Origin: Okamejei kenojei
Lineage: Eukaryota
Assembly: GCA_035221665.1 (NCBI GenBank)
Contig: CM069135.1
Location: forward strand, 63,922,001 to 63,986,000
Length of the DNA stretch: 64,000 nucleotides
Reading direction: 5' to 3'
The translations under genes and the position numbers were made by a program. The notes under the pieces are model-generated. The model worked only from the letters and a program-made list of their open reading frames with translations. It was not told the DNA's origin and did not search any database. Of this stretch, positions 1 to 64,000 are shown piece by piece. Positions within the stretch are counted from its first letter, which is position 1, and every line of letters begins with the position of its first letter.

Positions 1-218
1 ATAGTTTTTGTTTAAAAAAAAATCAATTTAACTTGAAACAAATTATATTGGAAAACAATCCTAAAATATAACTTAACATTACTTCATTATTTGAAAACTC
101 TTTAAAAAAAGATGACCACACTATATCCTAGTTTGATAACACTGGTACTTTTAAACACTGCATTTCCAGCTGTTGAAATGCATGTATGGTTAAAATGGAA
201 TAATGATCCTAGCACATA

Positions 219-1846
219 CAGTGGCGTGCAAAAGTATTCATACCCCTTGAACTTTTCCACATTTTGTCATGTTACAACCACAAACGTAAATGTATTATAT
301 TGGGATTTAATGTGATAGACCAACACAAAGTGGTGCATAATTGTGAAGTAGAAGGAAAATGATACATGGTTTCCAAATTTTATTACAAATAAAAAACTGA
401 AAAGTGTGGCGTGCAAAAGTATTCAGCCCCCCTGAGTCAATACTTTGTAGAACCACCTTTCGCTGCAATTACAGCTGCAAGTCTTTTGGGGTATGTCTCT
501 ACCAGCTTTGCACATCTAGAGACTGAAATTTGTGCCCATTCTTCTTTGCAAAATAGCTCAAGCTCAGTCGGATTGGATGGAGAGCGGCTGTGAACAGCAA
601 TTGTCAAGTCTTGCCAGAGATTCTCAATTGGATTTAGGTCTGGACTTTGACTGGGCCATTCTAACACATGAATATGCTTTGATCTAAACCATTCCATTGT
701 AGCTCTGGCTTTATGTTTAGGGTTGTTGTCCTGCTGGAAGGTGAACCTCCGCCCCAGTCTCAAGTCTTTTGCAGACTCTAACAGGTTTTCTTCCAAGATT
801 GCCCTGTATTTGGCTCCATCCAACTCCCCATCAACTCTGACCAGCTTCCCTGTCCCTGCTGAAGAAAAGCATCCCCACAGCATGATGCTGCCACCACCAT
901 GTTTCACAATGGGGATCGTGTGTTCAGAGTGATGTACAGTGTTAGTTTTCCACCACAACTAGCGTTTTGCATTTATGCCAAAAACTTCAATTTTGGTCTC
1001 ATCAGACCAGAGCACCTTCCTCCACATGTTTGCTGTGTCCCCCACATGGCTTGTGGCAAACTGCAAATGGGACTTCTTATGGCTTTGTTTCAACAATGGC
1101 TTTCTTCTTGCCACTCTTCCATAAAGACCCAATTTGTGGAGTGCACGACTAATAGTTGTCCTGTGGACAGAATCTCCCACCTGAGCTGTGGATCTCTGCA
1201 GCTCCTCCAGAGTTCCCATGGGTCTCTTGGCTGCTTCTCTAATCAATGCTCTCCTTGCCCGGCCTGTCAGTTTAGGTGGACGGCCATGTCTTGGTAGGTT
1301 TGCAGTTGTGCCATACTCTTTCCATTTTCGGATGATGGATTGAACAGTGCTCCGTGAGATGTTCAAAGCTTGGGATATTTTTTTATAACCTAACCCTGCT
1401 TTAAACTTCTCCACAACTTTATCCCTGACCTGTCTGGTGTGTTCCTTGGGCTTCATGATGCCCAAGGAACATTGTTTGTTCACTAATGTTCTCTAACAAA
1501 CCTCTGAGGCCTTCACAGAACAGCTGTGTTTATACTGAGATTAGATTACACACAAGTGGACTCTATTTACTAATTAGGTGACTTCTGAAGGCAATTGGTT
1601 GCACTGGATTTTATTTAGGGGTATCAGAGTAAAGGGGGCTGAATACTTTTGCACGCCACACTTTTCAGTTTTTTATTTGTAAAAAGATTTGAAAGCCATG
1701 TATCATTTTCCTCCCACTTCACAATTATGCGCCACTTTGTGTTGGTCTATCACATACAATGCTAATAAAATACATTTACGTTTGTGGTTGCAACGTGACA
1801 AAATGTGGAAAAGTTCAAGGGGTATGAATACTTTTGCAAGCCACTG
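219..1846 (-). mobile_element. Tc1 (IR/DR type, DD34E) DNA transposon, full length, copy 1
   Basis: TA|CAGTGGCGTGCAAAAGTATTCATACCCC ... GGGGTATGAATACTTTTGCAAGCCACTG|TA; ~210-bp TIRs, each with an inner direct repeat of the terminal motif (~406-430 and ~1635-1660); transposase on the minus strand. Confidence 0.97.
437..1456 (-). pseudogene. Tc1 transposase (339 codons) with one premature stop at 959-961
   Basis: ORFs 959..1483 and 437..958 are in the same frame: MKPKEH...GRPPKL (paired-like HTH), WSDETK, QQDNNPKH, SPDLNPIENLW (D-34-E spacing counted); TAG TTG where copy 2 has TAT GTG. Confidence 0.95.
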
Positions 1847-2184
1847 TATATATACCAAACGACTTGCTGCCAATTTAACTCTTAAATTGGTTCTATCTCT
1901 ATTGTTCAGCCAAATTTCAACTCATGATGCCACCCTTAACATCAAATCAAGTCTTCCAACAAACACTTTGTTTATCAATGCTGTTCTGAAAATATTTTAT
2001 GGAACACTCGCTGCATTAGCCTATATCTCTCTATTTGGATTTCTTTCAAATAGTTTAGTAATATTTGTGAACAAAAACCTGCAACACAAAATCATGAGTG
2101 TGCTGAAAAGCTTGCTTTGATTTGTTTAAGGTATGCAAAATCAAATTTGCACGTCCCAATATTGTAAGTTCTGGTAATCCTTAC

Positions 2185-2269
2185 CAAGTTAATCAATTGA
2201 GAATGCACAATATCTTCAATCAAAACTGCAGTCTCCTGGAGAGGTCGACGGGCATCCCCAAGAGCATAC
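2185..2269 (-). CDS. SUPT3H: SUPT3H (SPT3 homolog, SAGA/STAGA subunit), internal coding exon equivalent to human exon 3
   Basis: Minus strand: pyrimidine tract and tttgtag|G TAT GCT CTT GGG GAT GCC CGT CGA ... ATT AAC TTG|gtaagg; 85 bp; encodes [28 protein letters not shown] versus recalled human [28 protein letters not shown]. Confidence 0.95.
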
Positions 2270-3749
2270 CTACAAAGCAAAGAAGAAGAAATAACTTAAC
2301 ATATTGTTTCTGGAAAAACACACTCCATTAATACTCCTTAAAAATTAAAACCATTCCACATGGCTAAAAACTGCTTTTGTGTAATGATTAATTAATATTG
2401 CAGAATCAAGCTCAAATATGTTTGTATGAATGGGAAAGAAGTTCAAATCATACCTTTTAGAATAAAGCCTTCAGAATTCATATTTTGCTTTTAAAAAACC
2501 TCCAAACTCCTATTACTCAAATGAATAGCAGTCAAAGTTACGGCCTCTTTTACCGCTGGTTCTACCTGGTGACGGCAACTTTGTGAAATAGAATGCTCCA
2601 CTACTGCCTAATATTATACCTTCACACACTGACTGGCAGTAGTGCCTATTAGCTGACAATTAAACACTGGCTTTGAATTTAAATACTGATGATTTTGACC
2701 AATTTGAAACAATAAAGCAAGTTGGAAATGTATTGACTTCATAAGCCAATAACACGAATTTGGGTAAAAGACTAATGGGATGTAAAATTCTGCATTGGTC
2801 AATAATCATTGCTAATATTCAAAGCAGCCCAAAGTTATTTTCACAAGTCTTCAAGTAGCTTATACATCAGTCTGGAAACCAATGTTTTGTAAAATATTTT
2901 CAGCAGTGGATTCACCACCTTGTGCCATATATATTCACTTGCCTTAGCAAATTAATATCACTTAGAACACCATTCCATCCAAATGACCACATGATGATGT
3001 AACAGTTGATGGCGCACTTCTACTGTGGCTTTTTTTTGAAACCCACTTAAATTGTGACAGGTTTCTATATTAACATTTCCTCCTCACAGCTTTCCCTTAG
3101 GCTGTCTGCTAAATTATTTCCCACGCAAAGCAATGACCATATCATCACAGCAGATGCTGAGAAAGAGGAAGAAACCAAACTTGCTCACCAGCCACAGCCA
3201 CTTCCTTTACATCAAATGATTATTTTCGGTCACTGGAAACACAGGCCTAAACTGAAGGTGTGTGCTAGTCAGGACAGATTTTTTTACTGGCAGTTGCAAG
3301 TTCTCCCGTATTTTTTGTGTCCCATTGAAAAATACTTTACTTATCACTTTACCCATGACTATCTCATTTACCAGTTAATGAACTCTTCAACAACTACAAT
3401 CTTTAGAAGGCAATTTTTACTTCGATATGCAAGTCTGATAAAATCGATAGAATCTTAGAACTGTAAACCGATAACTCACTAGGTCTGAAGTTACACCAAA
3501 GGAAGTGCTTACTTGGTTCTGCTCTGATTCCTGCATCGTGCAACTTCGTAAAACCTATTGTATATTCTGTTTCCACCTTTGCAGTATTAATTGCTAATAT
3601 TTAGACTAGTCTCTTTTATTTCAATTTCTCGTAATGATTACTTATCCTGCTCAGTACAAGATATTAGAAACACTGATTAAAGCAGTATATCAAAGTCGAG
3701 ATGTCACTCCACGGAGATCACTGACAAATCCCAGAAAGTATCTTAATGG

Positions 3750-4250
3750 AATCAGAGAATCAGCACAGAACCAGGTCTTCGGCCCACTAAGAACACACTA
3801 ACCTATTTGCCATTCTATACTAATGCCATTTTCCTACATTAGGTCTGTATCTTTTAGTGCATATTTAAATTCCTGTCTTAATGTCTCTAATACATAGTGA
3901 TCATACCTGATTCCACCAAATCTGGTAGAGAGTTTCAGATATCAACCATTCTCTGCATAAAATGCTTTCCACTTAAATCCGCTTTCTTTCAACTTAAACA
4001 GATTCCTCTACCATTTGAATATCTACCCTACCTATGCTTCCTATAAGCTTCTATTCGGTCACCTTCAGCCTCCAACCTAAGGGAAAAAACAAGCCTATCC
4101 AATCTCGCTCCATAACTAAAGATCTCCAATCCAGGCAATGTCCCAGTGAATCTCCTCTGCACTAGTGCAATGCAATCACATCCTTCTAATAGCGTGGTAA
4201 CTAATGCACAATAGTGCAAATGCAATCTAACCAGTGTTTTGTAAGGTTGC
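3750..4250 (-). mobile_element. Old CR1 LINE 3' fragment
   Basis: ORF 4028..4225 VQRRFTGTLPGLEIFSYGARLDRLVFSL matches the CR1 ORF2 C-terminus. Confidence 0.8.
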
Positions 4251-4309
4251 TGATCAAGGTGTCTCTATAAACGTTGGGTACTTTTAATGCAACATTACTA
4301 CTGTCTGTT

Positions 4310-4590
4310 TATTTTGCTCCATGGATGCTGTCTGAGATGCTGCCTGTCCCGCTAAGTTACTCCAGCATTTTGTGTCTATCTTTAGTTTAAACCAGCATCT
4401 GCAGTTTCTACCTACACATGCTGCCTGATTGCTGAGTTCCTCCAGTACTTCGTTCCTCGACTACTGTTGCTGGAATCGTTAGCAAAAAGGATAAAGTATT
4501 GGAAGAACTCAGCAGCGAGGCAGCATCCATGGAGGAACAAGGTCTGTGTGAGAATGGGACGGAGAATTAAAGTGTTTAGCAACCAGGAGA
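4310..4590. repeat. Penelope-derived terminal-repeat fragments
   Basis: GATGCTGCCTGTCCCGCTAAGTTACTCCAGCATTTTGTGTC motif, shared with the Penelope ends elsewhere in the window. Confidence 0.7.
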
Positions 4591-4596
4591 TCAGGT

Positions 4597-5150
4597 AATA
4601 ATAATAATAATAATAATAATAAATACTTTATTAATCCCCTCAGGGAAATTCAGATGTCCCGAAGCCCCCAAACAACAAACCCACACATCAAAACAAATGC
4701 AGACAGAAAATACATAAAATACAATGTGGACACTACCCGAGAGCAATAAATACTTAAAAAGACCAATAATTAACAATTAAAAATTAAAAAATGCAAAAAT
4801 GCATCCCCCTACAGCCTAGCCATCCGAATTATAAAATATAATGGCTGCAGCGATGAAGGATCTCCTGCACCGCTCCGTTCTACAGCGCAGGAAGAGGAGT
4901 CGGTTGATGTTCCGAGTGCTCTTTTGACTCTCCAGAATTACATGGAGGCAGTGACTCCAACTCTCCCGGGCGGGAGAAATTATATCTCAAGCGGAAGAGC
5001 GGGAGATTTTGCTAAAATGGCCTTTCAGCGGGCGATCTCCCGCCGAAAGCGGGAGAGTTGGAGTCACTGTGGAGGGGATGCCCGGGGTTTTTCAGGATGA
5101 CCTGCACCTTGTGCCTCATACGCCTCTCAAGCACATCCATCCCAGAGTCC
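4597..5150 (-). mobile_element. Rex1/Babar LINE 3' end with (TTA)n tail
   Basis: Reverse complement reads PGHPLHV...RLLFLRCRTERCRRSFIAAAI; 3' end AATTTCCCTGAGGGGATTAATAAAG followed by (TTA)n. Confidence 0.8.
4949..5069. mobile_element. 121-bp MITE with 20-bp perfect TIRs and a 6-bp TSD (TGGAGG)
   Basis: CAGTGACTCCAACTCTCCCG ... CGGGAGAGTTGGAGTCACTG; TGGAGG at 4943-4948 and 5070-5075; removing the MITE restores the Rex1 PGHPLH codons. Confidence 0.92.
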
Positions 5151-5289
5151 ACTCTCCCCTTGAGAGCCAATTTTCACCCTTGATCATCTGCCTGGATTTT
5201 CTATGTTCATGTACAGGACATCAACAATTTATTAACAATATACTTTGCATGCATATTGATAAACATTGATTGATTGAAAAGGAAGCCAT

Positions 5290-5500
5290 TTGGCCTTCCA
5301 GGGACCTGGTTTTGATCCTAACACATTGCTACCGTGTGGAATAAGCATGATTGCCATATGACAGTGTGGGTTTCCTCTGGGTACCCACAAAGAAACCAGG
5401 TGCTGGCGGGTTACCCCTTGATGTAGTGCGTCAAAAGAATCAATGTGGAAGTTGAGCAAGAATAAGTTGCAGGTGCACAGGGAAAATAGGATGAGCATAA
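5290..5500 (+). mobile_element. Degenerate V-SINE fragment
   Basis: B-box-like GGTTTTGATCC and V-domain-like GTGTGGGTTTCCTCTGGGTAC. Confidence 0.45.
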
Positions 5501-5669
5501 CATTTTCCTGTGTAGGAACAGTCTATAGACAGATGGGATGCACTTGCCAGTTCACAAAACAATAAACACAAAGTACTGGAGTAACTCAGCAGTATCCCTG
5601 GAAGTCATAAATAGTTTGGTTGAGACGAGTTAGATGTCACAAGGATGAAGATCATATGGTTGTTACATT

Positions 5670-6260
5670 TCATCCCATCCACCTCTGCATTCAACACATC
5701 ATTCTCCAACATTTCTGCAGCCTCAAACGTGATTGGGGATGATCAGCCATGATCACATTGAATGGCGGTGCTGGCTCAAAGGGCCGAATGGCCTATTCCT
5801 GCACCTATTGTCTATTGTGATCCCACCACCAGGCACATAATCCCATCTCCACCTTTTTCTGCTTTCCAGAGAGACCTCTCCCTCCTCAACTCTTTGGGTC
5901 ACTCATCCCTTCCTACCCAAACCACCACCTCTCCAGGTGCCCCCTGCCACAGCAGGAGATATAACACTTGCCCCTACACCTCCTCACTCACCATCCATCA
6001 TGGGACCCCAGCAGCCCTTCCAAGTGAACCAGGCACCTCCTCCAACCACATGATGAGGGCAATCAAACACCTTCACCTGTACAGATCTATCCCTTGCCAG
6101 GCTTTCTCCTGCCCCCACCGCTCTTCCAGCTTTCTCCCCCAAGCTACACTCAGTCCGTAGAGGGGTCCCGACCCAAAATGTCTCCCCCCCCCCCCCCCTT
6201 TTCGTGTTTCCAGAGATGTTGCCTGAACCATTGAGTTACTCCAGCACATTGTCTTTTTTA
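5670..6260 (+). mobile_element. Penelope-like element (PLE) 3' fragment
   Basis: DPTTRHIIPSPPFSAFQRDLSLLNSL...PCHSRRYNTCPY linker as in the 24606..24983 ORF; ends in the PLE terminal repeat with a decayed hammerhead core near 6151-6183. Confidence 0.85.
5731..5818 (+). mobile_element. Severely 5'-truncated CR1 insertion (3' UTR only) inside the PLE
   Basis: GATTGGGGATGATCAGCCATGATCAC...GCACCTATTGTCTATTG, the same 3' UTR as CR1 copies ending at ~42020, 49680 and 53300; host sequence resumes at GTGATCCCACC. Confidence 0.85.
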
Positions 6261-7139
6261 GGAACATTCAATGCTTTGCTGCAATAGCGATGGATCTTAT
6301 ATTTGGTCACAGGTACAACATAATTACGAAGAGTAACATTCCAGTTTCATCTCAAGTATAACTTCTATATTATAACTCTCCATAACTGACATTCATTCCT
6401 TCTCCAGTTCATTTTGAACCCTGAATACATATATAACACAACACTACCTCCAGAATTTTTTGGAATCATTTTCCCTTTTCCCCCTCAAATTAACCTTTGT
6501 GTGACCGGGCGATATAATTTATCTCGATCTGAATACCTCTTTGTTTCCATTTTCCCTTGTTGTCAATTCAATTATTTTCAATCAACGTTTCTTCACCAAT
6601 AGCTTTATAAATGCTGTTCCTCACCTCCTTACTTAAATCAAACCTACCCTCACTTGCATCGAGGTACAGCAGTTTGTTTCTCCCCCTTCCCCCTAAGTGC
6701 AGCAGTTTGCTTCTCTCCATCACCACCCTGAGTCAGTTTGCTGTAATAGAATATCAGCATTTATGAATAGCTCAATTGAAACCATTTTACCTAAAAAAAC
6801 GTTATCATTTAAAATCTACATTGTGTTCAAACCCTTTTGTGGGATTGTCTGTCCCTGCAAATTCCTCGAGTTCTTTAACTCTCAGAACTCCACATTCCTT
6901 TGATCCTGTCCTCCCTTGCATCTTCAATATATTTTGCTTCACCATTAGCGCCCAGGAATTCCACTATCAAATAGTTAGGTAATACTCAGTGTTAACTTTG
7001 CACAATAATGCTTTCACTAAATTTTGCAAGCGATGATTATCAAGGAGCCTGGAGAGAGTGGTGAGGGGTGAGGCCAAGTAACGTAAGGGTGGGGCTGGAT
7101 GTACAAGATTGGAGATTGGATATCTGAGATTTGGAAGTG

Positions 7140-7730
7140 GGCCAAGGTTAAAAACAGTCTACCGGACCTGTCTCCATCGACGGGACGGCAGTGGAGAGCT
7201 TCAACAGCAGCAAGTTCCTGGTCATGCATATCTCATATGTCCTGGACCCAGCACATTGACGCATAATGACTGGTTGCATAATTACCTGGTTTGATAACAA
7301 TGCCCAAGAATAAAGGAGGATGCAGAGAGTGGTAAACATTACTGACCTGCTCACCATCAAAGGGATCTTTCAGAGTTGCTGCCAATAATGCAGCCAACTT
7401 CAAGGACCCACACCACCTTGGCCATGCTCTCATTTTGCTACTGCTATCAGAAAGATGGTACAGGAGCCATCTGATGATCAGATTCAAAAACAGCTTACTT
7501 TCCAGGAACCATAACATGCACAACACTAAGCATAACCTCAGTAACCATGATTTTCACTACACTGAGTTTTTGGTGTACTGCGGACTTCGATTTTGAATTA
7601 TTATAGTTACCTAGTAATAGTGTTATCAATTTGTTGTATTATTGATTATCATATATTTGTGTTATTGCACTATTGGGCTTGTCAAGCTGCAACAAATAAG
7701 TGTAATTGTTCCACCGGTAAAGATGACATA
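7140..7730 (+). mobile_element. Old Rex1/Babar-like LINE 3' fragment
   Basis: AAGGACCCACACCACCTTGGCCATGCTCTC...AGATTCAAAAACAGCTT resembles the copy at 50230-50720. Confidence 0.6.
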
Positions 7731-7992
7731 TGCATTATGTCTAATTAACCTGTTAATTTGCGACTAGATAAATCATGCGTTCGTATTAATGACCATTCAT
7801 TGACAGCTCTAGAAAGGATACTACCCTAGGATTCAGATAACAAACATTCCTCATGTGTGACTTTCATTTGTCTGGAGTTGCAACAATATCCCTTTCCACC
7901 TGCACCTCCGCGCTAACTTTCATGTGGCATGAAAGACATTCAGAGATTAGTATCTTTGATTGATATTACTACCTTTGATATTGCAAAACATC

Positions 7993-9745
7993 TCTACCAT
8001 GCACTGTAGATGGAATCTCCGGAACAGCTAATATCACGGAGTTATGGCGACAACATTATGGTACTTTATTCAACTATGTTCAAAGTGATTTATATATGGT
8101 GGACAATATTGAGAGTAATGACTTAATGGTGATTATGTCACATGAGGTGTATCATGCCATGAACAAGCTGTCCAACAACAAAGCAAGTGGCTTGGATCAT
8201 ATTTCTGCTGAACATCTTAAGTATGCGTGTATGATGATAGCCCCTCTCCTTGCTATTTGTTTCACTACTTTATGATTCATGGCTTGTTACCAGACTCACT
8301 GTTGTCTGTTCTGTTAGTGCTGGTCATTAAGGACAAAGCTGGTAAAGTAGGGAGCCTAAATAATTAAAGGCCCATAGCTTTTGCCAGCATATTGTCAAAA
8401 GTCTTAGAAAGAGTTCTGCTGGATAGAGTAAATGAGCTTGTTAACTCCACAGATAACCAGTTTGGTTTTAAAGCTAAACATGGCACTGATGTGCATATAT
8501 GCCCTAAAGGAGATTGTAAACAAATATAGAGGCAAAAACTCTTCAATTCTTTTGTGCTTTATTGATGCATCCAAAGCCTTTGATCGTGTTAATCACAGAA
8601 AGCTGTTTGTTAAAATGAGTCAAAAAAAGGGGTGCCTAAATACATTGTGAGAATTCTGGCTTACTGGTATGCCCACCAGACTATGCAAATAAAATGGGGC
8701 AATAGGGTCTCAGCCCCATTTGGGGTTAGCAATGGTGTTAGACAAGGGGAAATTTTGTCCCCAGTCCTTTTTAATCTTTATATTGATGATCTGTCCAAAC
8801 AATTGAAAGCCTGTCATACTTGGTGCATGATTGGTAATATTTTAGTTATGTTATTATGTATACCATATTACCATATTATGTATGCAGATGATATTGTGGC
8901 CTTTAGTCTATCTAGCACTGGTCTCCAGCAGCTCCTTACTATATGTTCTGTGTAGGGTGTGGAACATAATATTAAATATAATGCTTGTAAGAGTGCTGTT
9001 ATGATCTATAGAACCAAAGAGGCTAATTGTCTAAAATTTCCTGATTTTAAATTGTCTGACAATAATCTTAGTCTGTAATAAGGTAAAATATCTTGGGCAT
9101 TTTATTACAGAACAAATGACAGATGATGAGGATATTTATAGGCAACAACGTATGCTGTATGTACAGGCGAATATTCTCTTGCGTACGTTTGGTGCGTGTG
9201 GTGAAGATATCGCTGTTTAGAGTATATTGCACTCCACTCTATTATGCGCACCTGTGTTTGAACTACAGTAAGACAAGTTTGCAAAGACTAAAGGTGGCCT
9301 ATAATGATGCAATGGGAACACTGCTAAGGAAACTTAGATGGTGTAGTGCTAGTAACATGTTTGTGGCTGCAGGAGTTAGTACTTTAGAAGCTATCCTAAG
9401 AAATCATACGTATAAATTCATTTGCAGGATAAATGACTTTAAAAATGTAATTATTGTTGCCTTATCAAACATAAGGTTTAGCAATACACGCTACGAATCC
9501 AAGTTGTGGAGACACTGGTATCGCTGTCTCGTTGTAGGACACTGATTTTTCTCTTTTATTCTGGATTTTAAATCATGTTTTGTGTTCTTTTTAATATATA
9601 ATTTATGATGCTTTTATAAGTGATATACTAAGATTTTATATGTATTTTATGATGTTTTTATATGCAATGTATTTTTATGTAATGTTGTCCCTTGTCTGGA
9701 CCTTGAGTCCGAAATAAAGTTTATTAATTAAATATTGATATTGAA
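7993..9745 (+). mobile_element. 5'-truncated non-LTR retrotransposon, probably RTEX clade, RT pseudogene
   Basis: GFKAKHGTD-CIYALKE, LCFIDASKAFDRVNH, NGVRQGEILSPVLFNLYIDDL, YADD, C-terminal LKVAYNDAM...CSASNMF; frameshifts and stops; AATAAAG at ~9713. Confidence 0.8.
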
Positions 9746-9809
9746 TTGGTAACTCCACTCTGTGAGACAGAAAAAATGCATTTTATGATCAGTCGTACTA
9801 TCGGATACA

Positions 9810-9990
9810 TATTCCACCTTTCCTGGGCCATCGGTGCCATTTGTTCTGTGCCTTTTCATACCTCTAGTTTCCCTTTCCCCTGACTCTCAATCTGTAGAAG
9901 GGTCTCGACTCGAAACATCACCCATTTCCTTTTCTCCAGAGATGTTTCCTGACTCATTGAGTTACTACAGCATTTTGTGTCTTTCCTTGA
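9810..9990 (+). repeat. PLE terminal repeat with decayed hammerhead core
   Basis: TCTGTAGAAGGGTCTCGACTCGAAACATCACCC...GAGTTACTACAGCATTTTGTGTC. Confidence 0.75.
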
Positions 9991-10829
9991 ACCGATCAGT
10001 ATCCTGATCAGTTCAAATCATAGCTCGAGTCATATGCAATGTGTTGTCTCGTCTTCCATCCACTCATTCTTGAGTGAGGAGATCCTTGCCTTACATGCCA
10101 AAAACATGAAGGAATTATGGAAATTCCTCAAATGCATTATCCTGGCACCAATTCATAAGTTAGTCTACATCAGCAATTCTGAGGTAAGGGCTGGGATGCA
10201 CATCATGTCCAAACTATGCTTCTTTCCTTCCATTCTACTTTAAGAAGCTTCAGCACATGTTCTCCTTGAAAAATAAAATAGCCTTTTGAATTTATTTGAC
10301 TCATACTGGAATGTGCATAATTCAATCTGAATGAAAAAAACATTTTTCGAATGTAACACAATATACTGAAACAGGAAATCAGCATTATTCAAATTTACAG
10401 AGTTGCTCAATAAGGTAAACAACATTCAATCCCAAATTACATCTGAACTTTGTTAACGATAAGTGCATATATGGAAAAATTAATGAAGGAAATTTGGTCT
10501 TCTTCTTATAACTTGTGGTTGGAATAGTGAACAAAAGCTACATTTTGTAGCTACGTATAACATAAAGCCATAACTTTATATAAGATAAACATATAGGTTT
10601 AGAAACTATTTTATATTACTCAACATGTAATATGGTGAATTTATCCCAAAGAACTGGAAAATGTATTTTTATTAAACAAATATGCTAACAGATTTCCCAT
10701 GCTACTGCTCATGATGAACTGGATGTTTTATAAGAACAAGGAGTTATGCCAAGTAGTATTAACAGGGATATTGATTTATAGGCAAGAATGCTGAAGCATA
10801 ATATTTAGTGGACGATTAGTGAGTTTGCT

Positions 10830-11110
10830 GAGTTTCCTCTCTCCTACATGCTGACTCACCACCACTCGTAATTCAGCCAACAACTGTGGAATAGTCTGCA
10901 AATTTGTAGATGGCACTGGAGCTACACATTCATGGATGTAAAGAGTGTAGAGCAGGGGACTAAAAATGCAGCCTTGAGGTGTATCCGTGTTAGTAGTCAA
11001 TGAGGAATGTTACCATTTCACATTGATCAAGGTCAACCGATGAGGATGTCAAATATCCAGTTGCAAAGGGAGGTATGGAAGCTCTTCGCCATCCACTTAA
11101 CCGGTGCTGT
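10830..11110 (-). mobile_element. Rex1/Babar RT fragment
   Basis: ORF 10776..11000 TNTDTPQGCIFSPLLYTLYIHECVA. Confidence 0.75.
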
Positions 11111-12084
11111 ACTATTTGGTTTCTCTCTGTATGCAGGAAGAAGCACAGCCGGGTCATCTGATCTTTCTGAAATGAATGCAAGGGATGAAGCAAATTGGAT
11201 AAAACTCATTCCACACTCAGATATGATCTTGAGCTTTCAATTCCTCTTAAGAAAATTTCAAATTTTAAACTGGGCAGTACGTGTCCAAACCATGTTGGGC
11301 CTACTGTTAAAAGAGAAGATATAAAGATGTACACTTGTGTCACAACAGGCATTGCAGGGAAGGCTTATCACATGATCATTTTCCAAAGGAAAAAAGCAGA
11401 TAATACAAAAATATGGGTAAATGAACACACCTAAATACAACATCGTTATTTTTTTGATGCCTTTTTTCTATTTGTATGAATTGTGCTTTGTTACCATAAA
11501 TACTGAGCTATTGAATTGCATTGGCTGCTGGTTGAAAAGGAAAATTGTATTATTTCTGGGTGGGTACAAGGCAGACAAATGATTTACTGTATATCGTTCT
11601 GGAACATTTCAGTCTGCAGAGCTTTATTTATCAAATGTGGAGCCATGTTGTCTGTTTAATAAAGGCAATAGGCTTTCAGTAAGTGATACTATTGGTTTGG
11701 AAGAAGGTTTGAAATACTGTACTGGCTTGTATATTACTGATCAGTCTCTCAAAGCAATGTGGGCCAAAATGTTTTTAAAAATGCATTTAGCAATATGATA
11801 AAGCCATAAATTTTGGGGAAAAGCCTAAATTAATTTTTGTTCTACTTTTAAGGATTTCAGTTTAAACATAATTTTAGCACTTCAAAAGTTTGACTTTTCA
11901 CAAAACTGATATAAAGATGGAGCTGGACAGTACAAAATGAAGATGGAACAATTTAGCAAGCAAAATCTACTGGAGTAAAGCAAGTATTTTTCCACAGATC
12001 ATCTTCTTGCAAAATAAATCATCTATCATCATCCAAACCAACAGAACACAATGCTTACGAGGGTGTGGTAAGATAGTGAAAACA

Positions 12085-12470
12085 ATATGTCTGGAATATC
12101 TTGCTGTGAAGTGTTGTCCCTACGAACTGCCACACAAATTCACTTCAGCTCTCACAAAAACAGTCTACATCCCATCTTTGCGGATGCTAAGCTTGGAAAA
12201 AAGAACTGTACACTGTTACCAATCGTCTTGAAACAAAGTATCCCAAGGCCTTGTACATAATAGCTGGGGCGTTCAATTAGACCAACCTAAAGAGTGTAGG
12301 AAGGAACTGCAGATGCTGGTATAAATCGAAAATAGACACAAAAAGCTGGAGTAACTCAGCGAGATAGGCAGCATCTCTGGAGAGAAGGAAGGGGTGACGC
12401 TTTGGGTTGAGACCTAAAGGGTGTCCTACCAAATAACTATCATCATATCTTCTGTCCACCAGAACTTACA
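12085..12470 (+). mobile_element. Rex1-like endonuclease fragment interrupted by a minus-strand PLE end (~12294-12415)
   Basis: LEYLAVKCCPYELPHKFTSA...VYIP; AGGAACTGCAGATGCTGG...GACACAAAAAGCTGGAGTAACTCAGC insert. Confidence 0.65.
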
Positions 12471-12857
12471 CAATCTTTATTCATGAAGGCTCAATTTGAA
12501 ATCAATCTACCTGAAATAAAAACAGAAATGTTGCAAATTAACAGGTCACGCAGCAACTGTCAGGTAGAGAGATCTGTAGGTTTTTTTTTCAGATTTATGA
12601 CGTCCCAGTTATGATGCAACGGCATTAATGTGCAATATTACCTTTGTTTCTCTGTCCACTGATGCTGCCTAAGCATTCACATTATTTTCTTTTTACTTAC
12701 ATTTTCAAGCATCCTGGTGTTTTATTTTAACATGTTTACCATTTCTTATTTTTTCTCATTACCCAGCTATCTCTCACTAATTAGTTGCTCTGTGCTGCAA
12801 ATTAGTTTATCATTCTCCTTTCTATTGCATCGAATCTCATTACATATATTGCATATG

Positions 12858-13096
12858 ATGTTTCCATTTGTGGAAGAGTCTAGGACTAGAGGTCATAGCC
12901 TCAGGATTCAAGGACGTTCTTTAGGAAAGAGATGTGGAGGAATTTCTTCAGACAGAGGGTGGTGAATCTGAGGAATTCCTTGCCACAGAAGGCTGCGGAC
13001 GCCAATTCAATAGTATTTTTAAGGCAGAGATAGATAGATTCTTGATTAGTATGGGTGTCAAGGATTATGGGAGAAGGCAGGAGGATAGGGTTAGGA
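12858..13096 (+). mobile_element. CR1 3' fragment
   Basis: MFPFVEESRTRGHSLRIQGR...FKAEIDRFLI. Confidence 0.85.
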
Positions 13097-13705
13097 CAGC
13101 GTTTCTCAACCGGGGTCCCCGGAACGCTAGGGTCCAGCGAGAGGCTGCTCGGGGTTCCGAGAGAAATAGTGATGAACTATACCAGGGGTGTTAAACTACC
13201 GGTCTGCAGGTCGGTTGCGGAGTCCAATCCGGCCTGCGGGATGATTTCCCCAAAGCTAGAGTGGGTTGCAGTTGTCCCCGGTGCCGGGGCGTCTGGGCTC
13301 TCCGAGCCGCTGCTCGTGCGTGTGACCCGCCTCTCTAGTCAGCCACGGGCTCCTTATATGGTGTGAGAGGCTGCGGCTGTGAGCTGCCAGCATTGTGACG
13401 ACTCCTTGATTGACACCCGACCCCATCAATCGAACCGCAGGGGCCACTCGGGGGGGGGGGGCGGGTCCGAACATGGCGAGTGCCAGACAAACGGGCTGGC
13501 CGAGAGGCGCGCCCAATAGGAGAAGGGACCGCCTTCTGGGCAGTCAGCTGTGGGCAATAAGGAGGGAGGGGCGGGCGCTGAGCTGAGTTAGGTTGCGCGG
13601 TGCAGAGCGGCTGGGTGCGGGCTGCACGGTGGATACTTTTCCCTTTACAATGTGTGGAGCAGCATGGTAGAGGAGAGAGCTCAGCCGACAGCAAAGCGTC
13701 TCTGC
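13097..13705. mobile_element. hAT (Charlie-like) left end with CpG-rich body; no right TIR seen
   Basis: Starts CAGCGTTTCTCAACCGGGGTCCCCGGAAC...GGGGTTCCG, a typical hAT-Charlie terminus; abrupt rise in GC and CpG. Confidence 0.65.
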
Positions 13706-13706
13706 C

Positions 13707-14125
13707 CACCTCTATAAGATCACCTTTCATCCTCCTGTGCTCCCAGCCTACTCAACCCCACCCTATAGCTCAGACCTTCTAGTCCTGGCAACATCCTTGT
13801 AAATTTTTTCTGTAACCTTTCCAGCTTGATAACATATTTCCTATTACATAGTGCCCAGAACTTAACATAATACTAAATATGGCCTCACCAACGTCTTATA
13901 CAACTGCGACATGACCTCCCATCTTCTATGCTCAATACTCTGACTGATGAAGGCCAATGTGCCAAAAGCCTTTTTGACCACCTTATCTTCCTGCGACTCG
14001 ACCTTCAAGGAAACAAGCACCTGCACTCCAAGATCCCTCTGCTCTGCAACACTCCCCTGAGCCCTACCATTCACTGTGTAGGTCCTGCCCATGTTCGACT
14101 TCCCAAAATGTAACACCTCACTTTT
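13707..14125 (-). mobile_element. CR1 ORF2 fragment
   Basis: ORF 13862..14116 LHFGKSNMGRTYTVNGR...QRDLGVQV...LYKTLVRP. Confidence 0.9.
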
Positions 14126-15689
14126 CTCCGTACAACTCTTGTTGAGTTACTCCAGCATTTTGTGTCTTTCTTTGTAAACCAGCATTTGTTTCCCTGTTTC
14201 AGTACACTACTGAAACTTTCAAGCATGGGTTGCTTAGAAGGAAATCATTTGGGGTCACACAATGCCAGGCAATGACTGCTTCGACCACGAGAAAATTTAA
14301 CTCCCACTGTCAAGTCTCCCACCATGTGGCTATCCTTAATCATAATTTAATTGGACCAGCCGGACAAATACTGCGGCTACACAAGCAAATAAGTGGCTGG
14401 ATTTTCTGTGCAAAGCAACTCAGCTTCCAACTCCCAAATCTCTTTCACCATTTAAAAGTTGCTTCATGATAGTGGTGGAAATGCTCCATATGCTTGAAAT
14501 AGTGGATCTGCAACAAAATAAATGACAAAATCAAGGGCATGGATATATGCTTGATGAGCACTCAATTACAACTTTAAAAGGTAACTTCTTCCGGCACAGC
14601 ACATCATGGCTGCAGCATTGACCACCAAAACAAACTGCAGTAATTCACAAAAGCATCTTTTAGATGCACCTCCAATCTGTTGACCCTTTTACTGTTGTCC
14701 AGAACTATTTTCTACTATTAACAACTAATTTATTATTCTGAACCCTAGATATTCTTGCACGAAACATTATTTTGCACTAAAAGTTACTCTCCTTATCACT
14801 GTGGATGGCTCGATTGTAATCATGTATTGTCTTTCCTCTAACTTAGCATACAACAAAACCTTTCCACTCGGTACACATGACAATAAACTAAACTAATATC
14901 CAACAGCACCATGTTACCTGCTTCACCAAACAAACGGCAGCAGTTTTAAGTGGTGTTTCACCACCATCTTTAGGGTAAAAGTCTTACCAGTGGAAAAAGT
15001 GAACAATGTTATTGGGCCAGAAAATTGCAGTCCAGATAGAACTGCCTGTGCTTACCACTGTTTGTAATCAAATTACAAACTCACATGGAGTGATTTAGAT
15101 AACACCAACATTGCAGGATAGTGTACTGTGGATTTTTAAGATGATCCTAAACTGCAACACAGTCCCCCGTACTGTAATAGATAACATAAATGTGGGTGGC
15201 AAAATTGAACACAAAACCCACCAATAACGGGACAAAAAAAAGTTATGTCATGGCTCTGGCTCAGTCAGTACTGCATAATGTGATGTTTTAGACATTTAAA
15301 AATAATCACATACAAAAGTAAATATTAAAACCCTAGAAAACTACCACACATAATCGTTTATAAAATATTTTTCTATCACCTTTTTTAATTGATTGTATAC
15401 CTTCTTTAGCTGCCCCCATCCATTGAAATTAATGGCAATGCACATCTTGTGGCAGATCCAGGCAGGATGCTCATCCTAAATCTCCATCGCAACTGCTACC
15501 AGAGCCAATGACGACCAGCCAATTAAGACGTCCATAATCATATGTGTTGATGTGCAAATCTCAAAGTTGCTGCCAATTACTTGGGACATTTAATGCAGTT
15601 TCCCACATTACAACTTCAAATCCCCCCCCCCCCCCCCCCCCGCCTCCCCCACCACCACCACCACACACATACACCAACTTCAAGCCATT

Positions 15690-17065
15690 GTAGAAACAGG
15701 AAAATAGATGCAGGAGTAGGTCAATCGGGCCTTCGAGCCAGCACTGCCATTCAATGTGATCATGGCTGATCATCTAAACTCAGTACTCGTTTCCTGCTTT
15801 TTCCCCATATCCCTTGATTCCTTTAGCCCTAAGAGCTAAATCTATCTCTCTCTCTCTCTTGAAAACATCCAGTGAATTGGCCCCCGCTGCCTCCTGTGGC
15901 AGAGAATTCCACAGATTCACAACTCTCTGGGTGAAGAAGTTTTTCCTCATCTCAGCCCTAATTCTTACTCTTAAACTCTGACCCCAGATTCTGGACTTCC
16001 CCAACATCAGAAACATTTTTCCTGCATCTAGCCTGTCCAATCCTTTAAAAATGTTATATGTTTCTATAAGATCCCCTCTCATCCTTCTAAATTCCAGTGA
16101 ATACAAGCCCAGTTGACCCATTCTTTCATCATGTCAGTCCCGCTATCCCGGGAATTAACCTCGTGATCCTACGTTCCACTCCCTCAATAGCAATAATGTC
16201 CTTCTTCAAATTGGGAGAAAACAAAATTGCACACAATACTTCAGGTCTGGTCTCACCAGGGCCCTGCACAACTGCAGTAGGACCTCCTTACTTGTAAACT
16301 CAAATCCTCTCGCAATTAAGGCCAACATGCCATTAGCTTTCTACACTGCCTGCTGTATCTGCAAGCACACTCGGGTCTCGTTGCACCTTCCCTTTTCCTA
16401 ATCTGACACCATTCAGATAATAATCTGCCGTCCTGTTCTTGCCACCAAAGTGGATAACCTCTCATTTATCCACATTATACTGCATCTGCCATGCATCTGC
16501 CCACTCACCCAACCTGTCCAAGTCACCCTGCAGCCTCACAGCATCCTCTCCAGCTCACACTGCCACCCAGCTTTGTGTCATCCGCAAACTTGGAGATGTC
16601 ACATTTAATTCCCTCGTCTAAATCGTTAATATTGTAAATAACTGGGGTCCCAGCACAGAGCTTTGCGGCACCCCACTAGTTACTGCCTGCCATTCTGAAA
16701 AGGACTCGTTAATTCATACTCTTTGCTTCCTCTCTGCCAACCAGTTTTTTATCCATGTCAATACCTTCAAAGTCTCCTTTCTTTAAGTTCAGGAACCTAG
16801 TCTCTGAATTAACCATGCCACTTTCCAAATTAATGCAGAATTCCATCATATTATGGTCATTGTTGCCCAAGGGACTTTGCACAACAAGATCGCTAACTAA
16901 TCCTTCCTCATTAGTAATTACACACTACCCAGTCTAGGATGGCCTGTCCTCTAGTCAGTTCTTCTACATATTGGTTTTAAAAACCATCCCATATACATTC
17001 CAGGAAATTCTCTTCCTCCGCAATGCTACCAATTTGGTTGGCCCAATTTATATATAGATTAAAGT
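15690..17065 (-). mobile_element. CR1 LINE with an internal deletion (endonuclease end fused to mid-RT)
   Basis: ORF 15780..16121 is the CR1 C-terminus with the 3' UTR at ~15690-15780; 16770-17065 reads LGNNDHNMMEF...LNLKKGDFEG (end of APE domain). Confidence 0.88.
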
Positions 17066-18879
17066 CACCCATGATAACTGATACACGAAGAATAATTTTT
17101 GTAATTGGATGATTATTTTTTATCACCAAGATAACGAGCAGGAATATTTTTCATAAATATACATAATTTAGTTTAATATGAAACAAAACAGTATGACCTC
17201 CATATACTTAAGTGTGACGTATCACTGATTCCATTTGAACAGTAGACCAAATGAGTAGGTGACCAGTTTTTAAAAAATTCCTGAATATTCCACTCGAAAC
17301 TTAATACAACATATGTAATAGACAAGATATTCATTTACAGATTAAAGCATGCCTTGAAAGTTTCATCTTTTCTCTTTAAATTGCCCTATGATCCTGAACA
17401 AATCTATTCCCCAGAATTATTTCAGTGGAGAGAAAAATCAAAACAAAATTGTTCAAAATACAGAAATCTCAAAAATGGAAAGTATTTTTAATATTGGTTC
17501 ATAAATCAAACACAGGGCAGTGAACATAGTCAAGTAGTAAACAGCATTTATGTAGAGGTCTATTTTAAGGTGTTTTTAATGGGTTAAATTTAAAGTTGTA
17601 AAACCCAACTGTAAATCATTATTTTTTTTAGAGGCTTATTTTGCTAAAGTTGTTTTTAAACTATCAAATATGATGTTAACAATTTTAACAAATGTATTCA
17701 TAATTATGTGAATAATGATCACCAGAAAAATTATGCAAGGTAAATAGCAACAATTATTCTCTAATCTACCAACTGATGACCAGATTTTACATTATTTATT
17801 AGTATCAATACTGCCAATAGTTGCTTTTGATTTTTGGGCCTGAATTTGTCCAAAATATCACTGTAGCAATTGACCAAAATCAATCATCCAAAGCAATTAA
17901 ACATGGGTGCTTGGTATTTCAAGTTTTTGGAAAGAATAACAATTTTATAAGTCCTAGTAAAAAGTCTTCCCCAACAAAACAAAATTAAAAATATTCTCCC
18001 AAATATTTCTTCTCCCTGAGCATCTTATACTCATTTGTTTCACAAGTTCAGACAGAACTAGTTTTGAAAGTTATTATGGTGAAGTACAGATGGCTGATAA
18101 CTCCATGGAACTTGCTGAAACTATGGCAAAGTCTTATGAAGCATGGATGCTAAATTAATGGAAGATTGGATAAATACCCTAAAATCTATCTTGATTTATC
18201 ATTCAGAAAATTGCACAGGAATAATTGAAAAATGTCCATGTTTTGCCCACATGCAACACATTAATAAAGGATAAATTTCCATCTAAAAGTGAAAATAGAT
18301 TGTGAAATCTGGTGTTCTGGATGTAGAGATGGCATTAGCACATTTATTAATTGAAAAATAGTTCAATTATGACTTGCCTGTGCATAATTTGGGCTTACAA
18401 TACATAAAATCATCACAACAATTTCTACTGAGAAATCTTAAACTAAGGATCATAAACATAAGGCTGTTATATTCAGTTAAAAAAATAGAAAAAACCTCTT
18501 TATCCAGAAAGATTGGCAAATGGTACATGCTACCACATTTAGTAGTTAAGGAGAAGCTCGATACACATAAAGGAGGAAGTATTGGAAAGTTTTGTCGATA
18601 GATTCGACAAATAAGGGTGGAGGAAGGCTCTTTTGGAGCACCACATGGTCCTGTTTATATGCCGTTAATATCATGTGAATAAGAATAATGATATCAAAAT
18701 ACTTGTTGGCCAACTTGCTATGAGTTTCAACAAACCAAACTATGCTAAGTCTGCAATGTAAATTTCAGAAAAACTAATTTAGCTAATTTCGGCACTGGAC
18801 TTTTGTCCAGATAAAGATACAGGTGCATTACCTTTGCATTAATGCAAAATGGTGTGGATGATGAACAAAGTTGAGGAAA

Positions 18880-19385
18880 GAGGTTCACCTGCACCTTCTC
18901 CAACCTCGTCTATTGCATCCGCTGCTCAAGTTGTCAGTTGCTCTACATCGGTGAGACCAAGCGTTGGCGATCGCTTCGCCGAACACCTCCGCTCGGTTCG
19001 CAATAACCAACCTGTTCTCTTGGTGGCTCAGCACTTCAATTCCCACCCCCATTCTGAATCCGACCTTTTGGTCCTGGACCTCCTCCATGGCCAGAGTGAG
19101 GACCACCGGAAATTGGAGGAGCAGCATCTCATACTTCGCTTGGGCAGTTTGCACCCCAGCGGTGTGAACATTGACTTCTCTAATTACAGGTTGTCCCTAC
19201 TTTCTCCTCCCCTTCTCAGCTCTCCCTCAGCCCACTGGCTCCACTTCTTCCTTTCTTCTTCCCACCCCCCCCCCCCCCCCCCACATCAGTCTGAAGAAGG
19301 GTCTCCACCCAAAATGTTGCCTATTTCCTTCATTCCATAGATGCTGCCTCACCTGCTGAGTTTCTCCAGCATTTTTGTCTACCTT
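18880..19385 (+). mobile_element. Penelope-like element: GIY-YIG endonuclease C-terminus plus terminal repeat
   Basis: FTCTFSNLVYCIRC..C.LLYIGETKR / GDRFAEHLRSV...VAQHFNS...RKLEEQHLILRLGSLHPSGVNIDF; CTGAAGAAGGGTCTCCACCC at 19291. Confidence 0.92.
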
Positions 19386-20879
19386 TGAAAGCTAAAGGAG
19401 GTTAGCACTGAAGCAAGAGATGCAATTCCACTTCTACTGAGTCATCTCATGTCACTAGGAGAGCAGACAATCTGAATGTAAATTAAAAAGATTCATGTTT
19501 TAAGTCTCTGTTCATTGAACAATTTTAAAACAAACATCCCTTTTCTTGCTAAATCTAATGTTTGGTGCTTAAAACCTACTAATAATTGGCCTTTATACTT
19601 GAAACTATATTTTCAAAGCAGAACAAAACTGTGGTAATATTCAATGGCATCCGTGTGCTTTGAAAAATATATTAGATCAAGAGAGCAGCTGATTGACAGG
19701 CTTGCCACAGTTCAATATCAGACACATTTAGCAACAGAGATCATTTGGACAGTAATAATGCATACAAAAAGCCAAAAGCTCAAGATTGCACAGGGTTTAA
19801 GAGAAATCCAACCATGAGAGAGATCCAGAATTGGTGGGGAGGGTAATGGATCTGGACCAGTGATTGTTGGAAATTTAGGAGGTGGGGATACCTGATGGGA
19901 GAATTACTGAGAGATCCTAGAAAGAGGTGGAGTATTTTCAGGTTAGTTTCTTTGACCCGAGGGAACTTACTTCTGAAAAGCAGAATTACCCAAGAGGTCC
20001 AGACTTTCACATTTCATTTTACCAATTTCCCAAAGCCAAGAAAAACCAGCCAACTTGGATTAAAATGGAAATAATAGCATTTGGCCTCCTTAAAAGATTT
20101 TAACAACTAACATACCTCCTGTTTTTGATTGTATTTGATTGTCTGACACTTGTCAAGTCCACATTCCAAGTAGAGATGAGCAGTTTTGACAGGTTGTGTC
20201 AGAATTTAAGATTTCTAACATATTAACTTCCTAGCAATTCTAAGTCCACTGATTTTGAGGGGCAAAACTATCTATATTTGTTTTGATACTTCCCACAACT
20301 TCAAATTTCCCCTACAAATTGCTTAATGAGCTTAAGGGACTAAACGAGCACTCATTGTCCTAGATTATTTTATTGGTGATTTTATATCTCCTGTTTATCT
20401 TGTGGGAATAATATACACAGGAAAAAAAGGTCAGATGATAAAAAAACATTATGATTTTCTCTTCATTGCATATTTATCTTTCAACTTGGTTCAGAAAAAA
20501 ATATTCATATGGTTGAGAGAAGAAACAATGATTGGCATTATAGAGGAAAATAATCTAATGATGTGACTATTATAACTCACAAGTTTTTTCCAATTCCACA
20601 CATGGCTTTGCCAAGCATTAAGTTTATTTCATTCCATGTTTCTTTTTTGATTTAATTGCATCACTGAATTGTTATTTGAAGCTGTTGGCATAACGTTTAT
20701 CTTGTCTGAAGATTAATCAAACATAATTAATTGGTTCATTTAAGTGTGTCAATGTATACCCAGTTTACCCATGTATACCCAGTTCTTTAAGGCGCAACTT
20801 GTGGGTTCACACCTTTTCACTGTACCTTGGTAAACGTGACAATAAACTAAACTCAACACTCCATGACACTTGACCATAA

Positions 20880-21190
20880 AAATGTAGACTGACATTCACT
20901 GCATGTCAGAGGCACAATCTTCAAATGGTTCCCACATAATATCTGATGTGCATTTAAGAGAACCTATGGCATCACTCAAGAAGAGGAGGCGTATGAGGCC
21001 TCATGTCCCAGCCGATATTTTTTCCTCAACCAGTATCGCAACAAACTATGTGATCATGTGATCATGTTGTTAAATGAGGGAACTTTCTGTGCGCAAACTG
21101 ATTGCCACATTTTACTCACAACAGTGCTCACAGTTCAAAATTACTTTATTAGTTGTAAGGTATGCAGAGGCCATGGAAGAAAGTTTGTTT
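20880..21190 (+). mobile_element. Deu-domain SINE (SacSINE1/AmnSINE1-like), ancient
   Basis: CCTATGGCATCACTCAAGAAGAG...GATATTTTTCCTCAACCAG...CTGTGCGCAAACTGATTGCCACATTT...ACAACAGTGCTCACAGTTCAAAATTACTTTATT resembles the recalled Deu-domain consensus. Confidence 0.7.
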
Positions 21191-22556
21191 AAAAAAAAAG
21201 AATAATCAGACACTGGCAAAACATCAGCCATTTGCCCTGCAAAGCATCTGAAATCCCAGCAGAAGAAATTATTTATTTGACAAATTACACAGATGTCAAG
21301 GTAAAAATGGCACACAAAATATGTCATTCTGACTAGCTAAATCTATATACACTGCATGAGAGGCAACAGACATATAAAGGTTACAAACAAGATATTATTG
21401 ACTGTTTACTGAAACGTTGTTAAAAAAAATCCTAATCACTTTAAGCTGTGCAGTATGTAAGTGTGGTTTGTGTTGTGTGGTCCTCTTTTTACTGCTTTTG
21501 GCTAAAACCTATTGCAGAACAGTGAACAGTTCTAGTTCCAAGGAATTTTGCAAAAAAAATTGTCAGAGTAGAATAAAAGCTCCTCTGTTTAGTACTTAGG
21601 AACGTATCAACTAATTTTATCCTTGCACTTTCTGGCAGCTTCCCACCCCACCATTCCCTCAATCCACCCTTAAAAAATCCCATGGGAATATTAAATCTCT
21701 TTACTGATCTATCCTTCGAAGTACCTTGCATCCGTATCAAGTATCCATTTACCGATAATAGTTGGCAATACTATAATGATATATCTGTTGCAACTTGTGT
21801 AACTACCTTTGAGAGAAATTAAAAAATATCAGGAAAGTTGGATGACTATGGTAACAATTATAGGCTAAGCTTTGCAAATAAAAGTGGATATAGGGTGTTA
21901 GCAGTCATAATGTAAGTTGTCTAAATAACTGAAAAAATCAAGGATAAATTGAATATTGAAATTAAATGCAATGGATACAGCAAAATATAAGGGTAAAATT
22001 AAAGGTAGGAAAAGCTATACAGATAGCAGGATTGAGCATAAAATAGAGAAGCCCTGAAGATGAAGACAGAAGTTAATGAATCCATTTGGAAGGCAAAACA
22101 GAACCCAGAAATTGAATAATGAAGAAACAGAAAACAAAATTGTAAAACATTTTTCAAACACAAATAAAAAAATGATGTAGAGATGGAAAAAGGCCAATAA
22201 GGAGTTCTCAGGATAAGATCACAGGTAGCAAAAAATAACAGGCAGAAATATTTAATATTTATTTTGCTTCAGCAATTACCTGCCAGATACAACAAGTAGA
22301 TATGTCATCAAAAACTCCATTTGAAATTAAGAGTGGAAAAAATAGAAAAAACTCAGGATAAAATCCCTCGTTCAAGATGCATTACATGTGGATATTTTTA
22401 AATAATCTTGGTAGGAGCTAGCAGAGGCATAACTATGTGTTTAATAAGTTGTTTGAAAGTTGTGGTGTCAGATGATTAGCAGATAGAGTATATCCAGGGA
22501 ACCATGCAGCGAACAATCAGAGCGGGGCACTGTGGGGAATCACAGCCTATATTAAT

Positions 22557-22880
22557 TTAGATTAGTTTAGTTTAGTTTAGTTTAGAGATACAGTACAGAA
22601 ACAGGCCCTTCGGCCCGCCAAGTCCACACACCAACCAGCGATCCCTGCCCACTAGCACTATCCTACACTAGGGACAATTTTTACATGTATACCAATCTAA
22701 ATTAACCTGCAAACCTGTACATCTTTGCAGTGTGAGAGGAAACTGAAGTTCTCGGAAAAACCCACACAGGTGTGGGGGAGAATGTACAAACGCGGTACAG
22801 ACAGCATCCGTCTCCAGGATCGAACCTAGGTCTTTGGCGCTGTAAGGCAGCAACACTACCATTGCGCCACCATGCCGCCC
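22557..22880 (-). mobile_element. tRNA-derived V-SINE (HE1-like), full length, with (AAACT)n tail
   Basis: Reverse complement begins GGGCGGCATGGTGGCGCAATGG (A box)...GGTTCGATCC (B box), then the V-domain TGTGTGGGTTTTTCCG, a CR1-like 3' end and a pentamer tail. Confidence 0.9.
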
Positions 22881-24149
22881 TAAAAAAACCCCAAAAAAGT
22901 CAAATTAAAAAAACAATTTCTAACTTTGTGCATGACCCCAAATTGGGCGAGGAAGAGCAAGATGACACAGTCAATATCACAGCACTTCATATTCATAAGC
23001 TTGTGGAATAGGCATCGACTGAAATGAATTTCAGCCCAGAAAAAAATAATCATATTCTCAGAACAATTGGATGCAAAGTAAGGTCATATATCATTGGAAA
23101 ATAAGTATCTAATTGGGTAGAGGACAAAAGGATCTTGGAGAGTAAATATACCTATCATGCAGTGTCATAATTATAACTAAGCATGCCTTTATTCCTGAAA
23201 AAATGGAAAGCAGATAAATTAGGCTAAACTTCGATCACAACACAGCGAGATAGAACATGATTGGGATCTTAACTTGACATCATGAGACATTGGAATGGAT
23301 TCCAAAAATGCAACATCATGGAAGAATGAAAAACCTGGAAGAAAAGGCTATGGGATAATGAAATGAAGAATTAAAATTACTGAAGATTTGGTACAAAATG
23401 TAGGAAAAAGCAAACTTGAAGCCTTCAATAGAAAACAGTCACCAAGATATTAAACAGTGCAAATAAGCCAGATTTTGGAGATGATTCAAGGAAAAACTAG
23501 ATAAATGAAGGAGCAAGGACGAAGGGGGATATTGCTGAAATAATTAGATCAAAAAAAAAAAGCTCGCCTGGAGCCAAAAGGCTTGCTTCTATCCTGCACA
23601 GGGTATTTAATGTTCAATACAGCAAATGCAGAGAAGTGTACCCCATTCATCATGGGGTGCACCTGGTTTTACAAATCTAATTTCAAAAAAATATTGTCGT
23701 AATATCTTTTCACAATATATTTTTGTTTTTGATGAGAGTCCAAACTAATTTGTTTACAGAGTCATAAGTCCCACTTTAGTAAATGTTGGTCTTTTCAGCT
23801 TTAGGCTTCCTTTTCTTTTTGTGCTTCTGTTTCTTTTTGCTGAACTGAGTGTTGGCTTTAAGGCAATATGCAATTTTTCTGAAAAGGCACGATTCCCAAC
23901 CACACTACTAAACATCTGTTTTCACAAATTACCCATTCTGATATCTGCTTCATAAATATGTGGTAATTCATGGACAGTCTACTTTATTGTAGACCAATCT
24001 CTAATAACGATCCCATGGGAGAAATTTAAACTTGGGCCTTATGGCTATACTCTATACAATATCAGATGTCAGTTATACCACATTCATATGATCAGCTCAA
24101 TTGACATCAATGGAAATGACTGATAGAATAAATCTTGGGTAATATTCCG

Positions 24150-24910
24150 AAAATGCTGGAGTAAAATGCTGGAGTAACTCAGCGGGACAGGCAGCATCTC
24201 TGCAGAGAGGAATGGGTGACGTTGCTGGTCGAGACCCTTCTTCAGACTGTTGGTTGAGGGGAAGGTGACAACGAGGCATACAAACAGAAAAACTAATCAG
24301 GAGACAGTGAAACTAGTTGGAGAACTATGGTGGGGGAGAGACGGAGAGGGAAAGCAAGGGTTACTTGAAGTTAGACCAATCAATATTAATTCCGCTGGGT
24401 TGTAAGCTGGCCAAGCGAAATATGAGGTGCTGTTCCTTCAATTTGCATTGGGCCTCACTCTGACAGTGGAGGAGGCCCAGGCCGAAAGGTCAGCATGGGA
24501 ATGCGAAGGGGAGTTAAAGTGTTTAACAACCGGGAGATTGCATAGGCCTTGCGGACTGAGAGGAGGTATTCAGCGAATCGATCACCGAGCCTGCACTTGG
24601 TCTCGCTAATATATCCACACCTTGAACAGTGGATAGAGTAGATGAGGTTGGAGGAGGCGCAAGTCAACCTCTGCCTCACCTGGAAGTACTGTCGGGGTCC
24701 TTGAACGGAGTCGAGGGAGGATGTATAGGGGCAGGTGTTGCAGGGGAAAGGGGAAAGTAACTGGGGAGGCGGTGGTTTGGGTGGGAAGGGATGAGTTAAC
24801 CAGGGAGTTGTGGAGGGAACAGTCTGTGGGGAAAGCGGAAAGGGGTGGAGATGGGAAGATATGGCTAGTGGTGGGAACCCATTGGAGGTGGCGAAAATGT
24901 TGGAGGGAAT
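24150..24910 (-). mobile_element. Penelope-like element 3' fragment (GIY-YIG)
   Basis: ORFs 24455..24679 LTCASSNLIYSIHCSRCGYISETKCRLGDRFAE and 24606..24983; terminal repeat at 24150-24250. Confidence 0.9.
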
Positions 24911-26108
24911 GCAATATTCCTGCAGTTTTTATCACTAGCAGCTCAAAATTTCCACACCCATCGGCTCTCATATTATCAGACAAAACCTCTACATCTTTGT
25001 TCCAATCTTTTCAAATTGCTTAGCATTTCCAAACTAAGTATTTTTAAACATACACTAGAAGAACTTAAGATAATGTTCACATTTTCTTCCATCAGTCTCT
25101 ATAGCATGATGAAGCCATGGATTGAGAAAATGCAATAAAATCAAATGCTTTTGGCCAAGCCTCAAAATTTCAAGTAAAACCTTGTTTTAAATGTATATTA
25201 AGCACTCCCCACTGATACCACCACCCCTATTGTTTCCAGTACTTACCCCATTAATACCTCCACCAAACCCATGTAACATCTGTCCGTCCTAACACCAAAG
25301 ATTCCTTCCATAGCTATTTTCATCCTTTAGTTAAATTTGGTTCTATTTACTGCTATATTTCCAAATGTCTTCATTGAAATAATTATATATATTTTTTCCT
25401 GTGAGATAACCCTCAAAGTGCATTGAATGCATTAATGCTCAGTATCGAAAGTAAGAATGTTAAGTACAATGGAGTAGAATGTAAAGTTGCAGCTCAGTTG
25501 TTGAAATAAATGATTAATATGACACAAATTTTCACTTGAGCAGCTGTACCTAGCTTAATTATATTCTGAATGTATCCACTTCTCCCAAAATGGTCAATTT
25601 TGTGTCTTTATAACATTATCAAGGATTCCAACCCCTATGCCATAGTTTTCTTCTGTAAAGAACATCTCCAGTACAAATATCTACACTTCAAAAAGATCCT
25701 AAACCTGATTGCTTGTGCATTCAAGATTCTCACTGACGGATGAGTTTCCATGCAATGTCAGATGAAAAAATATTTGGGTAACTACAACACTGTTCTTTAA
25801 TGTTTTATAAGGTAGGCTTATTTACATAATTTCTAATATTTCTCATACCTTGTTTCAACATAGGAGGCTAGTTGGCTCATTGTGTCTATGCTGGCTGTCA
25901 GAACAATTCCATCAATCCATTTCAAGTTATTTTCCTGTAACTATTCTCTACCCATGCCTTTAAACTCCATCCATGATTCTCCTACCACCACATACACCAT
26001 GGGAAATTTATAGCGTAAGGGTAATTTCCACTGACTGGTTAGCACACAACAAAGCTTTTCACTGTCCCTCGGTACACGTGACAATAAACTAAACTAAACT
26101 CAAACCAC

Positions 26109-26293
26109 GATAAACACAAAATGCTGGAGTAACTCAATGGGACAGGCAGCATCTCTGGATAGAAGCAACGGGGGACGTTTTGAGTCGAGACCCTTCTTCA
26201 GACTTTTTCCAGACATGGTGCCTGTCCTGCTGAGTTACTCCAACATTTTGTGTCTATCTTCAGTTTAAACCAGCATCTACAGTTCCTTCCTAA
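26109..26293. repeat. PLE-derived inverted-repeat hairpin inserted in an (AAACT)n tail
   Basis: GATAAACACAAAATGCTGGAGTAACTCA...TGAGTTACTCCAACATTTTGTGTCTATC arms flanked on both sides by ACTAAACT repeats. Confidence 0.8.
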
Positions 26294-26965
26294 ACTAAAA
26301 CTAAACTAGTTGCAAATTAACCCACCAAGCACCATGTCATTAGTGAATGGAAGGAAACAGGGAAAAAATCTGCACTCACATGTAGAACTTGCAAATTACA
26401 GACAGCATCTGAGATAAGAACAAACCAGGTTGCTGGAGCTGTGAGGCAGCATTTCATGCAGCATCATCATTACTGACTGACAACGATCAGTTCCTGTAAT
26501 CCAATTAAATCAACTCTGACCAAAGCAATTCAATCTCTGTGAATCCACTTTTGTATTTCCAAAATTATTTCTATATCAAATGGGACTTTAAATGGATTAA
26601 TAGGGATAATATGGAATCTGGTAGCATAGCAGAGACAGGCAAGGTGGGTTTAATGCAAGTTGACATTTATGACGCAGATTCACTTGGAGGTAACATGCAT
26701 GAATAAATGTTTCAGCTCCAAAGACGTAAAGACAGACAATATTGCAGAGCTACAAATGGGCAAATCTTGTGATGGACGGGAGATGGACGAAAACAGTCTT
26801 GGAATATTGAGTTTACTAACAGCACACATCTTAAATGAGTCAGCAGTGGGTAACGGGGATACAATGAGCAGTGAATTTTTGGCATGAGCAGAAAAATTGT
26901 AGCTTTGAGCTTGTCAATGTTTCACTGGCATTGTCAGCTCATTCAAATGTGAATACATGAATGAC

Positions 26966-27059
26966 ACAGTAGAGCAGAACAAAATTTGGTCTGTCGATCA
27001 ATAATTTGGTAAACAGTAGAGCAGAACAAAATTTGGTCTGTCTATCAATAATTTGGTAA
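26966..27059. repeat. 47-bp tandem duplication with one mismatch
   Basis: ACAGTAGAGCAGAACAAAATTTGGTCTGTC(G/T)ATCAATAATTTGGTAA twice. Confidence 0.95.
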
Positions 27060-27919
27060 AACATTCCAATTAAACTATTCTCCTGCTCACATTGTAATTT
27101 ATCCATCTTACAAGTATTTATCTTTTTTTTTTAATTCTTCTTCCCGATGTCATACATATATTCTTAGAACACAGGAGGTGGCGAGGGAGCATTAGTGGGG
27201 ACAGAGGGTGAGAGAGATGGGCAATATCACACATGTGGAATCTGCTTCTCTCTTTGCATACTAAAGAGGGCTACCATAGAGCAAACTGAAGAGGGGAGAT
27301 CGACTAAAAACACAGCTGGTCATTTGCTGAGATGAAGTATGAAGCAAAAGTGAAACCATGTCTGGGAAGTCCCCAGATATGTTCAATATCTGAGATATGT
27401 TCAAATGGTGTAGTGTGACAAAAAGCGTCATTAGTGTCATTTAAAGTTGAAATTGAAAAAAGATAATACACCAGCATCACAAACACAGCCACTAGATATA
27501 TTTATGCTGACATTGGATAGGATTGTTTCATTGCATGCATAGGAATATAAACCTATGTTGGTAGCTTCAAACATGTTGTCGAGTGAAAGATAAAGGTTCA
27601 TATAAATGAATAATATATACAAATGCTATTGAAGAGAAGGAAACATAAGTGCCCTACCATGGGATGGTATATTAATTGTTCTTGAATTTTCTAGAAAACA
27701 CATGCTCATAGGTCCTCTAATTCCAAAATAAACAAATGAATGAACCAGAAACCATCAAAACAAAGTTAGCTCTGACCTGATTTGTGTATCCCTGCAAGCA
27801 CTGGGTCATCCAACTGCAAGCACAAACACTTTTCCTGTTAGAGTAAAGGGCAAGGATGCCAGTTGTAGAGAACCTTAGATGACAAGAGATGTTGAGGCCC
27901 TGGCCAAGAAAAAGGAGCA

Positions 27920-28200
27920 GATCACTGGTTGCAGCACAGCCTGGTTCAGAAACTTGAATACCCAGGAACTAAAGAGACTGCAGATTGTGTTAGACACTGC
28001 CCAGTCCCAATTGGGTACCGACCCCTCTACAACAAAGCGCACTGTCTTTAAAAGGCAGCCAATGTCAAAGACTCCACACCACCCTGGTCATGCTTTCAGT
28101 TAGCTCCTACCATCAGGAAGGTGGTACAGGAATATGAAAAGCATGAACTCCAGGTTCAAGAACAGCTTCATCCTAGAAGCCATCAGGCTCTTGAACATGA
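27920..28200 (+). mobile_element. Rex1/Babar-like 3' fragment; its UTR probably resumes after ~29996
   Basis: ITGCSTAWFRNLNTQELKRLQIVLDTAQS...HPGHAF, then AGGTTCAAGAACAGCTTC. Confidence 0.75.
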
Positions 28201-28241
28201 CAACTCAGCAACTATTACCTGTAATAGAGAACCTAATGCAT

Positions 28242-29995
28242 TAGAGAACCAGAATGGACAGCCATCTGCAGAGCCAAAAGAGATGGGGGAGATATTGAAC
28301 AATTTCTTTTCTTCGGTATTCACCAAGGAGAAGGATATTGAACTCAGTGAGTTAAGGGGAAAAAGTAGAGTAGCTATGGAAACTATGAGATTCAAAGAGG
28401 AGTAAGTACTGACACTTTTGAAAAATATAAAAGTGGATAAGTCTCCAGGTCCTGACAGGATATTCCCTAGGACATTGAGGGAAGTTAGTGTAGACATAGC
28501 AGGAGCTATGACAGAAATATTTCAAATGTCATTAGAAACGGGAATAGTGCCGGAGGATTGGCGTACTGCGCATGTTGTTCCATTGTTTAAAAAGGGTTCA
28601 AAGAATAAACCTAGCAATTATAGACCTATTAGTTTGACGTCAGTGGTAGGCAAATTAATGGAAAGGATACTTAGAGATAATATATATAAGCATCTGGATA
28701 AACAGGGTCTGATCAGGAACAGTCAACATGGATTTGTGCCTGGAAGGTCATGTTTGACAAACCTTCTTGAATTTTTTGAAGCGGTAACTAGGGAAATTTA
28801 TGAGGGTAAAGCAGTGGATGTTGTCTATATGGATTTCAGTAAGGCCTTTGACAAGGTTCCCCATGGAAGGTTGGTTAAGAAGGTTCAATCTTTGGGTGTT
28901 AATGGCGGAGTGCAAGATGGATTCAACAGTGGCTGAATGGGAGATGTCAGAGAGTAATGGTGGATGGCTGTTTGTCAGGTTGGAAGCCGGTGACCAGTGG
29001 GGTGCCTCAGGGATCTGTGTTGGGTCCACTGTTGTTTGTCATGTACATCAATGATCTGGATGATGGGGTGGAAAATTGGATAAGTAAGTATGCAGATGAT
29101 ACTAAGATAGGTGGTGTTGTGGATAATGAAGTAGATTTTCAAAGTCTACAGAGAGATTTGGGCCATTTGGAAAGTGGGCTGAAAGATGGCAGATGGAGTT
29201 TAATGCTGATAAGTGTGAAGTGCTACATCTTGGCAGGACAAATCAAAATAGGACGTACATGGTAAATGGTAAGGAATTGAGGAATGCTGTGGAACAGAGG
29301 GATCTAGGAATAACTGTGCATAGTTCCCTGGTGGAATCGCATGTAGATAGGGTGGTAAAGAAAGCCTTTGGTGTGCTGGCCTTTATAAATCAGAGCATTG
29401 AATATAGGAGTAGGAAGTAATGTTAAAATTGTACAAGGCATTGGTAAGACCAATTCTGGAGTATGGTGTACAATTTTGGTCGCCTAGTTATAGGAAGGAT
29501 GTCAACAAAATAGAGAGAGTACAGAGGAGATTTACTAGAATGTTGCCAGGGTTCCAGCAACTATGTTACAGAGAAAGGTTGAACAAGTTATTTATTCTTT
29601 GGAGCGCAGAAGGTTAAGGGGGGACTTGATAGAGGTCTTTAAAATGATGAAAGGGATAGACAGAGTTGACGTGGATACGTTTTTCCCATTGAGGGTAGGG
29701 AAGATTCAAACAAGAGGGCATGACATGAGAATTAAGGGACAGAAGTTTTGGGGTAACATGAGGGGGAACTTCTTTACTCAGTGGCTGTGTGGAATGAGCT
29801 TCCAGCAGAAGTGGTGGAGACAGGATCGATTTTAACATTTAAGAGTAAAGTGGATAGGTACATGGACGTGAAGGGAATGGAGGGGTATGGTCTGAGTGCA
29901 GGTAGATGGGACTAGGGGAAAACAAATGGTCGGCACGGACTGGAAGGGCCGAGAGGGCCTGTTTCCGTGCTGTAATTGTTATATGGTTATATGGT
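28242..29995 (+). mobile_element. 5'-truncated CR1 LINE (subfamily with (ATATGGTT)n tail), RT pseudogene
   Basis: KSPGPDRI..., YRPISLTSVVGK, DFSKAFDKVPH, GVPQGSVLGP, YADD, through the 3' UTR; several frameshifts. Confidence 0.95.
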
Positions 29996-30498
29996 AATGG
30001 ATAGCGTCCTGGATTGCACTATGGACTTTTTTTTTGCACTATTTATGGTAACCTACTATTATGGTTATTAATTTAATGTAGTTTTGAAATAATTACATTT
30101 TCTGTGTTATTGCATTTAGCAACAACAAAAAAGAATGTCATTGTTCTGTTGTCAGTACATGCCTTTTATGGCATATGTAGGGATAGGCAAAATATGAAGG
30201 GAGGAACTACAGACACTGGTTTAAACGAAAGACAGACAATACAGACATAAAAGGCTGGAGTAACTCCGCGGGTCAGGCCGTATCTCTGGAAAAAAGGAAT
30301 AGCTAACGTTTCGGGTCGAGATCCGCTCAGGCAGCTGGGATCAAGTAAATCCTTGATAAGGAGTGTTTGAGTATACTCAAGAGGGCATACTCAGTGGGGC
30401 ATGTAGGAGTATACTAAAGAGAGAAATCAGGAGAGCAAAAAGGTGATACAAGATATCTTTTTTAGGTGAGCTAAAGGAGAATCTAGAAATTATACGTA

Positions 30499-32056
30499 CA
30501 GTAGCTTGCAAAAGTTTTCATACCCCTTGAAATTTTCCACATTTTGTTATGTTACAACCACAAACGTAAATGCATTTTATTGGGATTTTATGTGATAGAC
30601 CAACACAAAGTGGCGCATAATTGTGAAGTGGAAGGAAAATGATACATGATTTACAAATTATTTTACAAATAAAAAACTGAAAAGTGTGGCATGCAAAAGT
30701 ATTCAGCTCCCTTTACTCTGATACCCCTAAATAAAATCCAGTGCAACCAATTGCCTTCAGAAGTCACCTAATTAGTAAATAGAGTCCACTTGTGTGTAAT
30801 CTAATCTCAGTATAAATACAGCTGTTCTGTGAAGGCCTCAGAGGTTTGTTAGAGAACATTAGTGAACAAACAGCATCATGAAGCCCAAGGAACACACCAG
30901 ACAGGTCAGGGATAAAGTTGTGGAGATGTTTAAAGCAGGGCTAGGTTATAGAAAAATATCCCAAGCTTTGAACATCTCATGGAGCACTGTTCAATCCATC
31001 ATCCGAAAATGGAAAGAGTATGGCACAACTGCAAACCTACCAAGACATGGCCGTCCACCTAAACTGACAGGCCGGGCAAGGAGAGCATTGATCAGAGAAG
31101 CAGCCAAGAGGCCCATGGTAACTCTGGAGGAGCTGCAGAGATCCACAGCTCAGGTGGGAGATTCTGTCCACAGGACAACTATTAGTCGTGCACTCCACAA
31201 ATGGAAGAGTGGCAAGAAGAAAGCCATTGTTGAAACAAAGCCATAAGAAGTCCAGTTTGCAGTTTGCCACAAGCCATGTGGGGGACACAGCAAACATGTG
31301 GAGGAAGGTGCTCTGGTCTGATGAGACCAAAATTGAAGTTTTTGGCCTAAATGCAAAACGCTATGTGTGGCGGAAAACTAACACTACACATCACCCTGAA
31401 CACACCATCCCCACTGTGAAACATGGTGGTGGCAGCATCATGCTGTGGGGATGCTTTTCTTCAGCAGGGACAGGGAAGCTGGTCAGAGTTGATGGGAAGA
31501 TGGATGGAGCCAAATACAGGGCAATCTTGGAAGAAAACCTGTTAGAGTCTGCAAAAGACTTGAGACTGGGGCGGAGGTTCACCTTCCAGCAGGACAACGA
31601 CCCTAAACATACAGCCAGAGCTACAATGGAATGGTTTAGATCAAAGCATATTCATGTGTTAGAATGGCCCAGTCAAAGTCCAGACCTAAATCCAATTGAG
31701 AATCTCTGGCAAGACTTAAAAATTGCTGTTCACAGACACTCTCCATCCAAAATGTCAGTCTCTAGATGTGCAAAGCTGGTAGAGACTAGGAGACTTGCAG
31801 CTGTAATTGCAGCGAAAGGTGGTTCTACAAAGTATTGACTCAGGGGGGCTGAATACTTTTGCACTCCACACTTTTCAGTTTTTTATTTGTAATAAAATTT
31901 GGAAACCATGTATCATTTTTCTTCCTCTTCACAATTATGCACCACTTTGTGTTGGTCTAACACATAAAATCCCAATGAAATACATTTATGTTTGTGGTTG
32001 TAACGTGACAAAATGTGGAAAATTTCAAGGGGTATGAAAACTTTTGCAAGCTACCG
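30499..32056 (+). mobile_element. Tc1 transposon copy 2 (same family as 219-1846)
   Basis: TA|CAGTAGCTTGCAAAAG ... CTTTTGCAAGCTACCG|TA; ~210-bp IR/DR TIRs. Confidence 0.97.
30878..31838 (+). pseudogene. Tc1 transposase with a frameshift (~31200) and C-terminal in-frame deletions
   Basis: ORFs 30878..31246 and 31188..31838; DD34E intact; lacks NPTELELFCKEEWA found in copy 1. Confidence 0.95.
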
Positions 32057-32788
32057 TATATTAAAGGCAAGTGAGTAACTAGGGAGAGAAAAGTGCTCCT
32101 TAAAACATCACTAAAGGTGTCTAAATGTGGAGTCGCAGTTGATGTTAAGGGTTAATTTAATATTTGTCATCTTTATTTACCATGGAGAAAGACATCGATG
32201 TGAGGAAACTCAGGGAAAATAACAGTGATGTCTTGGAGAGTCCACATATAAAAGAAGTGCCGGAAGTCTTACAATGCATAAAGATAGATAAATCTCTGGT
32301 CCCTGATCATGTGTATTCTTTGGTATTGAAAGATACAAGGGAAGAAATTGCAGGGCATCTGGCTGAGAAATTTGTATCATTGATAGCCAGAGGTGAAGTG
32401 TTGGAAGACTAATGAGGGTGGCTAATGTGGTGTTATAATAACCTTCCCACCACTGAGGCTCACCTTCCTGTGGTCCCCAGGGTCTAACTTTCTTAAATAG
32501 AGGTGCACATTAGAATTTTCTCCAATAACCGTTATTGGAGAAAATTCTGAGAGACAGGATCTATATGCATTTGGACAAGTAAGGCCTGATTAGGGATAGT
32601 AAACATGGCTTTATGGGTGGAAAATAATGGCAAATGAATTTGATTTTATTGAAATGGTAACCAAGAACATTGCAGGGGTAATGTGGTAAAATTATGTACG
32701 TGTTATTTAGCACGGCCTTTGACAAGATAGTGGAGTGATCTGGAATCACATGGGACCCAGATCGATCTAGCTAATTGGACACAACATT

Positions 32789-33095
32789 GTTTAGTTTAGT
32801 TTAATGATACAGTGATACGCGGAAACAGGACCTTCGGACCACAAAGTCCGTGGCAACCAGCGATCCCCGCACAATAACACTACCCTACACACAGTACGGA
32901 CAATTTTACATTTACCAAGCCAATTAGCCTACCAACCTGTACATCTTTGGAGTGCGGGAGGAAACCAAACATCTCAGAGAAACCCCAAGCAGGTCACGGG
33001 GAGAACGTACAAACTCAGTACAGACAAGCGTCCATAGTCGGGATCGAACCCAGGTCTCTGGCACTGCAAGGCAGTAACTCTACCACCATGTCACG
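32789..33095 (-). mobile_element. HE1-like V-SINE
   Basis: Same architecture as 22557-22880: GGATCGAACC (B box, reverse complement), V-domain and TTTAG tail. Confidence 0.88.
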
Positions 33096-33941
33096 CTAAA
33101 TGCCATTATTTTATCTGCCTCCACCACTGCCCTCCAGGCACTCACCACTCTGCGTGGACACCTGGCCCCGCATATCTCCTTGATAGTTTGCACCTCTCGC
33201 CTTAAAGCTATGCCCTCGTCTTTGACATTTCCACCCACGGAAACCATTTGTTACTATCTACTCTTTTTTGTGCCTCTCATGATTTTATATACTTCTACCA
33301 TTTTCCTCTCAACCTCCGATGTTCCAGATGAGATACTGTCTGCATCATTCAGGACCTTTTAATCGTTTCTATTGGGCCTCATTCTAACAGTTGCAGAAGG
33401 CCTCAGACAGAGGTCTGAGTGGGAATGGATTAAGAATTAGTGTAGGAAGGAACTACAGATGCTGGTTCAAACCAAAGACAGACACAAAAAGTTGGAGCAA
33501 CTCAGCGGGACAGGCAGCATCCCTGGAGAGAAGGAACAGGCGACGCCTCGGGTCGAGACCTTGTCTTAAAGGTAGGAAACAGGTTGCATTAGTAGAGGGT
33601 TTTTATCAGACTGGTGATCTGTTACAAGTGGTGTTCCACAGTAATCAGTGCTGAGTTTGTGGACATCACTAAAATTGATGGGGTGGAAATGGACAGTGAA
33701 GGTGGTTATAACAGGATTTTGATTAATGTGTTTTGTAAGACAAACCAGGATAGGGCTTACCAGGGCTCTCGCTTAACCTTTTTTCCCTATTGTGAGCCGG
33801 GCAACCTTGACAGCTTTAGGTTGCCAAATGACAGTTTAGGTGGTCATTTAAGACGGTTTGCATGATGCGTTTGATAATGTGCTCGGACGAAGTGCATAGT
33901 TACCAGTCAGAATTATGCTCAATGAAGCATTCACATATTAT

Positions 33942-34159
33942 GTTCAAGAAGGAACTGCAGATGCTGGAAAATCTAAGTTACACAAAAGTGCTGGAGAAAC
34001 TCAGCGGGTGCAGCAGCATCAGCGGAGCGAAGGAAATAGGCAACATTTCAGGCCGAAATCCATCAGTCTGAAGAAGGGTTTTGGCCCAAAAACGTTGCCC
34101 ATTTCCTTCGCTGCATAGATGCTGCCGCATCCACTGAGTTTCTCCAGCACTTTTGTCCA
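33942..34159. mobile_element. PLE-derived palindromic element with a 14-bp TSD
   Basis: CATTCACATATTAT at 33928-33941 and 34160-34173; arms ACAAAAGTGCTGGAGAAACTCAG / CTGAGTTTCTCCAGCACTTTTGT; central CTGAAGAAGGG. Confidence 0.9.
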
Positions 34160-34719
34160 CATTCACATATTATTTCTGCTTGCAGCAAAATTATAATGCA
34201 ATATCTCAACTCTTTTTACATATTGCAATGAATGCAATTTCTATTAGTTCTTTCCACTTCCAAACAAAAATGTGGTTGGATTAGTCAGCAAATGATCAAC
34301 CTGTGTCAATAAATCCTGGACCATGCACACTACAGATTGATGCAAGCATGTTTTCTGTGAAGGACCGAAAATTACCATGACAAGGGTTGTTATTTCTATT
34401 GGCACAGAAACACTCTGGCTTCCCACATAATTTATCCATAACAAACTATACAGGTTGCAAGGAAAATTCTAAAGGCATTTTATGATAATAGCTGTTAAAA
34501 CCGACTATACCCATCTGACAGGTTAAACATTACACTAACTTACAAGAGATGGCCAAAGGACATAACTGCAGCAAATGTTCTTTAGGTAATATGTTTAAAG
34601 ATGTCAAAACAAATAATAATATTGGGAATTAAAACACATTTGATTGCATTCCGTTATCAAACATATTCAATGTTCGCTCTGAAGACCATGAATCACAATA
34701 GGGTCAGGGGGTGTGTGAA

Positions 34720-35585
34720 TCAGTGCGGGGTGGATAGATGGCGCGGGGGGGGGGGGGGGGGGGGATTGAGAAGGCAATCGGTGCGGAATGGACGGATTGA
34801 GGGAGATGAATTAGTACGTATTGGTTGGAGTATGTAAAATTGTGAGGGGAGAGCACGGGGGATGTCAGTGGTGTTGAATGGGGGATCAGTACAGGATGGA
34901 TGGGGGGGATCAGTACAGGGTGAAGGGGGGTAGACCAAAATGCTGGAGAAATTCAGCGGGTGAGGCAGCATCTATGGAGCTAAGGAAATAGGCAACGTTT
35001 CGGGTTGAGACCCTTCTTCAGACTGTTCCCCCCATTCTTCTTGAATGGGGGGATCAGTACAGGATAGATGAGGGGGGGGTGGGATCAGCACAGGATGAAT
35101 GGGGGGGATCAGTACAGGATGAATGGGGTGGGGGGGGGGGGTCTGTGCAGGATGAATGGGAGCTCACTACAGGATGAATGAGGGGTTCAGTATAGGATGA
35201 ATGGGGTATCAGTACGGGATGAATGAGGGGATCAGTACAGGATGCATGAGGGGATCAGTACAGGATGAATGGGTGATCAGTAAAAGATGAATGGGGAGAT
35301 CACTATAGGATGGATGGGGGTTTGGTGGAGGGTAAATGGAAGGTGGGTCGGTACGGGATGAATGGGTGGATCAGTGCAGTATAAATGGGGGGGAGAAGTG
35401 CAGAATGGATGGGAAGGGGGGTCAGTACAGGATGAATTGGGGGACCAGTGTAGGATGGATGGGGGGTGGCAGGAGAATCAATGTGAGGTGGGTAGGGTGA
35501 TGAATAGATTGGGGGGGGGGGGGTAAGAAAGGTGATGTCAGTGAGGACTGAATAGAGGAGGGAATGGGGATCAGTGCGGGATGGG
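34720..35585. repeat. G-rich minisatellite, ~20-bp unit GGGGATCAGTACAGGATGAAT
   Basis: More than 20 diverged copies with variable G runs; interrupted by a PLE end (~34930-35025); followed by (GA)n at ~35631-35658. Confidence 0.9.
34994..35021 (-). ncRNA. Minimal (PLE-type) hammerhead ribozyme core
   Basis: Reverse complement CUGAAGA-AGGGUCUCAACCC-GAAACGUU: conserved CUGANGA and GAAA boxes, stem II, ACGU palindrome as stem III. Confidence 0.6.
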
Positions 35586-35625
35586 GAAGAGGGGTCCCAG
35601 GATAAGATGGGTGGAGGGGGGGGAG

Positions 35626-35658
<33 letters not shown>

Positions 35659-35791
35659 CAGAGGAGATGGGGAGGGAGGAAGGTCAGCGCTCCCTGTCCA
35701 ACGCCAAAGGGGGAGGTGGGTGGGAATTTGTTGCTACCGCCTCCCCATCTCCGCCAGCCGACAGGTAGGTGCGGGGCCGAGCGGTGCAGCT

Positions 35792-35819
35792 CAAAGATCC
35801 TATAGCTATAGGATCTTTA
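35792..35819. mobile_element. 28-bp TIR-only remnant with an 8-bp TSD
   Basis: GTGCAGCT|CAAAGATCCTATAG CTATAGGATCTTTA|GTGCAGCT; the inner 26 bp form a perfect palindrome. Confidence 0.8.
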
Positions 35820-36397
35820 GTGCAGCTGCTTCAGACGGCGGAAGGAAGCCTCTGCCTCCCTCTTTCCCTCCCGGACTCGGCGTGCGAGACAGGCTGTATT
35901 GAAAGCGTCGTTAACGGGTTTGCAGGCAGTGGCCTTTATCAGGGCGACAGCGGCTGCTGCCTGTAAATCAAAGGCTACTGCTGCAAATCCACCAACTGCG
36001 CTTTCAAAACATCCCCTCTCGCACGCCGCGGCCGGGAGGGAGGGAGGGAGTGAGGTCTCCTTCCGCCGGGCGGGGTGCGGGAGAAGGAGGCGGTAGAGCC
36101 GCTGTCGCGGCCGCTGCTGCCGCTGTTCGGGGCCCGTCATTCGCTCCGACCCTTCGTCACCACGCACCTGGTATCTTTGCCCCGCAATCAAAGATACTAG
36201 AGGAATACAGCCGCCGCCATCGCTCCTATTCTCCAGAGATGCTGCCTGACCCACGGAGTTACTTCAGTTTTTTATAAACCAGTATTTGCTTGCCAAGCTG
36301 GGCAAAATGAGTCGGCGCTTAGGTTGCCCGGCTGCACTTTGGGTGGTCATTGGCACCCAGTCAACCACTAATTTCGAGCCCTATTTACACAGTAAAC

Positions 36398-36940
36398 AGA
36401 ATATTAGAGAGTCAAAGTCATACAGCACAGAAACAGGCCCTTCAGATAAACTTGTCCATGCCGACCAAGATACCCCATCTAAGCTAGTCCCGTTTAGTCG
36501 TGTTTGGCGCATATCCACCTAAACCTTTTCTATCCATGTACCTGGTCAAGTGTCTTTTAAATATATAGTGAAATAATTTCCCCTCAGGTTTCTATTAATT
36601 CTTTCTCCTCTCACCTTAAACCCGTCCGCTGGTTCTTAATTTCCTACCCTGGATAAAAGATTTTGTGCATTCACCTTATAACCCTCATGATGTTATACAT
36701 CTCTACAAGATCACCTCTCAGCATCCTGCACTCCAAGGAATAAAGTCCTAGACTGCCCAACTTCCTGCTGTAGCTCAGGCCCTCGAGTCCTGGCAACATC
36801 CTTGTAAATCTTATCCGCACCCTTTCCAGCTTAACGACATCCTTGCGAGATCAGGGCAACCAAAACTGAACACAATACTTCAAATGCAGTCTCACCAACA
36901 TCTTGTATAATTGCAAAATAACGTTCTATACTTTATACCC
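36398..36940 (-). mobile_element. CR1 3' fragment inserted antisense into the ancient CR1
   Basis: Begins with the tail and UTR (GTCATACAGCACAGAAACAGGCCCTTC) and runs into the ORF2 C-terminus; host resumes TAAATGGTAGGGCCC at ~36945. Confidence 0.8.
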
Positions 36941-38942
36941 TGACTAAATGGTAGGGCCCAGGGAGTGTTGTGGAGCAAAGGGACCTTGGGTGCAGGTACA
37001 TAGTTCCATGAAAATGACAGCACGGATAGACAGGGTTGTGAAGGTGTTTAGCATGCTTGCCAGTGCTTACCATAACTCCTATTGTGTATAGGAGTTGTGA
37101 TGTCATATTACAGCAATACAAGATGCTGGCAAGGCCACATTTGGAGTATTGAGTACAAATTCTGGTCAACCTGTAATTGGAAGGATGTAATTAAACTGGA
37201 AAGGGTGCAAAAAAGATTAACAAAGATGTTACTGGAGGGTTTAAGTTATAAGGAAAGGCTAGGAAAGGAAGGACTGTTTCCCCTGGAGTGCAGGAATCTT
37301 AAAGGTAAGTTTAGAGATTTATAAATTCATGTAGACCATTGATATGGCAAATAGCCATAGTCTTGTCCCCAGGTAGAGGAGTCTAAACCTAGCGGGCATA
37401 GGGTTAAGGTGAAAGGGGAATGATTTATAAGGACTCGAGGGAAAACATTTTCACACAGAGGGTGGTATGTGTATAGAGTGCGCTGCCAGAGGAAATAGTA
37501 GAGGTGATTATCATGACAACATTTAAAAGATAATTCAATAGGAAAAGTTTGCATTAAATTGAGTCAACAACAGGCAAATATGACTGGTTCAGTTGGACAA
37601 CTTGGTCAGCAGGGATGAGTTGAGTTGAAGGGCCAGTTTCCATGACTCTAACTAAATCAGACTGATTTACTCGCTGTTAAAACTCTGACATTCAGAAAGA
37701 AAACCATTACAAATTAAAATCTAAAATATTAAATATTATGAAATATATTTGTTAATCGAATTATTTCAAATATATATGTAAATTACTTGTAACAGACTTC
37801 CCTCCCTGGCAGCCATTCATCCTAATTGAAAAAAGAGATGCTGAACTTGCATCAGTTTGGGTAGATTACCCAAAGCAGTTGCTTGGAAACTGCCGGAAAT
37901 TGGCATTCCACCACTACGTTCCATGACAAGTCCAAAATTAGAGTGTAGCAGGACAGACAGAGGTGAAGACCTGACAGAATATCCATGGTTTCCACACTAC
38001 ACAAGAACCTCAGACTTTCTGATTGTTCCATGTGGAATGCTGGCAATTCTGTGAGGATTACTGAAGTTCCTTGCAAACCGCTCAGCATTAATCACATTTG
38101 ATAAAGCCACTCATATTATAACCTGGACTACTGTTCTAATGAGAATGGGAATCTACTTTTTTTCCATAATTTAATTTAATATTTCTAAAAGAAAGCAAGC
38201 TTGAAATGATTTCTCAAGCTGTACCATATCAAATGACTTTGATTCAAAGCACAATCTGAAGAACTAAACACTGCCAGATGCTCTACTTTAATTATTACCA
38301 TCAAACCAGTAATGCTCCAGAAAAAAGTCATCAACATCATACCTACCTAGTAGAAGCAATCATGTTCTGAACCCTGTAACTACTGTGTAGAATTCTTTTG
38401 ATATAGTTCAAAATTTCAAGAAAGTCTCAGTAAACAAGTGGATTGTCATGACAAGCATCACTAAAATTCCTTTTTATGGCACCGTCTTTTCACACATGAC
38501 ACTCCCATAACTTTTTAATTATTATGATTATCACACTTTAGTAGTAAGAGTACAACTACAACAAAAAATTAAATAATGCTGAAACCTTTTATTTAATTTA
38601 AATATTCCATAAAGGTACACTTATTCTCTAACAGACAAATAATCTATTGCACTTGAAGCAACAGTAGAATAACCAAAATAAATTAACTGCTAGTTGTGGG
38701 AATTGCAAACTTCCTTTCTTCCCAATATCTGTGCCAATCAACAAAGTTCAGTGAAGATCTCACTTTCCAAAGAGTCTACTTCTTACAGTTAGAATGTAAC
38801 ATAGAAACACCAAGACAAAGTTAGGTCTTGACTTTAGTTCTATAACTTGGGTGTCTATTGATTAAAGAGGAAGGATCTCAACGGTCCGTTTAATGACTGG
38901 ATCATTTCACCTTTTTAGACAACCATTTTAGACCCTTTCAGA

Positions 38943-38970
38943 CTGAAGAAGGGTCTCGACCCGAAACGTT
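38943..38970 (+). ncRNA. Minimal (PLE-type) hammerhead ribozyme core, best-preserved copy
   Basis: CTGAAGA-AGGGTCTCGACCC-GAAACGTT; stem II GGGUC/GACCC; lies in a PLE terminal repeat (~38930-39030). Confidence 0.65.
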
Positions 38971-39099
38971 GCCCACTCCTTTTATCCAGAGATGCTTGCT
39001 GAATTACTCCGGCATTTTGTGTCTATTTTGTGTTTGTGATGGGAAAGCGGAAAAGCACTGATTAGGACATGCATTAGAAATTTGCATTTTCATTGTATA

Positions 39100-39575
39100 T
39101 AACCATATAACCATATAACAATTACAGCACGGAGACAGGCCATCTCGGCCCTTCCAGTCCGTGCCGACCATTTGTTTTCCCCTAGTCCCATCTACCTGCA
39201 CTCAGACCATACCCCTCCATTCCCTTCACGTCCATATACCTATCCACTTTACTTTTAAATGTTAAAATCGATCCTGCCTCCACCACCTCTGCTGGAAGCT
39301 CATTCCACACAGCCACCACCCTCTGAGTAAAGAAGTTCCCCCTCACGTTACCCCTAAACTTCTGTCCCTTAATTCTCATGTCATGCCCTCTTGTTTGAAT
39401 CTTCCCTACCCTCAATGGGAAAAGCTTATCCACGTCAACTCTGTCTATCCCTTTCATCATTTTAAAGACCTCAATCAAGTCCCCCCTTAACCTTCTGCGC
39501 TCCAAAGAATAAAGACCTAACTTGTTCAACCTTTCTCTGTAACATAGTTGCTGGAACCCTGGCAACATTCTAGTA
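39100..39575 (-). mobile_element. CR1 3' fragment, same subfamily as 28242-29995
   Basis: ORF 39182..39625 FTRMLPGFQQLCYRERLNKLGLYSLERRRLRGDL...; near-identical UTR and tail. Confidence 0.95.
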
Positions 39576-41239
39576 AAGTAATAATATAATAAAGTACAGG
39601 TTAAAATATACTGTACAGTGGACACAATTCAATTTAAACCTATTTAGAAAGGACAGGGGCAAAGTGTATACATTCAGAACAGTCTAATATACATCTTGTT
39701 TTCTAAATTAAGCATACTGCTGGAAAAATGTCCTATCTAAAATCATCTGACCATCGGAGGGAGATGAAAACTCCCCAGCAAAGGGTTAGTCTTGTACAGC
39801 AATAACCACAATCTCTTATCCATCTCTGTCTCAAAAATAATATAATAAACCATTGCCACTGTCCCATTTTCAACTCTTCTAATTGCAGCTGGTCACCACC
39901 ACTGATTCATAAAAATGTGAAACATAATGAGGAAGTGAGGGGGAAAAAAACTGAGCATAAACCAGACAATTTGGGTAAGTCAAACATGACAACACAGAAA
40001 CAGAGATTTTTTTTGTCAATTACAGAACTGTCTGTAGCTTCTTCCTCTCCATTTGCTAAGTCATTTGTCTGTACTTTGGTCAAAAATGGTCCATTACCTT
40101 ATTTACCCAAAGCTATTCTCACGCACATCCAGCTACTTCCTTTTTGAGAAAACTGATTCAAAGAATCAAGAGAATCAACTTATTTATTTTATGCTAATAA
40201 CACAATAAATACAGACATAATAATTTCCTGGTTCTTCTCAATTTCTTTCAAACTTTAAAGCTTAATCCCTACCAGTTTCTTTCCACGAGCATCAAGAACT
40301 GGAATTTGTTAACAAATTAAATTAACTGCGTTTTCTTTTGATTGGGTTGGGTGGCAAGAATTTAGTCAATGTAAGAATTTATAGAATTGTACATTTATTG
40401 CAACAAAGGCATTGGTTACAAATTCCACTTACAGTATATTTCACAACAGCATTTCAATCAAACTTTTAAAATGTTACGTTATTACCAAAATGTATTCTCT
40501 ATTATTTTAACACTAGAAATAGTTAGTACCTGAAAGAAAATGTATCATCTCTGCCACTAAAGACTCAACGCATTAATTTTGCATCCTGTAATTCAGAAAT
40601 GGATGATACTGCTATGTATATACATATGTTTTGATACAGATATAAACACAGCCCCTTATCTTTGTTGATGCAAGTTCATTCCCATGGTGCAGAGCAGGCT
40701 GAAATCCAACCCCATGATGGTCCCCTTGTTTGACACCTTTCAATCCTTGTTTTCAACCCTGCTGTCACATTAACCTTTCGAGGCCCATGTTCCCATTGTA
40801 CTGGAGATCCCCACCACACACAATTCACACATGGAACAAGTTGCAATCAGTTCTCAGGTAGCAGAACCTCAGGCCACACTGCAGAACCACTGTGATGATC
40901 TTTAACAATAAACAATCATCAAAGCATTTTGAATTATTTTTTGAATATCTCTGATAACAATACAAACAGTTTAGATTCTCAAATTATGTTAAATAATGCA
41001 AATAAATAATAGCACATTTAGTTAAACCAATTTAACACTTTTAAATAATTAAACCCATCACCTGTAATGGGTATTACCTATAAAGGCCAGTTGGACAAAC
41101 TTGGATTACTCTCTGGAATGGAGGCTGAGGGGAGACCTGATGAATGTATATACATTTATGAGAGGTATAGTTAGGATAGACAATCTGAACCATTTCTCCC
41201 CAGGGTAAACTGTCAAGTTTATTTTAAAGACAAAATGAT

Positions 41240-42022
41240 AGGGGTCAGGTTAGGTAAATGGGGTTAGGTTAGGTAAGGGGAGGTACAGCGAGACCTGGGT
41301 GTCCTTGTACACCAGCTACTGAAAGCTTGCGTGCAGTTACAGCAGGCAGTGAAGAAAGCTAATGGAATGTTGGCCTTCATAACAAGAGGATTTCAGTACA
41401 GGAGTAAAGAGGTTCTACAGCAGTTGTATAGGGCTCTGGTGAGACAACATCTGGAGTATCGTGTACAGTTTTGGTCTCCTAATTTGAGGAAGGACATCTT
41501 GTGATTGAGGCAGTGCAGCGTAGGTTCACGAGATTGATCCCTGGGATGGCGGGACTGTCATATGAGGAAAGATTGAAAAGACTAGGCTTGTATTCGTTAG
41601 AGTTTAGAAGGATGAGGGGAGTTCATATAGAAACATATAAAATTTTAAAAGGACTGGACAAGCTAGATGCAGGAATAATGTTCCCAATGTTGGGTGAGTC
41701 CAGAACCAGGGGCTTAGAATAAAAAATTCCAGTCTTAGAATAAAGGGGAGGTCATTTAAGACTGAGCTGAGAAAACATTTTTTTACCCAGAGAGTTGTGA
41801 ATTTATGGAATTCCCTGCCACAGAGGGCAGTGGAGGCCAAATCACTGGATGGATTTAAGAGAGAGTTGGATAGAGCTCTAGGGGCTAGTGGAGTCAAGGG
41901 ATATGGGGTGAAGGCAGGCACGGGTTATTGATAGCGGACGATCAGCCATGATCACAATGAATGGCGGTGCTGGCTCGAAGGGCCGAATGGCCTCCTCCTG
42001 CACCTATTTTCTATGTTTCTAT
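41240..42022 (+). mobile_element. CR1 3' fragment nested in an older CR1 (~41080-42350)
   Basis: IEAVQRRFTRLIPGMAGLSYEERLKRLGLYSLEFRR; 3' UTR ends CCTATTTTCTATGTTTCTAT. Confidence 0.92.
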
Positions 42023-43954
42023 AGGTGCCTGGATCATGCTGCCAGTAGAGGCAGATACAATAGTGGGATTTAAGAGGCTTTTAGATAGATACATGAGTTT
42101 ATTATTGTCATGTGTAATGAAGTGCAGTGAAAATGTTTTGTTTGCGTGCTATCCAATCAAATCATATAAAAGTATATAAGAATATAATCAAGTCAGACAC
42201 AAGTACAAAAAGTAGAACAAAAATGAAAATGCTAGAGTGCAGAATGCAGGGATATGGATCATGTTCAAGCAGACATTTAACGGCATGTTTGGTACAGACA
42301 TTGTGGGCAGAAGGGCCTTTTTGTATGATGAACTGTTCTATGTTCTGTTAATCTAAAGTGAAATAAAGAAAAACAAATGAACACAACGTGGTATTTAAAA
42401 CTAACAGCCCATTGCATGTTGTGAGGCTGAGGCACCATATGAGAAATGCATTTGATCCTTCAGTTCAATAGGATATGAACTGACTGGTAATAAAATGGCA
42501 AATCTGAGTTGTCACTGTGTTTCTGACTTGCCCGTTGCAGTTCATCAGAGGAGGGGTAATCTGGGCTGGGTAAAGCAGTTCCCTGCTGAACTGCTGCATA
42601 TATCAGAGCTCAATTTAGCCCAATGGTTTAAAAAGGGTGCAGCGCTCTGTAGAATACATTATCGGAAAGAGGGCTGATATTCTCTATGTAGCATCATAAA
42701 CACTGGTGCATGCACAAACATCCTGCACTTCATGAACAAGGAAACCATTTATCAACTATTATTCAGAGAATAAGATTAGTTTTGTGTCCTGTAAAATCAA
42801 CAAACTTTACTCAAACTATAAACACCACATTTTCTCTCTGGATTTGTGTCTGAGGGCAGATCAACTACGAAGAATCTAATTAGAAATAAATATTGCACAT
42901 GCTGTAAATAATGTATGAAATAAAAAGAAAATGCTGGAAGTGGCAGCGGGAGAAAAATAGTTCATCTTTCAGGTAATCCTTCATCAAACAAGTGTTTGCT
43001 TTGTTTCTCCTTCATCAACTGCTGCCTGATTTGCTGCCCATTTCCAGCAACATTTTTGTGACTTCAAGAAATTAAATTATCTCAGGATTATTTAGTTTAC
43101 AAGATCAATTTTGGCTATTTGAATTTAGTTGCAAATTAGTACGCAGGTTCTTGACATCAGCAGTCTCAGTAAAAAAGATGGCATAATAACTGGTGCATTT
43201 AATAGGAGGAAATTCCTCATGCCCATTGTTGCATTCAAAATATAACAATATTCCACTTCCTTACATTGAAAACACTTGATTTGGAAAGAGAATTAAGAAC
43301 CTATAGTAATTGTTGCAAATGTTTTTATATTACATCGAAGATCAAAAATTCTACCATCTTCCTTCCCGCTGACATTAAGCAAATAAGTATATAGTTTAAG
43401 ATTTGTTCTCTATTTTTATAAACCGTACTCCCACAAGTTTTCCATTGAATCTCTGGCACTATTCCCTTTGTTACCACATCCCAAACTTCCTTTACAATGA
43501 GCAGATGCAGTCCTTCTGGACGAGGAGGGTTATTCTCTTATGTTTGATTAGAATTGGTTCAGAAGCAATTCAACCCCCTGATTTGGTTCTCTGCAAGTGC
43601 CATCCTGTCTATCTGTTTTACCCAGCTTTTCCCAAATAGCACCTATTTTCTCTCGCAAGTATGCATCTAATTAACCTTCGAACACAAGGAATAAATCCAC
43701 TGCAATTGCTGTACAAGAATTCTTCCACGTGATTAACTCTTGCAACGTCCAACATCCCATTTAATAAATACAAAACATTGGAAATGCATGCCAAAGACAT
43801 GTCACGACCAACATGGCTAGATTTCAAGATTAGCAGGGATGTGAAATAAAAAGCTATTTTCAGTTACACCACAGGTTATCAAACTTAAATATAGCAAGAA
43901 ATACTTTACATTCAAGGAGAAAAGAAAATCACCACCCAAATACCTCTCCATTGA

Positions 43955-44145
43955 CCTCCAATTGCAGGTAGTCCTTGCTTTCTCCTTCCTTCCTCCCCTC
44001 CCCTCCCCAGCTCTCCCACAGCCTACTGCCTCCGCCGCCTCCCCACCCCCCGACATTAGTCTGAAGAAGGGTCTCGACCCGAAAAGTCACCTATTCCTTC
44101 TCTCCATAGACGCTGTCTCACCCGCTGAGTTTCTCCAGCATTTTT
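43955..44145 (+). repeat. PLE 3' end with hammerhead-like core at 44061-44088
   Basis: CTGAAGAAGGGTCTCGACCCGAAAAGTCACC followed by the PLE terminal repeat. Confidence 0.8.
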
Positions 44146-45734
44146 TCTTCCTCTATTTTTTTAATCTCTTCTGAGAAATGAATTATTTAATATTTGTTCC
44201 ATTTTGCCATCATTACATCTGAATTTATTATAGACATTGCTTGGTGCTACTTCCCATAATCTGACTTTTCATTGTTTTTTTTTACCTCTTGAAAATTGCA
44301 TTTCAATTTCTTTCAAGCCTTGTTAAATGTTTTTGTTTTCTTTTTACATCCTCCCCCTAAACTTTACAGATCATTTTTTCTGACTTTGAATTTTACCTTT
44401 ATTTCTTTGCTCATCTATGACTAGTGTGTATAATTTTTGTTGATATATTTCTCCTGGACTCTATTGATACCATATTAACTACATCTTGCACTTCTGAATA
44501 CCAAAAAGACAATTTTCCAATTTCTTTATCGTAATGAATCCTTAAATTTTATCCTAAACTTTATTTTCTGCTTCTTTCTGCCTAGAAATTACCTTGCTTC
44601 TATTTAACTTTTCTACTCTGGCTCATTCCTCCTTGTCAGATCTAGTGCATCTTGATGGTCCCCTAGCTGGAAAGATTAGGAGCATGCGAAGTTTAAAGTG
44701 TGAAGAGTGCGAAGAGTGCAAAGTTTAAAGATATTTAGGGGCAGGGAGAACAAACAATGTGGAATTCAACATGCTTAATTAATTGTAAAAGTAATTTTTC
44801 ATCTGAATTAAAGGACGCTGCACGTTTTGATAATTTTATTATTTCACAATTATTTTGTGTTTGAGACATGCCATCAGACAGTCCATTGAAGCCAAACTTA
44901 ACACGAAACAAAACAAGAAAATGAATTTCTGCTTTTCTCACGACTAGGTCTACAAATTTTGTAAAAGTGTCCAACATGCGACTAATTGAGACCACAACTC
45001 CGGAACAGCACTAGCTGCCTTGTCACGAAGAGGCAAGCGAAAACAACCTTGTGACCAGCAGAGACGTGAACTCAGAGGAGAGATGCTAAGGACACAAAAA
45101 ACCTCTTTCATTTTGTACGCTGTGTTTGCTTCCCATGCCTTTAACTATTGAAGCTTATAAAGCCACATCCTAAGCCACAGATCTCAGGCACCTGGGATAC
45201 TCACAGCAAAAGATGAAACTAAATTACTTTTAGCTTACACACGCCATAAGGGGATCCTGAATATTTGTCAAACAGTCACTATCAATATACTACATTCTCT
45301 TCAGTATTACTGAAATAATCTATTGGAAACATTTTATTTGAAAAAATTTGTCATGGCTCACCATAATCCAATCCAGCAAGATTAATAACCTTTATTAAAA
45401 TTATGCATAAATGTAGTCAGTTAAGTAGGCCGATCAAGTGAAGACTGTTCACAAACTGTTGTAACAAACTGAATACTGTTTAGCGAATAAGCACCAACAC
45501 AATACATTTTGCAAAAACATATGGCACAAATGTATTTTTTTAAACTGTTACATGTTTGCAACATTACGGATTTTACCAAAAGAGGAACAAATGTTCACCT
45601 TGATGTCAATGTATAAATTGTTGTTACAAATACAAACCTTTGCAAAATGGAAATATCTTGCTGGGATGAGTTATCGTTAATTTTGCCAAAGAAATTTAAA
45701 AAAAGACACATATAATATTGTAGTGATATAGTAG

Positions 45735-47020
45735 TGGCCAGAGGATCTGGGGTGACAGAGGAACTGAAGGAAGTCCACATTAGGCAGGAAATGGTGTTGG
45801 ATAGACTGATGGGACTGAAGGCTGATGAATCCCCAGGGCCTGATGGTCTGCATCCCAGGGTACTTAAGGAAATGGCTCTAGTGGATGCATTGATGATAAT
45901 TTTCCAATGTTCTATAGACTCAGGATCAGTTCCTGTGGATTGGAGGGTAGCTAATGTTATCCAACTTTTTAAGAAAGGTGGGAGAGAGAAAACAGGGAAT
46001 TATAGACCAGTTAGCCTGACATCGGTGGTGGGGAAGATGCTGGAGTCAATTATAAAAGATGAGATAGCCAAACATTTGGATAGCAGTAACAGGATCGGTC
46101 CGAGTCAACATGGATTTACGAAGGGGAAATCATGCTTGATTAATCTTCTGGAATTTATTGAAGATGTAACTAGGAAAATGGACAAGGGAGAGCCAGTGGA
46201 TGTAGTGTACCTGGACTTTCAGAAAGCATTTGATAAGGTTCCACATAGGAGATTAGAGGGCAAAATTAGGGCACATGGTATTGGGTTTAGAGTGCTGACA
46301 TGGATAGAGAAGAGGTTGGCAGACAGGATACAAAGAGTAGGGATTAACGGGTCCCTTTCAGAATGTCTGGCAGTGACTTGTGGGGTACCGCAAGGCTCGG
46401 TGCTGGGACCGCAGCTATTTACAATATACATCAATGATTTGGATGAAGGGATTCAAAGTAACATTAGCAAATTTGCAGCTGACACAAAGCTGGGTGGCAG
46501 TGTGAACTGTGAGGAGGATGCTATGAGAACGGAGAGTGACTTGGACAGGTTGGGGGAGTGGGCAGATGCATGGCAGATGAAGTTTAATGCGGATAAATGT
46601 GAGGTTATCCACTTTGGTAGCAAAAACAGGAAGGCAGATTACTATCTAAATAGCGTCAAGTTGGGAAAAGGGGAAGTACAGCGGGATCTGGGGGTCCTTG
46701 TACATCAGTCTATGAAAGTAAGCATACAGGTACAGCAGGCAGTGAAGAAAGCGAATGGCATGTTGGCCTTTATAAGAGGAATCAAATATAGGAGCAAAGA
46801 GGTCATTCTGCAGTTGTACAGAGCCCTATTGAGACCACACCTGGAGTATTGTGTGCAGTTATGGTCCCCTAATTTGAGGAAGGACATTCTTTCTATTGGG
46901 GGAGTGCAGCGTAGGTTTACAAGGTTAATTCCCGGGATGGCAGGACTGTCATATGCTGAGAGAATGGAGCAGCTGAGCTTGTATACTCTGGAGTTTAGAA
47001 GGTTGAGAGGCAATCTCATT
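45735..47020 (+). mobile_element. CR1 ORF2 fragment truncated at both ends; open RT frame but catalytic motif FAAD
   Basis: ORF 45734..47095: SPGPDG, YRPVSLTS, DFQKAFDKVPH, GVPQGSVLGP, ISKFAADTK; homology ends at ...RLRGNLI. Confidence 0.95.
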
Positions 47021-49331
47021 GGAAGCTGGCCCAATGGAAATTTGCAGGAATATGCCCTTGATGCAAGAAAAATACTACACAATTTCACTTCTTAACAACA
47101 CAGCTCAAATTTGAAGATGTGGTTTTCTTGTTCTGAAATGACCACATGAAATAAAAGTGCCTACAACAATCCTTTAAATGATTTTATCATTTTCAATCTT
47201 TAAAGCAGTTGCCTGAAAATAATTGAATATCAATGTACAGCATGAATCTATAAAGTAGAGAAGATATTTTTTCATTTAGCTGCTTGGGAAGGATACATTA
47301 TATCAACATAGGCTTAAGAGTATCAATAAGTGCCAATTCCAAGCTTACTTTCTTTGATGCAAAACCCACACTAACCAAAATTTTGCAACCTGAATTTATT
47401 CAGGTATTCAATAAAACATGTAATCCAAATAACTCAAAATACAATAAACAAATTAAGTTGTGATTTATAACACTGGCATAGCAATAATCTGCCAAGTGAA
47501 ACAACCACCAGCTATTGTCCAGCCCTTTGCAGTCGTATTAATTAGCTGCAAATCAACCGAAACAATGCTAATTGCAATGATAATTTAGAATAATTCGTTG
47601 TTTCTGCATATCACGTTACTTATAGGGTAGAAAACTCAGGCCAGAAAAATGGATCTTGACATTATGGTGTTTTTGGTTTGGTCTTCCATAACTTTCTGCA
47701 TCAAGTAAAATATCTTAAATGTTGTGGTATTAACATTCTAATTAAAGCTAGCTTTTTTATTTCTGACATTATTAAATTTTCAGAGGCATCTTTGACAAAG
47801 TCACTTTGCAAAGTAAAAGCCAAATAGAGACAATGGTCAAAACATTGTAGATAGAAATTTCATTTGGATAGATAATTTTTTTAAGAGTTCCTATATAGTT
47901 ACTAATAATAATAGGGGAAGGTTGCATTCTATTATTAGCTCTGAACATTGATAATCTAGCATTATAGACAGCTCTACAACTCTCTCTCTCTCTCTCTGAT
48001 GTAATGCAATGTGCTTTATGGAAGACTGCTTTGTATGTCCCTTGATTAAACATATTAAGACAATCACCAGATCAGTAGCAAAAAGTTGGTTAAGTCATTA
48101 TAGATTAAGATATTTGAAACTTACCTTTATTAATCCATTAATGTATTCAATACTCAATAATAATAAACTGGCCAACATCCAAAATAAACACAGAAAAATG
48201 TCAGAATTCACATTTTTAATATTGAAGAAACCCATTTAAATAGAAAACATTTGAAATATATTTGAGTTTCTCTGCATAATTTTAAGGAGTTACACTCAAG
48301 ATGTTTTCCCTTTGTGCAAATGCTGACTGACCTGTGTGTATTTTCAGAACTATAAATATTTTCATGTCAGTAAGTACACCACTGCACAGCTGTTTGAAAT
48401 TAAGCTTTCAAGAATGATGTTTAGTTCTATCCAATTTCTAAAACCGCAAATTGTAAAAAGTGTATATTACAAACACAAATAGCAAATGCATGCTTCAGCA
48501 GTTTTAAGAGGATATGGAAATTGGGAACAAAAATGCTGCACCAACTATTTAAGTGAATTAAGATTGAATCAGGTGATACCAAAACAGATCATTTGGAGCT
48601 GGATTCTGCATTTTTCTATTATTCACAAAGCAGACATAGCATCAGGGGAAATCAGCATCATAGTCACTCTGAAAACCACAACTGGCTTCTTCTATTTCGA
48701 CTTCTTTAGAAGCTCTTACACAAAATGCTCCCACCCAATCTTCACATCAGGAATCAGATTTATAAGATTAACTCTATTTACGACACACTTTTACCAACTT
48801 ATTATAAAACAATGGCAGCCAGTCTTGCAAATCAATCTTTTTTTAAATACATCAGCATTTTAAATGTAAACATTGTAACATTAGTTTAGTCAATAGCATT
48901 CAGACTTGAGATAACTTCTTCAAAGAAACCAAGGAAACATTTTGTTTTGCTAACAATGCATGTAAAATTGAAAATGCTGACATCACACTTGTTTAATTTT
49001 ATTATATTCTTGTAAGATGCATCGCCTTAAGCAAATCTTATTTGATTGGTCAATGCATGTGATCCCAGCCACTCTATTCACCACTAGAGCATGGGTCCGA
49101 TTCTCCAAATAAAAAGTTCCTATTTCTGTTCTCTTATATTAACAAGTGAAACCATGTGCTTCTCAATAGTAGAAGGAAAAGGGAAGTTTAACCCTAATAG
49201 TTCTGTCGAATATTTCAAATGTTGACCATTCATTTTATTTGCTATATGAAAGAAAAATGCACAATCTCAGTGCAATCACAAAACAATAATTGGCATGAAG
49301 CAACAAAATTACTCAAAAGCGAAGGGATGAT

Positions 49332-49680
49332 AGGACTGGACACGCTAGAGGCAGGAAACATGTTCCCGATGTTGGGGGGAGACCAGAACCAGGGGCCACA
49401 GTTTAAGAATAAGGAGTAAGCCATTTAGAACGAAGACGAGGAAACATTTTTTCTCACAGAGAGTGGTGAGTGTGGAATTCTCTGCCTCAGAGGGCAGAGG
49501 AGGCAGGTTCTCTGGATGCTTTCAAGAGAGAGCTGGGGCTCTTAAAAATAGCGGGGTCAGGGGATATGGGGAGATGGCAGGAACGGGGTACTGATTGGGG
49601 ATGATCAGGCATGATCACAGTGAATAGCGGTGCTGGCTCAAAGGGCCGAATGGCCTACTCCTGCACCTATTGTCTATTGA
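49332..49680 (+). mobile_element. CR1 3' fragment
   Basis: GLDTLEAGNMFPMLG...; 3' UTR ends GCACCTATTGTCTATTG. Confidence 0.9.
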
Positions 49681-50229
49681 CTGCAAATGGCCATTGGGTC
49701 ATAAGATAAGCACCACTGCCATTGATTGAGTATAGGAACAGGGAAAAGTGGCTGAGAAAGAGTTATTTTCTAAATATTCTGAAGCTTAACATTCAATTTA
49801 ACTTCCCCACAAACAGTAATGATTTTGATTATATCCTACATGGTGTTTAAGATGTTGAACATAAACAATGTGAATGCTCCCAAAGAAAGAAAAAATAAAT
49901 ATTACCATTGTTTCATACAGGGACAATATGCAATGGCCTACATAAAGAAACCTGGACTTAAGTCCAATGGCCTCAGAGAGCCCATGATATATGAGGAATC
50001 CTTCTTCCCAGTGTAAAACTGAATTTATTTTACTATATGTACTACAATTAAGTTCAATGGAACTCCAAAAGAGAAGAAAGATCCCACAGATCCAGGATAG
50101 TATCTTACTGATACTTACTAGTTTACCATTATCAGCACACACTTCAAGCTTTTCAAGCCTTGGGTCTGCACACCCATCATTTTTGATCTTATTGAAGGGA
50201 GATTCGGCATGTGAAAAAGGATTCTCCTA

Positions 50230-50720
50230 AACCTCTACAGGTGCACGGTAGAGAGCATTCTGACTGGTTGCATCGTGGCCTGGTTCGGCAACTTGAACAT
50301 CCAGGAGCGGAAAAGACTTCAAAATGTTGTGACCACTGCCCAGTCCATCACCGGCTTTGACATCCGTCGAAGGGATCTATCGTAGTCGCTGCCTCAAAAA
50401 TCATCAAAGACATCATCCTGGCAACACACTCATTTCACCATTGCCATCGGGAAGAAGGTACAGAGGAGCCTGAAAACTGTAACGTCCAGGTTCAGGAACA
50501 TTTTCTTCCCTACAGCCATCAGGCTATTAAACACAACAACAAATAAGCTCTGAACTGCAAAATACTATATTATTACTGCACTATATTTGTTATTTATTGA
50601 ACTTTTTTGCTCTTACCCCGTTATGTTCTATGTTTACGTATTCACATATTCTGTTGTGCTGCAGCAAGTAAGAATTTCATTGTCCCATCCAGGACATATG
50701 ACAATAAAACACTCTTGACT
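50230..50720 (+). mobile_element. Rex1/Babar LINE 3' fragment
   Basis: YRCTVESILTGCIVAWFGNLNIQERKRLQNVVTTAQSITG...SGRRY...RFRNIFFPTAIRLLN; ends GACAATAAAACACTCTTGACT. Confidence 0.88.
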
Positions 50721-50734
50721 CCTGCGCAGACTTA

Positions 50735-51045
50735 AGGGGCTGTCCCACTGCGGCAACCTTATTGGCGAGTTTAGTAGAGCTTAGGAGAGTTTGAAAAACT
50801 GTCATGTTGAAGACCTCCTTCGACTGTAGAAGACCTCCTTCGTCCATGTTGAAGACTAGCTTCAACTAGCTTCGGGAAAATTAAGACACCGAATAGTGGA
50901 GAATGAAGCCGACCCCCTTCGATCTCCTTCGACCATGTTGAAGACTATCTGCGACTACCTTCAACTACCTTTGATTACCTTCGACTACCCTTGATTACCT
51001 ACGAATAACATGCCGACCTTAGGTCGCCGCAGTGGGGCAGGCCCT
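50735..51045. mobile_element. ~310-bp MITE (PIF/Harbinger-like ends at a TTA/TAA-type site)
   Basis: AGGGGCTGTCCCACTGCGGCAACCT ... AGGTCGCCGCAGTGGGGCAGGCCCT; internal repeats of GAAGACCTCCTTCG and CGACTACC. Confidence 0.8.
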
Positions 51046-51952
51046 TAGAGACCAAATGCCTTTTCTTTTATATCCTGTGTATGTTTAAAGCTCTTGATGT
51101 TTAAGTGTGAAAGTGAGTTCAGTATTAGGCAAACCAAAAGTTTGCTGCAGGTTCACAGACGATGGTGGGTTTCTGGGCAGATCAGACACTCAGCTGAGAA
51201 AATAATGTTTGGGTACCAGCAAAAGAAGCAGCTACATCTTTGATCCTCACAATTTGGATGTTTTTGGTAAAAGCCAGTAAAGTCAATGACTATTTATAAA
51301 CATAAGACCTCACCCATTTGCAAAATTATCATCCAGCTGATGCCTGGAAACCTGATGGTAGAATGAGTCAAAGAATTTGGCTTTAGCATAAAGGAGGGGC
51401 ATTCAGCTTGAGCTATCTTGGCAGCAAACCTAGTGTAACTTTTAAAAACATCCTCACAAAATGAAAATACTGTTGAGAACAAATTGAGACTTAAGCAAGT
51501 TTCTCTAGTCTCTGTATATAGTAGATTTGAGGCCAGATTGCTGTTGAAAAAAATCAACATTTGCATGGGAATCAAATCAATCATTAATAAACTCTCCAGA
51601 TATAGCAAATGGGACTGGAAACAGCAAATACAATTCTTCACAAGAAATATCTAAATGTAGAATGAAGTCTTCATGAGAACGTTATGCATAGGAGTTTTGC
51701 TTAAGTCTAAACTCAATTAGTTCACTTATGTAGTTAACATAAATTATTCAACATTGGTCTTCATTGGTACTTTGTTGGTTCACATGCCTAATCAATGGTG
51801 TTTTGTCATTAATGTTTTATTATTATTAATGTTTAGTGTTTTCTGAGTCATTCGTAACTGTCACTGTATGTCATGGCGTTACTTGTGGGCGGAGCAACAA
51901 GGCAAATTCCTTGTATGTGAATACTTGGCCAATAAACTTACTTACTTACTTA

Positions 51953-53305
51953 AAGGTAATAATAATGGGGCATTTGGATAGCAGTAAAAGGATGAGTCCA
52001 AGTCAACATGGATTTATGAAAGGGAAATCAGGCTTGACCAATCTTCTGGAATCTTATGAGGATGTGACAAGTAAAATGCATGAAGCGGTGCCAGTGGATG
52101 TAGTGTATCTAGACTTTCAGAAAGCCTTTGATAAGGTCCCACACGGGAGACTGGTGACTAAAATTAGAGCACATGGTATTGGGGGGGGAAGGTGTCGACA
52201 TGGATAGAAAATTGGTTGGCAGACCGGAAGCAAAGAGTAGGAGTGAACGGATCCTTTTAAGAATGGCAGGCAGTGGCGAGTGGAGTGCCGCAAGGCTCGG
52301 TGTTGGGGCCGCAACTGTTTACCATATATATTTGTGATTTGGAAGAGGGAATTAGGAGCGACACTAGCAAGTTTGCAGATGACAGAAAGCTGGGTGGCAG
52401 TGTGAACTGTGAAGAGGATGTTAGGAGGTTGCAGGGTGACCTGGACAGGTTGAGTGGATGGGCAGATGCATGGCAGATGCAGTATAATATAGAAAAATGT
52501 GAGGTTATCCACTTTGGCGGCAAAAAGGGGGCAGATTATTATCTCAATGGGGTTACGTTAGGCAAGGGGGAGGTGCGGCGAGACCTGGGCGTCCTTGTAT
52601 ACCAGTCACTGAAAGTTGGCGTGCAGGTACAGCAGGCAATGAAGAAAGCTAATGGAATGTTGGGCTTCATAACAAGAGGATTTCAGTATAGGAGTAAAGA
52701 GGTTCTTCTGCAGTTGTATAGGGCTCTGGTGAGACCATATCTGGAGTATTGTGTCCAGTTTTGGTCTCCGAATTTGAGGAAGGACATCCTTGTGATTGAG
52801 GCAGTGCAGCATAGGTTCACAAGATCGATCCCTGGGTTGGCGGGACTATCATATGAGAAAGGGTTAAAAAGACTAGGCTTGTATTCACTAGAGTTTAGAA
52901 GAATGATGGGGGATCTTATACAAACATATACAATTATAAAAGGACTGGACAAGCTAGATGCAGGAAAAATGTTCCCAATGTTGGGCGAGTCCAGAACCAG
53001 GGGCCACAGTCTTAGAATAAATGGGAAGCCATTTAAGACTGAGGTGAGAAAAAAACTTTTTCACCCAGAGAGTTATGAATTTGTGGAATTCCCTGCAACA
53101 AAGGGCAGTGGATGCCAAGTCACTGGATGGATTTAAGAGAGAGTTAGATAGAGCTCTCGGTGCTAGTGGAATCAAGGGATATGGGGAGAAGGCAGGCACG
53201 GGTTATTGATTGGGGATGATCAGCCATGATCACAATGAATGGTGGCGCTGGCTCGAAGGGCCAAATAGCCTTTTCCTGCACCTATGTTCTATGTTCTATG
53301 TTTCC
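51953..53305 (+). mobile_element. 5'-truncated CR1 LINE (RT to 3' UTR)
   Basis: ORFs 51836..52207 and 52273..53136 (SQHGFMKGKS, DFQKAFDKVPH, GVPQGSVLGP, FADD); (CTATGTT)n tail. Confidence 0.95.
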
Positions 53306-56119
53306 ATGTAAGATTGGGCCCAGACAAAATATCTACACTTTGCAACATTGTTACTGCATCACATATCCCCATTGTATTGTTCATTTCATACTTACAGTTT
53401 GATACTGTGCCACCACTAGATACCATTGTAAAAACTAATGAACCTGTAGAATATATTGTTGAAAATTTGTATGATTAGCATCTAATATACAGTATTGCCA
53501 CTTAGGAGTTGTTGAAAAATTGGAACTTCATATATTTCTTGCCGATGTCATGACAGTAGTTAGATTTATGCCTATAGGCCAACATAATGCACTATGATGA
53601 CTCTGTACTAATTGAATAAGAGCAACAAAGAATGGTTTGTCAATGAACCAAATTATTTGCAGTCAATACAAATATATCACAATTTCATTAGGTCCAATGA
53701 CACTTTAAGAGACCATATCTTTGACACCCACCACATGCCAGGGAGTGTTCACAACTACTCTGCAAAATTCCATCCATTTTATACTCAAAAAGCCTCAGTG
53801 AAACTTACACCACATAAGGTGCTCAATAGATGCTCGCTGTTCCCAAAAGCAATACTTTCTATGAGATCCTATACCACTTTTAAAAATGCTACAAAAATCC
53901 CTTAGGTGGAAACAATATTTTTATCTCTGGATCCAAGATGTTATTCAGATCTCTGTTGGGGAAGAGCTTGGGTTGCCATTTGTTCATGAAAGCAGATACC
54001 ATCAGAAAATAACTGCAGGAGAGATACACCATCCAGTCAAGGCATCAACACAATGCAACGTTTGGCACAGGATCTTGGTTTCAGGCTAGAGGTTGCAGGT
54101 TCCATTCTACCAAGCGCCCTACAGAGCAACTTCCCATGAACCTCAGGGTCAATATTGTAGGAATTTCAATCTACATCCTTTTTTAAACTTATGATTGATG
54201 ATTACATTTTGGTATATGAACACATATTTTCAACAATAACACTATTTTCCTTTGAATGGCTGACAGTTACTTTAAAATCTGGAGGTTATTCCCATTTGCG
54301 CATAACAGGGGTAAACTTAATAAAGATAGACCTATGGGAGCTTCCCATTCCCACATAAAAAGGAAAGATATCACCTCCCTTCCAAGTGAAAGTAACCTTG
54401 ACTCACAGCTCTGTGGGCTGAGGAATGGGGGAAGGTGGGTCCCTAATAAAATCATGTTTAGAAGTATACCCATAAAAACAAGAAAGTTTGTATTTTGTAG
54501 ATCTGCGGGAATTTAGTTTTGGAATGCTTAGCTTGGGAAGGGCTCGTGTATTTAGGTAACTAATAAGTGGTGTGTATTACTTTTCAAAACACTGAAGAAC
54601 ATCTAAAAATTGATTGTTTCTCCAAGAGTACACAATGTTTATTGATGAACTTCATGTAAAATAAACCAACTGACAATACAAAGTTGTTCACTGTTTCGCT
54701 GAAGTACTATTTCAATCAGCCTTCTGTGCAGTAAATTTACAGAAAGTTTCAAGTGCTGGCATATGGAATAAGCACTCTTTGCTATAATCTCTGTCATGTC
54801 ATCAAAAAACCATGGCAGGAAAAGGCTCAGTCGGCAGTACTGGAGACACGAAGATTTGGAATTCAAATGGTAGGAAGTGATGCTCCAGTTGTATAAAACA
54901 TTTATGAGAACCCTTCTGAAGTACCCTGTTCTGTTTTGGGCACTGAATCTCAAAAGGAAACATTTCAAAAGCAAAAGAACACTGATACTAGAAGGCTGCA
55001 AATGCTGCCAGGTAAAATCAATTTTTATGGAGATCGACAGAAGTTAACTTTACAGGACACACAAAACTTCAAATGTTTCATCATTTTTTATTTTGTTTTT
55101 CCTCTTTGAAGATTCATTCTAATCTAGCTATTGGAGTGTGTTTTATTTTATATATATATTTTTGAACTTTGTATCGCTCTCTCTTCCAATTAATAATAAT
55201 TGGTCAAGGGGGCAGAGCGAAACATATAAAAACATCTACGGAAGTCAATAAGAATTTTTCTACCACCTGTTGGTGGTTTGTTTTTAATTATAATATCTTT
55301 ATTTTTGGATATTATAATAGCACTTTTTGTTTGTTAATTATCTTTTCACGACTACACTTTCTGGTCTTTTTCAAGATTTATTCTGAAGGGGAGATGCCAA
55401 CAAAACGTAACAGCTGGGGATGACCATCCTTCATCTGGAGTTATAAGATTTTTGGTTGCACCATATGAAGTAAAGGTATTAACATAATTCATAATGCAAG
55501 ACGATAAACAAAAGAAAACTGGAGGAATCACATTTTGTAGTTGGAATATAAGGGGAGCTAATGAACCAATTAAAAGGGGTAAGATCTTTGCCCAATTAAA
55601 AGCCTTAAACAGTGACATCATTTTTTTACAAGAGACGCATCTGAAATATCAAACACAGATAAGACTGAAGCCACATTGGATTGGGCAAACATACTACTCT
55701 TCATTTACTTCTAAATCTAGAGGCACGGCTATTATCATTCGCAAAGGTTTACCATTTAAATTAAAGAATACAATAGCAGATAAAGAGGGGAGGTACGTCA
55801 TAATCACGGGAGAAATTTATTCTACTCCACTTACTTTGATAAATATTTATGCTCCTAACTTTGACAACCCACAATTCTTTAGTAAAATTTTGGATATAAT
55901 TTCAGAACTTAACCATCAAAATGTGATAATAGGGGGAGATTTGAATTGTGTTTTACTTCGGAGTCACGTGAGTGACTTCGTGAAGACCCCGCCAACACGC
56001 ATGCGCGGCATATCGTCGCGCAAATTTGCATCGGCAGGCTGGGGGGGGGGGGGGAGCGCGCTCTCTCCTCGGGCTCCTTCATAAAGGCCGGTACGTGAGT
56101 ATTACTTTTATCCTACAGG

Positions 56120-57490
56120 ATGGACAAGGGCAAGAGAAAGGCGCTGTCGAAAAGTCGAGCTTCGACCAGCCAACGGCCCTTGTCCCCGGAGCTGCAAGCA
56201 ACACCAGCAGCTTCGAGGCGTGTGGGGGCAGGAATGCAGAAGTCGGGCGCTCCCGCTGATTCAGGGGCCGACTCACCTGAATGGTTTACCGCTCCGGAGC
56301 TGGATGCATCGGATCCAGACTTCGAGCCCCCTTCCCCCAAGAAAAGAGGGGGGAAACAGGCAAGGGGTCTCGCTTTTTACAAGCAACCTCTCCCCGAGCT
56401 CCAGAAGACCCGAGGGGACTGGGCCGGGGGACAGCCGCACGGCAGGGGAGCCCTGCAAAGTGCAAAAACATACCGCAGCCAGGGAGATCCGCCGTAGTGC
56501 AGCCCGGCAACATCACTGCTGCGTCGTGTAGGCCTGCTGGAGCAGATACCGCTGACAACACACCCCGTCAGGCTGCGGTCAAGGGCGGAGGTGGCAGCAG
56601 GAAGCGGTCGGTCAGCTCAGCTCTGGGAGCGGCCGACCATGCGCCTCCACGCCAAAAGATGGGCATGTGTGGAGGTAAACCTGCACGGACTCCGGGGAGC
56701 CAGGTTCCGGGGGCCGGCGCCGATTCAACTCACCTGCCTTCTTATCAGACAGGTGGGCCGCCACAGTCTGGGAGAAGACAGACTAGCGGAGAGTCCGTGC
56801 GGGAGTCGTATGATCCTACTTGGGCTGTAGGTCACGACGACCTGCCATTGGACCCTAGACAGCACCCTAAGGGGGTGTGGTCCGATGGTGGAAGCCCCAG
56901 TGAATTCGCAGGGCCTGGGGAAGTCGGCTTGTCCGCTGCAGATAGCAGGGACGGTCACATAGAGCGGTTGGAGCTCTTAGTGGAGCAACTCCTCCAGCGG
57001 GACCGGGAACGAGAAGAACGGGACTCGCGGGCATCTACCAGCCGAGCGAGGACTCCACTCAGCATCTCATCGTCTCCAGCAGGAAGCATGAGGGATTTCC
57101 CAGCTGCTGTGTTCGAAGACGACCCGGGGCAGCCAGTAACCGCTGAGCCAGAGCATGAGGAGGATATGCTGGAAGTGGTGAGTAAGTTTGCCGCTACCAC
57201 CCAGACAGGTGAACCTCTGCACCACAAATTGGCGGGCACCATTGATTACCTGACTACGCACCAACTCCAGAGTCAGGTTCTCAATGATACCTTGGAGAAA
57301 ATAAAACCGCCCAAAAACTGCATCAACCTCAGTGTGCCCTTGGTTAACGCCCAGAGCTGGGGACACTTGAGTACGGCCACCAGGATGCAGGATGTCCGCC
57401 TCCAGCGTATATTAAAAGTTCTCTCCACGGGCATAACGGCATTTGCTAGGACCCTGGACGGGGATAATGTGGACGGGCCGATGAGCAACA
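56120..57490 (+). pseudogene. DIRS ORF1 (gag-like), disrupted and apparently C-terminally deleted
   Basis: MDKGKRKALSK... low-complexity N-terminus; later frame has KPPKNCINLSVPLVNAQSWGHL...QDVRLQRI, typical of DIRS ORF1. Confidence 0.75.
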
Positions 57491-59411
57491 GCCTAATTCA
57501 TCTTTTATCCCAACAGGAACGCACATCCCCTTCTGCACGAATAGGTGGGCGATTGCGGGCTTTCTTAGACATTTGGAAAACTGTCACCACGGATGAGTTT
57601 ATTTTACAAAGTGTTCAAGGATATGTTATAGAATTTATTGAAGGTATAAATCCCCCTACTCAGCATTCGCCTCGTAGAAAATTTACTCTATCTCAAAAAG
57701 AGGTGGAGGCAGGACAAGCTGAAATTATACGGCAGAAAAAGGGGTAATTGGCAAAACCAAGCATGAACCAATTGAGTTTGTGTCTAACATCTTCACTAGG
57801 ATTAAAAAAGATGGGGGATGTCGGATAATAATAGACTTAACTGAATTGAACAATTTTGTACAATACACCCATTTCAAAATGGATACGTTTGAAACAGCTA
57901 AGCAGATGCTTTACCCAGGGTACTTTATGGCATGTATCGATTTGAAAGATGCATACTATACGGTACCCATTGCTAAGGCTTATAGGAAATTTTTGAAGTT
58001 TGTCTGGAAGGGTCAGTTATGGGAATATAAGGCATTGCCTAATGGAATCACCACAGCTCCTAGGCTGTTTACCAAATTGGTAAAACCTATATTGGCTCTT
58101 CTCCGACAACAAAATTATATAGTAATGGCATATTTAGATGATATCCTTATAGTGGGTCCGACCCTCCAATTGGCGATTCAAGGAGTGGCTGCAACCAAGG
58201 CTCTGTTTGAGAAGCTGGGATTCGTAATCCATCCAGACAAATCAAAATTGCACCCGGTACGTGTTATGGATTATTTGGGGTTCACCCTAGACACCAATTT
58301 AATGAAGATTACCATCCCAACTAATAAAGCTACTGCTATTATAGAAGAATGCCACAATCTTGCTTGCGCCAGGGTACTATTTGGCAAACAGCAAAAGTTA
58401 TAGGCAAATTGGTAGCTGCATTCCCAGCTGCATGATTCGGACCGCTACACTACCGAAATTTACAAAGATCAAAAATCACAGCATTAAAAACAAATGCTGG
58501 TCACTTTGATCGGCCAATTCGGCTACCATCAGAAGCTAGAAATGAGCTACAATGGTGGGTTGACAATATTAGAGAATGTCATAGACCTATCGTAGTGGGA
58601 AACCCTGATGTTGTGTTACAAACTGACGCAAGCGCACAAGGCTGGGGAGCAACTGATACGATGTCCAGTTGTGGTGGCAGATGGAACTCTCATGAGTCTA
58701 CCTTCCTGGAGTCACATGGGATAAATTATATAGAAATGCTGGGAGCATTTCATGGACTGCGGGCTTACTGTACTAATTCACAGGATTTACATGTCCGCCT
58801 TCAAATAGATAATACTACAGTGGTGGCTTACATCAATCATATGGGTGGTATCAGGTCGCTATCTTGTGATGAATTGGCTAATACAATTTGGCACTGGTGC
58901 ATTGAAAGAAACATTTGGATTACTGCGACCTATTTGCCTGGGAAGCTTAATACAGTGGCGGACACCAGGTCACGAGTCTTTAATGACAACATCGAGTGGA
59001 TGTTGAATCCCCAAATTTGAGAGATATTATAGCTCATTTTGGGACACCAGATATTGACCTATTTGCATCCAGGTTGAACCATCAGCTACCAACGTATGTG
59101 TCATGGGAACCAGACCCTGGGGCAATAGCAATGGATGCGTTTTCTCGATCCATTGGGGGAAATGGTTTTGCTACGCATTTCCCCCATTCTGCCTCATCAG
59201 TCGGGTATTGCAGAAAATTAAACTAGACTCTGCAACTGGCATATTGATCATTCCCGACTGGCCTACACAACCATGGTACCCGATGGTTGAAAAAATTTTA
59301 AAACAGCCATGGATGGCGATTGGGAAACATCCCAAATTGATTACTCACCCTATTACGGGGATCAATCATCCTTACCATGGTCATTTAAACTTGTTGGCCT
59401 GCAGGTTCTGA
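57491..59411 (+). pseudogene. DIRS RT - RNase H - DAM-like methyltransferase, frameshifted
   Basis: IGGRLRAFLDIW...GYVIEF; IDLKDAYY, LPNGITTAPRLFTK, YLDD; QTDASAQGWG, INYIEM, IDNTTVVAYINHMGG; DIDLFASRLN, YAFPPF. Confidence 0.93.
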
Positions 59412-60367
59412 AAAGACCGCTCATCCGGGCAGGCATCTCGTCAAGAGCCATAAACCTTATTGCTGCATCGTGCCGGGAATCAACCCGGAAACAATACCTC
59501 ACTCAAATCAGAAAGTGGGAGGTTTTCTGTGCCCGGAACAACAAGTCGTCCAACTCGGCAACAATACCTGATGTGTTGGAGTTTCTAGCAGGCCTCCATT
59601 TTGATGCTGGCCTCAGCTACAGTGCCTTCAACAGCGCAAGGAGTGCGCTGTCTTCATACCTGGATATAGGTGTCGGCTCCAACCACCTGGTGTCTAAACT
59701 AATGAGGGGAGTGTTCAACACCAACCCTCCACGACCCAGATATACAGTAACGTGGGATGTGGGGATCGTGCTGACCCTACTGAGGAGCTGGGCTCCAATA
59801 GATGAGCTACCATTGAAACAGCTCACCCTCAAGGTGGTGATGCTCATGGCACTGACGACAGCCCAACGAGTCCAGACGTTACAGAAACTGCGACTGGACA
59901 GCATGGTGGCCACCCCTGGTCAAATAAAATTCTTTGTCAAAGAGTTATTAAAACAGCACAGGCCAGGGGCGCATGGGCTGCAGCTGGAATTTCGGGCGTA
60001 CCCTGTAGATGCCACACTCTGCATAGTCACCCATCTCCACCACTACATCCGAGTTACTGGAGCTATCAGGATGAAGGAGCAGGGACTTCTCATCAGCCAT
60101 AAACCTCCGCATCGTCGAGTGACTACACAGACTATCGCCAGGTGGCTCAGGGTGGTGCTGGATGCAGCAGGAGTTGCTACTGACATTTTTAAGTCTCATT
60201 CCACCAGGGCTGCATCCACATCAGCAGCGAGAGCCATGGAGGTTCCCATGGACCACATTCTCGCCACCGCGGGCTGGGCCAGTGAAAAAATTTTTCAGCG
60301 GTTCTATAACAAGCCTCTGGCCGCCCCTGCGACATTCGCAGAAGCTATCCTGGGAACCGCTCAGTAA
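59309..60367 (+). CDS. DIRS tyrosine recombinase, uninterrupted ORF (true start probably near 59400)
   Basis: SAM-like N-terminal part (STRKQY...WEVFC, ARSALS) and catalytic AQR, K, SHSTR, AGW, FQRFY. Confidence 0.9.
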   Translation: MDGDWETSQIDYSPYYGDQSSLPWSFKLVGLQVLKRPLIRAGISSRAINLIAASCRESTRKQYLTQIRKWEVFCARNNKSSNSATIPDVLEFLAGLHFDAGLSYSAFNSARSALSSYLDIGVGSNHLVSKLMRGVFNTNPPRPRYTVTWDVGIVLTLLRSWAPIDELPLKQLTLKVVMLMALTTAQRVQTLQKLRLDSMVATPGQIKFFVKELLKQHRPGAHGLQLEFRAYPVDATLCIVTHLHHYIRVTGAIRMKEQGLLISHKPPHRRVTTQTIARWLRVVLDAAGVATDIFKSHSTRAASTSAARAMEVPMDHILATAGWASEKIFQRFYNKPLAAPATFAEAILGTAQ

Positions 60368-60532
60368 ATGCTTGTCCCCAAATTAGGGGTTTGTTGTTTA
60401 TTTGATTAATAAATTGTGTTGATTTTTCAGCCAGTTTCGACTGAACGCCATTAACAGGCTTCCTCCATCAGAATGGCGGCAGTGTGATAAGCATGGACGT
60501 TGTCCCGGGCGTGAAATCACAGAGCTTTGAAA

Positions 60533-60646
60533 TCTTCACGAAGTCACTCACGTGACTCCGAAGTAAAATAGTAAGATTAAACGAGCACTTACCAAGTTTG
60601 AAAGTTGATCTGTATTTTACGAGGAGTCGCGGTGAGGGATTTCGTG
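60533..60646. repeat. DIRS internal complementary region (ICR)
   Basis: TCTTCACGAAGTCACTCACGTGACTCCGAAGTAAAA (reverse complement of left end) joined to TAGTAAGATTAAACGAG...GGATTTCGTG (reverse complement of right end). Confidence 0.95.
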
Positions 60647-62021
60647 CCCACCGCTCCCACCCTCTGTCATAAGGTCAACCAGGTAGTTCTACGGTTTTCA
60701 TCTTACTATTTTTAGTCATGGTTTTGGTTCTGTGATTCCACACCGCTGCTTTGAAGGATGCCGCGCATGCGTGTTGGCGGGGTCTTCACGAAATCCCTCA
60801 CCGCGACTCCTCGTAAAATACAGATCAACCTTCAAACTTGGTAAGTTCTCGTTTAATCTTGCTATTTTAGATCCATACTTGGATAAATCAGCAAAACAAA
60901 AAAGGACTAACATAAAATCTAAAACTAGTGAACTCCTAAATACATACATGAAAAATACTAATATAACAGATGTATGGAGGATCGCTAACCCAGTAGGTAG
61001 GGAATATTAATTTTATTCAACAGTACATAAAACATATTCATGTATAGATTATTTCTTAGTGGACACAAAAGTAATTCCATTTACATATAATTCTAAATAT
61101 CATAATAGTATTATTTCTGATCATTCCCCGTTAACTTTTTCTTTAAAATTAGAAGGAATGCCTGATAAAAATTTGTTTTGGAGGTTTAACCCCCAAATCT
61201 TAAACAACTCACATATTTAAAAGAGCAGATGATATTCTTCTTTGAGACAAATGATACACCAGATATTTCACCCTCTTTATTATGGGAAACTTTTAAGACA
61301 TTTATTAGAGGAACTATAATCTCATATCAAGCTTTCCAAAATAAAAAGAATAATACTGAACAATTGCCGTTAGAACAAGAAATTAGACAATTAGATTTAG
61401 AAAATGCCAAAGAACCAACTATAGATAAACATAATAAGATAACAATACTAAAATATAAATTAAATAAAATTTTATCAGCCAGAATAATAAGATTATTTCA
61501 AATTACAAAACAAGAAAATTTTGAATTTGGTGATAAACCTCATAAACTCCTAGCACGCCAACTGAAAAAAACGGGAAACAGAAAATACAATTACTAAAAT
61601 TAAATCAGACAAAGGGGAATTACTAACACTACCTAAAGATATTAATAAAAGATTTGCTCAATTTTATCAAAACTTCTATACATCAAAAACCTCTGCAAAT
61701 AATACTCAAATTTCAAATTTCTTAGACAATTGTAATCTTCCGAAATTAAATATGGTGGAACAAGAGGACATATATTAGATTCAATTGCCCGATCAGATTA
61801 CAATATATGTCGTATCTCCCGGAACATAGGAAAAAGAAACAATAAGCATTTCGTTGTTACTAAAACCATTCCAACATTGTAAATAAGGGTTACAAATTTA
61901 CATTATGTAATTTATGTAAATTCATTTATGTGACATGGAACCAGATGGCTTTAGAAAATTTTAATCGCACGACGTCATTCACGCAGCGTAACTCAAGCGT
62001 CACGTTAGATAATTTCTCATA

Positions 62022-62225
62022 NNNNNNNNNNNNNNNNNNNNNNNNNNNNNNNNNNNNNNNNNNNNNNNNNNNNNNNNNNNNNNNNNNNNNNNNNNNNNNN
62101 NNNNNNNNNNNNNNNNNNNNNNNNNNNNNNNNNNNNNNNNNNNNNNNNNNNNNNNNNNNNNNNNNNNNNNNNNNNNNNNNNNNNNNNNNNNNNNNNNNNN
62201 NNNNNNNNNNNNNNNNNNNNNNNNN
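62022..62225. other. Assembly gap (204 N)
   Basis: Run of N. Confidence 1.
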
Positions 62226-64000
62226 CACTAACTGAGGCAACTATTACACATATATACCAAAAAAGGATAAAGATCTGGAAGACCCAGTCTCATATAGAGC
62301 TATTGCACTCCTAAATACAGACCAAAAAATATCAGCAAAGACCCTAGCGAGAAGATTGGGTAAATATATTAGTAAATTAATAAATCCGGACCAAACAGGG
62401 TTTATACCAAAGAGATACTCATTTAACAATTTGAGACGGCTGTCTAATATAATGTACTCACATAATACTGAAGAAGAACTAGCAATTATTTCATTGGATG
62501 CAGAAAAAGCTTTCGATCAAGTAGAATGGCCATATTTATTCAAAGTATTGTAAAAATTTAACACAGGAGATAATTTTATTTCATGGGTAAAATTATTATA
62601 CGATAAGCCGACGGCTAGAATACTGACTAATAATATATTATCCCCGAAATTCCAATAATAGGCAGGGGTGCGCGTTATCGCCCCTGCTATTTACACTAGT
62701 GATAGAGCCTTTAGCTGAAAGTATAAGAAGTCATCCGAATATTCATGGATATAATACCAAACACTCAAATAATAAAATTTCATTATATGCAGACGGCATA
62801 TTATTATATATTATAAATTTGCAAATTAGCATACCAAATATACTAAATTTAATAGAGGAATTTGGTTCTTTTTCAGGATATAGAATAAATTGGAACAAAG
62901 GCGAAATTATGACGATAAAACCTCAAGAGTCGACACATTTGTTGAAATTCCCTTTTAGAATTACAACAGGAAAATGTAAGTATTTGGGCATTCATATTAC
63001 TAGGAACTATAAATCATTACTTAATGCAAACTATATGCCTTTATTAACTAAATTAAATGGGTTGATTAAATTTTGGAAAACACTGCCGATGTCTTTAATA
63101 GGCAGAAAAAATGCGATAAAAATGATCTTCTTACTACAAATATTGTACCTATTTCAATCAATACCAATATACTTAACTAAAAAATTCTTTAAAAAACTAG
63201 ATTCTGATATTATAAATTTCATATGGGATTATAAATCACACAGAATTTAAAAAAAAAAAAAACACTTGTGTAAATCTAAAGAATCAGGGGGACTGACACT
63301 CCCTAACTTATTGTATTATTATTGGGCAGTGAATATTAAAAATATAATCTACTGGTTGGACAGTTCTGCCCAACAGGTAGATTGGATAAGAATGGAGAAA
63401 GAGGAATGTACCCTTATAATATAGGAGCGATCCTTCTTTCCCCGATAAAACTGAACAATATAATATGAGAAGAATCCAATTATTCATAGTATAATACGAA
63501 TTTGGAAACAAATAAAACTAACTTTAAAATTAAGAAAATTATCGCTTCTTCTCCAATAGCTAATAATCCTTCATTCAAACCATCTATTATTGATAAAACG
63601 TTTATCCATTGGGAAAGAATAGGAATCAAAACGATGGGAGATATGTATGAAATGGGAAAATTTTTATCATTCCAACAATTACAACTAAAATATAATTTGA
63701 AAAGTAATCAATAATTCAAATACCTTCAAATTCAAGATTATTTGAAAAAGTATATACAAGGATATCAAACTTCAACCCCAGATTTATTGGAGGAAAGGAA
63801 TGAATAGATGAAGGCAGAATCAAGCAATTTAATATCTTACATATAATATAATTCTAAATATAGAAAACACCAACGACAGACGCAATTAGAAGGGACTGGG
63901 AACAAGAGTTATTGATAAAAATTCCGAACGATAGATGGGATAAAAATTTATTATATGTAAACAAATGCTCAATGAATGTAAGACACAACCTAATTCAATT

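Follow-up and report, generated by a model that had tools for sequence, protein, structure and literature searches.

The 64,000-nucleotide stretch of Okamejei kenojei DNA analysed here (the window) contains a 28-bp palindrome that is likely to be a donor-site excision scar, in which two P-superfamily termini are fused inside an 8-bp target-site duplication (TSD). We regard the classification of the palindrome as a P-type excision scar as very probable. The explanation as a whole, namely a P excision scar inherited as a passenger within a multicopy host transposon and left by a cut with a stagger of about 20–21 nt, appears probable. The window locus itself is ordinary: it is one among hundreds of passenger copies and bears no sign of function.

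Positions 35784–35827 of the window consist of GTGCAGCT, then CAAAGATCCTATAG and CTATAGGATCTTTA head to head, then GTGCAGCT again, which is a 28-bp near-perfect palindrome between 8-bp direct repeats. The inner 26 bp are perfect (arm of 13), and the outermost pair is C/A instead of C/G; the other copies of the 28-mer have G as the last base, where the window has A. The core of the 28-mer is the longest among seven perfect palindromes with arms of at least 7 in the 64-kb window, the others having arms of 7–8. The features discussed below are as follows.

33761..36383, + strand: non-autonomous host DNA transposon with CAGGGCTC ends and nested SINE-like pieces (30 filled and 6 empty copies align)
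35784..35791, + strand: left 8-bp TSD copy, GTGCAGCT, from the sequence (single copy in 6 of 100 host copies)
35792..35806, + strand: first 15 nt of one P-element end, CAAAGATCCTATAGC (the same as the termini of MITEs L002, L007 and L013, and as the L108 terminus with substitutions)
35805..35819, − strand: first 15 nt of the other P-element end, last base G>A (an enumerated microhomology junction of the consensus ends)
35820..35827, + strand: right 8-bp TSD copy, from the sequence

The dinucleotide GC at 35805–35806 is common to both P-element ends and constitutes a 2-bp microhomology. The initial annotation had described two 14-bp inverted ends abutting head to head; the fused termini stand, but they are better read as 15 + 15 nt overlapping on this GC. 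The palindrome with its 8-bp TSD, reported there as a structure consisting of terminal inverted repeats (TIRs) only, is real and far above chance. The 13-mer AAAGATCCTATAG has 4014 + 3965 exact matches (7,979) in the 2.76-Gb genome, compared with 19 + 20 (39) for the reversed control, and the exact 26-mer core occurs at 396 loci genome-wide versus 0 for its control. A 22-bp form is found at 434 loci.

Among the first 30 loci of the arm matches, the arms are mostly ends of longer elements. Both ends are in view in three of them, which are MITEs of 335, 385 and 395 bp with 8-bp TSDs. The two ends of the family are CAAAGATCCTATAGCGGAGCAAGATAG and CAAAGATCCTATAGCGAGCAAGATAG (majority of five copies each); they take the form CAAAGATCCTATAGCG(G)AGCAAGAT, with 8-bp TSDs and a target preference of STnnnnAS. 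In MITEs and long copies alike, the terminal inverted repeats begin with CA and finish with TG (CAAAG...CTTTG). The 14-mer was thus correctly taken for an element terminus, being found at thousands of sites at the ends of MITEs and long copies. In the genome, 39 matches to the RNase H domain of P transposase were obtained, 20 of which were taken as 10-kb loci. One of them, L108, is a transposase-bearing copy with 4,892 bp between two family ends, which match the MITE ends, and a TSD of ctttgaac/ctttcaac. Its domain order is THAP (PF05485), Tnp_P_element HTH (PF12017; 20.6 bits, below its cut-off of 23), RNaseH_N (PF21787), GBD (PF21788) and RNaseH_C (PF21789), and its frames are broken. The sole PDB match of L108 is the Drosophila P transposase 6p5a (E 1e-12), and two L108 aspartates align to its D230 and D303. 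The motif of the third catalytic residue, the presumed equivalent of E531 of the Drosophila P transposase, has E in 13 of the 14 copies where it was found and Q in L108; L108 was read in frame and is broken, and the other transposase copies were inspected for motifs only. Nine frames of L108 contain P-type domains only and no hAT or Merlin domains, the long copies having come by way of the P-domain search. The expectation that long copies encode a THAP-domain P transposase, rather than a hAT or Merlin enzyme, is thereby borne out by the Pfam domains and the 6p5a match of L108. A second parent of this family (family A), L374/L375, is partial, with a right end and transposase; no left end was found for it within 10 kb. 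On the sequences of one complete and one partial parent, the arm family is assigned to the P superfamily. The remaining 19 transposase loci are mostly sister families with related ends (CAAAGATTATAGAG, CAAAGATCATAGAG and CAAAGATACTAGAG), and one sister-family copy (L097/L237) is complete, about 10 kb long, with a perfect TSD.

Several further arrangements were observed among these elements. The family-B autonomous elements L091, L094, L095, L097, L106 and L107 contain, in their 3′ part, a family-A left end with the shared flank ccactaagag, a case of one P family carried by another. In the 5′ intron region of family-B elements (L092, L094, L097, L106 and L107) there are sister-family remnants of 33–38 bp (CAAAGATTATAGAG and CAAAGATACTAGAG) with 8-bp TSDs, in which as much as about 20 nt of each end is likewise retained. 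At the 5′ end of the parent (L108:6260–6345), three consecutive remnants have the target GTTCCGCC in common, and L353 has two in tandem at one target; their sequences suggest repeated insertion and excision at one site. Finally, six P-transposase copies (L068, L071, L074, L076, L081 and L088) lie within about 150 kb at 44.7–44.9 Mb of C22 in G000, and the identical end flanks of two of them point to a likely segmental duplication.

The palindrome of the window resides in a host element whose existence, proposed in the initial annotation, is confirmed by its CAGGGCTC terminal repeats and 5-bp flanking repeat (cttac/tttac in the window). Host copies measure 1.5–2.6 kb, and a TSD of about 5 bp is present in all four copies with both ends (two exact, one mismatched, one shifted by a base). 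A TSD of this length makes a hAT5-like element one candidate for the host. No Pfam match was obtained in six frames of its 3′ part, and a captured gene was discarded as a candidate on that result. All 15 sampled exact 28-mers share the flanks of the window copy, that is, one site in the host, and 14 of 15 sampled exact 22-mers sit at two other repeated host sites; these are passengers, and the counts of 396 and 434 were therefore rejected as numbers of independent events. At the host site, 94 of the first 100 of 315 matches carry the remnant or a decayed form, and the other six are empty with a single GTGCAGCT, the state that the initial annotation had proposed to look for in other host copies. 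Its reading of the locus as a record of transposon activity reduces to one old event that was inherited, and the window copy has almost certainly been inherited as a passenger of the multicopy host transposon. No full-length P was found at the window's host site in the 11 matches read, nor at the second host site among 81 matches.

A tree was built from 37 host copies after the insert had been taken out; it groups four of the empties (88/93, unstarred), places one within the filled copies and leaves one on a long branch. A single ancestral clade of all six empties was rejected (p-AU 2e-5, with two long-branch rows), though four may form one. At least one of the six empties, the nested L229, is a secondary loss in which the remnant and one TSD copy disappeared, and secondary deletions are seen in several host copies. 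Thus, an empty host lineage probably exists, and precise secondary loss also happens. These data bear on the idea that the palindrome is a motif intrinsic to the host or a structure due to chance, to which we assign a negligible probability. The high share of host sites carrying the remnant or a decayed form is what such a motif would produce, but the four grouped empties speak against it, as does the fact that, at thousands of sites, the arms form the termini of an unrelated family. It is refuted by the 13-mer counts, the empty host sites and the TSD census described below.

Other structures occur within this and another host repeat. At 36167–36206 of the window the host contains sister-P-family ends, with a right end at 36167–36179, a 9-bp spacer and then the 18 bp CAAAGATACTAGAGGAAT; these 18 bp are present in the window, L202, L211, L212, L217, L220, L222 and L224 and absent from other host copies. 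A head-to-head SINE-like pair with 80-nt arms (83%) is located at 33982–34156, and a 70-nt inverted duplication at 35856–36050 varies among host copies. Three P scars lie next to one another in the other host repeat (L259–L288). Its CTGCAGAA site has variants of 33 and 38 bp, set apart by a GGAGC-like duplication, which reflects either secondary slippage or separate repair events.

Independent remnants were sought with a pattern that excluded the 22- and 28-bp forms and gave 669 strand matches. The first 100 of these represent 89 loci in 40 flank clusters, 31 of them single-copy, which extrapolates to about 200 single-copy remnant sites genome-wide. Pooling of loci gave 206 distinct remnants in 72 flank clusters, of which 59 are single-copy; the largest cluster (102) over-merges several host sites, making the clustering conservative. 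The samples were chosen by exact-match patterns and taken in positional order. The independent remnants are 22–57 bp long, and such a class of short remnants therefore exists beside MITEs and full-length parents, as the initial annotation had anticipated. The 8-bp TSD length given there also holds, since a TSD of this length, with no more than one mismatch, flanks the remnant at 51 of the 59 single-copy sites (32 perfect); at any other length from 2 to 12, a TSD is seen at no more than one of the 59 sites, and shuffled pairs give a mean of 0.24. The remnant target is the palindromic STnnnnAS, with T at position 2 in 83% (symmetrised, 32 perfect TSDs).

Two loci could be followed into related species. 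At L357, species G and C lack exactly 35 = 27 + 8 bp, whereas the remnant is spanned by contigs of B and F; at L161, species F, G and D lack 41 = 33 + 8 bp, whereas B carries the remnant. The remnants at both loci are thereby confirmed as genuine insertions. The orthologous empty and remnant states indicate that P activity spanned these species splits. A full element was not found at orthologous L357 or L161 in four related-species runs each, two loci being too few to establish absence, and the host-site and orthologous checks, covering few loci, gave no single locus with both the full element and the remnant.

To predict junction sizes, the microhomologies between the two consensus ends were enumerated. 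The predicted products include 12, 22 and 28 bp, the window 28-mer being the 15 + 15 product on GC, and all eight predicted detectable classes keeping 16–20 nt (23, 24, 26, 27, 30, 32, 33 and 37 bp) were seen. A simple deletion between the consensus ends, allowing no more than one substitution, accounts for 23 of the 31 single-copy remnants. A 2-bp microhomology is present in 12 of these 23 simple junctions versus 6% of possible products. The eight that do not fit include symmetric 38-mers, templated fillers and one long remnant; the symmetric 38-mers correspond to 20 + 20 − 2 and fit parents such as L108 with two long-type ends. The remnants thus have the makeup of a Drosophila-type footprint, with both TIRs partly kept inside intact TSDs and joined on microhomology or filler, and the same junction types are listed among the products recovered after Drosophila P excision (PMC2895639, Table 1).

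The same 27-bp remnant is found at 17 unrelated sites and the same 33-bp remnant at 16, every one of them inside a separate TSD, and both orthologous loci show empty or remnant states only. These observations could be explained if the P transposase moved the 22–38-bp units intact, as micro-MITEs that would rank with the smallest transposable units known. We judge this improbable. The recurrent forms coincide exactly with the junctions that microhomology between the end sequences predicts, and many one-off filler junctions occur alongside them. Furthermore, roughly 800 passenger 22- and 28-mers have seeded few new sites, as the sampled copies at host sites attest, an argument that would be weakened if host amplification came after P activity, as it may have. 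Drosophila P requires internal transposase-binding sites (PMC7776569, Figure 4), which would be missing from the present units. The initial annotation had left the choice between a scar and a minimal MITE of a P/THAP9-like family; the P family stands and the scar is favoured, the choice between the two being decided indirectly.

The amount of each end that is kept has a sharp upper limit. Across the genome, 264 strand matches agree with the end as far as AGC (position 19 or 20) and no further, whereas in 27 the agreement goes on with A, four of these reaching CAAGA; remnants running beyond 22 nt number four genome-wide. No exact product of the 2–4-bp microhomologies needing 22–28 nt was found among the 27, with two loci coming near. 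The A at position 21 is kept as a 1-bp microhomology at several sites, and one end of a longer subfamily keeps 21–22 nt. We fitted a crude likelihood to the 23 simple junctions, with a fixed tail length, a per-base microhomology weight, a trimming penalty and a 3% long tail; lnL peaks at −86.5/−86.4 for 20/21 nt and falls to −153.4 at 17 and −103.7 at 25. The Drosophila geometry of at most 17 nt per end, invoked in the initial annotation, does not fit, the limit here being about 20–21 nt; judged by their sequences, the remnants work like a P footprint without the geometry of the fly. The sharp stop and the likelihood peak together suggest that the enzyme cut further in than the 17 nt of the fly, and a stagger of 20–21 nt (range 20–22) is moderately favoured by these junctions over 17 nt.

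A nick defined by motif, always after GAGC, was rejected or is at best weak. In the subfamily with CGGAGGGAGC ends, none of the 39 matches reaches GGAGGGAGC, and one reaches CGGAGGGA, at 21–22 nt. This subfamily may simply have been excised rarely. We speculate, by analogy with the strand-transfer complex of the fly, that the internal AAGAT could re-pair with the terminal ATCTT.

The retention limit could also have arisen from a standard 17-nt stagger, if the extra 3–4 nt were copied from the sister chromatid by short, aborted gap-repair synthesis followed by end joining. The stagger of 17 nt determined for Drosophila P is the sole measured P stagger in the material available (PMC7776569), and repair of P excision often proceeds by incomplete synthesis and then end joining (PMC2895639). 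The four longer remnants show that such synthesis took place, the 24- and 27-bp classes are compatible with 17 nt, and GC at 19–20 could be a favoured stop. Nevertheless, in the commonest classes (31, 32, 33, 37 and 38 bp) one side or both must contain 18–21 nt of genuine element sequence, and synthesis would be expected to continue to the stronger microhomologies that follow (3 bp at 24–25, 4 bp at 26–27), which are unused. The fit at 17 nt is 67 lnL units worse even with the 3% long tail allowed. We hold this route to be unlikely, while granting it an appreciable minority share of the probability. Deletion independent of transposase, by hairpin formation or replication slippage between the inverted ends of a MITE, is very unlikely. 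Palindromes are indeed unstable here, as the loss at L229 and the secondary deletions in several host copies illustrate; however, the imperfect inverted repeat goes past 27 nt, so that there is no reason for a stop at 20–21, slippage deletes between direct repeats and would not keep both ends, and the templated fillers point to break repair.

Under the excision-scar reading, a P family with ends of the form given above inserted with 8-bp TSDs. A long-staggered cut by the transposase would then have released the element and left each end behind on the chromosome as a 3′ single-stranded copy, with tails of about 20–21 nt (range 20–22) rather than 17. The junctions suggest that these tails were end-joined on microhomologies of 1–6 bp, sometimes with templated filler; the scar in the window would have been joined on the GC at positions 14–15, giving 15 + 15 − 2 = 28 bp. 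The host lineage carries this scar in hundreds of copies.

Footprints that keep TIRs are known in the fly from the repair products of Drosophila P{wa} excision (Chan, Yu, McVey 2010, PMC2895639). The products resemble those described here in having the 8-bp TSD on both sides, head-to-head TIR pieces, a capped retained length, and 1–3-bp microhomology, blunt and templated-insertion junctions. They differ in their limit of 17 nt per end versus about 20–21 nt here, and in being experimental products whereas ours are fixed germline fossils; moreover, a 6-bp palindromic microhomology, CTATAG (the 22-bp class), is available here, unlike in P{wa}. In vertebrates, zebrafish Pdre2/zfTHAP9 demonstrates a P element that was once mobile (Kutnowski et al. 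2024, PMC10983969). Pdre2 shares the CA terminus, 8-bp TSD, internally deleted copies, and THAP and P transposase domains with the present family, but its TIR, CATACCTGTCAAC, is unrelated and its copies number about 50 versus thousands of ends here (PMC10983969). The excision of Pdre2 is described with larger flanking deletions, and the consulted part of that paper states neither a stagger length nor genomic TIR-only scars (PMC10983969). The Drosophila P target motif is ATRGTCCGGACWAT, with the core GTCCGGAC (Linheiro and Bergman 2008, PMC2577343). As here, the 8-bp core is palindromic with a G/C-T start and an A-C/G end; however, the central four bases of our targets are not GC-rich and the outer AT...AT described for Drosophila P is absent (PMC2577343).

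A literature search of incomplete coverage returned no vertebrate P-type TIR-only scars and no P stagger other than 17 nt. What is new here is the P parent, the census of independent sites, the orthologous empty sites and the 20–21-nt limit. P transposition is characterised by a long staggered cut, which, in the parts of the literature examined, is given for the Drosophila enzyme only. It seems reasonably likely from our data that the stagger of the P superfamily is not fixed at 17 nt, and that this vertebrate family nicked the non-transferred strand 20–21 nt inside each end. The scars offer a sequence-based estimate of the stagger for a vertebrate P family, together with a precise prediction for cleavage assays. 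Marks of 22–40 bp, which repeat annotation likely misses, could reveal P activity in other genomes, and the scars record germline end-joining choices in a lineage without repair genetics. If the interpretation is true, some hundreds of scars preserve the cut geometry and end-joining signature of a cartilaginous-fish germline, and the cut geometry of extinct P/THAP9-like enzymes would be readable from genomes.
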